Positions 1 through 64,000 of a DNA stretch of 64,000 nt are shown piece after piece (the first letter of the stretch is position 1; each line of letters opens with the position of its first letter). This stretch comes from Hyphochytrium catenoides (lineage: Eukaryota > Protista > Hyphochytriomycota). The stretch covers positions 10,530 to 74,529 of the forward strand of contig FLMG01000547.1 of assembly GCA_900088475.1 (NCBI GenBank), in the 5' to 3' direction. The notes under the pieces are model-generated. The model was given only the letters and a program-made list of their open reading frames with translations, was not told the DNA's origin and did not search any database. The translations under genes were made by a program, and so were the position numbers.

Positions 1-983
1 TCTCCCATTCTTATCTGCTGCTTAGGGCCCAAATGGGTCTCCATGTAAGCCTTTGAAGGCCGAAAATGCTGGTCTAGGATCCGTTCAAGCTCTCCATCCC
101 GAAGAGAAGGAGGGAGGAATGGTTCTAGGCGTTCAAACCAGGAAGAGTATGCACTCTGGGTTTTGGACTCCTTACCATCTACGCCCTTTCCTCCTTGTTT
201 TGGGGCTTCCTCAATTCCATTCTTAGGCGGTATGGTGTCCTGCTGTCTACGAGGATTGAAATGGTCCTTATTACTATGTCTCCATGAAAATGAAGGCAAT
301 TGTTTTGATGGATGAGGAGCCCGTCTGTCATGGCGGCTTATCGCCCAGGGATTGTCGGGGCGTTGCAGGTCGTTATTTTGGAGCATAGCTGTTGTGGCTG
401 ATCTCAAAAGATTTGCCGCCATTCCAACCCGTTGCGCTTGCACTGTAGAAACTGGTAGAAGACTATATTGGCTTACTAGCTGCCATAATAGAATCAACGT
501 GATCGCTGCAGCCATTCTGGAGGAGTAAGTGATTCAGGAGGTACTCGCCAATCTAGTCGACTGCCTTGTTGGCCTGCCCCCTTCCGCCTGAGAAAACCAA
601 TCTCCTGATAAGCGCTTCACGTTGTTGCTCTGGCCTTGTTATTGCTGTTTTGTGCTATACGCAGCCAGTGTCGAGAGTTGCCGGCTTCGGGGGAAAGGCT
701 GCTGCAGGTTGAGCTCTTTTTCCTCTGTGTGTGGTCCTTAAAATTGTATAGAAGAGGTGGAAGAGAGTAAAGTGAAGTGAAGGGAAGAAGAAAACAAGAA
801 ATGTATGACGGCGAGCAGCCTTCTCGTTTCCCATTCACATAGACACCTCGTTGAGACAGAGGGATTTCTCGGATAGATTTTGTGGACAATCCTTTCTCGC
901 TCGTAGGTTTTTTCTTTACCAAAGCACCCGTCACCCGTCACCCCATCAGGTTCACGACTGGCTCCAGAAGGCAGCGTGCTCAT
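1..983 (-). CDS. Hypothetical spliced gene fragment running off the left edge
   Basis: A minus-strand frame is open from about 400 down to base 1 (...AYSSWFERLEPFLPPSLRDGELERILDQHF...). ORFs 738..983 and 617..934 can be joined across a pyrimidine-rich intron-like stretch ending ttttaag. No recognisable domain. Confidence 0.25.
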
Positions 984-3028
984 GAATGACGCATGTTAGA
1001 CTGCCGTCGGATGGTTCCCAACAAACAGGATGAAAGCTGACGAACTCCACGCAGCCTGGATAAGTAATAACAGAGAATATGTGGAGTGGGCAGTGCGTCC
1101 TTGATTAGCATTGTACGACCTTCCTCACCACTGCTGCAGCGTCCTCATCAGCGCCAAGGATGGAGACCAAGAAGAAGGCAGGGATTAGTCAAGAGGAGGA
1201 ACCACGCATTGAGAGCGAGGCAACCCCTAACCCCAAATGGTAGAAGGTGCAACACCGTGTAGAAGGGTTCTTCAGAATAAGAACTTTTGATAAGAAAGCG
1301 CTCCCGCGACGGTTCGAATGTTCTACGATCTACGACATTTTTTGACTTCTTACCCTTCTACTCCTCTTTCGCCCATCTTATTAACTACCAATGGACGATC
1401 TTTTTGCCTCCTCTGGCCTTCGCGACCGTGCTTCTTGTTTGGTCTACGGATGGAGAATTGGCAAGTGGAGCTTGTTCCTTTCGTCTTTCTCCTTCTTGTT
1501 CTAGAGGAACTTTTTGGTATGTCTAACCGGTACAACCTGCGTCTCTTTGTCTATGACGCAAGATCACATGACGAATTCCAGTGGTTGAGGAAGTCAGGTT
1601 CTTTCCTTTCGAGGTCGTCATTCCCCATGGGTTCCTTGACCGTAATCTCAATGTTCAATTATGGCCGCCATACATTTTCCCAATGGAGCACAGCTGCCGT
1701 AACCGCATTACTCCGTATAAGCAGCCGGTGGTACTTGTGCGCAGACACTTCCCCTCACCATTAACTTCAGCTGTTGGTGTCTAAGAGAATAGCCAAAAAA
1801 GGACGAAAAAGTGAACGAACGGATAGAACTAGCACAGAGAAGCAGAAGCCGAAAGTTGAGGTACGAGGCAGTAGTTCTGTCCCTTCAACTCTCCCTAAAA
1901 GGTTCCCTTCTTATTCTTGCAGCGTCACAAGCGATCAGTAGTCCCCTCCGAGAGTAAAGCTGTAGAACATAACGATAAATAAGCAGGAGTGGAAATAACC
2001 CTGGACCCCAGCCCTTCTCCCCTCGTCTTCAACATTGTCTCGGTTGTCCTACGTGCGGCCGCAGTAGAAGAGTTTCTTCTAGCAATACTTTCAAGAAAAC
2101 ATACGAGTTCAACAATCATGATCTAGAACTACAATAGTCTGAGAATAATGAAAGGGGCAAAGCACTTCCTCTACCTTATTATCCTCGAGAGTAAAAGGTC
2201 AGACAGATTCTGGCCAGGTTGAAGGTAGTAGGTCAGCCAGTAGTTCTACGATGATAGTAGTTCGCAAATCAACAAAAAGATGATGAGTTTTTTGGATGAG
2301 GTTCGGACCGCCTGTCCTCCGTCTTCCTTGGCCCCATCCCGGGCTGCTAGTGACCCTACCGCCACGGTAGTCTCTCCTATCTTGACCAACGTCCAACAAG
2401 CGTCCAAGCTGATTGAAGAAAGTTGGTTTGCAAATGAAGCTGTGGCCGCCCTCCGGTTGTCAGACGGCACCGCTACTCTCTGCGGGGATCCTCAGAGCCA
2501 AGCACCCCGAGGATGCTGCCCTTCCTCAATTATCCTGAGGATCTTTTCTGTCTTGCCTTTCTTGCCATCGCCCTTATCATCTTCTCTCGACGACGATGCT
2601 TTCTCTTCGTCATTCTCATCGTTAATCTCTTCCTTCCCTCCTGGGTCAGGTTCTGGCGCATCTCACCCTGCGGATTCAGCACCTGACAGACCTCTGCCTC
2701 TTCACACACCCTCTACCAGTCCGAAACGCCTTATGTCTTTCTCTTTCTGCTTGTGCCGCTAGTTCGGAGTCCCTTTGGTCGAGTTATGGCCTGTGTCGTG
2801 AAATCTGTGGAACAAGTTGTCATGCTTCGTTGTGATTGTGCAGCTCTTGATGCTTCTAGTCATCATGGTCATTGGTCTCGCCTGGGGATGTCTTTACAAA
2901 GTCATTCCATCGTCTCTTTGACAATCCACGAGGAAAATGGGCTTCAGACTCTGCAGCGTATTTCCTCTTCGCTTGCCTGCTTGATTTGGTTGAATATGAC
3001 GATGACAACACCGTCAACCATCCATCTC

Positions 3029-3110
3029 TTCTCCTCCTTCTTCTCTCCCTGTTAATACGGAGGAAGTCAACTTATGATTCTTCCTTTTGTGATAATGAAC
3101 GTGAAGCGGA
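3029..3110 (+). repeat. Diverged dispersed repeat, copy A (homologous to 7229..7315)
   Basis: ctcctccttcttct...gaggaagtcaacttatgattcttccttttgtgataatgaac aligns by eye with ctcctccttcttct...gaggaaatcaactatgattcttcttttactgatgatgagc. Both copies are followed by a CT-rich tract. Confidence 0.6.
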
Positions 3111-4123
3111 TAGTGTCGATGAAGAGTCCGTGCTTTGTAGCTCTTCTTGTCTCGTTCTTTCTCTCCTTCTTCTTTTTCTTCTTTCCCTTCTTCTAATACT
3201 TCTCCTCCTTTTTTGTCTTCTCCTTTGTCTTCTCCTTTCTTTCTCTTCTTCTACTTCCGAGGAGTTTCATCTTCTTATTCTGCGCACTAAAATAGCTTAT
3301 GCACAAAAAAAAAGCGTAGACAGAGGAAATGTAAAGAAAGAAACCCAATCAGTAGCACTCCTACTGAGTGCAGATACCCATGAAGTCAGGACTACTCGGA
3401 TTGCCTCGCTCTAAGGTAGCTTGAGGAGAGCATACCACTAGTGACCCCATCCAGATCGCCCTGCAAAGAGTGAAACTTGTTCATCGCCCGCAACCGTTGA
3501 TCCGTGGCGAGGGGAGAAGCAGTCGTCCCGCGGCGAAACTCGTGAGTTTGTAGATCACTTCGTCAAGTCCCGGTGTCGCGAGGCTACTGGCCGAAACATT
3601 CCTTGCGAAGCAATTCCCGTCTCCGCACCCTCGTCTGACTCCGAATTATTAGAAGAACCGTCATTATGAGGGTCCGCGTCGTCGGCCAAGGTCGGTAGTG
3701 CCAGGCCTGTTACAAAGTGCTGCTCTAACTAATACTGCTTTCTGCGGGACAGCAAGCCGCGAGTGCTCATCATCATCCGCACAACGGTGCTGCTTCTGAG
3801 CTGCAGCAGTTGTTCGAATCCTCCCAACTTGCCTTGGTTATTTTCTTATGTCGCCCCCTTCCCTACCTTCTTCTCGGCGGGGGCAGACAACACTACTAGG
3901 AGGGTGGTCGCCATGGCGAGGACGGACGTTCAACGTGCTGGTCTCTCTCTTGGTCTTGTCCGCGACTAGGAGATACTTGAGATGCTCAAGCTGGACAGCA
4001 TGAAGCTGATCTTGAAGACTGCTCAGGATCATAACCAGAGTCGTATCCTGGCTTTCCAATTGAGCCACCTGATGCTCCACAACAATCACCGGGGCAGCAG
4101 CGCTCGTCATCACTGACTGCGTG

Positions 4124-4138
4124 TAACCCTAACCCTAA
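4124..4138. repeat. Interstitial telomere-like motif (TAACCC)2.5
   Basis: Sequence taaccctaaccctaa; looser CCCTAA-type variants occur near 1223, 4232 and 4261. Confidence 0.4.
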
Positions 4139-4609
4139 GCCTCCTTCCAGCGTTCATTGGCCATTCGAACAGCTCTCTGAGCTAGAACTTCTCTCGAACA
4201 ACGCTTTGCCTTTCGTCTTCCTAGTGCACGGTAGGGTTATGAAGTTAGTCCTCGCACTTCACCCTAAATTGTTTCTTCTTATTGGAAAAGCGCCATGATG
4301 GTCATTAAAAAGTATGCAGCTGTTAACTGTACGGAGAACGCAACGATTCAGAGAGCTCTCGTAACAGCTGATTGGTCTCCGTGTTTGTCGTCTTCCTTCC
4401 TGAGGTTGCCGAAGTTCTTTCTATAAATGCAGCATACCAGATCCCTCCAAAAGCTTCACGACGAAGCGAGAAGTTTCTGCTACGAAATTGAGTCTTTCTT
4501 TGTTCGTCTATTAGTTAGATTTTACTTTCTTATAACATTTGCTTATGACATCATAGGACACTAAGTGAGACTGATAAGACGAAAGTCGGACTGAAAAGGT
4601 CACCAGAGC

Positions 4610-5830
4610 TCAGGGACGGCCTCGGCGGACAGATTTGCTCCTCATTGCACGTGAAGCTGAAGCAGATTGCTTTGGAAGAAACTCTTCAATAAAATGGTGA
4701 CCGTCATGTTCTCCTGCCAGAACAGCCCAGTCACTCCGCCTGATGAAAGTAGTAGTGCTGGTACAGCTGTTGTCTATGATGCATAGTGGAGACCTCCCAT
4801 CGCACGTAGCGTCATTAAGGCAGTCCTCTGCCGAGCCAGTGACCGCTGAAATTTCACTCTTTGACAAGCATGTAGAATTCGCTGGCAACTTAGCATCAAG
4901 CGGACAACTCGTCGAAGTTCCAGTACACTTTTCTTCAACGTCGCAAAGCCCATATTTGGGGCGGCAGACAGTCGTTGAAGGTGCTACACGATCCACACAG
5001 ATTCCGTTGCTGCATTGATCTGGAGCATCGCACAATCTGAAGGCCGGTGCACAGTACTGTCCATCGGTCTTGGTGAAGTCTTTCGCCGGACAGGCCACTC
5101 CAGAACCGGAACACAAGCTCTCCACGTCGCAGTTCGAAGTCTTTGCGGAGCAAACAGTGGTGGGAGGAGCAACGCTATCAACAGGACAGTTTGTCGCAGA
5201 GCCCGTGCACGTCTCAGCCACATCGCAAGGACCAGCAGGATAACGGCAGACTGTTGTTGCCGGAGCATATAGGTCTTCAGGACAAGTAGGAGAAGTACCG
5301 GAGCAGGTCTCAGCCACATCGCAAGGGCCAACGGAAGGCCGACAGACTGTTCCTCTTGATGTCATAGCGTTCAGTGGACATACGGTTGAATTCCCCTGGC
5401 ACACTTCGGGAGAGTCACAGACGCCAGTGGCAGCTCGGCAGATAGTTCCAGCCGACATCATGTGGGCAGACGTAAGCGCAGGACACTTAGGACCTGTTCC
5501 CGTACAGGTCACAGGCTTCTGGCAGGTAGGACCCTGTGGGGCTTTCCTGCAGATGAGTGTATCTGGCTGGAAGACATCGCTAGGGCATGTAGGGCCAACC
5601 CCATCACAGTATTCTTCTCTGTCACAAATATCGCTAGCTGGGCGGCACATAGTGGTGGCTGGCAGGGGAGAAAAGCTCTTGGTTCCATTCTGTCCCGCTT
5701 GGTAGCCACAGCACACATGGAGAGGGTTTATGGGATCGCACTGGGTGGCCTCTGCTCTAGAAATACCATCCAAGAACAAAAAGAGGGTACCGCCGGTGAG
5801 CAGTGAGCCTAAAAAAGCTGAGGTGCGCAT
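4610..5830 (-). CDS. Secreted cysteine-rich protein with tandem disintegrin-like repeats (406 aa, intronless)
   Basis: Hydrophobic N-terminal signal-like peptide (MRTSAFLGSLLTGGTLFLFLDGISRAEA), then ~8 repeats of the consensus CRPxxGxCDvaExCxGxSxxCPxD typical of disintegrin domains. No metalloprotease or TM segment. Confidence 0.85.
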   Translation of the reverse strand: MRTSAFLGSLLTGGTLFLFLDGISRAEATQCDPINPLHVCCGYQAGQNGTKSFSPLPATTMCRPASDICDREEYCDGVGPTCPSDVFQPDTLICRKAPQGPTCQKPVTCTGTGPKCPALTSAHMMSAGTICRAATGVCDSPEVCQGNSTVCPLNAMTSRGTVCRPSVGPCDVAETCSGTSPTCPEDLYAPATTVCRYPAGPCDVAETCTGSATNCPVDSVAPPTTVCSAKTSNCDVESLCSGSGVACPAKDFTKTDGQYCAPAFRLCDAPDQCSNGICVDRVAPSTTVCRPKYGLCDVEEKCTGTSTSCPLDAKLPANSTCLSKSEISAVTGSAEDCLNDATCDGRSPLCIIDNSCTSTTTFIRRSDWAVLAGEHDGHHFIEEFLPKQSASASRAMRSKSVRRGRP

Positions 5831-7228
5831 GATTAGAGCTTGTGTATGCAGCCTTGGCAGAAGTGGGGACGGCGTGCTGCTGATGGTAGAAGCTTGAAAA
5901 TGATTCTCCAGACTTTTATAAAGTAAAATGGCTCTGGAAAGCGCTTACCTTTTGACAGAGGCTCGCGTTGGTGTTACTGTACGAGGAATCTGTCTCCACG
6001 ATACACCTACCCGAAGGGTCTCCTGTCGCCGTGACGGCTCATAGTTCGTCTTCAGTGAAGGGTCGCCAGTCCAACCGTTGCTGGTGATCGCAGTCGACGA
6101 CGATACGATTTTTAGAAGACTCCGTCCAGTAGTCTCTGAGAGAAAGAGGAGAGAGCCTTGGCATTTCTCCATGGCCAGACCGCACTTTCTCATCTGCTGG
6201 ACCCAGGCCCTACAACTTATTACAGTGCTACCTCGGAACCCGCATCACCATATAGAACTATCCTTTCCCTGTGACCAAACGAAAGAGACTGAACACTGAA
6301 CACTGAAATGCCAGGACTAATCATGTGCGTACCAGTTGCTTCTCCCTTTCGATCTTTATCTTATCTTAGTCCATCCTCGCTGTCCCTCTATTCCGAACCA
6401 GGTGAGAACGAGTTCCTGCTTGTGAGCAGGGACTGGTGGTAAAACTTCGGCGATGAGCGTGTGTTCTACTTTGGACAACCCTGCCGTTGACCAGTTCTAC
6501 ACGGAAGAAGACCCCTAAGGATAAACAGACAGCTATGGTCGGTGGATTACTTCCCCAAACATAACGGAAAGTAATCCTATCAACGCAACCAGGGTGAGTG
6601 AGGCTTTAAATCAAAACAGTTCTAGCCAAGAGTCCTGGCCCCGTTCATTGTATATTCGTGTTTCTGGTGACTCCACCACATGTTTATTCTGAGAGCATAA
6701 ACTGCTTTCTCCGTCTTCTAGTATCCAGACTTTGTAGCTCCTTCTTTATTGCACATGATGTCCTCATTTGTTCTTATTATTACAGGGAACATCGGAAAGA
6801 AAACGGTACAAGTGCTCATGAGAAATACTGGACCTAGTTCTACAGGTACGCTACTGTACCGTTAGCTATAAATAAGGTTGGGAGTCTGTTCAGGTGGCGA
6901 GCTCTCTCTGTCCTAACCTTGTCGCCTCTGCAATCTTCATCGTCTAGGCTTTCGTTCTCTGACTAAATCAAAGCCATAAAGCAATCTGGCTGTCTATTGA
7001 TCATGTCGTACGGTATTATTTATAAGGAGCTGGAGGTTGAGGGTTGCTATGCTTCTAATTCATCCTCAAGTAGATGATGAACGTTGTCTATAGCTGTTCT
7101 TGGATCTTCATATGGTACAAGTAGGATGAGCACTTGCATCCCACTTTTGTCGGAAAGCCTGCCAGAATTGCGATGAGCATGGTGGGCAGTGGAAGTGTTT
7201 CTGTTTCAGAAGTAAACTTCAAGAAAAG

Positions 7229-7315
7229 TCTTCCTCCTCCTCCTTCTTCTCCGCTCATCATTACTGAGGAAATCAACTATGATTCTTCTTTTACTGATGA
7301 TGAGCAGGGAGCAGG
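7229..7315 (+). repeat. Diverged dispersed repeat, copy B (homologous to 3029..3110)
   Basis: Encodes PPPSSPLIITEEINYDSSFTDDEQGA, versus frameshifted PPSSLPVNTEEVN/YDSSFCDNEREA in copy A. Confidence 0.6.
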
Positions 7316-8207
7316 TTCGAGCTGGGATGCTGGAAGAGCCTAAGGCTTCTTAGTTTTTCTTTTCTTCGTCTTCCTCTTCTTCTTCTTCTCTTTCTTCTTC
7401 TTCTAGAATTAGTCTGTTAGTAGCGATAGTAGTAGCAATAAACGTAAAAAAACTGAAAAGAAAAGACGTAGATCTGCCTCAAACATCTTTCTGCTGGAGC
7501 TGCCCCCTGTCCTTTCTTTCTGTGAATGGAGTTTTATAAGAATCGAATTCACCAAAGGGAAACGACACGAAAGGGATGACCATGCGCAAGCTGGTGCAGT
7601 TGTTGCCTTCGAGATTTCTTTCCGTGTTGGAGGAAGAGACAGTACAAGGAACAGAACCATCTTTCAAGCGACGCTTCAAGGTAAGAACAGTGAGCCCTAT
7701 CTCCTCTCAGTATTGTGTTATATAAAGAACTATGTTGGGAAGGCGAAGAAGACATATAAGGCAAGAAGCACAACCGCGGGACAAGATGGATGGGAGAGAC
7801 AATAACAGTCAGCCCTCAAAAGTAACGACGTGACTAACTGCTAAGGTATCTCACAGAAGAAACAGGCGTCCAGCAAACGTTGGCCACGCAACTGCCGCCG
7901 CAACCCTTCAAGGTGGATTCCTGCCAATAGAGGCTTTGTTTTGTCGCGAGACTCTTTTTTTGCTCGCGTTCGTATCAAAATCCAAGGTGTGTCAAGCTGG
8001 GCCGCCGAGTTGCCGAGCTGCCGGACCTTCCTTTTAACAACTACGCTGCACCGGCCAATAGTATGTACCCCAGGACAACTGTACGATCGTGGGAGATTTG
8101 TTCATATTAAATTCTCCCTGATAGTTCTAGCACTACAGAGCCTCCGATATCTGGTGGCGGCGAGAACAATCATACTTTGATGACCGATAAGCGTGGTGCA
8201 CAGCATC

Positions 8208-11200
8208 ATGGCTTCGACATGGTCGACTATCGCAGCTTTTTTCTTTTGCTTTGCCTTGATAATCACCCACGAAGTGGAGGCGATTAGGGCTGGCCGCCTT
8301 TCTATGATGGCCGTCAGAAGTAAGGCGACAAGACCTGCACCAACCACAGCACCTTGCACAAAGGTTCCTGTGACTACGAAAGCTCCTGTGACCACTACCG
8401 CTCCAGTCAAACCCACCCCATATTCGGCCACCACAGCTCCCGTGCCCACTACAGCTCCGGTCAAAATGACATCTTACGTGACCACCACCGCTCCAGTAAC
8501 GACCACAGCTCCGGTCACAACCACAGCTCCCGCGACCACTACAGCTCCCGTCACGACTACAACTCCTGCAACAGACACTGCTCCGGTGACGCCCACATCC
8601 ACAGCTTCCGTGATCACCACGGCTCCGATGACGACCACAGCGCCCATCGCCACTACAAATTCAGAAATACCCACAGCTCCCGAGACAACGACAGCTCCCG
8701 TGACGACCACAGCTGCCGCGACTACTACAGCTCCACAAACATCCAAGACTCCGTTGGCGGCCACAGATGCCTTAACCACCATCCCTCCACTGACGGCTAC
8801 CGAGCCAGTAACAACTACGGCTTCTGTGACCACCATAGCTCCCGTGACAACTACAAATACTGCGGTTACTGCGGGCCCGACAAGCACCGCAACCACTACC
8901 ACGGCACCTTGCTCGACAAAGGCACCCATCACCACAATAGCTCCCGTGACAACTACAGCTCCGGCGACCACCACAGCTCCAGTTACAACCACGGCCTCTC
9001 AGTCTACCACAGAATCCCTGGCGACTGCGGCTCCGCTGATCACCACAGCTCCCGTGACCACTACCAATCCAGAGGCAAACACACTTTCCCACACAACAAC
9101 GGATTATCAGTCAACCACAGATCCCCTGACGACTGCGGCCCCGGTGACGACGGCAGCTCCCGTGACCACTACCAATCCAGAGGCAAACACACCTTCCCAA
9201 ACAACAACGGATTCTCAATCTACCACGGATCCCCTGACGACGACGGCCCCAGTGACGACCGCAGCTCCCGTGACAACCACAAGTCCAGAAGTCACCACGG
9301 CTCCTCAGACAACAACGACCTCTCAGTCTATCACAGATCCCCAGACGACTGCGGCTCCGGTGACGACCGCAGCGCCCGTGACGACTACAGGCCCTGTGAC
9401 AACCAGAGCTCCTGTGATCACTGAGCCTCCCTTGACACCCATCGTGCCTTCCCCTGTCGTTACGAATCTTGTCAGAAATCCGACTTTTGATTCCACGGAC
9501 TATTGGTGGATTCATGGCTTGGGCTACAGGCTTTCTAAAGACAAGAGCGGGAACAAGTTTGCCTCGATAGCTGTTCCACCTTCAGAAGCTAAACGGGGCG
9601 ACGATTTCGGTCTTTTCACTACCATCACCCTTTCCAACGAGGAGAAGGTCGAACTAATGGGTGATCCCGCTGCCTCTACCTTCACTGTGGGTGGATACTT
9701 TCGCACTGAGCTACTACGGGTTCCACAGGCTGCTTTTGCGGGTATTCAGGTGGATGTTCTCTGGAGTAATCAAACGAGAACCTATGGCCTTACGCGAAAC
9801 ATCCCTTCTGGCACCTGCCTAAACTGGAACTATTTCTCGATCGTTGTACCTGCAGACGGGGTTGCACCCTCTACCATTTACATCTGGGTCTATCTTCGCG
9901 GCGGGGCCTCTGGGATTATTGATGTTGACAACCTCAGACTTTACAAGGGATCAGTGTCCAGCAACCCTCAAATGGCGCCACCCCGTGCTGGTCCTCGCCT
10001 GGAACGAATGTCTATCAACGTAGGTGATTCACCCCCAGTTTGTCCCGATGATGCCCTTCAGATGGAGTTTCTTAAAGGAGCAAATGTCGTTCCAGATGGA
10101 CAAGTTGTCGATGTCAAAGTCAGTCTTGGTTCTTCGGCTCCGAAGGATAGGAGAATACGAGTCCATCTGCAAACTACCAATGGCCTAATGCTCAGTGAAC
10201 GCTTGCTGACCTTTAACGGGCAAGATGACAAAGACTCATACGTTATCAAGCTTCGCTCCCTGAGTGGCCCTATCAGCAAGGACAGAGAAGGCATGATAAT
10301 GACTAATAGCTCTATTATCAAAGGAGACTGCCTTTCCTCTGCCGTCCCATACTGTACCGAGCAAGTCTCTGTCACGCGACTTCTATCGGGCACTTCCACA
10401 GGCGGCGGTGCCGGTGATCCACATCTGAAGTCTCTGGATGGCGTCAACTTTGACTTTCAGGTCCCTGGCTTTTTCCGTTTGGTAGAGTCAAAGGGCTTAC
10501 AGGTCCATGTATATCAGGAAAAGTGTGGTCCAATTCAACGCGTCGGGCTAGCGAAAGCGCCAAGTTGCTTCCAGGGTGTTGCAATTAAGTACGGCCCCTC
10601 TGTCGTGCGCCTCATGCTAAACGCCACGGGTCACCTGCTTCTCTCTACTGGGAGTACTCAAAGTGAAGCTCTGTCGGTGGAGAAGGTGAATGGCGCCGCT
10701 CAGGCTTATCGAGTTTTCGTGCAGAGCGACCAGTCAACCTATATTGACGTGAGCACCGGCGCCTGGCTCGTCCACAAGTATCAGTTAATCAATGTGGCCG
10801 TTCAGCTCTCTCCCCATTTCAGAGATTCTAGCCTCACTGGGTTACTGGGAAATTGGAATGGCAACCCTCACGACGACATCAGGAATTCTACCATCCTCGC
10901 TTCTCTGCACACTGTGCAAGATAGTCTATTCACGTGTATTGATGGGTGCACGGATGTGATCAGCACGGATCAACTCTCTGAAGATGAGGAGAGCTTCTTC
11001 TTCGCGGAAGACGTGCCCCTTCTGCATAAAGGTTACACGAAGGTGACAGGCCTGCCTATGATGCCGCTTTTCCCTGTAGAAAGGAACTATGGGGCCACAC
11101 CTGCTCCTCGCTCTCTCCGTGGCCTAGCAGCAGAAAGTAATGGGGAGGGGCAAACTCCCACCAAGGTAGACTGGGAAGCCGCCCGTGAAGTCTGCACCCT

Positions 11201-11588
11201 GGTCATCGGGGGCATTCCATTGTGTGACAAGTACGTGCCAGACTATGAGACGGAATACATTGATACGCAGTGTGTTGGCGATATTATGCTGATCGGTGAC
11301 ATTGCCGCGGTCGAGCAATCAAAATTGTCCTATCTTCGAGAGTGCCGTAGAAGGTTGGAGTCTACCATCGTTTCGAACGTTGACGAAAGTCCTCAAGAGA
11401 AGCAGCAGGAAGCTTCAGACGCAGCTGCGCTTACGTTTGGTAAGTCAGTTTGTCCCGGTAATTGTGGTGGAACAGAACGCGGCATATGTCTGCCCGCGGG
11501 CTGCAGTTGCAAGGGCTTCTTTACAGGGTACAAGTGCGATCAAGACCTTCGCCAGTTAGTATCTGCTGCTGCCGCTGCTGCTGCATAG
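8208..11588 (+). CDS. Secreted mucin-like protein: signal peptide, Thr/Ala/Pro repeats, CBM-like domain, VWD (GDPH), Cys-rich C8-like region, EGF-like C-terminus (intronless)
   Basis: Single ORF with ATG at 8208. Signal-like MASTWSTIAAFFFCFALIITHEVEA; (TTTAPV)n tract; NLVRNPTFD...IDVDNLRLY jelly-roll-like motif; GAGDPHLKSLDGVNFDFQ and GLLGNWNGNPHDD (VWD motifs); CPGNCGG...GICLPAGCSCKGFFTGYKC (EGF-like). Confidence 0.88.
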   Translation: MASTWSTIAAFFFCFALIITHEVEAIRAGRLSMMAVRSKATRPAPTTAPCTKVPVTTKAPVTTTAPVKPTPYSATTAPVPTTAPVKMTSYVTTTAPVTTTAPVTTTAPATTTAPVTTTTPATDTAPVTPTSTASVITTAPMTTTAPIATTNSEIPTAPETTTAPVTTTAAATTTAPQTSKTPLAATDALTTIPPLTATEPVTTTASVTTIAPVTTTNTAVTAGPTSTATTTTAPCSTKAPITTIAPVTTTAPATTTAPVTTTASQSTTESLATAAPLITTAPVTTTNPEANTLSHTTTDYQSTTDPLTTAAPVTTAAPVTTTNPEANTPSQTTTDSQSTTDPLTTTAPVTTAAPVTTTSPEVTTAPQTTTTSQSITDPQTTAAPVTTAAPVTTTGPVTTRAPVITEPPLTPIVPSPVVTNLVRNPTFDSTDYWWIHGLGYRLSKDKSGNKFASIAVPPSEAKRGDDFGLFTTITLSNEEKVELMGDPAASTFTVGGYFRTELLRVPQAAFAGIQVDVLWSNQTRTYGLTRNIPSGTCLNWNYFSIVVPADGVAPSTIYIWVYLRGGASGIIDVDNLRLYKGSVSSNPQMAPPRAGPRLERMSINVGDSPPVCPDDALQMEFLKGANVVPDGQVVDVKVSLGSSAPKDRRIRVHLQTTNGLMLSERLLTFNGQDDKDSYVIKLRSLSGPISKDREGMIMTNSSIIKGDCLSSAVPYCTEQVSVTRLLSGTSTGGGAGDPHLKSLDGVNFDFQVPGFFRLVESKGLQVHVYQEKCGPIQRVGLAKAPSCFQGVAIKYGPSVVRLMLNATGHLLLSTGSTQSEALSVEKVNGAAQAYRVFVQSDQSTYIDVSTGAWLVHKYQLINVAVQLSPHFRDSSLTGLLGNWNGNPHDDIRNSTILASLHTVQDSLFTCIDGCTDVISTDQLSEDEESFFFAEDVPLLHKGYTKVTGLPMMPLFPVERNYGATPAPRSLRGLAAESNGEGQTPTKVDWEAAREVCTLVIGGIPLCDKYVPDYETEYIDTQCVGDIMLIGDIAAVEQSKLSYLRECRRRLESTIVSNVDESPQEKQQEASDAAALTFGKSVCPGNCGGTERGICLPAGCSCKGFFTGYKCDQDLRQLVSAAAAAAA
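8340..9420 (+). repeat. Coding tandem repeat: 18-bp unit (TTTAPV) with a 108-bp higher-order unit
   Basis: Variants of acc act aca gct ccc gtg repeat throughout. ccaatccagaggcaaacacac recurs 108 bp apart (near 9064 and 9172), giving about three 36-aa units. Confidence 0.9.
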
Positions 11589-12081
11589 TAGCTCCTCGAC
11601 TTGAACGCGATCCAGCACTGCGCGTGAATTTAGAGATTAGCAGTATGTTCTCGCTATCGCAAAGGAAGGTTGCACATTATAAATGTTAATCTGAAACTTG
11701 TTGCCAGTTTGTCACCATAAGGGCTTGGAGCTTGATATAGGCAAAGAAACGGTTGACGCCTAGGTGCGGCTGCTGAAGATGACTGTCTGATTCTTTCTAC
11801 TCCATTGTGACGAAGAGTAGCGGGATCCACCTACTCAATATTCAGGGACGGACATATTTCTTGCAAGGCCAGATGTAGCTATGGCCTTCATTTCTGTTCA
11901 TAAGATGATTGCAGCGACTGAGTGAAAGGTCCATTTAACACGCGATTGAGGGTGAGTCTTGCACTCGGCTCTGCTGAAGTTGCTTGGACCCTGCTGCTCC
12001 GGCAGGGATACAGTCATTCTATTATCGTTATCTCTGTGCTATATCAGACGCACATGCCTTTCATTGGTGTGGACAGTCACT

Positions 12082-14078
12082 CTAGTCGCTGCAGTTCGGC
12101 AGCGGTTCCTTTAAGTCTTGAAGAAAGTATGGGAGGAGGTTTACATCATTCCACTCTGTTAGCAGATATGTATACCTAGCTCCCTCGCTCACGTCAGTTT
12201 CCCTCAGGAAGGCTGGGAGATATCTAGATTTGGGATCCCTCTGCAAGTAACGTTCCCGCGCCAAGTATAAAGAGAGTAAAACCTCCTCGACAGTTCCTAC
12301 GCACTCGAAGGGCTTCGTACTTGTTGCACCCCTGCCCATGAGCTGAAGAAACACGGGGAACAGTGACCGTTCCTCGTAGAGGTTATCTCCCACAATGGCC
12401 CAGACCTCCGGCGGGTCTAGCCAGGCCGATAAGAGAAGGAAGACAAAGGCACATTTCGCACATTTCGCGCACCAGCGAGATGACTCAGTGTCGTTGCAGC
12501 TTAGGAAGAGGGGTAATAGTGAAGGACAAAGTCTGCAAAACCGCTCTGCTATCTGCACCTCATGCCATTGCTGCAAAGCTGAAGCGTAGTGCACGGTAGG
12601 ACTAAGATACCTCTTGATATAGTTGTGCAACTGCTCCTCGAAGCTCCATGATTTGTCGTACTGATGGTTGACGGCGATGCCATCGTGCCAGATGTTGTTT
12701 CCTTCGTTTGCGCTTCTTTCATTCCCCACAAGAATGTAGTCGTAGCCATATAGAAGTGCCGCCAATACACTGTCCATGGCTACGAGGGCCGCCCAAGGAT
12801 GCCCACATGCCACTAGTCGAAAGTTACCGACAGCATCCTCCCACTCTTGAGCAAAGAAATCGTGCTCAAATACTATCGCACCTGGCTCAAGGGAAGACAC
12901 TCCCGCTTTGCCTGCGCTTTTCCCATTGTGGCCTGAAACCGTGGAGAACTCTCGTACGATTGCCTGTAGTCTCCAATCGTCTTCGAAGCCCTGTGGCCGA
13001 GGTTTGTCTCCAACGTAGATCCAGTCAAATGGTATGTCTCGCTCCTTTAAGAGCGATGCCACTGTTAAAGAGTCTTTCCCCCCTCCCCTAAACGAAGAAG
13101 AGAGAGACGAGGCAGCCTTCATTAGTCCATGTAGTCCCGTTTGTTACAGTTTCCTTTCGCGTGGCCCGTACTTACAGAGGGACTAGCACGCGTAAATTTC
13201 CAGGGCATGACCCTGAAGGACTATATCTGGAGAGGACCGGTATAGGGCCGCTTGTAAGACCTGTTGCATTACGCCGATCACCATCTACCACTTCGAGGAC
13301 AATCACTGATAACGGTAGTCCGTTGACATAAAGATACTCCGCAAGAACATGCTGGTATGTCCTCAACCAAAATTGAACCTACAAGACGTTACAAGGGTCA
13401 AAGGCAAGGAGTAAGTAAAGTGTGCAGAAAGCCTGCCACGGAGTTAGACATCTTTCAGCAGAAAGTTAGCAGAGCGAAGGAGCTGCAAGAAGGAGCTCAG
13501 TGTCGACCACTTACCTGATCAACATCAAGCTGTCCAGCACTAATCCTTATCTTAGTGCTTGCCAAAGGCATCCAATACCAGGGCAGAATGCAAAGACCAA
13601 TATTGAATAAAGTGGCTTCCATAAACGCCTTCTTCTCTGCCGATTGCGAAGAGTGAAAGGCTGCTTCAATCTTTTCTGGCGCCCTCCATGACAGAGAACT
13701 CCGCCATCTCACGCTAACCCGGTTGCCTTTTCCTTTGGTCGCGGAGCAGATATTACCAGAGAAGTAGAAGTGACATCGCTGTGCTTCCCAGTCAACCTCA
13801 TATCTATCGTATGTGAACAGATCGGAGTGGCTCTCTTCGCTTTCGGCACTTTGTTCATGCTTTTTCGTTGTGGACTTCTTCACAGTGCTAACTCTTCTAC
13901 TCTCTTCACCAGTACTCATAGGGTGTACTTGCTTATCTTCAGAACCTGCCAACAGCTCACAAAGTCCAAAGGAAAAGCTAGAGGTAGTAAAATCTTCTTC
14001 TCTTATGTCGTCACCCTCTGTAGACGTATCATGCGTAGAGGTGTTGTTCGCCATTTGGGGCGACCGAGTCTTTCTCAT
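12082..14078 (-). CDS. MurL-like ATP-dependent (PP-loop) UDP-MurNAc-L-Ala-L-Glu epimerase homologue, 3 exons (14078-13515, 13378-13176, 13087-12082)
   Basis: The spliced product shows MurL-family motifs in order: FWLRTYQHVLAEYLYVNGL, VLVPLGGGKDSL (formed across intron 2), GHP, GNERSANEGN, VNHQYDKS, SCN, WCAKCAKCAF, KPFECVG. Both introns are GT-AG and keep the frame. Confidence 0.8.
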
Positions 14079-14948
14079 AAGATGCTCGACTCCCTTTGCA
14101 AATCATGCCAATGACATCGCATCAAACCCTTAAAAAGATTGAGCTTCTCTTCTATGCCCCCTCGCTGCTCGTGCCGAGAAAGCTGTCCAAGCGTCTCATA
14201 CCCCATGCGTTGCAGACAGTCGCTAGCCTGTAGCAGATGCCGATGAGGCCGTGGCTGACAGGACCGGCAAGCTCTGCCTTCTTGCGCTTCACACTTGTCA
14301 AAGACAAGACAAAGAAGGCCGAGTTGGAAATCTTCAAGCTCCTAGAGCTCGTCCAGTCAGGTGATGGCCATCGTGGACTGATGAAGACACGAAGATCAAA
14401 GCTGGTGAGCTCATTCATCAACAACTCAAGAAAGAATGAGGGATCAGAACTCAAGCCGTACAACTCCGCATCACACGAACAGCCACAGACAGCGACAGCG
14501 CACATCGATTAACGGATTAGCGCAAAGCAGTTATCGAATTATTGTGATCAAACACAAATCACTGATTCATTTTGAGACCGCTAACGTCCTAATTGTGAAA
14601 CTCCCCTCTTCGGTCTTCTCTCTTCATTAGCACATCGTCCAAAGTAAGCGCTGCTACTCTAATAAGGGATCGGCTTTCAGAGCTGGACCGAGTAGAGTGG
14701 AGAGGCTAAAGAGCAGCGGCGGCGCCGCCGTCAAGGGGCGGGGCAGCAAAAGGAAATGACCACCGCCGCAACAGAACAGAAGCTATATACCTACTGTTAT
14801 CCAGCAGTTTGCCTCAGATTTCCACTTTATCCGCCTGCGTTGGCTACCGCGCAGTACCCTTGTTGAGTGCTATTCTAGAGCATCTGCGCCAGACTTCCAG
14901 AACAGTCTCGAAAACGTAATCCCAGCGGGGTAGAGCCAACTGGAAGCT

Positions 14949-15885
14949 ATGTCGGGCCAGATCGAGAGCATCTATAATCTCATCCCTCGCGAGGAGGTTA
15001 AGCCCCCCAAGCCCCCAATGTATAGAAGCAAACATAACCCAGCAAAGCCAGTTACTGGGTCAACTTTCGGCTGCACGGGTTCAACCAGAATTATTGGGGC
15101 AGGTAGTGGTGACCAGATTAGCAAAGGCAAAGTGAAGCATAAGCTTCAGGAACAGAGTGAGGAAAAGACAGGTAAGTCACCTCGTGTCCCTGTCGAAATC
15201 TCCCAAGTTCAACACACTCTCATGGCCAGCTTCGAGCGCAGTCAAGCAAGCCTTACCGCGGAAGCCCTCCGTACCCAAGAAGGATGACGCTCCAGTCATG
15301 GGCCTCAAGACAAATAAGAACTTTGTTCTAGCAAACGCTGTGGAGACCATATTGACAGGTGAATTATCTAAGGACTAGTTAGATGGTTACTCGCCCTCAC
15401 GTTCGCCTGACGTGACCGTATTCTAGAGCCAAAAGATGTGTCTCGAAAAGAGGTCGACTGGACAAAGAAGTCTGACTATGGCAAAGTTCCCGCGTACATG
15501 GGAAAAGTGAAAGAGGAAATAAGGAGGGAGAATGAGATGATTGACGCATTTGTAAAGGCACAGTTAGGAGAGGAAGAGCAGGTTCAAGAAAGCGGGAAAC
15601 AGATGAGTGAGGAGGAACGCCACGAGTTGATCAAAGCATTGAAGGCCAAGTGGGATGAAAGGAACGCACAATACCAAAAGATCTGTCACCAGACACAGCT
15701 AGATACACACGGCAAGAAGCTTCGGTAAGCTATCTTTCCACATGTAGGAACGCCCCATGGACGTTGGACTGATTCGAAAGCCCCTTCTCTCCCCCAGCAA
15801 ACAGAACTTAGAGGCGGAATTGGACCAGTTGGAAGCAGACATCAAGCTCTTGGAAGCCTCTTCCGCTGTCGTCGTAAAGCCCTAA
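14949..15885 (+). CDS. ENKUR: Enkurin-domain (calmodulin-binding, flagellar) protein, ~4 exons
   Basis: ESIYNLIP...KPPMYRSKH, PVMGLKTNKNFVLANAVETIL, KKSDYGKVPAYM and MSEEERHELIKALKAKWD...LEAELDQLEADIKLL are enkurin motifs. GT-AG introns begin near 15172, 15359 and 15725. Confidence 0.85.
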
Positions 15886-16221
15886 CACGACGCCCTTGAA
15901 GGAAGAGCAAGTTGTCGATCATATGTAATGTAGATTCTCAGTTCATGCCACTGCGCCCTGACAACAAGATGTATGCTACTGTTGAGGCGAAGCTTGAAGG
16001 ATGTGAAGGTCATCGGGGGTTCTTATGTCCAATGAGCTAGAGAACGAAAATCTCCAGAAGCGTCACAAATGTATCCATTATCGCTTCGAGTCTGGAAGGA
16101 TAGCGGAGGATCCGCTTCCTTCTTCATCATCATTGCTTCTACAATATACAGCAGAAATGAAGTAGAAGACAATGCTACAGGCGTAAGATTCCCCCGAATT
16201 GCCTCAGTCAGCTGAGCATGA

Positions 16222-16814
16222 CTACTTCTCGCTGGCTTCCTCGAAGTTCTCAACAAGGTCTGGAACTTCGTCGTCATCAGCCTCTTCCAAGTTGCTTCCG
16301 GTCGCGTTCATGTTCTCTGCAACTTTCCTAAGGGCGTTGAGACTGTCACTGCCAAGCTGGCTCAGAATGCCAGGCAGCATCTCTTGGAGGGCTGGTTAGA
16401 TAGAAAAAGGGATTAGAAAGCTTCAACACGCCGTTCGGAGCGTAACGACTTACTCTTTTCCTCTGGGTTTCCGCTTACGACGTAAGTGTTTGAAGGGATT
16501 GACGCCTGCACTCTTGGGTTGTTGAAGTGGATAATGGTGCCATCACTCTTGAAAAGATTTACTTCCTCAATGGCAGGGATGTTAGTCACTCCCAGCTTCT
16601 TGAGAGTGGCCCCAAGCTTCTTATCATCAGTGGTAGCAGACTTGTGCACAGCCTTCTTCTTTCTACGCACTGAACCCTTGCCTCCAGTCCTAACCTGCGC
16701 ATTATATGAGCTAGGACGCCAAGTCTTTCATAGCATCGACTCGTTCCATCTTACATTGGCGGCAGCAAACCTTGCCGCGAGCTTCTCACGAGCAGCCTGG
16801 ATGTCGTCTGCCAT
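16222..16814 (-). CDS. BTF3: Nascent polypeptide-associated complex beta subunit (BTF3), 3 coding exons
   Basis: [12 protein letters not shown]...[18 protein letters not shown]...DDKKL...[11 protein letters not shown]...[20 protein letters not shown]...LPGILSQLG...[15 protein letters not shown] probable 5' UTR intron spans about 17099..16816. Confidence 0.95.
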
Positions 16815-17007
16815 TCTGTACAAAATGTAGAGAGAAGGGTAAAATGTTAGAGCAATTGATGCGCTCCCTCAAAAGGCCTGATCAACCTATAAAACTGAAT
16901 CGTAGAGCTGAAAGGGACATTTGAAGATGAAGACTGAAAGGTGTCATGAGTTATCATAAACGTCCTGCTGCTAGATGATATGCCATAGAAAAGCGTGCAA
17001 TCACCTA

Positions 17008-17083
17008 TTCAGTTCAATACAGCGGATGTAAAAAGGGAACCCGCAGTTCAGTTCAATACAGCGGATGTAAAAAGAGAACCCGC
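17008..17083. repeat. 37-bp near-perfect tandem duplication (period 39)
   Basis: ttcagttcaatacagcggatgtaaaaag(g/a)gaacccgc at 17008-17044 and 17047-17083, one mismatch. Confidence 0.9.
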
Positions 17084-17873
17084 TTATGTCACCACTTACT
17101 TGCTGAGGATTATTCGGTGAGAATCTTTCCGGGATCTGCCGTCAAGTCTCCATTTATCGGCAGACTTTCAGAGCTTCATTGGCCCCTGCGCCATCAGAGT
17201 TCTGACCGCCGCAAGCCCTACACCACTCAACGTATTACTATGCCAAACCTTGGCCAATACTGTTGCTATGCCTCAATCTAACTTGGGGCGACAGTGCCCA
17301 AGCACCATTATCACGGCTCATCGTGGATTATTACTACCTAAGGGGAACTCCCAACAACCAAGCAATCTCCGGACTATTGGATTCATAATATTCATGTAAT
17401 ATATCACTGATACACGCCTACTCTTAGGTTCATATCCGTAATAATATTTGATGAAGGTGTTACTGCAAGAAAGTACATCCTGGACATCAGAATTGGAGTT
17501 TCTTTTTGAGCTCTTTCAGCTGTATAGACCTCGTAGTTATTATCTGTCTTTATTATGGGCGCTCTGGGAAGTAGAAGCTGCTGTCGAACTTCTGCGCTTC
17601 AGAAGAGATTTATCGACTTATCAGTAGAAATCAAGAGCATAAGTAGAGTCTGGGACAGCAGGTTACAAAGAAATAAAGTAAGGTTTGAGCTTTTACTTCT
17701 CTGAGCTTAAGATGGGTGACATCTTCTTAGGTAGACTCTGGATGAGAAGGGAGGTTGACACGATAAAAGGACGATTATGTGCGGTGGAAGAGAGAGCGAG
17801 ATATGTATGGCACCACGCTTGTTCGCATTGCGCCCGGTGCCCTACCCTACACCTTCTGCTTACCAGTGCGATC

Positions 17874-20800
17874 CTACTTCATCATTTGCCGCAAAGTCTC
17901 AACGAAGCTGTCACGCTGGTCTAGCTCGTAGGTCACCACCTTTGGTCCGTCAGCTGGTGCTTCTCCATCAGCCTTGCTTGATGCTGATTGAGAAGACGCT
18001 TCCCCAGTACGGCTGTAGTACAATGAGATCAACTTCGTGTTCTTCTTCTTGAAGGTCATTCGCTCAATCTCCGCCAGCTTGTGGATGGACTTGACCTGGC
18101 GCTTTCCTCCTTCATAGGGTGCCAACACAACCAAGTGCGAGGCTGTCAGCAATAAGATCCTAGGCACTGTGTTCTTAGAAGCAGAGCCTACATCAGGAAA
18201 GAGAAGGGTTAAAAAGCGCACAGCTCAGCCTTTCCTTGAGGAAGAAGCTCTGACTTACCTGCCCCGTCTTTGATCTTCTCGCAAGGGAAGAGATGGTTTG
18301 CACCCAACAGCGTAGAAAGAGCCTGATCAGGGTAAATTGAGCCCTTTCGTAGCTCTTCGACAGACGTCACGGATGGAATGGCCGGCTTAGAAGATGTCGG
18401 CACGGGCATCGGAATGGGTTCGTCCTGAGCCGCATCGTCCTCATCCGCAATGGAGAATAGACAGGTCTCTTCCACATTCAGATTCTTAGTGCTTTGCGCG
18501 GGTGAAGGTGCTGGGTTTCCGCTGGATGCTGTCAAGGGTTGGGTGGAGGCTTTCTGAATAGTTGCATCGCCCTTGTTTGGCAAACCTTCAGCGGTCACTG
18601 ATGTTCCAACAGCGTGGCTCGCCACTATAGTTGATTGAATGGGAGCCGTGCGGTCCGCCGAAGATGAAGTTTGCTCTGACTTTTTAAGGCCCGCGGCGGG
18701 AGACGGGACATCAGTCAATGGCAAAGATTGCGTCATATGCGCAGAGGAGGGTGCAAACAATTTTAATCCCGTCCCTAGCTTGCTTGAGGAGGATGCTGGG
18801 GCGGCGAGCGTGTCAGCGTTCTTTGGACGTAAGTCTGGTGCAGTCGTGCCAGTGGCCGCATTTGTAGCCTTGTTAGTGGTGCCTCCTGCAGATGACGCTT
18901 CTTGTGGCACTGTTGCTCTGAGCTTAGTGATACCACTCTTCAAGCCCCCAATAAGTCCTCCGGCACTTTCGCTTGCCGATTGTGGGAGCACGTCTTGTCT
19001 ATGGCTTGTCACCGCTGTTCCACCTGCAGGAAGAGTGAAGATGCTACTTATACTTCCAAAGCGTGCACTTCTACTAGAGAGAGGGGCTCCGGCCGTGCTT
19101 TCTTTTAGCTCAGGTGGTGGTCCGTGAGCTGTTGCAGACGATTGATTGCCAGGATCCTCGCTATTCTTGTGCCCTGCGTCTAACGAGGTGTGAAAGAGAG
19201 ATAGACTGTTTTTCAAGTTAAGACTCAACATACGTGAGGAGGAGCCCACCGCTGCGATTGTCTGGCCTTCATCACGCTTCAGGCCGAACCAGTTCTTCAT
19301 TGCGTTGAGATCCATGTTCACATTTATGTTGAGCTGCGCTTCCCCAATTGGTCCCTCTCCACCTGTACCGGCGGTGACCCATTTTCTGCATGCAATAGAT
19401 ACCATTTAGCTGGCAATGTCGACTCTGTCTCTAAGTTGGACATACCTGAGTCCGGCAGCCAAAGGGGACTCACCATCTGTGGATACCGCGGGTCGCTCAC
19501 ATACCTCCACATTGCGCAGCTCTCGAACAGCAGAGATGTCAACGGCGTTACATGCGTCATACCCGCCCTGACCGTACGAAGGATAAGGGTGCAGATCAGT
19601 TTAGCTGGCCTGTCACATCTTCGATGATGGAACCTTACATCTATGATGCTGACATAAGGAAAACCTCTCTTAATGAGCATGAGAGCAACGTGATTAAGAA
19701 TCTCAGCGTCCTGGATGGCAGTTTCCAGAGCATCACGCTTTCTCCGTCCTTTTTGCATCTTGTAGCCATAGTCACCTTGGCCCAAGAGGCAGATGTGCAC
19801 CTGAGACTTTAGTGGCTCCACGGCCTACGGCAGTCAAGTGAGACGCAAGTCGGCATTATTCACGGGGGGGTCCAATGGAAGCTCACCGCAAAAAGCTTCT
19901 TTTCCACCTGCTCGGAATCCACCATGCTCTCAGGGTCGATATGATACGCCGTAGGGAAGGCACCTCTGGCGACCCTCTCAGCTGGACGGCAGTCTAGCGC
20001 GTAGTATCTGATTGTGGACTGAAAATGGAGAAGAAGGACGTTGATCAATCTTCTTGCTCAGAAAAGGCCGAGACAGCTCAAGGAAGGGGAAGAAGTGGAA
20101 CTCGTCCTACCTCCTTCCGAATAGCTGGTCCTTTGATCTTCAGAATGCTAGTCATCGCCTCCAACGGGCTGACCTAGTAGAAGACGCAGGTAGTCGGAGG
20201 TTGTTAGGGGATGCAATTGGGCTCTGGTGTCCAAATCGTCGTGCAAGTAAGATCAACCTGAAGAACGTAGCTGCTAAGTCGATGCTCGTTTTGGATGATA
20301 TACTGCTCATCTGCAGGGTCCGGTGCGTCCATCTCCAAGGTCGCTTTGGCTGCCACCTCAGTCATCTGCTTCAGCTTTTGCGTAGCTTTGAGACTTGCTC
20401 CTTGAAGTCCAGACCTCAGAGCACTCATCATTCTCCCACTATTAGGAGCGAGCTGTTGGCCAGCGATAGGCTCGCCTGCCGCTGAGCCTGTTGAGTGTAC
20501 GCTACTGGTTTCCAGGGCGTCCATACGTCCCTCAGACGCATCTACTGCTGGTTTAGGGGGCTCTGTTGCTTGTGGTACTTAAAGGTAGGGCACTAAGAAG
20601 CCACGATTGGGATTGACACAGCGACGGAGCTATTCTTACCTTTCTTTGACTGCGCTCTGTTCAAAGAGTTCAAGTCAGCCTTTCTGATTTGCTGCAAAAA
20701 ATGCGTTGGGGTGCTTCCATAGAGGGCCTCTGCCTGCTTGCCCACGGCTTTGACAGACATGGACTCTACTAAGTACTTGCCTTTGCAGATGTCGTGCAGC

Positions 20801-22956
20801 TCCTATTTGACCCGGGTAGCGAAGTTAGTACATTGTTAGTGTACTGGGTCCAGAAGACGTAATAGTTGGAGCGGTCGTGACCTACGTTCTTTAACACGTC
20901 ACTTGTCGACGTAAGAAGCTGCTCTCTTCTGGCAGATATCAAGGCCACTGTGACAAATAGAGAAAAGTGGCTCCCCAAAGGGTCGTGAAGGATATAATAG
21001 TCCCACAAGTCTGCCGCTACCGTCGGGCTGCTAAACTCCTCAGCGAACAGTCCGCAGAGCCAACCATCGGGTACCGGGCCAGCAAGTGCGCCATGGGAGA
21101 CTGTACTACCTGATGTCCGAACGGTCTCAGAGCTATCTGCCCAGGCGGGGTACTGATAGTCCAGGTGCATGGCAAGCTGCATATCACGGCCGGGAAGATC
21201 GCATGGAGCTCGTTAAACACCTCGCTGGCTGGTATGGTGAAGATTAAGGGACCAATAGAGCTCACCTTTGGGTCGTGGTAGATCATCAACTTCTTAAGAA
21301 GCGGCCTTCGACCGGCTGTTCTCACCATAACAGGGACCACCAAGATGAGGCATTAGGTTGTCTTAGAAAAGAAGCACTTTTCTCCACTGTCATACCTGCA
21401 ATGAGCTGCTTGGTGGTGGAGGAGTAGTTTGCGGGGTGAAGCTTCTTGAGAAGAGCTTCAAACATGTCCGCCGTTTCAGCTTGGCGTGGATTGAACCCAA
21501 TGGCAAGCATCGGCGCAAGGATATGACAAAGGTGTGAGTCATACTTGATGCCATTCCTGGTACAGTAGAGAGCCTAGGCAAACCAAATGGCCACTGTCAG
21601 ACGACACGGTCTGCGTTCTACTCGAGACAGAGTTGTTACCAAAAATTGTTCCATGTCATGAAGGAGCTTGGATCTCTGGGAGGTTGCATCCTTGGTTGAT
21701 GAATCCTTACGAGATAAAACCGCAGGAGAGGTGAACCCAGCGTCCGCACCGCCCGGGATGCAGAGCAGTTTACTGATAGCTTCACAGTCTGCCTGGAGCT
21801 GAGCTTGGTTCTCAGTAAGACTGTACTTGCCCGCAAGGAATAGCGGGGTCGTGCTCGCTTCAGGTACGTACACCTGCCAATGGCGGTAATAAGCGCAATG
21901 GCAATGTCAATCTTCAGAGGCTAAAACGTTCAAAAGATCCTTTTTCGCCTACCCCAAGAAGGCGCTGCCATGTCTCTTTGCGATATTGCCCAGGGATTGT
22001 GTCAAGCTGGTTGCAGGTTGTACGGATCTTGAACAAATCTAAAATACTCCTCAGTAAGTCCACACGGAAACGTAAAGCACGAGGAAAGAGAAGCCGTAGA
22101 AGAGCTAATGCGATCAGTCCGTACCAGCATTAGGCGTCTCAAACTCGCGACGAAAAACTTCACCGGCTTTGGCCTCAGGGGTTGCGGTGGTAGACGCCTC
22201 TCTAGTAGTTATAGTAGGTGTCGGCTGTTTATTCGCTTTGCTTGTAGGCTCGGGGTTGGCCGCCGCACCCTTAACTGGCACAGAGGCTGCTGTCAATCCC
22301 TTTGTAGAGGCCTGTAAGCAGCCTTGATTAAGACATCTAATGCTTAAGGCACTCCAACTTCAACACCTTCAGAAGTACACTCACCTCCCTCTTGTCCTTC
22401 GTCACTTCTCTGACTTCTGTGTCCAACCAACTTAGAAAGTCATCGCCCTTAGGCGCCGGAGCGGCTTGCAGATCAGGTAAGGTGACACGCAAGACATCAA
22501 GCAGGAAGATTAGTGGTTAACACGTCTGGATCGTCTATCCAACACTAGGGCATTACCGGTGGTGCCTGTAGTAGCTGAGTGGGGTATGGCAGGCTTCAAT
22601 GAAGGTGCAGCCTTCAATACCCCATGAGATGTGACAGGAGCGGTGATAGCTGGCTCTGTATTGGGGCCCTTCACAGGCTTATTGGCTGGCGGTGCTGGTG
22701 GCGCAATTTGTGCAGCAGGCTTCTTGTCCTTTGCCTTGGTGTTGGACGACGGTGACGTGTTAAATATATCGTCCAAAGCGGCAGGGTCAAACTCCAAATC
22801 CACCACAGGTGCCGCACTCCCGCCGGATGGCCCTGGCAGGTTGAAGATGTCGTCAATGGAGTCCAACTTGAACTCTGACGCGCCTGTGCCAGCTGGGAGG
22901 CTACTGCTTCGCAAGTCGCTAGCTTTGGTTCCCAGGATCTCATCTAGCTCATCCAT
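17874..22956 (-). CDS. TBC1D23: TBC1D23-like protein (Rab-GAP TBC domain + rhodanese-like domain + C-terminal PH-like domain), multi-exon
   Basis: TBC motifs LLKKLMIYHDPK/LAMHLD and DLWDYYIL; rhodanese-like YYALDCRPAERVARGAFPTAYHIDP and HICLLGQG...LIKRGFPYVSII; C-terminal FPCEKIK...PRILLLTASHLVVL...IERMTFKKKNTKLISLYY. Confidence 0.8.
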
Positions 22957-23742
22957 ATTTGTAGTTAGTCGTGGTCTCTAGTCTCTCAGACCCTGTACAA
23001 AGCCGATCAGACAACTGTGAGATTGGCTAACTCTTCTCTGTGGTGGCGATTGCTCTCGGTGAGGGCAGGATGCTATTCTGATGCAAGAGGAAAGCGAAAG
23101 AAACAGTCCGAGGAAGCGAAGCAGGCTCCACTGTTCTCTGCTTGCTTGCGCTGAGCGGCGACGCTGTCCATGGTTCACAGCCGGTCCCCAAGGACCGACG
23201 GCCGAGGAAGAGCGAGCTGGTGCTGCGCCTTTCCTGCGCTGTCTACTGCTGTCCAGGGCGTTACACATCAACAAGGATCTCCCCAATAACCCAAGACCCA
23301 TAGTAGGCGGCACATGCGGAATCAGAACGTCAAATGGATAAAGATCACTAATAAGATGGCCTGAGCAAGTGATTACCGTTAGCGGCCTGAAACCAATATC
23401 CTTCCTTTGAAGGCTGATGATGCGCTGATGGGAAAGCTAAAGCTGAAGGTCCAACACGGAATCAGAAGAGCTTTCTCTCTTTCTAACAACCCCAAACCAA
23501 GCTAAGTGGAGACTCAGCGGTTTGTGGGCGCTTCGTGGCAAGCAGTTCATCCTGCCCTTCTTCTTCCTCCGGCACATATTTGTCAGTCCTTAGGTGATGC
23601 TTGTACCTATCTATGGAGGCAGGCTTTTGATGGAAAGGCTTAGTTAGGCAGGAGGCTCTTTGAAGAAGTACGACGCCGTTTCATTACTCTTGCATAGAAA
23701 GAGTGAAAGTGGGCTTCTAGAACCAAAGGCTAAGCTTGAAAG

Positions 23743-25545
23743 ATGGCCCTTCCTTCTTCCCGGAGAATAAACGCGGTAGACGTACTGTTCATCATTGCAG
23801 CCTGGCTTGCTGCAGACCTCGCGCAATGCCGCCATGTGCAGTCTTCCAGCTACCAATGGCCTATCATCGGAGTATGGACACAGCCTCTAAGTGCCAAGGA
23901 CCGTAATGAGTATATTGCGGGTTCTTATGTCAAGGTAAGGGTCCGAACCGTAAAGATTGTAGACCAAGAAGGGCTAGAATTCTATGTACTATTAGTGGCT
24001 TGAAGCGTCGGGGGCGCAAGTGATCCCGTTGCCGTACAGCGGCAGCCGCAAAGAGTTAGACGGTCTGCTGAAGATGGTTAATGGGATTCTGATACCAGGT
24101 AAGGACTAGATTAAAGGATTGCTGTTCGCACAACATCAAATTTCTTTCTAACCATTTATGCTGATGAAAGGCGGTGATGCCACTTTAAATGATAACATCA
24201 GATACGTCTTCCAGCGGGCTCTGGCGCTAAACGACGTGGGACACTACATGCCGTACGTGTGCCGCCGTCTGCTTTAAAGTGGTTTAGATGACGCATCTGA
24301 TCCCTTACTGGACGGGCAGGATATGGGGCACCTGCATGGGGTTCGAGTTCCTGCTACAGTGCGTGGGAGACGATGAACACTCTAAAGACACAGTTCTCGA
24401 GTCAGGCTTTGCAGCTTGGAATATTAGCCTTCCACTGGACTTCACTTCTGCAGGTATCTCCGTTCACCCTGTTGGTAGTAATGAAGGCTGATTATTTGGA
24501 TAAAAGCTCACCCCCAAACTCAGCTAGGCGAAGTCGGCTGTTCTCGAAAGAGAGTGAGGAGCAGATGTCGATGTTAGGGAGTAAGAACGTCACCATGAAC
24601 AATCACGTGGTGAGTTCTTTATAAGAAGTGATATCATATATGACGGATGAAGACCAACTGCTAAACCTCAATGACTAATAGCAAGGGATCCGGCTCAGCT
24701 CCTTCAACAGTCATCAAAGGCTCTACGAGTTCTTCGATGTATTGTCAACAAACACGGTAGGCATTGCCGATCACTATATCTCCTGCGCCTCATATACTCG
24801 GACTAACATAATTCTCTTGGTGCTATAGGATCGCAACGGGGTGGAGTTCGTCTCTGTAAGTGCCTCTATCTCCTTTTGGTAAGAGCATTATCGTAAGGGC
24901 GCTTATCTCTTAGGCTATGGAAGCCAAGAAGTACCCCGTCTATGGTGTCCAATTTCACCCTGAGAAAAATGTATGAATAGTTCTGCCTGGACAACTGGCT
25001 GGAACGATTGAATCAAGTCTGTGCTCCTGTAGGCCTATGAATGGGGATGGAAGGACGGAGCGCCATTTGAAGCGATCGAGCATGATTCTGAGACTATTGA
25101 TGCTATGGCTAGACTGTCTTCATTCTTCGTCGCGGAGGCAAGGAAGAGTCCAACTAGGCCGGACATGGAGTCAGCGCAGAAGCTAAGTGTGCACCATTAT
25201 CCTGTAAAAGGAAGTCTGGCACCAGATTTCCTGGAGATATTCTACTTTATTCACAAAAAGCAAGAGGGGCCAAGGTCAGCTCTTCTCCTTATCATCTTCA
25301 TCGGTCGACGTGCGTTAACTCTCCATCGTCCCAAAATGAATGGTATCAGGAGTCAGATGAGAGGGACCGCTATGAACGCCATTGCTGATCAGGAATCGGT
25401 GGCGGAAACTGCATTGCCTACTAAAGCCCTCGCAGCGCTTCTGCATCCTTGGTATACCACCCGCCTGCAGAGCCTGGTAGAAATCGTGACTAGTGCCTTC
25501 ACGACCAAAGTGCCAGAACGCACACCGCTTCTGACTACCGAATAG
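23743..25545 (+). CDS. GGH: Gamma-glutamyl hydrolase (peptidase C26), ~9 exons, signal peptide
   Basis: PIIGVWTQP, YIAGSYVK/WLEASGAQVIPLPY, NGILIPGG, nucleophile motif IWGTCMGFE, MNNH, and YPVYGVQFHPEK. The exact 3' end is uncertain. Confidence 0.9.
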
Positions 25546-25803
25546 ACGGAACGATGATTCAGTTCACTTACAAGCATCAGTTCTTAGCGAGGCAGGGAGA
25601 TCCCACATAGAGGCGACATGGGTCTAGGCTCCACCCAGGCGTTAGATAGCGGACCATAGTAGCGTCTACTAATAGGAGTTCTAAGCCGCTATGGATTTGA
25701 GATGTTACCTTGAAGTCGCTCCTACACTAGATATGAATGCACTGATCCGTCCAAAGCCCTAGCCCTAACTCTGGTGGCGCATAGAGTCTATATCAGTCAC
25801 AGG

Positions 25804-25853
25804 TTAGGATACCAAGAATGCGAACGGCTTAGGATACCAAGAATGCGAACGGC
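25804..25853. repeat. Exact 25-bp tandem duplication
   Basis: ttaggataccaagaatgcgaacggc x2. Confidence 0.9.
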
Positions 25854-26444
25854 TTCTTCACACGCCAATCACCGCTAAGCAGACATGACGCAGACCAGGT
25901 GTCTCATTCACCGCCCATTGTCCTTATGACCCATGACAACCACCAGCTCAAGGACACTAAAGGAGATACTCTGATGCTGCCAGACGAGTTTAGCTTGATC
26001 CTTCGTCCGTTACAGATGCTGTTCGGTAAACAGCGCGTACACGTGCCGTACATCTGCTGAGAGTGCACTGGGTCGTTGACAAACGTGTCACCTGTAGGCA
26101 ATGCTCGAACACTCACCACCACGCTGGTCGCCTTAACCCAGAAGCCGCCGCTGCTGCTGCTGATGCCTATCCTTCGGTCACCATTCGGATATGTCAGAAA
26201 GAGCTGATAGTTGCACTACTAGGACTCTACCCCCTCGGCACTGCCCACGAGTTAGGGCAGAGGGATGCAAGAAGACCTTGCCAAAGCGCGTGTAGGGCTA
26301 AGAGACAATGGCTTGATTGCTCGGCCCCTACCTCCTCCCTGGACGGAGCTGCTTCTATCGTACTGTTTTACGGACTAAACTGTCTCGTACTGGTTTTGAA
26401 ATGGACTAGTTGAAGAACCTTAGTTTGACGGACCCACCACCATC

Positions 26445-27030
26445 ATGTTCAGCAGGCAGGGCTGGGACAACCTTCTAGCCTACCTTGCCGGCGATCCGCT
26501 CAAAGAGCAGGTCGAGGGGCTCAAGCTTGAGTTGAGAGGTCTCATTCGGACACATGAAGCCTCGAAAAAAGCGTTGAGCAAGTTCCCTACAAACGTGCTC
26601 AAGGCACCAGACTCAGAGGTGCTATCACACTCTCAATAAAGGAGCGAGGTCATCGACTATCTGACGATTGTGCTCTTCCTCTGTCACTTGATCATGAAGG
26701 GTTACACTCCAGCTTGGTTCGCCGTCTTTTACGACTCACCGCTCGTCCTGGAGTATCTCCACTATCACGGTGTCGACCTTAGTGCCCCGTGTGACGCTAT
26801 GGTAAGCACAAACGAGTATGGCGATGGCCTCGGTGGCGACCTTCCCAGGTTGCTTGGCGGGCTCCCTACTTCCCCTCTGTCTACTATTGCCGTTTCCTTC
26901 CTTATTAGTGCTAGATTGCTTGATAAGCATGTTATCACTTACCAAATGATTCTGGAATCAGGGCCTGACCCCCATCATGTGGGCAAGGAACAAGAACAGA
27001 CAAGCCGCCGTGCTTACAATCGAGCGACTC
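26445..27030 (+). CDS. Small ankyrin-repeat protein (boundaries uncertain)
   Basis: Exonic pieces GYTPAWFAVFYDSPLVLEYLHYHGVDL and GLTPIMWARNKNRQAAVLTIERLL resemble ankyrin repeats and are separated by GT-AG-like introns. Confidence 0.45.
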
Positions 27031-29264
27031 CTGCGGTAGAAGCAGTTTGTGTCGGACACGTAGCTGGAGAGCTCCTCCTGTCTTGCTCAAGGCGCCTTGC
27101 TGGCACTTGCATTGCTGCTGACAGCGTCCAGACTTCATTCCTTCTGTCTTCGCAAGCATCATTTTCCACCAGTACCACTAGATCATTAGCCTTGCTTGTC
27201 GCCATATAATTATGCACGCACATACTATGGCAATCAGCCAGCGCCTCCGCGGCCGTAGTGAGGGCTGATACGGCACGAGTACTTCCGTACTAGATCTCCA
27301 TGATGGGCGTAGTACTGACTTTAGGCATCAAGCAAAGTCCTCACCACGCATCTCGTCTTCTACGTCAACCCAAACCCTGCTTCCATATCTCGCCCCTCCG
27401 ATACGACGCTAAACTTTGCTTTTCCGATGCTAGAGGAGGCACTACATTCGCCCTTCTCTATTATGACCTCTCTCTTGTCGTCTGCGGCTGCTGGCAGGGG
27501 AGAAGGGAGACAGCGGACAGCCGTTGTCCTCCATACTACAGGCAAGGCAGGAGCGCGTTTGGTTCCACGTCCGGGATTCTCGTCCCCACGTCTGGTATTT
27601 TGACGCAGCAGGGCACTGCGTCGGCGTTCTTAGCCGCCCCAGCAATGATGCCGCCGGTCAGTACTTCAGTTCTCAAGGAATCTCAAGGATGATTTAGAGA
27701 ATGTTGAAGCCCCTAAGCTTAAGGAAAACATGGCAATCAGACGCAGTAGTCCATAATAGCAATCATCCAATCATACCAGCGTTCTCCTCTTTGCGACGTT
27801 CTCCGCAGATAGATATGAAGGGTAGCATCATCATCTTCTGGAGAAGCGGGACCTGTTGCCGCGACGTGGAGAAGCGAGCAATCAGCGACGGCCAGGCAGT
27901 AGAGTTTGGTGATCTCCTCCTCTCCTATTCCTCATTGCTACAGCTAGTACCGCAGCTAGCGCCAACAATAGAACCACTGCTCTTCTGCTACGTAGTACTA
28001 ACATTATACTGCCGCAAATTACGCTGCAGCTATTACCGTGCGGCTGCTGCTGCCGTTCTTCTCTGCGTGAGACCCAGACAAACCAAGAAGAGCAAGCGAA
28101 GGATGTCCTCAGAAATGTCTGTCCACTGTCCACAAACGAGGATGCCGAGCAACAAAAAGCATCTGTCAGCACCGTGCCGCTGGCCGTTACCTTCCCCTCA
28201 AACTGAAACGGCGCTGGGGCCAGCAGGGTCCAGATCCATCAGCGTCCAGAGCCATCATCCACCAACTTGGGCTGCTGCCTCGCCTCCTGGTCCGCTGCTG
28301 CTGCTGCTGCCCAATGCCTTCAGCATCGGCTCACTAATAAGCGACGATGATGATGATGATGCCGCTGATGACCAATAGTGCTGCCGTCCATTTCCTAAGA
28401 TAGATAATATCTTGGCTCCCCTGCTCTTCTCCCACTACAATAACTGTTACTACCTAAGGGAAGGTACTCTGTGCTCCTTAGGACCTTGCTACGGTGCCGC
28501 TGCTGCCCTGGCCATCCTCGCCTTGCAACCAACCACCTCTCTTGTCTCCCCTCCGCTTTCTTCCTGTTCCATAACCATCATCACCTTTGCGGTCAGTCTC
28601 AGGGCAAGGAGGAGGAGAGCTCCGTCCAGTCTACGATCGATTAGCAGGCGGCGGACCACTGCTCGCTCGTAAGAAAGTTCTTCCACTGCCCTCACAACCG
28701 TCACAATCACGCAAGAAGCAGAAGATGCAATCTCATCCACGGGGACTGGCGGCAATAGACCTTGTCAGCCGCCGGCAGTAGTAAGAAGTGGAAGTCTTTC
28801 AGTGGCGAGATGTCTGCCTCGTCCCCGCCTCCAGCAGCTTCCTCGGCTTCATCATCATCTTCCCCTGCTGCTGGTGCTCCGCTTACTACATCCGAAGCTT
28901 CTTCTTCGGGGCACCATAAAGTGCAGCAGCCAACAACCAGCAGGAGCACGAAGAAGGCTAAGAAGAAGAGGCGCGCCACGGGCTCTCGTCGTGACCCACA
29001 AGCAGCTGAGGAGGATGGAGAAGATGTGGGTTCAGAAGAGCACATTAGCGTCCTGAGGAAGGGCCAACGAGCTGTACAGTTGAATGGCCATTGGCTCCTG
29101 CAGCTAGTGCACAAGCATCTGCCTTCATTTGAATTACAAGGTGCGCCTTCTTCTTCGCCAAGCAGGACAATCGTACCGCCGCTTTCGGCGGTGGTAGACC
29201 ACTGCCTCTTCGGCCTGCTAGCGGTCTTCCCTGGGCAATTGAAATCTCTATCTCGTCCTCTGCG

Positions 29265-31656
29265 ATGCTGCTAATCGTTTCCTGCCACTTCCATTTACTA
29301 TTTCTCCTCGCTCTATGCTTAACAGCCCTCATGGTCCATTCCTTGGGCTTTTTATTGTGTGCGCGGTATCTTCAAGGCAGCAACTGGGTAGTCCATCGCT
29401 CACGGCTGCTGGAGTTCGGCTGGTGGGACGCCATCGGAGTGCAGGATCCGCGAACGTTCTTTATGCTCAACATGGAAGTCTACGAGGCTCCGCCTGCCGT
29501 CTCCCGCTCGCAGTACTGGTAAATAATAAATCTTTTTTGGGCCTTTCCCTGCTGGGTCTCTTCTGACTCACACTGAGTCGTGCATCGCTTCTATTATGTC
29601 CCTCAGCCAGGAAGAGAAGACCGCACTAGAGAATCTGTCAAAGGGCTTACCAGGCTATCCCTTCCAGCGCCCAAGCGAACAGGACCCTTGGTGTTACTCT
29701 GCAACCGTAGACTGGGCAAGGACTTTCGCCATCCTGGGTCTGCTGCTTGCCTTATTATCAACGTTCGTTAGCTTCATCCTTGTCAGATACAAGAAGCTCC
29801 CAACATGGGACGGCAGAGGGCGGACCCCTCCCGCCCTTCTGATGCCGTTCCTCAGCGCGACGGAGGGACTGATCCTCCTCATTTGCTTGGGTTGCGCGGG
29901 AGGGTTCATTGCCGAGATGAAGAAGCAGTGTCCCGTGTATGTTTCAAACCTTGGTAGTCTTATGGAGTGTGTCGTACCAGGGACAGCCATTGGAGGCGTT
30001 GTGGCGGCAATGATGGTGCATCTGGCCTTCACTGCGCTCTTACTCTTACTAAGGGCTCATGAGGTAAGCCAATCCAGCTTCAGCTGCTCCTTTATACACT
30101 GGTTTATCCTTCTTATTATTAGGCGTTCGAGAGGTTTCGCGTCAGTGGCGTACGAGTTGACAGCATGATCAAGGAGGTACAAGCAGGTAAGGCGCCATAG
30201 TTTCAAAATGTTGCCGAGATTTCTCGGAATCTCTCGACAAGCTCTACTAATGGCATCTCTGGTACTGGCCTGTGAAAGAGAATATTCGAGGTGTCCTCGG
30301 AAGCATTGTCCGAGGGATCCAGGTAAATGTGCGCGGGACTGATGGCCGCACGGCGCTACACTGGGCCTCGATCCTCAATCGGAGGGCTATCGTCCAGGCT
30401 TTGCTCCAAGCCGGTGCAGACCCCAATATTCTCGATGTAAGGATGAAGAAAGCCTCCAAAGTTATTCATTTCGACAATTTTTCTCTAGCAGTATTGCATT
30501 CTTGCTCTCCATTCAGTAGCGAGCCTTCTGACCAAGCCAACCCTTAGTCATCCTGCCGACTCTTCCGTCCTATCTAGACCCATTTCAGACGCAATTCTTT
30601 TCTTGCTCGCAACTTCTTGCATCACGCTAGGTACGCTAACACCAATCTTGATCATTGTTCTTCTAGACGGAAGGGTGGACGTCCTTGCATCACGCTAGGT
30701 AAGCGGCTCATTCAGAACCTCCAGCGTTGCTTGACCTCAAGACGATAGAGCTGAGATGTGAGTATTAAAACGTCAAATTCATCGCTATTACCATTTTCTC
30801 TTTATATACAGCCGCGAGGGGCATGCAGATGTCGTGCACCTGCTGGCCATGCAAGGCGCTAGCACGAATGCCAGAGTAAAGGACGCTACCTCTCCAGGAC
30901 TGACGGCATTGATGCTGGCAGCTGCCGGCGGTCACGATAAGGTTATCGAAGCATTGCTGGCCGCCGGAGCGAGCGTCGATGAACCGAATGTAAGCCTTGC
31001 CTTTGTGGTGATGTTGAACGGCCCCGACCTTTGCAACAGAGACTGGTAGTGCCTCAAGATTTAGCATAACACATCTTTTCCTCTTGTGGTCGGACCGCTT
31101 ACTTGTCCTACCGCCAGCGCCAGAAGCAAACAGCACTGATGCTTTGTGCAGAAGAAGGCCACAAGCACAAGATGGTACGCTGTGCCCAAGTACTTCTCAG
31201 GAATGGTGCGAATCCTGGAGCTGTAGATGTAAGACTATACCACTTCCTCTCACCTAGCAGGTGCCATCCCTTCAAACATGGACAATATCAAGGCGGCTGA
31301 TTCGTAGACCGTGGACTCCGCTTCCCTTTCGTTCCTAGGCCCAAGGGAATACGACTTTGCACTACGCCGCAACCTCCTGTGGAGGAGAGGACATGCTAGA
31401 GCTGCTTTTAGAATCCTGCGAACCAGGGTTAGCCATGCAAGTCAACAAGGTCAGCGCCGAGTACTTTTGTCGGAAGAGTCTTTCTGCGGCTGTGTTGCTT
31501 CGGACTTACTTTTGAGTTTTTTGCCATTCTAAATCTCACCATTTGCAGAATGGGGAAACAGCGTTGGAGCTGGCATGGATTGCTGCAAACGAGGTGGCTG
31601 CCGAGCACCTTTCGCTTTGGATTGAGGAAGATCGGAGAGTCTTGCAAGACAAATAG
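29265..31656 (+). CDS. Four-TM claudin/PMP22-like membrane domain fused to C-terminal ankyrin repeats, multi-exon (N-terminus may extend to ~28760)
   Basis: Four hydrophobic segments, with NWVV...EFGWW and WC...WARTFAILGLLLALL in the first loop. Then ~6 ankyrin repeats: GRTALHWA, GWTSLHHA, GLTALMLAA, KQTALMLCA, GNTTLHYAA, GETALELA. Stop codon at 31654-31656. Confidence 0.7.
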
Positions 31657-31923
31657 GAAGTCCAAAGAAATTAGGGCAATTGTAGCATATATTACTCTGC
31701 CAACGAGGTTCAGGACCTTGACCGCGTGCACTATTGAGTTATCGTGATGGCCGTCGCCTAAGAAAGGAGAGGTAGTACGTCGTCCGGAGAAGATTTGTTC
31801 ACATTGGTCCCTCTGTGTATTTTGATACTACGGAGCACATTTCCTGGCTACCTGCTGGGGTCGTCAGCCCTCGTCTGCCATCACGAGACTCAAAGAAAAT
31901 AGACCACTAGTGAACCCGCGCCT

Positions 31924-34900
31924 CTATGTCGTTTTCTCATCTGACGACCTACTTCCAGCTAATAAACCGATTGTTGAGAATCGCCGTGCCTTGTCCTGAG
32001 TGCTTGGAGAGAAGTAACTCCCTCGACTGCCAGAAGCTCTTGTAGTCTCGGAAGATGCCCGCCCAGTATTAACCTGGTGGTGCGCTGAAGAAGGAGTCCA
32101 CTGCCCGCTCTCAGCGGGACTTAGTGCGCCCAAACCTGATAGCGTGGGTGTTGGGTTGAAAGCGAGGAGAGATGATTCTCTTAGGAAATCATCCGTACTG
32201 CCTCGAGGTTCGTCAGCCCTCGCTATAGCTTCGAGCCTCTGCAACAACTCCAAAGCAGAAGGGCGACTTGTGGGCTCTTCAGCCCAGCAACTGTTGTGCG
32301 CCAGACATTGAGCAAAAGTGTTTAGATTTGATTGCATGTTGATCAGAGTCATTACAGAAGAGAAACTCAGCCCTACCGATCAATGAGCTCTGCCCAGTCC
32401 GCAGAACAAGTGCCTGGTAAAAGCTCTGGCCGCTTTCCGTTCACGATTGCTTCCCATACATCAATGTTGGCAGAGTAAGCCTCGAAGGGAATCCTCTCCA
32501 TGGCAATCTCCCATAGCACCATGCCTAGGAAAAAGAGACAGTTGGAGAGACAGACATTAAGCGGGCCATGGTAAAAGCCTTGGTAAAAGCAACATAGCTG
32601 TCTCGTACCAAAAGCGAAGATATCCATTGCTTCATTATAAAGTGTTTGCTCCGTGCCCTTGCTCTGGCCTTGAAGCACTTCCGGGGCCGTCCATCTAGTG
32701 GTGCCAACAGCTGTGGACATAAGGCTCGCTTCGCTCATCGAGTAAACCGAGCTATCTGCCAAGCAATAAAGCCTCATTAGTTGATATAGAAAAGGTCACA
32801 ATCTTCGATGGAGACCATTTTGAGTCCCCGTCCAGGTATTTGCTGCCACCGTTGCAGCCTGCATCACCCTTGACGTCCCGAAGTCACAAAGCTACGGAAA
32901 ACATAGCGTCAATCCTTAGTTTGGGCTTCACTCTTCCTATATAGAGGCAGTCAACGCTTACCTTGGCTACCCATCCAGATGTGACGAGGATGTTCGGTGA
33001 CTTCAAATCTCGGTGGATGATAGACGGTGTCATGCTGTGCAGATACTGAAAGGTAAGGCAACAACGTGGAGAGACTGTCAGGATATATCCTTCCCGTGGT
33101 CAAAGGGCTATAGTCGCGCATCACAACTCTTACGGCGAGTCCTCGGGCGGCTCCGACCGCCAGCCGAAGCTTTAGAGGCCAGGACAGTTTGTCCTGAACT
33201 GGCTCAGAGTAACGCGACCGAGTCAGCAGATCATGCAGCGATCCTTTGGAGCAATACTCGCTAAAGAAAGTGTAAAAGTGAGATGCGGAACGAAGGGAGA
33301 AGAGAAGGCCGAACAGCATCATGTGGTCAACTAACCGAGTACTAACCTAATAAGAAGGAGAGAGCCCTCATCGAAGCAGACACCTATGAAGAGGACGATG
33401 TTCGGGTGGCGGAGGCTGTTCCTATAAACTCAACGGCCAAAGGTAAGCACATCGACGACCGGTAGAAGGGAGTTTTCTATGTCCTACATTATCTTTGCTT
33501 CCTTCTCGATCTGCTTCTCCAAGTCGTAAGATATTGGACTCTGTCGGAACAAAGGCTTTGATATCTTGACGGCGACTGCTATGCCTCTCCATTTTGCCTA
33601 TGGTTGGTTATCAGAAGCATATAAGCTTGACCACAGAGGCGAAATGCTATTGGCAGTAGATGTAAAAGGAAGGTACTCCCTGGGACGCAGAAAAGTTGAC
33701 AGGTGTAGGAATGACCTTAAACACTGTGCCAAAGGTTCCCGAGCCAATCTCTTCCAGGTCTTTGATTGCGGACCGCTGTTGGGCAACACTGGCGTCAGTA
33801 CTATCGGTACTATGCACGTCAGTACTATGCACCACGCCTTGGCTTCGTCACAAGTTCTTCCTCATACCTGAAGCGTGAAAAGCTGAGCCTCGGTAACGCT
33901 GTACAGTGGCCCATAGCTTGCCATTCTCTCTTCTATATCGCTCGAACTGTCACGTCGGGACGTGGAGGAGTCACGTATACAGCGCCTGAGACTTCCGAAG
34001 GCATCAAAGTGCCAGAGCCCATAAGCACTGCCCTGAGTCAAGCTAAACCCTAATAGAATGTCGTATGCGAGCCACAGACCATTCATCCTGGTTCCATCCT
34101 CTTCCCCACTTGCCATAGCAGTAGGCTCTAAGTAGAAAACCTTGACCGCTACCCATATGCTGACAAGCAATTCGACAGTCCAGACAACCACCGTTATCGC
34201 CGCGTATCCGAAAAGCAAGCGCTGTGGTCCCTGACTTAGTCTCTGTCCTTTCCCGAAACCCGTCAATATCACCTTGAACAGCGTCAGCAAGTAAAGCAAG
34301 AGATTCAGCGCTGCGATGATGCAAGCAAACGTCTTCTTGGTCACTGCTGTTGGCTCAGCAGACCAAGCACCATAACTCAGTGCCCCGCGGCCTAGAGCGC
34401 AAGTTGTTAGGAACACGTATAATCCTGCTTCGCATTCCACGGATATCACGTCTCTAGGCTCAGACTGACGTGTAGAAAGTCTATCTAGGAAGATCGCTGC
34501 TACGGTAGCACAAAGCTTGCATTTCACGTGATTCGGGATCATCCAGAAGGTAGTGAGGCGAACAATAAGTTCCATGGGTCAACGCCTCATAAGACTGAGC
34601 AATCTACGTACCATAACCGCCGTAAAGAAGCAGGAAACGGCAATATGAAGCGCCAGGAGGATGCTCTTCCTTGTAGTGTGGGAGGAGATGGCAGTCATGG
34701 CAACAATAAGACCCAGGAAGACGGCGCTGATGAGGCAAGCAACAAGCAGGATTCGGTAGAAAGCCTTAGAAGTCTGGCTGTTACAATGAGAGCGCACGAC
34801 GGTCCAGCTGACAGCGGTGATGCTGGCAAGGGAAGTTCCAGCCAAGGCATACACGGCCTGTATTTCAAGGAGATATATTCGAAGCAAGGTGCAGAGACAA

Positions 34901-35018
34901 ACTGGGGTCAAGCTCTCTTACTAAACGTCCTTTGACGATCATAATTGGCCCTTACCATTGTCCCCATCCCTGGTGAGTAGCTCCGTTCCTGATCGCTGAG
35001 GAGGAGCACCGCGTCCAT
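31924..35018 (-). CDS. Seven-transmembrane (GPCR-like) domain fused to a TKL protein kinase, multi-exon
   Basis: Seven hydrophobic helices in 34911..34000, with DRL after TM3 and QG in TM7. Kinase motifs [57 protein letters not shown] and RPSA are all present across exons. Confidence 0.85.
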
Positions 35019-38000
35019 CTTACCGTCTATAATGGAGGTTCGCGATGGGGATGTATGTCACCTTCCATGTCCCAGCACTTTCACATGTGTCCTTACATGA
35101 GGCAGAGTTTGCAACAATTAAGTGCGATTCGTAGGGTTGCAGCTTGAACTCAAAGATAATTTGTCATCACCTTACCATATGAAGGGATCCAAAAGCCCCA
35201 GTGTCCACTTCTATGGACTCGCTATCAGAGGCCAAAGCTAGAAAAGCTTTTGCATTGCATGAAGAGCTCCAGTAGCCTCCTGCTGAAGGCCAGCATAGAC
35301 CCCGCACCGCTGCGTAGCCACAGAATTAAGAGCTGTGGCCACCCTCACCGGAGACCAGACCTCTTAAAGCCATTGAAGGAGATAAGGGAGAGACTCTGAG
35401 GCAGGAACGTGAAGATAGGGGCGAGGCTTACGCACTGTGAAGAGTCAGGCGGGGTCCTCACGCTCCGCTCCCTCTTGAGCTTGATGGCTTGTGATGGGAT
35501 GTGAAGCTGCGAGAACCGTAGGTGGCGTTACAAGCCACCTACGGTTATCATATACCTCAGCTCTGTGATAACCTTTGCTGTTTGATCCAACGGCTGACTC
35601 AATGAACCATTATTTCCTAGACCATCATTTTGCCCAACTGCTCTCATTTCGTACAGTACAAACTTGTGTGTAGGTAATCCAAAGCTGATATAGGAAAAGA
35701 AGAGCTCTGTCTACAGGTACCATGTCCAGAACGGCGACGGTTCATTCCACGGTAAAAGAATGGCTTAGTACGAGTAGCTTAGTAGGGCTACGGCTACTGT
35801 ATCTTTTGACAGGTGTGGAAGGAGTGCGGGTCTTCCTCTCTTGTCTCTCACTGCCACCGCTTACAGACAAATCTCTGTCCTGCCTGTACGCAGTAAATAA
35901 AGAGATAGTGTTTCATAGAGTGCGCCAGCCTGCGCACATTGAGAACGTGGTCCTGGGTCAGCTTCCTGGAGCTATTGCTGGAGGACTTCCTCCTTTTATA
36001 GTGTGGTCATCAGAGGAGATGATGAAGTCTTTCTTGCTGGTTGTCTAGTCTTATAGTAGTTCTAGTGGGTCGGCCTTCTTGCATTATTGCCGGTTCTCCC
36101 TTCCATGCCTCTCATCAGGACAAAGCCATGCACGGCGGACAGCTGTTTATCATAACGCGCTAAGTAGAACCACTTACCTCTTAACAGACCTGTGAACTGC
36201 ACGGCTTGCTTAAGATGTTTTGCACCTAATGGTGGGCTTTGATGCGAAGACCGTACGAAGAGACCTTGGATGCCGACGTCATATGTGTTGGCACGCCGTG
36301 CCGCCTGTATCTACTTTAGTGCTTAGTAGACGTTGGGCTAATCTCTCTCGTCTGTGGAGCAGGCTCTCGGGTTTGTACAGGTTGCACGCGTGCTCTCCTC
36401 CCGTGTATTATGAGACGGCTGAAAGTCAAGTTATTAAAAAGGATCTGCCATCCAAGAAAAATTTTTAGACGTCCGCTGTGAAATGTTGGATCTCAAGACA
36501 AGTTTCCTTCTCTCTGTTCTACTACCGGTTATATTCTTATCAAGGGAAGTATGCAGAGGGAGAGAGAGCTGCATAGCGCCCTGGTCTAGAGGCTAAAGAC
36601 GCAGGCACGAGCGGATGGAGCTATCGGGTCTTCGATGCTCTGCGACTGCTATGGAAACTTTGAACCCATCCAACAGCCTATCTTGCAGACCGAAAGGTCG
36701 CCGCCGGGAGCCCCCCTTCTCTTCCTCAAGCCAAAAGTGGAAAGAAAGCTCAAGCCCTGGTCACTTTGGAGCAATCCGGAAAGCTTGTTGCCCTTAGGTA
36801 CGGATCACACCCGTACTAAGAAATGTTTCTTCGATTGGCTCCTTTCATTAGGGGTGGCGCTCTCTCAAGCCTCCGTTTGTCAGGCAGCGACATAGAAGGG
36901 TGCTGGACATCAGATGGGGGTAGAATGACAAAGAGACTTTTTTCATAGTAGTGTGGGGGCGATTGCCGCTCTATTGATCTCGACCATGTGACTTTGTGAA
37001 GGCAGAACACTAGGGCCACAGGAACGGATAGCAGTGACAACATTCAACTCCCAATCCCTTATCCCGATACTGCTAAGCACGCTCATGATGGGCGGACTTA
37101 ACAATTCCTTCACAGCCGCGGCACTGTTAATCATGTTGAGAGCGACTGCAACCCGTTCAACGGTATGTCCGACCATAACACAGCAATGCAATTAGGAGAC
37201 ACGAGAGAGCGAACATAGCCAGCGAGTACGACAGGGGAGCTGGTAGTGAGACATTTAGACATCTCCAGCGTAAAGCGTGCTCCGCCATAACTTTTTAGAT
37301 CGACTTGTATGATGCGAAGCTCTAAATTGCACCTTCCTTCTACACAGATCTGCAGGTCATGAATCACGGCTAGCTGCAGAGGACAGTTCAGATCTGTAGG
37401 CTCATCTGTAAGGAAACCATAGAACAGGACATATTGAAGTAGGTCTCACTCAGTTTTCTAGACGGTGTGTGCTTATAAGATGCAGCTAATATTCTGTTTG
37501 CCAATCAAAGCTTTAAAGAGACGGTTGCAATCACCGTGCTGAGACAAGAAAACCTTTCAGTGCAAGGCATGCGGGTCCACGACGTTCTTGCCCTATTGAG
37601 CCACAGGAGCTACGGGATGAGAACGAATATTAGAAGGCCAGTTATACCTCGCAGTTCGAGAATAAATGTCCCTTGAGAGGTCACATGGAGGTTTCAGGAG
37701 GTGCGATGTCATTGCGACATGAAGCATCTTCAGCATTTCACTTGAGAACAAGGGCAAGTTCCTGGAGTGAAGACACGGACTCAACGACGTCTGTGAACGG
37801 TGGTCGTCTTCTTCCAATTGTCGTTCTCATGTCGTTCTCTCTTTTGCACCAGCCTCTATCTCTTCTTTACCTTCGCTGTCTATATTATTGACTCTTCTCT
37901 TCCGGGTTTACTCTTACCTATCCACTGTTCCTCCGCTCCCTCTCTTACGTCTGACCTCGTTGATACGTTTTTCTCCCCTCTTGCTCTAAATGACGTAAGA

Positions 38001-38256
38001 TGACCTTTCGCCGCTCTCTAGTACTATCTCCTCCTCACCTTCAGTGTACGAGCTGGTCTTGTCTCAAGACTCATCTCTTCTGCCGCAATCCTCTCGCAAT
38101 CAAACAATAAGGTGATTTAGCACCGGTATCTATGAGGACATTGCAGACTTCTGCGGCTGCAGGTCTGATCCAGATATTCTTTAGCACTAACAATATTACC
38201 CTTTCCGATGTACCTGCCAAGCAGAAAGAAGCTCCAAAGTCTAGCATAGCGCTTTC

Positions 38257-40859
38257 CTAGCCTCGTTTTCTTTTCTTTTTCTGGGTTTCAGGCTGTTCCT
38301 CGAATGAACTCATTGAAGTCCCGTACTGGCTAGCCAAAGTTGAATAAGACCTATCCAATTCTAACCACTTCCTGTATATGAACCTCCTCCTGCTGATGCC
38401 CTTGTTCATCCTGGCAATGATAGACTCAATTTGTTTCTTTGCCAAGCCCTTTCTCATCAATTCATCTCTTATCTTGGCTCTCATCTCTTTCTGATTCCAT
38501 TCATTGAACGGAATGGTGGCCCGGATTGGTTGATTGTCACCTATAGCTTTCAGCAGGACCCGGTCTTCCATCTGGCCGACATAGTACTTCAGCCTGAAGT
38601 ACGGATCCGTTGAATTGCTGCATCTTCCCGTAGGAGGCTCGCCGATCACCTCTTTCCATGTGAGAGGAATCGCGAAATTTGTGCGATCAAAGTCTGCGGT
38701 CAAAGCAGAGTCTGAACCACTCACACCTACAGCCCTTTCTCGGCCTTGCTCCTCAGAGACCACTTCTGCTGGAACTCCGCGACGCGAAGACATTGAGGTC
38801 TCAAGGTCTTGATCTTCATCTCGCCTTCGCGTCTTACCCTGAAAGGACGCCATTCCTCTATCTGCATATTGGGTCAAAAGGCCTATATATATTGATACGA
38901 AGTAAAGAGGGTGATAAGCTTCACCACCGACACCGATCGATTAAGACGCAATGTCCAGTTTTCCACTCACGTTCGTTATAGGCTTCCTGTATCCCTATAT
39001 CTCTCCGGATCGCGGCCGTTATCCTCTCTACTTCCGCGAGTAGTTCTAGAGAGGCTTCTCTTCTTGGCTGGGAGCTCTCGTCTGCCCTCATGGCGTTGAC
39101 TCCTTCCGTAACCACCCTGTGAAGATTGTTCCATCCGGACCGGATACCCATTGGGGCCGTCCTACTTGTATCCTTTGCCATCTGTAACTTTGACACCACC
39201 TCATCAAGCCAAGCCATAGAAGATCTAGTTGGGGCAATTTGAACATTTGCTGATGGGGTGCATTCTCTCAGCACCCTGACGAAAGGATTAGGTTTGCATG
39301 TTGATGTGCTCCTAGGGCTGCGATCCTCAATCTGAGGGGAATGGCGGGGCAAGAGGTCTTCGTAAAATAATTGAAGCCTCCTCAAGTTCCAGTCTTTGTC
39401 TAGAGGCCGCCTTATTACATGAGAAGTTCATGCGGAGGCGAGGACAATGGTGACGAAGTCAACACCTGGCAATGCGCTGCCATAAATGCGAAGCGTCCGT
39501 TACCCATTATCCGTGAGCAGTTGCTTGAAGGGCCACATAACAGGTTCCATATCCAAACCATACAAGCATTCCTGCATGACATGGAAAGCTCGCCCGGCCT
39601 CTACATATGAATGATACACCTCGCTTTGTAAAGGCGCAAGTTTAGTTCGAAAAATTGTATCTCCCTCTATCCTCTAAACAGGAGAGAATATCCACTTTAG
39701 AACAAGTCTCTATTTGCCTCGAGGATGTGGGCATCGGATTGCAGATCAAGTGAAAGGTGTTGACTTCTTGACCTACCTATCCCAAGGGCCACTGGCTCTG
39801 ATTTCAGCGTCCGTGGCACCGCTTCGTGCGGCCCATTGAGCTGCCGAACGCCTCACACTATGTGAGGTGAAGTCGGCGCCATTTTGAAATGCCGTCATAA
39901 ACGTTGTCTTAAACATCTGGCTCAACAGAAAGATATATGGCGAATGAGAGCCATAATGGCAAATGTTTAGCGGTTGGGATGGGGTGTTTAGGGAAAAAGG
40001 GTGACGAACCAGTTCGAAATCGTCATTTGTGATGGCAACATATGATTCTCCTCGTCGACCGGTGGTCGTCAAACTACGGTGTAAGCACGTGGAACGTTAA
40101 ACATGATAATAAACCAGCCCTGCGTGCGGCACTTACCCATTCCTTTCCTTCGCAAAAAGAGGACCTCGTGATCTATTCTGAGTCAGCCTGATCCGTCCAA
40201 TGAGTGCCATGACTGTGATGCCAGGACATAGCTCAAGCTTCACTCCAAAGTTCCTGAATACCACTTTGCTGAATCCTATTCCCTCGGGTCAGGTCATGGA
40301 AGGCAACGTTTGAGTGTGAGAGCACAATTGTCCTCGTCCTAAGTGCATCCAAGAAATACCTCGATTTGAAGCCTTCGTTTGGTCTCCCTTTCTTCGCCTA
40401 AAATGTATGACCAAATACTTCGGAATGCCGTCCTCTGCACTGACTGGAGGTTCGTCAACCCTCGATGCAGAGGAGCTGTGACCACAGCTAATAGATCCCC
40501 TCAAGGTACTGGAAGAAGGTAACTCAACACTTTCAATTTCCAACCGCGCAATCTCTGAACGCCTGCTCATTGTTGCGTGACAAAGAAGAATCATTGTCCA
40601 AACGGTCAAGTTCTCAACGGACCCTATGGAGATCAGCGTATGCATTAGTGCTATAGCTACGATATGGGTCTACGAATGAATAGGCAACTAGTAGAGCAAT
40701 CAATTAGCGCATTGTATGAACTATCAGACGAAGATGATGTCACTTACAGCCCTTCAGGACAGAATTCTCGCCATTTAGTTCACCACTTGAACTTTGAAGG
40801 ACTTCACGAATAACAAGAAGGTCATCCAAGTCATACGTTGCTGCCATCTTATGCTGCAT
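38257..40859 (-). CDS. Tyrosine recombinase with C-terminal GCR1_C-like domain; 8 exons (40859-40748, 40623-40360, 40275-40137, 40073-40010, 39916-39777, 39623-39504, 39410-38932, 38882-38257), 647 aa from this ATG; true N-terminus may lie further upstream
   Basis: The spliced frame totals 1944 nt (divisible by 3) with GT-AG introns. Catalytic-motif set: SRRSEIARL (R), RRKGDQ (K), LCPG, GPLF, HSVRR (HxxR), SGPWDS (W), YHSYV (Y). The last exon IPLTWKEVIGEP...PFNEWN...ISRRRFIY resembles GCR1_C. Confidence 0.85.
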
Positions 40860-41950
40860 TGTTGAAAAGCATACCGCTCCGTCGGTGGCGTTATTGGTCG
40901 TGGAAGAAGAGGCCGCTGCTGCTAAATAAGGAAGTCATACTATGGAACACCACTAAAGACCGTTGGGGCTTCGCTTGTCCGCTTGGATTATATGGTCCGG
41001 GTGAAGATTTGGGCTACTCTTCTTCCCTTGGATTATATTCCGGCTGAAGATTGTGCTAGTAGAGTAGGAACTACCCTTGATTCTAATAATGTGCAAACCA
41101 AGAATCGAGGAATGGAACGATTTCTCTCATTTTTGAAGCTTTTTTCCAGCTTGGCGGCTTATTTTTCTGGATGTTGCTTCTGTAGTTCTGCAGGAACTGA
41201 CAAGATCCCCCACGGATAACCGAACCAAGAACTGGTAATGAACAACAAGTTGGTAACTTGAGCTTCATCCAAGGAGCAAGTAGCGCTTCTGGTTGCTGTA
41301 GCCAGACGGCTTGTCTGCTGCTTTGCTGATTGCTTCTTATTACTCCACCCTGAAGAATCTGTATCCTTTCCTTTGACGGCGATTATAAGCTAGAGATACC
41401 AGGCGTAGGTGCTTCTTCTGTTATAGGCGTCGTGTGGCTTATTAGTCTTCTTGCTCTAGCTGCAAAGACTTTGTTCTTGCCTCGATTTCTTGTGTGTTGG
41501 AGCTAGCGAGGAGTCGTATTCTCCTCTACTTCCTAATGACTGCGGTCCTCTTGACTCTTCCTTCATTCGAGGGCCGAGCTTGCGGTTTTCATTTGCTTTG
41601 CTACCTCTCCCGCCGCACATTCCGCCGCTTTTGCTTTTTGTGCTCTGTTGTTCGTTCTGGAGGTGCCTGCATCTTAAGCACGTCACCTCCTCAAAGGACT
41701 CTTCATCATTTACAGCCTGGAGATCCTAGAAGAGTGGCTGCTTCCGTTGTGTGGCACTTTTTTTCTCAAGCATTTTAGAGTGTAGGTGCCAGTGCCGGTG
41801 GAGGCGTGCCCATTGCCTTTCTCTTCGCCCGGCTATGTTCGTTAGCCCTTTGAAAGAAGAGAGCATTTTGCTCTGATGATGTCTAAAAATTCCGCGAACA
41901 ACAACAGGGAAGGGCATTTTGCCTATCTCCCTCCCCAATCTCTAATCATT
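38257..41950 (-). mobile_element. Putative Crypton-like (tyrosine-recombinase) DNA transposon; termini not identified
   Basis: An intron-containing YR + GCR1_C-like gene with no RT/RNaseH or LTR/ICR nearby, flanked by gene-poor sequence with broken ORFs. Confidence 0.55.
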
Positions 41951-42300
41951 CGGAAACTGGGGCAGGCCGTGAAAATAGCTCTCACTATAGCAAAAAGCAG
42001 GCATTTTCAGTAGTATGGCAGACCTCGGGTCACTTGTTGTTGCCCCAGTGGATGAAGTATTGTACGTAATAAACAGCACCGTCACCAAGGACTTCATCAA
42101 TTCGCCTGCGATGCCCTACCCGGCACCGGGTGGCCTACCTATTGACAACGTTCTCACGAGAAGTCACATCACCCGACAATGGACCCCATCGGCCAAAGCA
42201 AGAAAGAGCACACTTCTCCACGTAGGAGGAATAGGAGCATTGGGCTACTTTAGTGCTGCATTGGTCCTGCTACTGGCTGTAGGATATGGACAAGCAATCG

Positions 42301-43392
42301 TCAATGTATCGCGCTATCTAATCCTGGAAAGAGCTCCCACATTATCCAGTCCCCTACTGGCCTGTAGCCGATCCGCGTGTAAATGCTGTTGGACGTAGGG
42401 TTGGACAGGTCTGTGAAGAGCATGCAAAACTTGAAACCTCTGTCTAGCTGCATTTGGCTTACGTTGGATACTAGCAGAGATGCGTAGCCACGTCCTCGCC
42501 ACTCGGGCCGAGTATAGACGGAGTTGATTGCAATTCCTGTGGCGGTTGGTCGAGCTGCCCTAGCCATAGCGACGATATTCTTCGCCACGGATAGGACGAA
42601 GAACTCTCCATTACTGACCTCTGACATCACCCGATGTCTTTGAATAGGGGGGGAGTGGGGTACGGCTTCCTTTCGGAACAGCTCACAGAGCTCAACAACG
42701 GCATCTTCTTCTGCTTCGCCAGCTTGTTTGATGAGCACTTCCCCTTCAGCAGCAACTGCGGCGAGAGGAGGGACAAGCAACACCTTCTGAAGAGTAAAAA
42801 TGCGCATCTTCATGACTATCTTTGGTCCATACAGCATTTTGTCGGCCCCAGGCGATGCCATATTCTGGGAGCAGCGTAGGTACGCCACCCTCCTCTGTGC
42901 TTCATCATTGGAGGCAGCCTCCGCTAGTGACCATCTATATGCCTTCAAGAACTCTTGACATTCCTCTGGTTGACCCTCTAGCTTCTGAATGGTTCCCATG
43001 TATACAGTACTGCCAGCCAACACGTCAGACAAGGCCCTCCATTGGTCGTCCTTCAGTTTACTGTCGCTGAAAAGCACCAACGACCTCATTCTCCGCGACA
43101 TCATTGCAACAGCTACAATCTCGTTTCCTATAAAGCTTCGAATAGACCAGAAAATGTGAGGCAAGGGCCCCTCTTCCTCCACGTGCGCGGTTGCACTTGC
43201 CACGGCCAGAAATAGGTTGCACATTGCCTCGTGCCCCAGGAGAAACTCCTTGCATGTTTCGAGGAACACGACTATCTCCTGCTTGCTATCGAACAACTGC
43301 AGGTGCACGCCACCATTGGCTACACCTTCGTTGGCGCTCTGCTCCGGACTTGGGCAGGAGTTAAAATCATCACCACTATTATTATCCTGCAT
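42301..43392 (-). CDS. GNAT family N-acetyltransferase, bacterial FR47/COG3393-like type (intronless)
   Basis: N-terminal HEAMCNLFLAV. C-terminal IAINSVYTRPEWRGRGYASLLV...CMLFTDLSNPTSNSIYTRIGYRPV contains the acetyl-CoA-binding motif A and motif B. Confidence 0.9.
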   Translation of the reverse strand: MQDNNSGDDFNSCPSPEQSANEGVANGGVHLQLFDSKQEIVVFLETCKEFLLGHEAMCNLFLAVASATAHVEEEGPLPHIFWSIRSFIGNEIVAVAMMSRRMRSLVLFSDSKLKDDQWRALSDVLAGSTVYMGTIQKLEGQPEECQEFLKAYRWSLAEAASNDEAQRRVAYLRCSQNMASPGADKMLYGPKIVMKMRIFTLQKVLLVPPLAAVAAEGEVLIKQAGEAEEDAVVELCELFRKEAVPHSPPIQRHRVMSEVSNGEFFVLSVAKNIVAMARAARPTATGIAINSVYTRPEWRGRGYASLLVSNVSQMQLDRGFKFCMLFTDLSNPTSNSIYTRIGYRPVGDWIMWELFPGLDSAIH

Positions 43393-43546
43393 GTATGGGC
43401 TTCAGCAGCAGGATTCGTTCCAATCTATTACTACGTGGTTGAGCCCACAAGAGGATGACCTACTGAGCAGGTCGAGGAGAAGTTGATCAGCGCTGCTTAT
43501 TATTGAAGTAGTAAGCTGATAAGGAGCTTCACCTACCTTACAAGAC

Positions 43547-43604
43547 CCGTCCTCCTTTATAGGACGATGGCTGAACCGTCCTCGACTTCTTATAGGACGA
43601 TGGC
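43547..43604. repeat. Short direct repeat with internal dyad, upstream of the GNAT gene
   Basis: ccgtcctc...ttataggacgatggc occurs twice; cgtcct/aggacg within each unit are reverse complements. Confidence 0.65.
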
Positions 43605-44619
43605 AGGACTGCTGGCCTCTATGAATGCGTCTGATCACTTTATAGCCCTTTACCTGCTCTTAGAAATGTACCAACAATCCGTTCACTGTGGAGCTGTCAT
43701 TTGAGATAATCGGGAAAAGGTTAGGTGAAGAAGCGTTGAGTCGAACCAAACTACAGGGCAATGCTACCTCTTGGATACATTACCTTTCTCATCATAGGAT
43801 CAGGCAAGCTGTCTGACCCTCACCCCAATAATCATCACTGCATGGAAGCTGTGATGGGGCTGACAAGGAGTTGAAGGCAAAGCGCCAGAAAGAGTGATGG
43901 TCTCTGGATAGTTCTTGGCTTCCTATGCTTCGTAGTTCAACTGGTCCGAGCAGAACTACTGGGAAAAGTCTGCGTAGTAGTAGTATTTGCGTACGCTCTT
44001 TATGTAAGGTTGTTTCTGGTCCTAGATGACCGGTACCGGCTATTTGTAGGCTCTTTCATAGGAGTGTTACTCATGAGGAGGCGGAGGGTTAAAGCTCCTC
44101 ATCTTCGTTTGGATCAGCGCGAAGGGATGCATCGCTTCATCTTCAATCTTCATCGCCAGGCCATCCTCTTCCGTTCATGACCGTCCCAGACAGCACTTCG
44201 CTGCTGTGCTTAGCTCGATAGTCCTCCTCAACCCTAAGAGCCTTTGGAATAGCACTTCCCTGCTGCACTCCTCCCTCCTGTCCTGATTCACATCCGCAGC
44301 ATTGTGAGCAGGCAGTTTGCTACAACCAGCCCGCCTCCCCGAGGAGGCGGAGATTTGCCTTAACGACCGCTGTGTGTCTACTGAGCAGGGAGGTTAGCTA
44401 CTGGGTTGTCTTCAGTCAGCTTTACTGGGAGGGACAAGATATAATGGAACTTGATGTCAAGAACAGTCATGGCACTAGGCCCACGGAGAGATAGTCTCAA
44501 CCTGGTCATGGCACACCTGTGTCACAAGTTAGTCTCTCTTGTAGATAATGGGCTACTCAACGTCAACCTAGAGTCCAAAGTTTGGCTGGACGAGTGAGAG
44601 AGCTTGTTGTCTAGCCAAC

Positions 44620-47600
44620 ATGAGGCGGCTTATCCTCTCACACCCGCTGATAAAGCCAACCATCCAGCTAATTCTGGTGCTCTACATCTGCTTGATAGGT
44701 ACGTTTTGTTCTTGAAGCCACGCTGGGCTGCGCTTCTAAGAGCCGTGTGTCGGTCACTATAGGCGTCTGTGGGGCACATCAGCTGCTTCTGGTCCCGCAA
44801 GCATGGCAACCGGTGGCTGGGATTGCCCTGCAGCAAGCTCCAGTGCTCCGTTTACTAGACGACGCTGGAATCTTCCTCCACGACTTTACCTTTGGAACCG
44901 TAACAGTCTCTCTTGGCAAGTCAGTCAAGCCAGTTAGCCACTTGCATCCTTTAGCCAACTCGTTCCCAATAGAGAACGGCATAGTCCGCTGTCCAGGACT
45001 TTACATCAATGAGGCAGGAGGGCCTTACACACTCAAGTTCAGCTCACCCGAACTGAACGTTGAGGTAGGGTGCATGATCTTACCGGTGCTGATTGACTCA
45101 GCCATAAGCTCTTATGCTCTACATAGGTGGAGTCGCCGGAGTTTCATGTCGCGGTCGGTCCGGCCCATGCTCTACGACTGGATGAGTTTCCTTCGAAAGT
45201 CACTGGGGGTGTCCCTTTTAACATTGTTGTTTCAATGAGAGATCGGGGTGAAAACCTCGTAGCCGATCAGAGCTCGGGCTCGGTGGCAATAGTCTTACAG
45301 GAAAGCGTACCTGGATCTACACTGCAAGCGCCAGCAGGCTTGCAAGGTAGATCGATTGAATTCCTCTAGCAGCGGTCAAAATAAGCGTAACAAGTGCTAA
45401 TTCAACTATGCAGCGCGCATTGTACGTGGATACGCGAGGTTCACAAACCTGCAGATAGATAAGGCTGGAGGACCCTACCTGATTCGGCTGTATAGCAACT
45501 TAGTTTTACCAGGAGCATCGAGCGTTTTAGGCGGCCCATTTCCTGTCCTCATCGGCCCGCCACATAGCGTAAGCGATTCATCAAGAGTCACACTTACTAT
45601 TGAGAGAGCTCCATCCTTATCATCGCTCTACCACTTCCTTAGCTAAATTTGGTCCAGCAGCCCAGTGGAGCTCTTGCAGGCATGCCCTTCTTGCATCAGC
45701 CGGTGGTGGAAGTGCTCGATCGGGGTGGCAACAGGTAACTATTGTCCTCGTACAACCTCTTCTCTCCCTGATATGAGGCTTACAACTAACAACCTGGTCT
45801 CCACTATAAGGCTACGAAATAACCATTTGAGTCTCATCAAAGCGTCACTGATAGATTCCAATTACACCCTCAAACCACAAAGTGCCACGCATCTGCGCCT
45901 GAGTTATGGGGTTGCAGGTATCTAGCAAGAGGTATATGAAATTGCCTTGGTAGTTGCTGAGGTGGCGTTTTGCTCTTAGCCTTCAGTCGACTTCAGATTC
46001 AGGAGAAAGGCACGGGCTTCGTTCTGCAGTTTGCTATGTACGATAGGCTGATGAACTCGTCGAGGTAGGGTGATATCATTGCTGGCGTCTTAGGCATTGC
46101 TGTCCAGAAAGGAACGTCTCTTACTATAGTTAACGTGGTCCTAGGTATGTTTACAACGGTCTGTCCGTACAGAGCCATCCCCTCCAAGTGATGGGAGGGC
46201 CTCCAGCTGCTCTGAGGATTACTCAGCCGGGAGGGCAGAACTGGGCCGGGGGCAGACCAATGGGACGGCAGCCACTCGTCACCCTATTGGTATGGAGGGT
46301 ACGTTCAACAGTTATTTATTACGGTTTCTAACTCTCAGTAACTCAGGATGCGGGAGGCAATATCGTAAAGCAAGCACCATATAGCACCCAGCCAATCCTA
46401 GCTGAGCTAACGGAGAGCCTGGGACGCACATCTGAAGTTAAGATTAGAACAACTGACGCACCGCTCACAGCTATTGCGCTTGTGAAATTGCGTACCGCTC
46501 CCGGTACATATGGCGCGGGCCACGACATAGACATCGCCGTAGACTTCACCCAGGAAGTCCTGGCTCAGGGGGTCATTGAACTACCTCTACAGACAGTTCC
46601 CCAACGTTCAGCACGCTGTATCTCTCTGGACGAATGGTAAGCTATGAACCTTGGTGAAATGTGGACGACGAAAAGGATATATGTATCAACTAATTACGTG
46701 GATTGCCAAATTGCGACAGGTCCAAGACATTAATTTTCCGTTACGCTGTTCATGATGGAGACTCGACTGCATCTTTACCGCTCGACTACGTTGGAGCTCC
46801 GGCAAACCTCATTCTTCCTGGCGGGTCGAGCCGCCTAGTGGATCGACACGATAGGCCTGCAGACCTCGGGCTCCCTACTCCTGGAACGTTTGAATCACTA
46901 TCTTATCCTGGGAAGGTAGATCAATCACTAGTTTCTTCCGGCAGTCTTTCTTAGGCGATGCGTTCGTTTCCCTGCCCTCAATTCCATAGGCCATTGTCAT
47001 CATCGATACCGCCGCACCTACCGTCATAGCCATCCGCTCCAGAGAATCCTCTGGAACTTACGGTGTGGGCCAATACGTGGATTTAGAGGTCGTGTTTGAT
47101 TGGCCCGTAGCTGTCATCAACCAGCCTACACTTGGTAGGCCGTGGCTTGGCGCGTCATAAAGGTTCGTCTTGTTGCTAACGGGCTTCGGCTTGCTTCCTG
47201 GTTCGTTGTAGGGCTAGCTTTAGCAGGCGGAAGAGTAGTCCAAGCTCTTTACCTTGAAGGGACAGGAACACGGATATTGGTCTTCCGGCATATCGTGAGC
47301 CCGATGGATTCAACCGGCATTTCAAACCTTGAAGTAAATGGAGTTGAGACGGTGGCCGGAGAAGTCCGCCGCTGGTCGACAAGCCCGACTACTCCGGCGG
47401 ACCTTACGATATCTCCAGCGGCGCAGCTGAGTGTCCACTCTGCAATACTGCTGGATTCATCTGCGCCCACAATCCAGCGGCTGTACAGCTCGAATGGCGT
47501 TGGCTTGTATTCCGCTGGAGATTTAATCAGAATCCATGTAGAATTCTCCGCAGCTGTCACCGTAGAAGGCTATCCACGCTTGGTTGTCGCGGCTGGACAG

Positions 47601-50600
47601 ACTAAAGGTAGGGACTGATAGGAAGATATCTATCTTATCTTCAAAGACTCATCACACTGATGCAGGTTATGCTGAGTACTCAGGTGGTAATGGGTCAAAT
47701 TCCCTTTATTTTGATTACTTGGTAGGAGACAACCACGTAAGCAACGCCGTCGACCTCCACGATTACCGATCAGTTGAACTCAATGAAGGCGCTATATTCA
47801 GGTAAAAGGACAACCTGCCTGACCGTAAGATTGCCCATCTCAATCCTTAATACTCTTTTTACTTTGTATTGCGTACTCCGCGATGGCTAGGCATGTGACA
47901 AAGGGTGTGGCTACTCAGCCCGCATCGCTTTCACTTATTGGAATACTAGGGGTGCAATCCGTGAATATCAATAGTCCGGGCATCAGGGTGGATGGCACAG
48001 CAGCGAAGGTGGTGAAGGTGCATTTCTCTCCGAACAGTCCTCCAGGGGCTTACACTTTGGGCCAGTCCCTAGATATTATCGTTGTATTCAACAAGTAAGT
48101 GTGAATGTCTTCAACTAACCTGCCGTAAGCTTACTTATCATCGACCCGCCGGTGACAGATATGTCTTTTTAGATGATGCGGAAGGGTCGCCAACCCTCGT
48201 CTTGAACACGAGGGAAGGCAATGCTAATGCTGCCGAGCAGGAGGCCATTCTTCTCGCGCCATCAGATCCCACGTCGATACTGGCCATGACCTTCCGCTAC
48301 ACTGTGCAGGCGGGAGACACTTCGTCAGACCTTAAATATCTTGACTCTAGGTCTCTACGCCTGAATGGGGCTAGATTATTAACGGCAATCTCTACTTTAG
48401 CTCTCGGTACGGTAAACTGTAGCCGTGGTAGTGCCGTTCAGCTATCCCCTCTAGACTGACATAAACTTTCGTCTCTCTCTTTTCTTGCTGTGTTATAGGC
48501 GCAAAGCCCATCCAGCACGCCCTTACCCAGCTTCCTTCACCTGGGCTGTTAGGAGGAGGAAGGAGTGTCTCGACTCCAGGAGTCGTAGCCACTTCTGTTG
48601 CTCAACTCAGTACTTCCACCGCCGCGGGTAGCTACGGCAGAGGCGAGGCCATTTTCATCCATGTTCGCTTTTCACATGACGTGGATGTCAATGGACCTGG
48701 AGTTCCTTCGCTCGCGCTCAATGTGCAGCCAGCCGGAGTTATGGCACGATATCAAAATGGGTCTGGGACTCCAACTCTCACCTTTCTCTACCAAGTGGGG
48801 GTGAGTGATGCCACCGTTTGCAATATCATGTTGACATTCTGACTTCTAGTTTGAGTTTAGGCGGGCCAAATGGTCAGTGCGCTCAACAAAAGGGATGACG
48901 CGGCGTTGACCTGTCCCTCGTGTGCCATTGTCAATCGCAACAGCGACCCTTGTAGCCTATCACTTGCTGGTGTGGACTTGGACCCTGCAACCATCACGAT
49001 TGACCAGACACCACCAAGAATCACCAGCGTCGCTGTCCTGACGCCACTTCCAACCGGTGCGAGTTCTCACCTCATGAACCATGAGGACTTTCTATACATT
49101 TAGGCCCTCCTTGTACTGATACATACGTACGGCACACCGCAACAGGCAAACGGTTCACCGTGGGTGACGAAGTGGTCATCCGAGTGATGTTTGACTTGCC
49201 TGTCTGGATATCCCCTTTAGCTCAAACTGTTCAACAACAGGCCCCCGTGATTCAGCTCGACGTACAGTCTCTCAAGGCCCGCTACGCGAGGTAACCATAT
49301 GCGTGCATCACAGTAGGCGTTCTTTTTTACATACCATAATCTTGCACAGGTTTAGTGGCTTTGGGCCGGGTGGTGCGGGTCTGGATTATAGAGATCTTCG
49401 TTTTGTTTACATCGTCCAGCCCGAAGACTCCTCACCGGACTTGCTTTATAAGAGCTCCACCGCACTAAGGATGCCTCCGGGTTCTGGAGCAATTATGAGG
49501 CTTGCCACAAACCCTGAGGGGCTAGCCGACCCCACACTGCCCTCACTCTTGCTGGTTCACACCCTTTCCCTGACGGCGGATCCGATAAAGATTGATACCA
49601 CCATTGTTCCGGTGGTCGTTAGGGTCTTTGCTGTCGACGCTAGCGGACTCTATGCTCCTGGTGATGTACTCACAATACGGATTGAGTTTTCGGAGCCCGT
49701 AGCTGTCAAAGGGTCACCTGTTCTCTGGCTTCAGACAGGGCAGGACAGTGGGGCAGAGTACAGCTCTGGAAGTGGTACTAGATGGCTAGACTTCACTTAC
49801 GAAGTGAGGCCCTCAGACCGATCAACTAGGCTTCGATATTGTGACACTAATGCGCTGCAGACCCCAAACAGCTCTGCCATCCTGTTATCGAGCACCAATC
49901 CCTTCACTCCAGTTGATTTACTACTTCCCGTGCCAGGCTCTCCATTGAGCCTGGACGGCTCAAGCAGCCTCGCCTTGGATGGCAAACCGCCCTATGTTGA
50001 GAGAATCTATGCGTCGGACCAGACAGGTGATTCATGGTTTTTTCTTCTTAAATTGTTTGGAAGTTCACAAAGTTTAACGCGTCATCCATGACTGCTAGGG
50101 ACTCAACTGTCGCGTGGGGTAGAGATAAGCCTTGGGGATGAAATATCCATTTCCATCCAGTTTTCTGCTCCTGTGGCGGTTGACGTGTCAGTGGGAAGAC
50201 CCTTTTTGGCTCTCTACGCAGGTCAGACACACCGGCCGGCTACATATGTTTCAGGCAGTGGTTCAAAGCGGCTGCTTTTCAGTTATAGGGCGCAGACAGG
50301 TAACCTAACACCTCTAATCCATTTTGCCTAGCTTACCCTTAACCCTTGTTACATGGAAGGCGATGACACGGACCTCCTAGACTACACCAACACTAGTGCC
50401 CTGAATCTGAATGGCAGCACCATCAAGCGCGCGTCTTCACGACCAATGCTTAACGCAGACTTACATCTAAATCCACCTGGTGGCCGGCTGTATGGCAACC
50501 GAGAGGTCTCGGCAGAGTTTGGACAAGGTCGTTTTCAGGATCTTAGAGTGGACAAGGCTGCGAATGACTATCGTTTGCGCTTTGTATCCGGTACGCGTCC

Positions 50601-53600
50601 ATCGCAATGCTCACACTCTTCTCTCTCTCTCCCCCCATCTCTCATGTTCCTTACGATGATGCATATATTCTTTCATATCTCGGTAGTTTAACTGTACTTG
50701 CTTTTCCTTCGTTCAGGCGGAAGCGATATTGTGACCGCTCAAGAGCTAAATGTCTCACACTCTTCTGAGTTTGAGCTTAAGAGTCGTGACTCGAGGGCTG
50801 GGGATCAGTTCGGCTGGAGCGTCTCTGTAAATGAGGATTTTGCCTTAATCGGCGCCCCGCATGTCAGAAGTCGACGATTTGCTTCTCAGGTTGTTCGAAC
50901 GACTAGTGGGGCGGCAGAGGTGCGGCCTGAGATACAGGTAGTGAAAATCTCAGACAGATGGCGTGACGCAGTGCAGGAGGTCGTCTCCTCTGCAGCGGAG
51001 GGCACCGAGATCTCTGGCACTTTCAAGGTCTTCCTAGGAGGAAGAGGTTCTCGCTCATTGCCAAGTGACATCAAGGCTAGTACTATGCAGGTAAGCAGAT
51101 CAGCTTTCCAAGACCAACAGTAGCTTGTTTTATCTATCGCCATGATGTCTCTAAAAAAACTCAATGAATCCAGGTTTATCTTTCGCACGATTGGGACTTT
51201 CTGGTCGAGGTAGAAAGAAGCCCAAACTATGACTGTGGCTGTGAGGGCGCCTTCGTGTGGAGAATTACGATAAGAAACCCTGTTGGGCCTATCCCCAAAT
51301 TGACTGTTCAGGCTGCCCTGTCACCTGCCAGCGCCACCATTGGAGGAGGGGATAGCCCTAACACTGCCATTGAGCTGCAGTCGGTGCGCAAGGTGTCTGG
51401 CACTTTCGCATTGATGACCATGGTCGGTGGGGCACTGAAACAAACCCCAGACATCCCAACGGACTGCATGGGGCCTACTCTTGCTTCAGCCATCTCCAGC
51501 CACCTTCTACTTCCGGTGCGGGAAGTGGAACGCCAAGGCCCGGATGCTCACGCCGCCTACTCATGGACTATCACCTTTGACTCCACCATAAACAACTATG
51601 ACATGCCCCAGCTACAAATATCGGCTTCAGATATTGAGGGAAACATGCCTCAGGTACCCACGACCGCATCTTATATCATTCCTTCCCCACCGATATCTAG
51701 AGTCGCTTTTCAATCTCTTCCGTACAAGGTCGGGGCTTCGGGTCTCCCTTCGTCATAGTCAAGCGACACGGCAATTTATGTTCTGCTCGAGTTGCCTCTT
51801 TCTAGTTTTGACTTTAGCGCGTTTTGCATCGTGGCGCTGGTCTTCGTTTCTCAATCAACTCTTTCTTCCGGAAGATTTCCGCCTACACACTGCAGGAAGG
51901 TGAAGCACCAATCTCAGGGTCCTTTAAACTGCGTTTCCGTTCTGGCATTTTTGAGTCAACGACGCCTGCTATTCCACACGATGCCACGGAAGGCGCCATG
52001 GAAAGTGCTCTGCTTTCCCTTTCTCAAGTCATTTCTGACGTAAGAGTAAAACGCACGGGACCAGATGGACATGGTGGGCACAGCTGGACTATAACCTTCC
52101 TAGAGGTTAAGGAGCAAACTTCCCGAGAATTTATAGAGGACAACGTGCAAAATTTGAAGCTAATGGTCCCTGTGACGACGGAATATGTAAGTGCTGCTGT
52201 CGGCGATTTGTCCTAGTCCCATACTTTGTCAATATCCACCATATTCTCTGGGGTTGTTGGGTGCTGACCTGGACCATCAGGGTGCTAGGACATTGCGCGG
52301 GACTGGAGCGCAAGTAACAGTGGACTACGAGTTGCGTGATGCTGCAGTCCTCAATTTACCTGCAACCGCGGTTGGAAGAGAAGGCGACAAGGTTGGGGCG
52401 GCGTACATCTTCCAGCGCAAGTCAAAGCAGGTGGGCTTACGTTTAAAGCTGTCATTGTAGATAGATTGTGGGTGGACACTAGAGGGAAGAGGCCTGATGT
52501 CCACTCTTCTTATTAATGGTGTCTATCCGCCCATTTCTCACGTTGTTATACGTTCCCCGTGCCCGCTTGCGCGCCCTTCCGCCAACCCCTCATATAGTGG
52601 TGGCAGCCCGTGCATTCACGCCTTGTAGCCGACGACGGGGATCCGGGTGATCTCTTCGGCTTTAGCGTCGGTCTCAGCCTTCCACACGCGATTGTTGGAG
52701 CTCCCTTTTCTAAGATCTACGGAGAATTTGCTCGCCAGACCCTCACATGCAGTGCGTTCCGTGGATCTTTTAAACTCAACTATGGACCGCATGCAACAGA
52801 TGCTATCACGTGGAATGTAACACAGGACCAGCTGCACGCAAGGCTTCTTACTATCACAGCCATCTCTTCTGTTATGGTTCAAGACTACGCAGGACCCTTG
52901 TGCTCAGGTGTGTGTGCACTGACTATGGTGCCCTTTTGATCCCATTCTCCCGTCTCGTAGCTTTCCCTAGCATTCAAGCTCTGGGCTAGGTGAGTGAAGG
53001 GAAAATGTACTCTATCTGACTCAGTCCTCACTCTTAGGTCAAGCGGTTGATATCACTTTCACGTATCACGGACCTAGTGCGGGAGATGTGCCTGTCCTAG
53101 TACCTGATGTGGAACACTTGTACAGTGATCGAGAGATTCCTGTCAACGTTGTTGTGGAAAGGGAAGGCTCCTACTACCCACAAGCACCGCGGTCAGTCTC
53201 ACAAGGTGCTGCCTACCTCTTCCGGTATCAGGGCCCCGAGCTCGAATGGGAGCAGATTACGAAGCTTTCAGATCCTACCGGAGGGCTGCAGAATGAGTTT
53301 GGCTGGGCCGTCGCAGCTGATGGGAATCTAGCTGTGGTAGGGGCTCCAGCCACTGATGGGGAAGCTGGAGCGGTATACGTATACTCCTTTGTGAGTGGAG
53401 AGTGGCAGTATCGGTTTCCTCTGCGACGCTCTAGGTTCAAGCGACACCCAGGAGGTCGCTTCGGCCATAGTGTGGCAATTCACGGCGAATATATTGCTGT
53501 CGGCTGTCCTGGCTACCAGGGAGGAGAAGGGCGGACCATCCTTTACCGCCGAAGCTCAAGCGGCGTCTATTTTGAGTTGAAGGAGTTCAAGGCCCCAACT

Positions 53601-56600
53601 GCAACACCGGGCAGTGCATATGGAAGCTCTGTGGCTGTGCATCAACCTTCAACATTTAACTCTGTGCGACTAGTGGTGGGAGCACCCCAGGAGGATAGCG
53701 GTAGAGGACCAAACACTGGGTCCGCATACGTATATCGCTCAAGGGCTGACCTCGTCTTCCATGAAGCCGAAAAAGTGATAGGTAGTGACATCCGAGCTTT
53801 TGACCGTTTTGGTCGATCTGTGGATGTGAGTGGGTCGATGATAGTAGTAGGAGCGCATGTAGAGTACCGGGGCAGTCTGGGAGCCAATTATGCAGTGCAG
53901 GTCGTCAGAACCTCTGCTGACAATGGGCAAAGGATAACAGGATTTTTCCGGCTTGGCTTCGGGGAAATCGAGTATGACTACGCTCTCACGCCGCGGCTCT
54001 CTTCACCAATTCGCTGTGATGTCGCTCCAGAGGACGTGAAAAGAGTATGTACAGATAGATAAATTACCACCCTGAGGAACAATGGAGAGGTAAACCCATT
54101 TTATGTTTGTCTGACCTGTAGGTTCTCGAGAAAGAACTGGAGACCGGCGAGGTGCTTGTCAGTCGCTCAGCCGTTGACCTCGAGGGTGGCTATGAGTGGC
54201 GCATAACTTTTCTCGAAGATCAGCCAGACCTTCCACCCCTCGTGGCCGATAGCGCAGAGCTCATGCCTGATGGAGCGCGGGCTGAAGTATCAGTAGTATC
54301 AAGACAGGCTCCTGTCCAGCGTGGTGCGGCCTACGTCTTTACTTTCGAAGAAGATCGTCAGAGATGGGTAGAGCAGGTGATCGCTTGAAAGTAGTGAACT
54401 CTCGTTCAAGCTTAGCTTCGCAGCACGCTCACCTTGTCTTTCGTTTTGTCGTAAAGGCTACCCTGCGACCTCGTGAGAAGCAGTTTCACAGCCTCTTCGG
54501 CACCTCCGTAGCTTTAGAAGGTCGTCATGCTGTCGTCGGAGCCTTCAATGGTCACCCACTCGTTCCTTTGGGCAACACAGGGGCCGCCTACACCTTCGAC
54601 CTGACGATTCTGCAGCTTAAGTTCACCACCAAACAGCTGAGGTAGGCCGAGATTGCGCAGCCGCAAATGCGAATAGCCAATCATTAGTTACTGACTCCTT
54701 ACCATTCCATTGCAGTGTCCTCGAGGGGGAGGCTTTGCAACTGCAAGTGAACCGGTGTCAGGAAGGCACCTCTTGCTCTTTAGGATCACTGTCTGACGTT
54801 TTGGAGGTTGCCTATGACACTGGAGACGCTATATCGGACCCTGATTCTCACAATCTGTAGGTCTTACATTGTCAATGTCCAACGAAAGGCCCATTAAGCC
54901 TAACTTACATTGAATGCTGATCCTGTCTCTCAGAGGCACGGAGAAGGAGATCGGGCCCTATCGGAAACTTTGTATGCTGGATGCACCGCCTTATACAGAA
55001 GGTTCTCTTCCGGTACTTTGGAGTAGGAGAGAGACGGCGTAAACTGACACCTTTTTCTTGTCCTGGCCCCGTGTAGGTGCTCTCTGGTTTCCGAACGCTC
55101 GCGGACAGGAACCTGCGACAATTCCCCCAGGCCGCTGGCTGCTGGCCGACGCCGTGGGAACAGCGGTGGGGCGGAGTCAGTTCTATGGAAGCGAGGAGCA
55201 GCGCTCCTTGTGGATTAACGGTGAAGGCCCGCTCTTTTCATATATCTTGTGGACTCTACTTTCTTTCTCGTCATTGACCCGCCCTGATGGCCTCTTTTCC
55301 TGCTTTTCTTTACAACGGTAGGCGAGTTTGACTTTGGTGCTGTGTCCGATTATGAGACAGCGAGTGGCAAATTGCGCTTCAGTGCTGGGGAGGTGGAGTT
55401 GCCCATTACGGTTCGGACAACGGATGACGTGTTGCTGGAGGCTCCAGATGAGAAGTTTAATGTCAGGTGTGGCCTTATACAGACCAGACACACTCCCTAT
55501 GTTTGCTGCTCAGTTGCAAGCTTTTCTTGCTCTCATGAGGATTACGGGTAAGTCCACTAATGCCCTCGGCTTAGGCTAAGCCAGCCGGGCATTTGGCCAA
55601 CGTTCGGCGGTGATCTCTGGGCGCAGGTGACGATTGTGGATAACGGAGACGGCGGCTTGGGAATGAAAGACTTCACGTCCGTTTTCTTACCACCCTCGAG
55701 TTCTGAACCTGTTGGCGGCTTCGGGACAGCCGTTGCTCTTGAGAGTAAAGTTGGGTTGGTCGCTGTCGGCTCTCCAACCAAAGACGCTGACAGCAGGTTG
55801 AGCTCCGGCGCAGTGCATCTCCACACGTTTAGTCTTGGCTTCTGGGCACCCGAGGTACGATCTTAAATTCCTGCTTTCGGTCCTAGGCGCCTTTATTAAC
55901 CTACTCCCACCTCATACCAAACTATAGCAAACGCTGTCCAGTCCTACCCCACAACCCTTTGGCCTATTTGGGAGCTCTGTAGGACTTGACGCGGCCCAGC
56001 CTTCGGGCTTGCCGCGCCTCATTGTAGGCGCACCAGGTATTTGCAAATATTAGTTACTCTTCTGCTCAGTTACTCACAAGGACAATTTTGCTTTGGACTT
56101 GCTCATCGGCGTAGGTGAGGCCAAAGCCTACATTTTCATCCGGCTACTTTATGGCACATCCTTCTCGTGGACACTTGAGGCCACACTGCTGCCTCCAGCG
56201 ATGGTTAGGGACGTGAACGGCTACGCGGGAGTTGGAGCCGTGGCCATCGAAGGCAAGACAGCGGTAGTCGGGGCACCTGGCGAGAACTGTATATGCATCT
56301 TCTTGCACCGAACCCTGGGTGGCTCAGGGATCATGAGCTGGGATGACGGTCAGTGCCTTAGACCGCACGACGCAACCTTTGATCTCGTGTTAGGGCAGCT
56401 ACTACCTCACGACACTCAGTTCGGTGCTAGTGTGGCCATTAGCCACCAGACCATTGCTGTCGGGGCCCCTCTCTCACCGGGTGAAGAAGGCGAGTTTCCA
56501 GGTATAAGGAAACGATTTTCTTTGAGAAAAACTTCGATTAGTGATTGACACTCGTAGGTTGGGCTCCTGGAGTGAACAATTTCGGCAAAGGCGCCGTGTA

Positions 56601-59600
56601 CATTGTCGACCGACAAGCGCAAGTTCATAGTATCTCCCTGAAGACGAGCTTCCAAATCAACGAAGGGACTTTCAGGCTTACACTCCGTAACAGGGGTACG
56701 TTACTGGGGACACCATCCCCAAACACTTCCTTAGCCTCTGCGGATGCAAAAGCGACTAGTTCTAACTCTTGACTAGCTCTTCTTTTCATGGCTCAGGCTG
56801 GTGCATCAACCCGCGAAGTCCTTCTTGTTTCCACCCAGTGCATCCTCATTGCTCTTGCTCGTCTAACGTGCATTTATGGTCCATTCTCAGGCAACACCAA
56901 CACGACCAATCAAATCCCCTTCGACGCCTCTTCTCTAGGCTTGAAGGCTGCAATAGAGGAACTTGGCAATGTCGGGCCAGTTGCGGTGGAACGGGAGGGC
57001 AATCGAATCGAGGGCTTCCGCTGGCTGGTTACGTGGCTCTTTGAGGTTGAGCCTATCCAGGAGCTTCAAGTCTCCTGGCAGAGCCCTGGTACTGCAATTG
57101 CGAGCCCTTAGGGTCCTTTTCCCATACCTGTTACCTTAACTTCAACTGACAGCAGTGTCCACAATAGGTTGTCCAGGTTCTGTAACCTGCTGCAGTGATT
57201 GCGTCCCGATTAACTCTGCTTATCTCCCGGACCCGGACAACCAGATGCTGACAGAAGAGATCACAGCTGTCACTACCTGGGCATCCACGGAGAAGCTGTT
57301 GGCACCAGATCGACTGGCTGCAGACCGCTTCGGGCACTCTGTGGACCTTAGCACTGACCTGCTCGTGGTTGGAGCTTACAGCTCTCAAGGACTAAGCAGC
57401 ACAACGTGGAACTTTGAAACAGGTAAGAGACAGGTGCCATAGGTCAGATCAGAGAGGACAGTCTGGCGGCCTAAATAATCCAGAACCAGAGAGGATAGGC
57501 ACTAGAGCCTGATTGGAAAGAGAGGTTATGCCATCTGAGTTGAGATAGTTGGCAACGTTTAGGGCAAGGAAGAACTTCCCTTACGCTGTCTTCTTGCCGC
57601 AGGCACCTTGACAGGCTGGAAGAAGACTGGAACAGCCTTTGATCGGCAGCCCACCTTTGGGGACAACTCTCTCCGCCGTCCATCCTACGCTGACCCAAGA
57701 GTACTTCCACAGACCTTTGAGCCTTCCGCACCTGAAGGCCGCTACTGGATAGGGACATACGAGAACCGTACTGGAGCTGCATGGAAAGATGACTTTGAGC
57801 CTAACAGTTGCTCTTTCCTTGGTAAAGGCAACTTTGTATAACCTTAGTATCCTTTCGCGACCTTTCCTCCCCAGTCCTCTTGAAGACCGGCTAACTATTA
57901 TTCTGCCTCCTGGCACGATTTCAGCTCATCCTTAGGGTGTGACAAAGCTGTATTCTACTGGTCGATTATTGGATCCCCACTCTTGCCGCTAAAGGCGTCT
58001 CATGATATGTCATTGCAGGTTCACAGCAGTGCACTCCCGCCGATTCCTTACTTGCTGGACCTTCAGAGGCTGGTGCTTCTGCAGGTGATGAGCCTCAGGG
58101 AACCTTGACATCTCAGCCTTTCTTTATCGCCGGAACTAGTGTCAGCTTTAAAGTGGGGGGAGGGTGTGACCGTTATTCTGTATACGTCGAACTGCTGGTG
58201 GACGGGGAAGCTGTACGCCGGAGCACAGGTAAGAATGGAGGACTGTTGCTTCCCTCCGCTTCTGGCTGCACGTCTTTACTATATAGCAGTCCATCACTTT
58301 TAGACCAATCTGTCTTACTCACAGTTAGCATTATCCTGCACCATTTTCCTCTCCTGCTTTGTGCAGTCGCCGACCCCCACCTATAGCGTCTGATCGCTGC
58401 ACGTCTGACGCATACTCCATCTAGGTACTTGCTCTGAATGGATGCAGGACGTGACTTGGGATGTCTCCGCCTATCAGAACCGCACGGGTCAAGTGCGCAT
58501 CGTTGACGCCTCCAGCGCGCGATGGGGTCACATTAACTGTGACGACTTCAGATTTGACTGGGATGTGCAGCGGATGCACACACCACAGGTTCGTTAAGAT
58601 CTTGGAAACAACAAAGCGTAGTAGCTACAAGGTGTAGTGATGAACTCGAGGGACGAACCGGCGAAAAGCTGCCACAAATTCACGTATAACCACGGTCTTT
58701 TGCTAAAAGGAATAAGGGTCCTCTCACGCTACTTACGTTCATACCTTTCCTTGTCCCCAGAGCGGTGGTGCTTACCTGTATGAGCGGAGGGTGACTGGCA
58801 CCTTACGCCCTTGCCTAGGCAAGCGACATGGCGGATGCCAATGGGCTCATCACTCTAAACTGCAAGCTTCAGACAAGAGGGCTAAAGAGCAGTTTGGTTA
58901 CCAGGTAATTGCAAGAGGGCTCGCTGGCGGTATCTTAGTTCAAACACATGCTCTGTCAGTCTCATGATCGCCAAATGTAGGTGTCCGTGGATAGTGCAAC
59001 CGGGATTATTGCTGTCGGCGCTCCTCAAGCCGGACCCGTAGACCGCTGGAACTCTCCGTCTAAGAGCAACTCCTCGGACTCTCTCTCGCCTGGTGCTGTC
59101 TACTTGTTCGACTTGACAGCGGCTGTGATAGACGAGTTTGGAGACTTGGTCTCACCCTCTCTTTCACCTGCCTCCGAGAGCTCCAAGCTGCAGCTGCAGG
59201 TTCATAGAGATGACTTCCAAGGTCTCGGAACTGCGGTGGCCCTCCGCGGAGCTAGAGTTTTAATCGGTGAGGATGCCCAGCAGAGCTAGAAGATACCCTC
59301 AAGCCGTGAGAAAGCTAACTCGGGGTGCTTCTTCTTCTCCTTTCCTGTCTTGTTTGTGCTTTATGGTGCACAGGGGCTTCTCGGCATGGGGCCGGCGCTG
59401 CTTTCAGCTTCGATGTCTCATCTCTTGGGGTAAGATTCACGAAGAAAGTCTTTCCTGCCAAGGAAGGAGCTGCCGAGGGCGCGGCGATTGTCTCCCTTAG
59501 TAGGAAGGAGGGCACTTTGGGCCAAAGAATAACGCTGAGCATTGCCACTAGCGACCAAGAAGCAGGTCAGGACCATAGACCATAGGAGCACAGTCCACTT

Positions 59601-60441
59601 AGCAGGGGACGGGCCTTGTCGAATATGCAACTAGAAGAGACCGACAGGCGTATTTGATGGCAGAACAATGCGGGTCTTTCAGTTCTCTATCCGAAGCGTT
59701 AAACGGTTATCGGGAGACAGAGACACACTTCACTTCATTAGACGTGGAAGGGGCAGGATAGGAGGTAGACCGAGAGAGAGAGAAGTCTAAGAAGAGGGAG
59801 ACAGGACGGAGGATATGCGTATCTTTGATGGGGTCAGCGCCATGGGGGGAAATTTTAGGTCTCCTGCACGTCCGTCTGACCCGTTAACTCACCGCTACAG
59901 TCGGCGTGGATGCTCTGACCTATGGGCGATGCATGGGAAGGCCTCTCTTCCAACGCCAGGGCTGTGGGGACTATCGGCAGACGGAGCAGCTGGTAAGGCA
60001 CAAGCAAGAGTGGGGGAACAGATCAGAGGCATCAAGAGGAGCCTTTGGTTTCAAACAAAGCCCTTCAATCTAAAATTTAAAAGGGCGAGTGATAGAAGGC
60101 GAAAGCCCACCTGTAAGGGAGAGACTCCGAGTAGGAAGCTATTTTTCCTTACTTTTCCGTGCACCAATGGAACCCTAGTATCGCCACTACTTCACCTGAC
60201 ACGATCTTTGCGCGCTGTGTGCCCTGGCTGTGAGTAGGTGACCTTTCTCGAAGATCAAACCAGTGTCGACGTGGCCATTCCGCTCGTAGACGACGATTGC
60301 CGTCAGCGAGTGAGAGAGAGGCGAATTGCCCTGAACCTATTCATTGTGGGCGGCCCGCCGCTACTGAGTGAACAGCACAGGGCGTGGGTCAGGATTGATG
60401 ATGACGATATCGACAGAGAGGAATGCCAGGAAGGAGGATGA
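44620..60441 (+). CDS. Giant secreted adhesin-like protein: Ig-like repeats, 8 bacterial-adhesin-type beta-sandwich repeats, FG-GAP (integrin-alpha propeller) repeats with inserted modules, Calx-beta domains; dozens of exons
   Basis: Signal-like MRRLILSHPLIKPTIQLILVLYICLIGVCG (spliced). Repeats GxYxxGdxIxIxVxFxxxVxVxGxPxL...YxSGSGTxxLxFxYxV; many FGxSVxxxGxxxVVGAP...GAAYIF blades; Calx-beta LRFSAGEVELPITVRTTDDVLLEAPDEKFNV and VTFLEDQTSVDVAIPLVDDD. Stop at 60441. That all of this is one gene is inferred from same-strand GT-AG continuity. Confidence 0.8.
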
Positions 60442-60636
60442 CTGACATTCTGAACTAGAAAAGAAAAGGGAGTCGCCTTTTCAAGGATGACAGGCGCTCT
60501 GTCGCAAAAGAGCTTCTGCTCGTCTCTGGAGCATCCAGTGTCTATTATATGCTTCCTATTTATGACAGGCTCTCTCAACCTATTCCCCTTGCATCAGACG
60601 AAAGAGGGAAACGGTCGGGAGAAGGAGAAGATTCCT

Positions 60637-61975
60637 TTATTCTGATAATAGAGCCTCTTGTTCATCAGCTACGGCTATCGAATCCTCACCCTCTTGACCA
60701 TACCCTTCCTCCTCTTGTCTCTTCTTCCTGGCATCCCACAGCTCCATGAGTCGTGTCCGGATTAGATTCACCCTCTCCCTTTCCTCGTCCGTCTGGACAC
60801 GAGATATTACCCGCTGCCACGTGTCTCTTGAAGGCAATTTTCCCTCTTGTGCCATAAGTTCTAGTAGGCACAATGCCTCGTTCAGGTACCCCCAGTCCGC
60901 ACAGCACTCAATCACCAGAGAGTACAAATATAGCGTGTCCTCTAGGCCATCCTCCTGCACCATCGTCAGGACCTAATTGAACGGTAAACGGAGTAAACGT
61001 GGAGGAAGAAGAGGTCATTTGGATGGACGGCGAGGAGATTTTTCTCAAGGGAAATAAACAGAAATTGATGAGAATGGGCAGAGTGAGCAGTAGACAGCGG
61101 AAGATAGCGGCCGGCTTATGCATCCCAATAGGCCCGGTGCTCACCTTAAGCAGTCCAAAGACGTTTTTCTGCATATAATATCCTTTGACAAGCGGCCAGT
61201 AGTGCGATGGTACAGGGGTCAGTCCACCAGCCTTGAACATCTTCAAGAGCTTTTCTGCAAGCTCTGGCTCCTCTTTCAGGCAACGGAGGAGTGCTGAGCA
61301 GAATATACCGGTAGGCGTGATGCCATAGATTATCGCCTGCTGAAAGTACCAGAGAGCCTGCCTGGACTCAAGCTTCTTATAATTGCAATGGAGGAACACT
61401 TGACCACACGAGCCAGAAAGGGGCGCCGAGGGAGAGAGAAGAAGCGGGGAAGATAGCGCAATTAGTTGGTTGATCTAACGCGGGGCAAGGACATCGATAG
61501 AGTACAAAGGTTGATCGTTCTCGGCTGATGGCCTCGTCATCGGATTGCCTCTCACTCTTAGCCTTCTCTCCCTCCAACCCGCTCGCCATGACTCTTAACC
61601 TGAGCTCTCTCTTTGTTTGCCCTATGGTTCTTACCTAGCTGAAAAGTGGAAGCATCGACCATCTTCTGCTGATAAAGCTCGTTCAACAACTCATTCAGAC
61701 CTGAAGTGTTGGGCTCCAGTATGAGCAGATCGTTTAGGATCTGAGACGAGTGCATCTCGGTCTTCGTTCTCATTTGTGAAACGATACGGGGAATCCTGCC
61801 CAATCCCCGTCCTCTCCTCAGTATCCTGATGACGAGCTGCATGTGGACCGGGTAGATATCCAATCCTAACCGCGACATTGCTCTCAGCAGTCCGAGAGCA
61901 AATGCGAAAGGCATTGAATTGGAGTTGTCTCTGGCCTTTCTAAGGATAAGGAGATATTGATACTGGATNNNNNNN

Positions 61976-62012
<37 letters not shown>

Positions 62013-63023
62013 ACAAGAGAGAGAGAATGAGAAAGAAAGAGAGAAAGAAAGAAAGAAAAAAGGACAGAAAGAGAGACCCACACGGAAAGAGAGAGAGTAA
62101 GTCAATAACTCAGACAGACAACAGCAAAAACGGGCTTCTGGGTGGAGACTCAATCAACCAAGAAGCTGCTTTAGTGGCGGGAGAACTCTAAAAGAGGGAA
62201 CTGTAGGCCCCATGAACCAAACAACGAGATCATCCAGGGAAGAAGGGAACAAAACGGCACGGTGGAAAATCTGGTAGAAGAAGTCTGAGGACATACCGAC
62301 GAGCGAATGGATTCAGGAGCTAAGTACACGATTCCTGAGAGTGTACGCGCAGGAAAGTCAGCAAACCAAGAGAGAGAGAAAGGTAAAGAGAGATGCAAGG
62401 ACATCTGGGGCAGGAGAGACGAAACGAGCAAGGAAGAGATGAGACGAGCATGGAGCAGAAGAGACCGAAAGGGACAAAGAATGATGGGAAAGAGAGAGCA
62501 TGTCGCAACTCTTGTGAGCGAGGCAGGCAGAAATGATGAAAGCGATGGAGAGCCAAGGAGAGAGAAGCCTTGCGAAGGAGATCAACAGAATGTCAGGTGG
62601 TCTTACTCGCTGCATCCTGCAAGGGGATGACTTGCTGGCGAGTGACGATGAAGATGATGAGGTCCAAGGTCTTAATGTCAAGACTTTTTAAGTTCTCCAT
62701 CCATTCCTTCATAAGCTTTTAAGGAAGCAGAAGTAAAAAACGAGCGAAGAGAGAGAAACCGATGAAACGAGAGAGGGCAAGGAGAGAGAGTGTGAGATAT
62801 AAGTTTGATTGGAGAGTGAGAGACTGATTCAGAGACAAGGAAGAAAGACTGGTGGAAGGACACAGGCAAGAGATGGGGCATCGTAGGTCGGAAAGCGTCG
62901 ACAAGCAGACGAATGAATGAGCGAGCACAATGAAGCATGAAACATCTACCAACTGAGCACCAAGGCTAGTCCCTGTCCGCCTCTCTTTCTCTCTCTCTTT
63001 CCCTCTCTCTTTCTCTCTCTCTT

Positions 63024-63068
<45 letters not shown>

Positions 63069-63947
63069 CACACACACACTCTGTCTCTCTCTCTCTCTCT
63101 CCTCTCTTGTTTTCTCTCGCCCCTCCCACTTCCCCCTCTGTGTATATAAATGCGTCTCTCCTTGTCGCTATCTTTTAATCTTCCTCTTGGTGCCGCTCTC
63201 TCTTCAATCTCTCTCTCTCTCCTCCCAAAGCACCGGGCTAGGCCTTACCTGCATCCACTCTTCCTGTGTGACATCCTCTCGGCTCCTCTTCATCATCGCG
63301 GCCATCTGGAAAGCAATATTTGTCTTTGTCCGGAACTTCCGCGCTTCTTCTTTCTCTTCCTCCAGCACCGTTCTAGACTTATTCACCACGTCTCTCGTTC
63401 CTTCCCACTCGCCTCTACCATCGTGAGGAGTGCGATAGCTCATCTGTTGGGAGAACAGAGAGAGACAGAGAGAAATAGCCTTGCTGGCACTCTCTGTTGC
63501 CTGCTGAGTTATCTGCTCTCTTGACGACGCATCTACGAAGGGTTGCGCGGAGGATTCAAAGGGAAAGAAGGCCCCTTGTCTGGCTCTCCAGAGCTCTCTT
63601 TGCTCCCGCAACTCGTCGTGGATGATCTCTCCATTGAGAGGCGGAAGGCAAAACATGAACTGCCGAGAGAGACCCGAAACATTCGCAGAGGCAGAAGAGT
63701 CAAGAATGCGGCGATCATTAGCCCTGCGCCCGGGCACGTCAAGCACACGGCGAGATAGTCTGCCCTTCGGAGGCTGAGGAAGTCTCAGCAGCTCTTCGGC
63801 TCCTGAGAGGAAAGAGAAGGGGAGGTGCACAGGACGGAAGGAGACATTTTCCACTGCCTGGGCGGGGCCTTGGCGTCTGGAGCCTGTGAGGTGCAGGTCT
63901 AGCGGTGTCCATCGCAAGCCCGAGACGCGGCTCCTTCTTGAAGACAT
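60637..63947 (-). CDS. Pentatricopeptide-repeat-like protein, multi-exon; 5' part uncertain
   Basis: PPR-like helices YSLVIECCADWGYLNEALCLLELMAQEGKLPSRDTWQRVI and FCSALLRCLKEEPELAEKLLKMFKAGGLTP. Upstream exon candidates lie at ~62610-62715 and 63204-63947. Confidence 0.6.
61969..61975. other. Assembly gap (7 N)
   Basis: nnnnnnn sits at the exon/(GA)n junction and hides a probable splice acceptor of the PPR-like gene. Confidence 0.99.
61976..62098. repeat. (GA)n/(GAAA)n microsatellite in an intron
   Basis: agagagagagaaagagagagag...gaaagaaagaaa. Confidence 0.95.
62981..63120. repeat. (CT)n microsatellite with a short (CA)n
   Basis: ctctctttctctctctctttccctctctct...ctctctctgcctcacacacacactctgtctctctct. 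Confidence 0.95.
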
Positions 63948-64000
63948 CGTGGCGTGAGGCTCACGTCATGGCCCACACAAGAGAGAAGAAAAAGAGAGAG

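Follow-up and report, generated by a model that had tools for sequence, protein, structure and literature searches.

A predicted gene of seven exons

On the minus strand of the 64-kb window (the whole stretch of DNA analysed here), between 38257 and 40859, pieces of open frame join in a single frame through canonical GT-AG introns (Table 1). The minimal gene model has seven exons encoding 674 aa and six GT-AG introns, which measure 97, 84, 63, 153, 93 and 88 nt in the 5' to 3' direction; its ~674 codons contain 0 stops and 0 frameshifts, and 6/6 splice sites are canonical. The first-pass annotation of this DNA had proposed splicing by GT-AG introns into a single frame, which we also find, but its exact model of eight exons and 647 aa, with an intron of 49 nt, was not reproduced.

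Table 1. Exons of the minimal gene model, in the order of transcription.
Exon	Position	Strand	Content
1	40748..40859	-	ATG at 40859; 37 codons + 1 nt; in-frame GT-AG join
2	40360..40650	-	Arg I in SRRSE (R codon 40564-40562); beta-hairpin Lys in RKGDQ (K codon 40390-40388)
3	40137..40275	-	LCP and GPLF motifs; paralogue alignment
4	39777..40073	-	HSVRR (H codon 39862-39860, R codon 39853-39851); GPW (W codon 39784-39782)
5	39504..39623	-	Nucleophile Tyr, the second Y of YHSY (codon 39607-39605); EPVMWPF motif
6	38971..39410	-	146-codon orphan linker inside a 168-codon stop-free segment; in-frame GT-AG joins on both sides
7	38257..38882	-	Orphan C-terminal tail; 227-codon stop-free segment; ends KKKRKRG + stop

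Since each of exons 1 to 5, as well as exon 7, is related at the protein level to other sites of the same genome, and since exons 2 to 5 align with an intronless protein family (A4) colinearly, in the same order and without gaps over the catalytic half, a spliced gene accounts for these pieces better than chance does. In support of this, the junction of exons 4 and 5 has the same position and phase in the C1047 paralogue, with W[DE]S before the intron and [DE]VY after it. The motifs reported at first pass (SRRSE, RKGDQ, HSVRR, GPW and YHSY) were all found again, and the union of W and Y across the 153-nt intron has the support of a paralogue. From the sequence, we predict a true nuclear gene here, spliced from at least seven exons and coding for about 674 aa.

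Exon 1 lies in a segment matched by a profile of the exon that we call C in the paralogues (E 0.0019 among 2607 window segments), where its counterpart is the exon immediately preceding the catalytic domain. The exon 1 frame is open upstream as far as 40934 and contains an AG acceptor at 40923-40922, so use of an acceptor at 40921 could add upstream exons, and an unrelated upstream exon could give the recombinase a different N-terminus. Alternative acceptors are present at 39671 and 39380, and exon 7 holds optional in-frame introns. Note that the seven exons are free of stops despite the age of the gene.

A complete tyrosine recombinase active site

The product of exons 2 to 5 is predicted to be the catalytic domain of a tyrosine recombinase of the Cre fold, in which the R-K-H-R-W-Y set is complete; the fold is modelled through relatives. 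The residues R, K, HxxR, W and Y occur in this order, each on a conserved column of the A4 family, which bears out the initial reading of an intact catalytic set. Counted by hand, H and W are 26 residues apart, which we take to be close to the spacing in Cre, and W and Y are 8 apart. In hhalign comparisons with A4, exon 2 matched with a probability of 91% (E 1.2e-6; R on R, K on K), exon 3 matched immediately past it (E 8e-4, columns 345-381) and exon 5 placed Y on Y (E 0.008, columns 438-470). Exon 4 matched the A4 profile with E 1.2e-11 locally and, with E 9.9e-9, was its sole match across the whole 61-Mb genome; the last 25 aa of this exon are 76% identical to the paralogues.

Exon by exon, Pfam and NCBIfam gave just a weak match of exon 4 to PF00589 (Phage_integrase; 13.8 bits against a gathering cut-off of 27.1, E 0.052, profile positions 107-151), the domain being split over four exons. 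The same Pfam family matched 14/16 A4 members at E<=1, with a best E of 4.5e-6. Moreover, the AF2 model of one A4 relative (L023:338-1819, pLDDT 78.7) has the two-domain fold of Cre and found Cre as its best Foldseek match (E 5e-8), followed by XerH, lambda Int and Flp. Sequence searches of the PDB with exons 2, 4 and 7 and with the 40-aa H..W piece returned chance matches only. A viral origin of the integrase was considered and set aside: the BFVD matches were generic phage integrases, with nothing specific among them.

The gene shares with Cre of phage P1 (PDB 3crx, 1crx) the residue order R...K...HxxR...W...Y and the best structural match of its relatives, but identity to Cre is only ~12%, and the gene described here is eukaryotic, nuclear and split by introns. 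It also differs by its long orphan C-terminus and in that a Cre-like N-terminal domain was not detected: profiles built on the N-terminal half of A4, and on exons A and B from the paralogues, gave no match in the 64-kb window.

An orphan C-terminal extension

The tail had been read at first as GCR1_C-like, and this reading did not survive. Exon 7 matched nothing in Pfam at E up to 1, PF12550 (GCR1_C) included; a genome-wide search with PF12550 matched only two contigs, C421 (28.8 bits) and C1048, and tblastn of the window exons against these two GCR1_C loci found no similarity. As occurs in CryptonF elements, Gcr1 and Cbf2, a tyrosine recombinase is followed by a C-terminal extension, but here the extension does not match GCR1_C (PF12550). 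The tail was not GCR1_C in any of the tests run, and a link to CryptonF is not supported. Exon 7 had no match in NCBIfam, the PDB or the Protein Atlas and no relatives in the homologous-protein search, and its single-sequence AF2 model reached a pLDDT of 43. Exon 6 has no paralogue and no family, and is unlike the paralogues' own exon 6. On contig C578 of the same genome there is a decayed copy of the exon 7 tail, with no detectable recombinase beside it, which shows past duplication. The orphan extension of 350 aa (exons 6 and 7) takes the place of a GCR1_C domain, and this basic extension may provide nuclear import and binding of DNA or a partner, which would otherwise be the job of the missing N-terminal domain.

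The limits of the gene are a separate matter from its nature. The recombinase might stop after exon 5 or 6, leaving 38257-38882 to a small gene of its own, whose start would be the ATG found in frame at 38853. Such a division would agree with the intronless A4 proteins, which end ~20 aa beyond the equivalent of exon 5, with the lack of exon-7-like sequence in the paralogues and with the solitary tail copy on C578. Nevertheless, two GT-AG introns (93 and 88 nt) connect exons 5, 6 and 7 in frame, and if exon 6 is left unspliced its frame meets a stop only 68 nt before that ATG, so there is no room for the promoter of a separate gene. The paralogues, too, run well beyond the equivalent of exon 5 with extra exons of their own. 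We regard two genes here as unlikely.

A diverged family in the genome and its relatives outside

Three or four paralogues are present in the genome (C114, C335, C2922 and C1047), with only 41-48% identity in exon 2. In all copies examined, the introns between exons 2 and 3 and between exons 4 and 5 are identical in position and phase. The paralogues possess N-terminal domain exons, and the one on C335 has lost Arg I.

Outside the genome, relatives are few. The exon 2 profile found 3 true matches among 1.84 billion proteins (representatives), all of them exon-sized fragments; four further matches were taken as spurious, being repetitive proteins or multi-stretch matches. P0001 and P0002 come from Logan, P0006 from JGI. 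In exon 2, the external fragment P0002 is 55% identical to the window gene and P0006 46%; P0001, P0002 and P0006 diverge from each other and from the window directly past the same conserved NR. Scans of metagenomes and viruses with the exon 2 query found nothing, and only the H..W segment was productive. The nearest full-length relatives are the A4 proteins, intronless ORFs of ~480-494 aa on short contigs from environmental eukaryotes; proteins of this type cluster in groups of up to 15 near-identical members, on separate short contigs. The assignment of the gene to a Crypton-like lineage without annotation, one that neither Pfam nor named proteins cover, is supported; at first pass a possibly new lineage had been proposed.

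The same comparisons bear on whether the gene is dead: a copy of a Crypton-like gene, truncated at its 5' end, that has kept an open frame but has lost transcription and function. The loss of Arg I in C335 and the decay of the tail on C578 indicate that the family does decay in this genome, and both the unmatched N-terminal domain exons and the lack of relatives of exons 6 and 7 outside the genome are what a relic might show. A relic, however, would have to have kept ~674 codons in seven exons with no stop or frameshift and six canonical splice sites, as well as its catalytic residues, in a sequence more than 50% diverged from every paralogue. In addition, the likeness of P0002, which comes from another sample, and its possession of the same motifs argue for constraint. 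We consider a dead gene highly unlikely.

Surroundings of the gene

At the DNA level, the gene occurs once in the 61-Mb genome. It is bounded by neither TIRs nor LTRs nor long direct repeats (>=14 nt), terminal repeats of 4-6 bp being unrecognisable from one copy, and split or inverted terminal repeats were absent within ~5 kb on each side. The flanking ORFs examined, from ~33.9 to 45.2 kb, contain no RT, RNase H, methyltransferase or transposon domains, and no long ORF adjoins the recombinase gene. Upstream, the gene has as its neighbour a GNAT gene present in one copy; a 7TM-kinase gene is its other neighbour. An element carrying GNAT as cargo was rejected, since that gene is single-copy and adjoins none of the paralogues.

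A tyrosine recombinase with no reverse transcriptase nearby is Crypton-like, not DIRS-like; the earlier argument from the absence of RT against a DIRS retrotransposon thus stands, as the flanking ORFs examined contain none. DIRS, Ngaro and PAT elements likewise have a tyrosine recombinase of Cre-like type that bears KxxQ, CP and GxW motifs, but our gene differs from them in its surroundings: within ~5 kb on each side there is neither an ORF for RT, RNase H or methyltransferase nor any terminal repeat of the split or inverted kind.

Mobile element or host gene

A Crypton, in the sense of Goodwin 2003 and of Kojima and Jurka 2011, is reportedly a DNA transposon whose only enzyme is a tyrosine recombinase. 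Cryptons contain introns, are typically low in copy number and are without long terminal repeats (Kojima and Jurka 2011, PMC3212892). Often their copy number is very low, and their terminal repeats measure only 4-6 bp. CryptonS elements, whose hosts are oomycetes and a diatom (PMC3212892), share with our gene a stramenopile host, a tyrosine recombinase without RT, the toleration of introns and, in place of GCR1_C, a lineage-specific C-terminal region. At the level of motifs, which is all that was compared, HSxRR, the GR/SRxS[DE] Arg-I box and CP are also those of the CryptonS, CryptonA and CryptonI rows (PMC3212892 Additional file 4). The differences from CryptonS are that the N-terminal domain is absent here, that neither a multi-copy element nor 5-6-bp terminal repeats such as TATGG can be defined, and that W and Y are separated by 8 residues, compared to 11 in the CryS1_PU row, the CryptonS row that was counted.

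The gene could be an autonomous Crypton-type DNA transposon of very low copy number, excising as a circle and reintegrating by means of its own recombinase, with the introns travelling with the DNA copy. Introns, low copy number and the lack of long terminal repeats, all seen here, are typical of Cryptons (PMC3212892), and the clusters of up to 15 near-identical intronless relatives are as multi-copy elements would leave them; there is also the decayed tail copy on C578. The intact R-K-H-R-W-Y set also fits a still-mobile element and goes against a gene kept by the host, known domesticated derivatives usually being without these residues. Set against this are the presence of one DNA copy in 61 Mb, the distance of even the closest paralogue (48% identity in exon 2), the absence of recognisable termini and the fact that the N-terminal domain exons of the paralogues and of the intronless family are unmatched here. 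Moreover, intron positions common to deeply diverged copies have the look of a gene family. We judge a mobile element to be improbable.

Known domesticated derivatives of Cryptons usually lack the catalytic residues (PMC3212892). Our gene resembles such derivatives (the DUF3504 proteins ZMYM, QRICH1 and KCTD1, and the Glomhopper-related loci, PMC13465315) in being a recombinase-derived gene that is probably kept by the host, single-copy or intronised. It differs from the DUF3504 proteins, in which the catalytic residues are mostly lacking, by having kept them, and PF12012 (DUF3504) matched neither any exon nor any of the A4 relatives (16/16 without a match). In the Glomhopper-related loci, intron positions are not consistent (PMC13465315), whereas here they are common to the copies.

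As far as can be read from sequence, an immobilised gene is favoured: only one DNA copy exists, the paralogues share intron positions at 41-48% identity, and both termini and N-terminal domain exons are missing. The single old copy and the lack of transposon ends make a recombinase kept by the host likelier than an active jumping gene. Our preferred reading, to which we give a probability of roughly 0.55, is that of an old, single-copy, immobilised gene of a Crypton-like lineage, with an intact active site and an orphan C-terminal extension, kept by the host. Such a gene would no longer transpose and would be retained as a host gene; if expressed, its protein could retain the ability to cut DNA, by way of a 3'-phosphotyrosine link, and to rejoin it. 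A bolder version of the host-kept gene, which we think decidedly unlikely, is that the recombinase, still catalytically competent, has exchanged the DNA-binding domain usual at the N-terminus for the orphan basic C-terminal module, and would carry out a programmed, site-specific rearrangement of DNA in this stramenopile, within an old intron-bearing family of which some members (C335) would have become non-catalytic.

Implications

Eukaryotic elements that encode only a recombinase (Cryptons) are rare, low in copy number and poorly sampled beyond fungi, animals and oomycetes. Here the recombinase lineage is invisible to Pfam and to databases of named proteins, and annotation based on ORFs entirely overlooks genes split by introns in this way. 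A lineage whose shared introns are old and whose active site is complete would widen what is known of the diversity of tyrosine recombinases in eukaryotes. Should the gene prove to be both expressed and immobile, it would be a candidate active recombinase used by its host.

Gene structure

On the minus strand, from 40859 to 38257, seven segments without stops can be united by six canonical GT-AG introns that keep the frame, and the predicted model has 674 codons. The window sits on contig C1316 of the H. catenoides assembly (G000; 61 Mb, 4759 contigs, eukaryotic). The first-pass annotation had described 8 exons, 647 aa and a 49-nt intron, a structure that we could not reproduce. Note that other acceptors are possible for exon 5 (39671) and exon 6 (39380), that exon 7 contains several optional in-frame introns, and that further upstream exons could be spliced to exon 1 through an AG at 40923-40922. 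The model was studied one exon at a time.

The introns before and after exon 5 contain the arms of a 19-nt inverted repeat (89% complementary), which bracket the exon carrying the catalytic Tyr; if these arms paired in the pre-mRNA, exon 5 could be skipped more often. In addition, a pair of direct repeats, each of 31 nt, precedes the exon 1 ATG by 100-180 nt; the two are 45 nt apart, share 81% identity and both terminate in CTTGGATTATAT. These could represent a candidate promoter element or a recombinase-site-like pair.

Features of the recombinase gene and its surroundings, in window coordinates, with matches to A4, the alignment of an intronless family of ORFs of ~480 aa from environmental eukaryote contigs
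Feature	Coordinates	Strand	Following intron (nt)	Match to A4
Exon 1	40859-40748	-	97	
Exon 2	40650-40360	-	84	profile, columns 274-334, hhalign probability 91%, E 1.2e-6
Exon 3	40275-40137	-	63	profile, columns 345-381, E 8e-4
Exon 4	40073-39777	-	153	HMM 377-426, hmmsearch E 1.2e-11 locally; HMM 377-427, E 9.9e-9, sole match in whole 61-Mb genome
Exon 5	39623-39504	-	93	profile, columns 438-470, E 0.008
Exon 6	39410-38971	-	88	
Exon 7 (stop included)	38882-38257	-	none	
Inverted repeat, arms	39449-39467 and 39755-39773			
Direct repeats	40963-40993 and 41008-41038			
Upstream GNAT ORF	42301-43392	-		

Paralogues in the same genome share intron positions

At the DNA level, the entire locus is present once in the 61-Mb assembly. 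At the protein level, paralogues were found on four contigs (C114, which is 1702 bases long, C335, C2922 and C1047). Exon 2 has counterparts in C114 (48%), C335 (41-43%) and, as two pieces, C2922; exon 3 has one in C2922 and exon 5 in C1047. Counterparts of the last part of exon 4 occur in C335, C2922 and C1047 (76%). Exon 1 matched a profile of the paralogue exon that precedes the catalytic domain (E 0.0019, 2607 segments).

The window gene and its paralogues are colinear, with exact intron positions and phases in common. The exon 2/3 junction (AAY MGA G^GT, the caret marking the splice site) is common to the window, C114, C335 and C2922, and the exon 4/5 junction (TGG GAN AG^GT) to the window, C335, C2922 and C1047. 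As the first-pass annotation had proposed, W and Y are joined across an intron; in our model it is the 153-nt one (SGPWDS^EVYHSY), and the C1047 copy, which splices SGPWES^DVYFTY, supports it. A paralogue intron inside HSCRR^S is missing from the window gene, and the exon 3/4 intron is missing from C2922.

The C335 paralogue has N-terminal exons, which the window gene lacks, and its Arg-I box (L008 1501-1803) reads MSQPSE versus MSRRSE, with loss of the first catalytic arginine.

The catalytic residues align with a Cre-fold family

Because the exons divide the recombinase domain, direct family scans were weak. Taken singly, exon 4 matched PF00589 with E 0.052, in the part of the profile where the HxxR region should fall, and PDB sequence searches gave chance matches only. 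PF00589 is matched by 14 of the 16 aligned A4 members (best E 4.5e-6); none of the 16 matches DUF3504, GCR1_C or NDC10_II. The top PDB structural matches of an AlphaFold model on the A4 alignment (mean pLDDT 78.7) were Cre-DNA complexes (3crx_A, E 5.3e-8, probability 1.0); next in order came XerH, lambda integrase, XerA, Flp and the protelomerase TelA. Its BFVD matches were generic phage integrases.

Exons 2-5 align, in the right order and with no gaps, to the catalytic half of A4. The first R of SRRSE is paired with an invariant Arg column and the K of RKGDQ with an invariant Lys column (WK); HSVR and GPW of exon 4 correspond to HSxR and GRW, and the second Y of YHSY to the Tyr of GYxAEG. Since every catalytic residue lies on its matching column, the catalytic set is complete, supporting the original description of a tyrosine recombinase with intact R, K, HxxR, W and Y. 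The recombinase fold was seen in the model of the relatives and we infer it for the window protein; the gene is predicted to act in the manner of a tyrosine recombinase of the Cre or Crypton kind.

A missing N-terminus and an extra C-terminus

The paralogues carry ~170 aa of N-terminal exons, with motifs including GHKHATQTDYV..F..FC and KGKGLK.SSLLAALSQLRNFH, and the A4 N-terminal half spans ~260 positions. Profiles of both found nothing in the 64-kb window. The A4 proteins stop ~20 residues past the exon 5 equivalent; the window gene adds ~350 aa in exons 6-7. For exon 6, no relative turned up in the genome, and it shows no similarity to the exon that follows Y in the paralogues. A single decayed copy of exon 7 lies on C578 (L016 4994-5343; about 6993-7342 of G000:C578) and covers exon 7 residues 70-194 at 39-48% identity in three frames with in-frame stops; an adjoining recombinase was looked for there and none was detectable. 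Exon 7 matched nothing in Pfam, NCBIfam, PDB or Atlas, a search of 5.8 billion proteins for relatives 113-360 aa long gave none, and its single-sequence structure model (pLDDT 43) was unusable. Its terminal KKKRKRG looks like a nuclear localisation signal. Independently of how the rest of the gene is read, it is doubtful that the last exon is a separate gene, since the introns are short and in frame and a promoter would have no room.

The tail had been called GCR1_C-like. This was not borne out: in the genome, PF12550 matches C421 (28.8 bits, above cut-off; a 274-aa open frame, G000:C421:1447-1683) and C1048, misses this locus, and the tail has no similarity to either. A 1024-aa open frame on C3817 (G000:C3817:4524-5036) matches Phage_integrase above cut-off (32.9 bits). 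The C421 and C3817 matches therefore identify other, unrelated recombinase or Crypton-type genes in the genome.

Known families and external relatives

CryptonF membership is ruled out by the absence of a GCR1_C domain, CryptonA/DUF3504 membership by the absence of a Pfam match to any exon, and DIRS and Ngaro by the absence of both RT and terminal repeats in the ~5 kb on each side. The natural comparison is CryptonS, present in oomycetes and a diatom, which lacks GCR1_C but carries its own conserved C-terminus (PMC3212892). At the motif level (Additional file 4, PMC3212892), the window gene resembles CryptonS in its HSxRR motif, GRxSD-type Arg box and CP motif, but the W-to-Y spacing is longer in CryptonS.

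Scoring 1.84 billion representative proteins with the exon 2 profile gave three genuine relatives, each an ORF fragment of about exon size in a Logan or JGI assembly. Identity with the window exon is 55% for P0002, which also has RKGDQ; P0001 is nearer to the C114/C335 type. All three conserve NR, past which they diverge from each other and from the window, indicating that the two subfamilies predate the separation of the source organisms, as probably does the intron after exon 2. Exon-sized pieces with an HS/NIRRSAAQWAARCG...GRW or IRASGPWD segment also occur in the metagenome contigs L020 and L021 (both GC 0.37) and L024 (GC 0.63), whose source organisms differ greatly in base composition; thus, intron-split relatives exist in other eukaryotes.

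Five metagenome loci were recovered with the conserved H..W segment as query. Among these, L023:338-1819 is a 494-aa ORF without introns that contains the entire domain; the collection of 5.8 billion proteins holds 18 relatives of it, all unnamed. This Cre-fold family of ~480 aa (also P0008-P0023 and P0065-P0067) comes from ENA, JGI and Logan assemblies, mostly on 2-13-kb contigs and twice on 3-Mb contigs; some clusters have 15 near-identical members, each on a separate contig. It looks like an undescribed multi-copy family of recombinase-only elements.

Mobile element or host gene

Directly upstream on the same strand lies an intronless 363-aa ORF with a C-terminal GNAT acetyltransferase domain (Acetyltransf_1, E 3.3e-10), single-copy in the genome and beside none of the recombinase paralogues.

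The window gene is unlikely to be a still-mobile, low-copy Crypton. Its catalytic residues are intact and the recombinase is the sole encoded enzyme, the flanking ORFs tested having no RT, as first reported, and no other transposon domain; but it is single-copy, has no N-terminal domain, and its neighbours are ordinary single-copy genes, the GNAT ORF among them. Cryptons are known to be low-copy, to tolerate introns and to lack long terminal repeats (PMC3212892), and the intronless relatives, whose clusters group as many as 15 near-identical proteins, each from a different short contig, fit multi-copy elements. However, no bounding repeats were found around the gene, the closest paralogue is <50% identical in exon 2, and two intron positions are common across that distance, in contrast to Glomhopper, for which no consistent intron positions are reported (PMC13465315). 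That the gene is a dead relic appears more improbable still: its frame is open across seven exons despite its age, which argues for selection. Our favoured reading, with a probability of roughly 0.55, is that this sequence encodes an immobilised recombinase kept by the host, which may still be catalytic.
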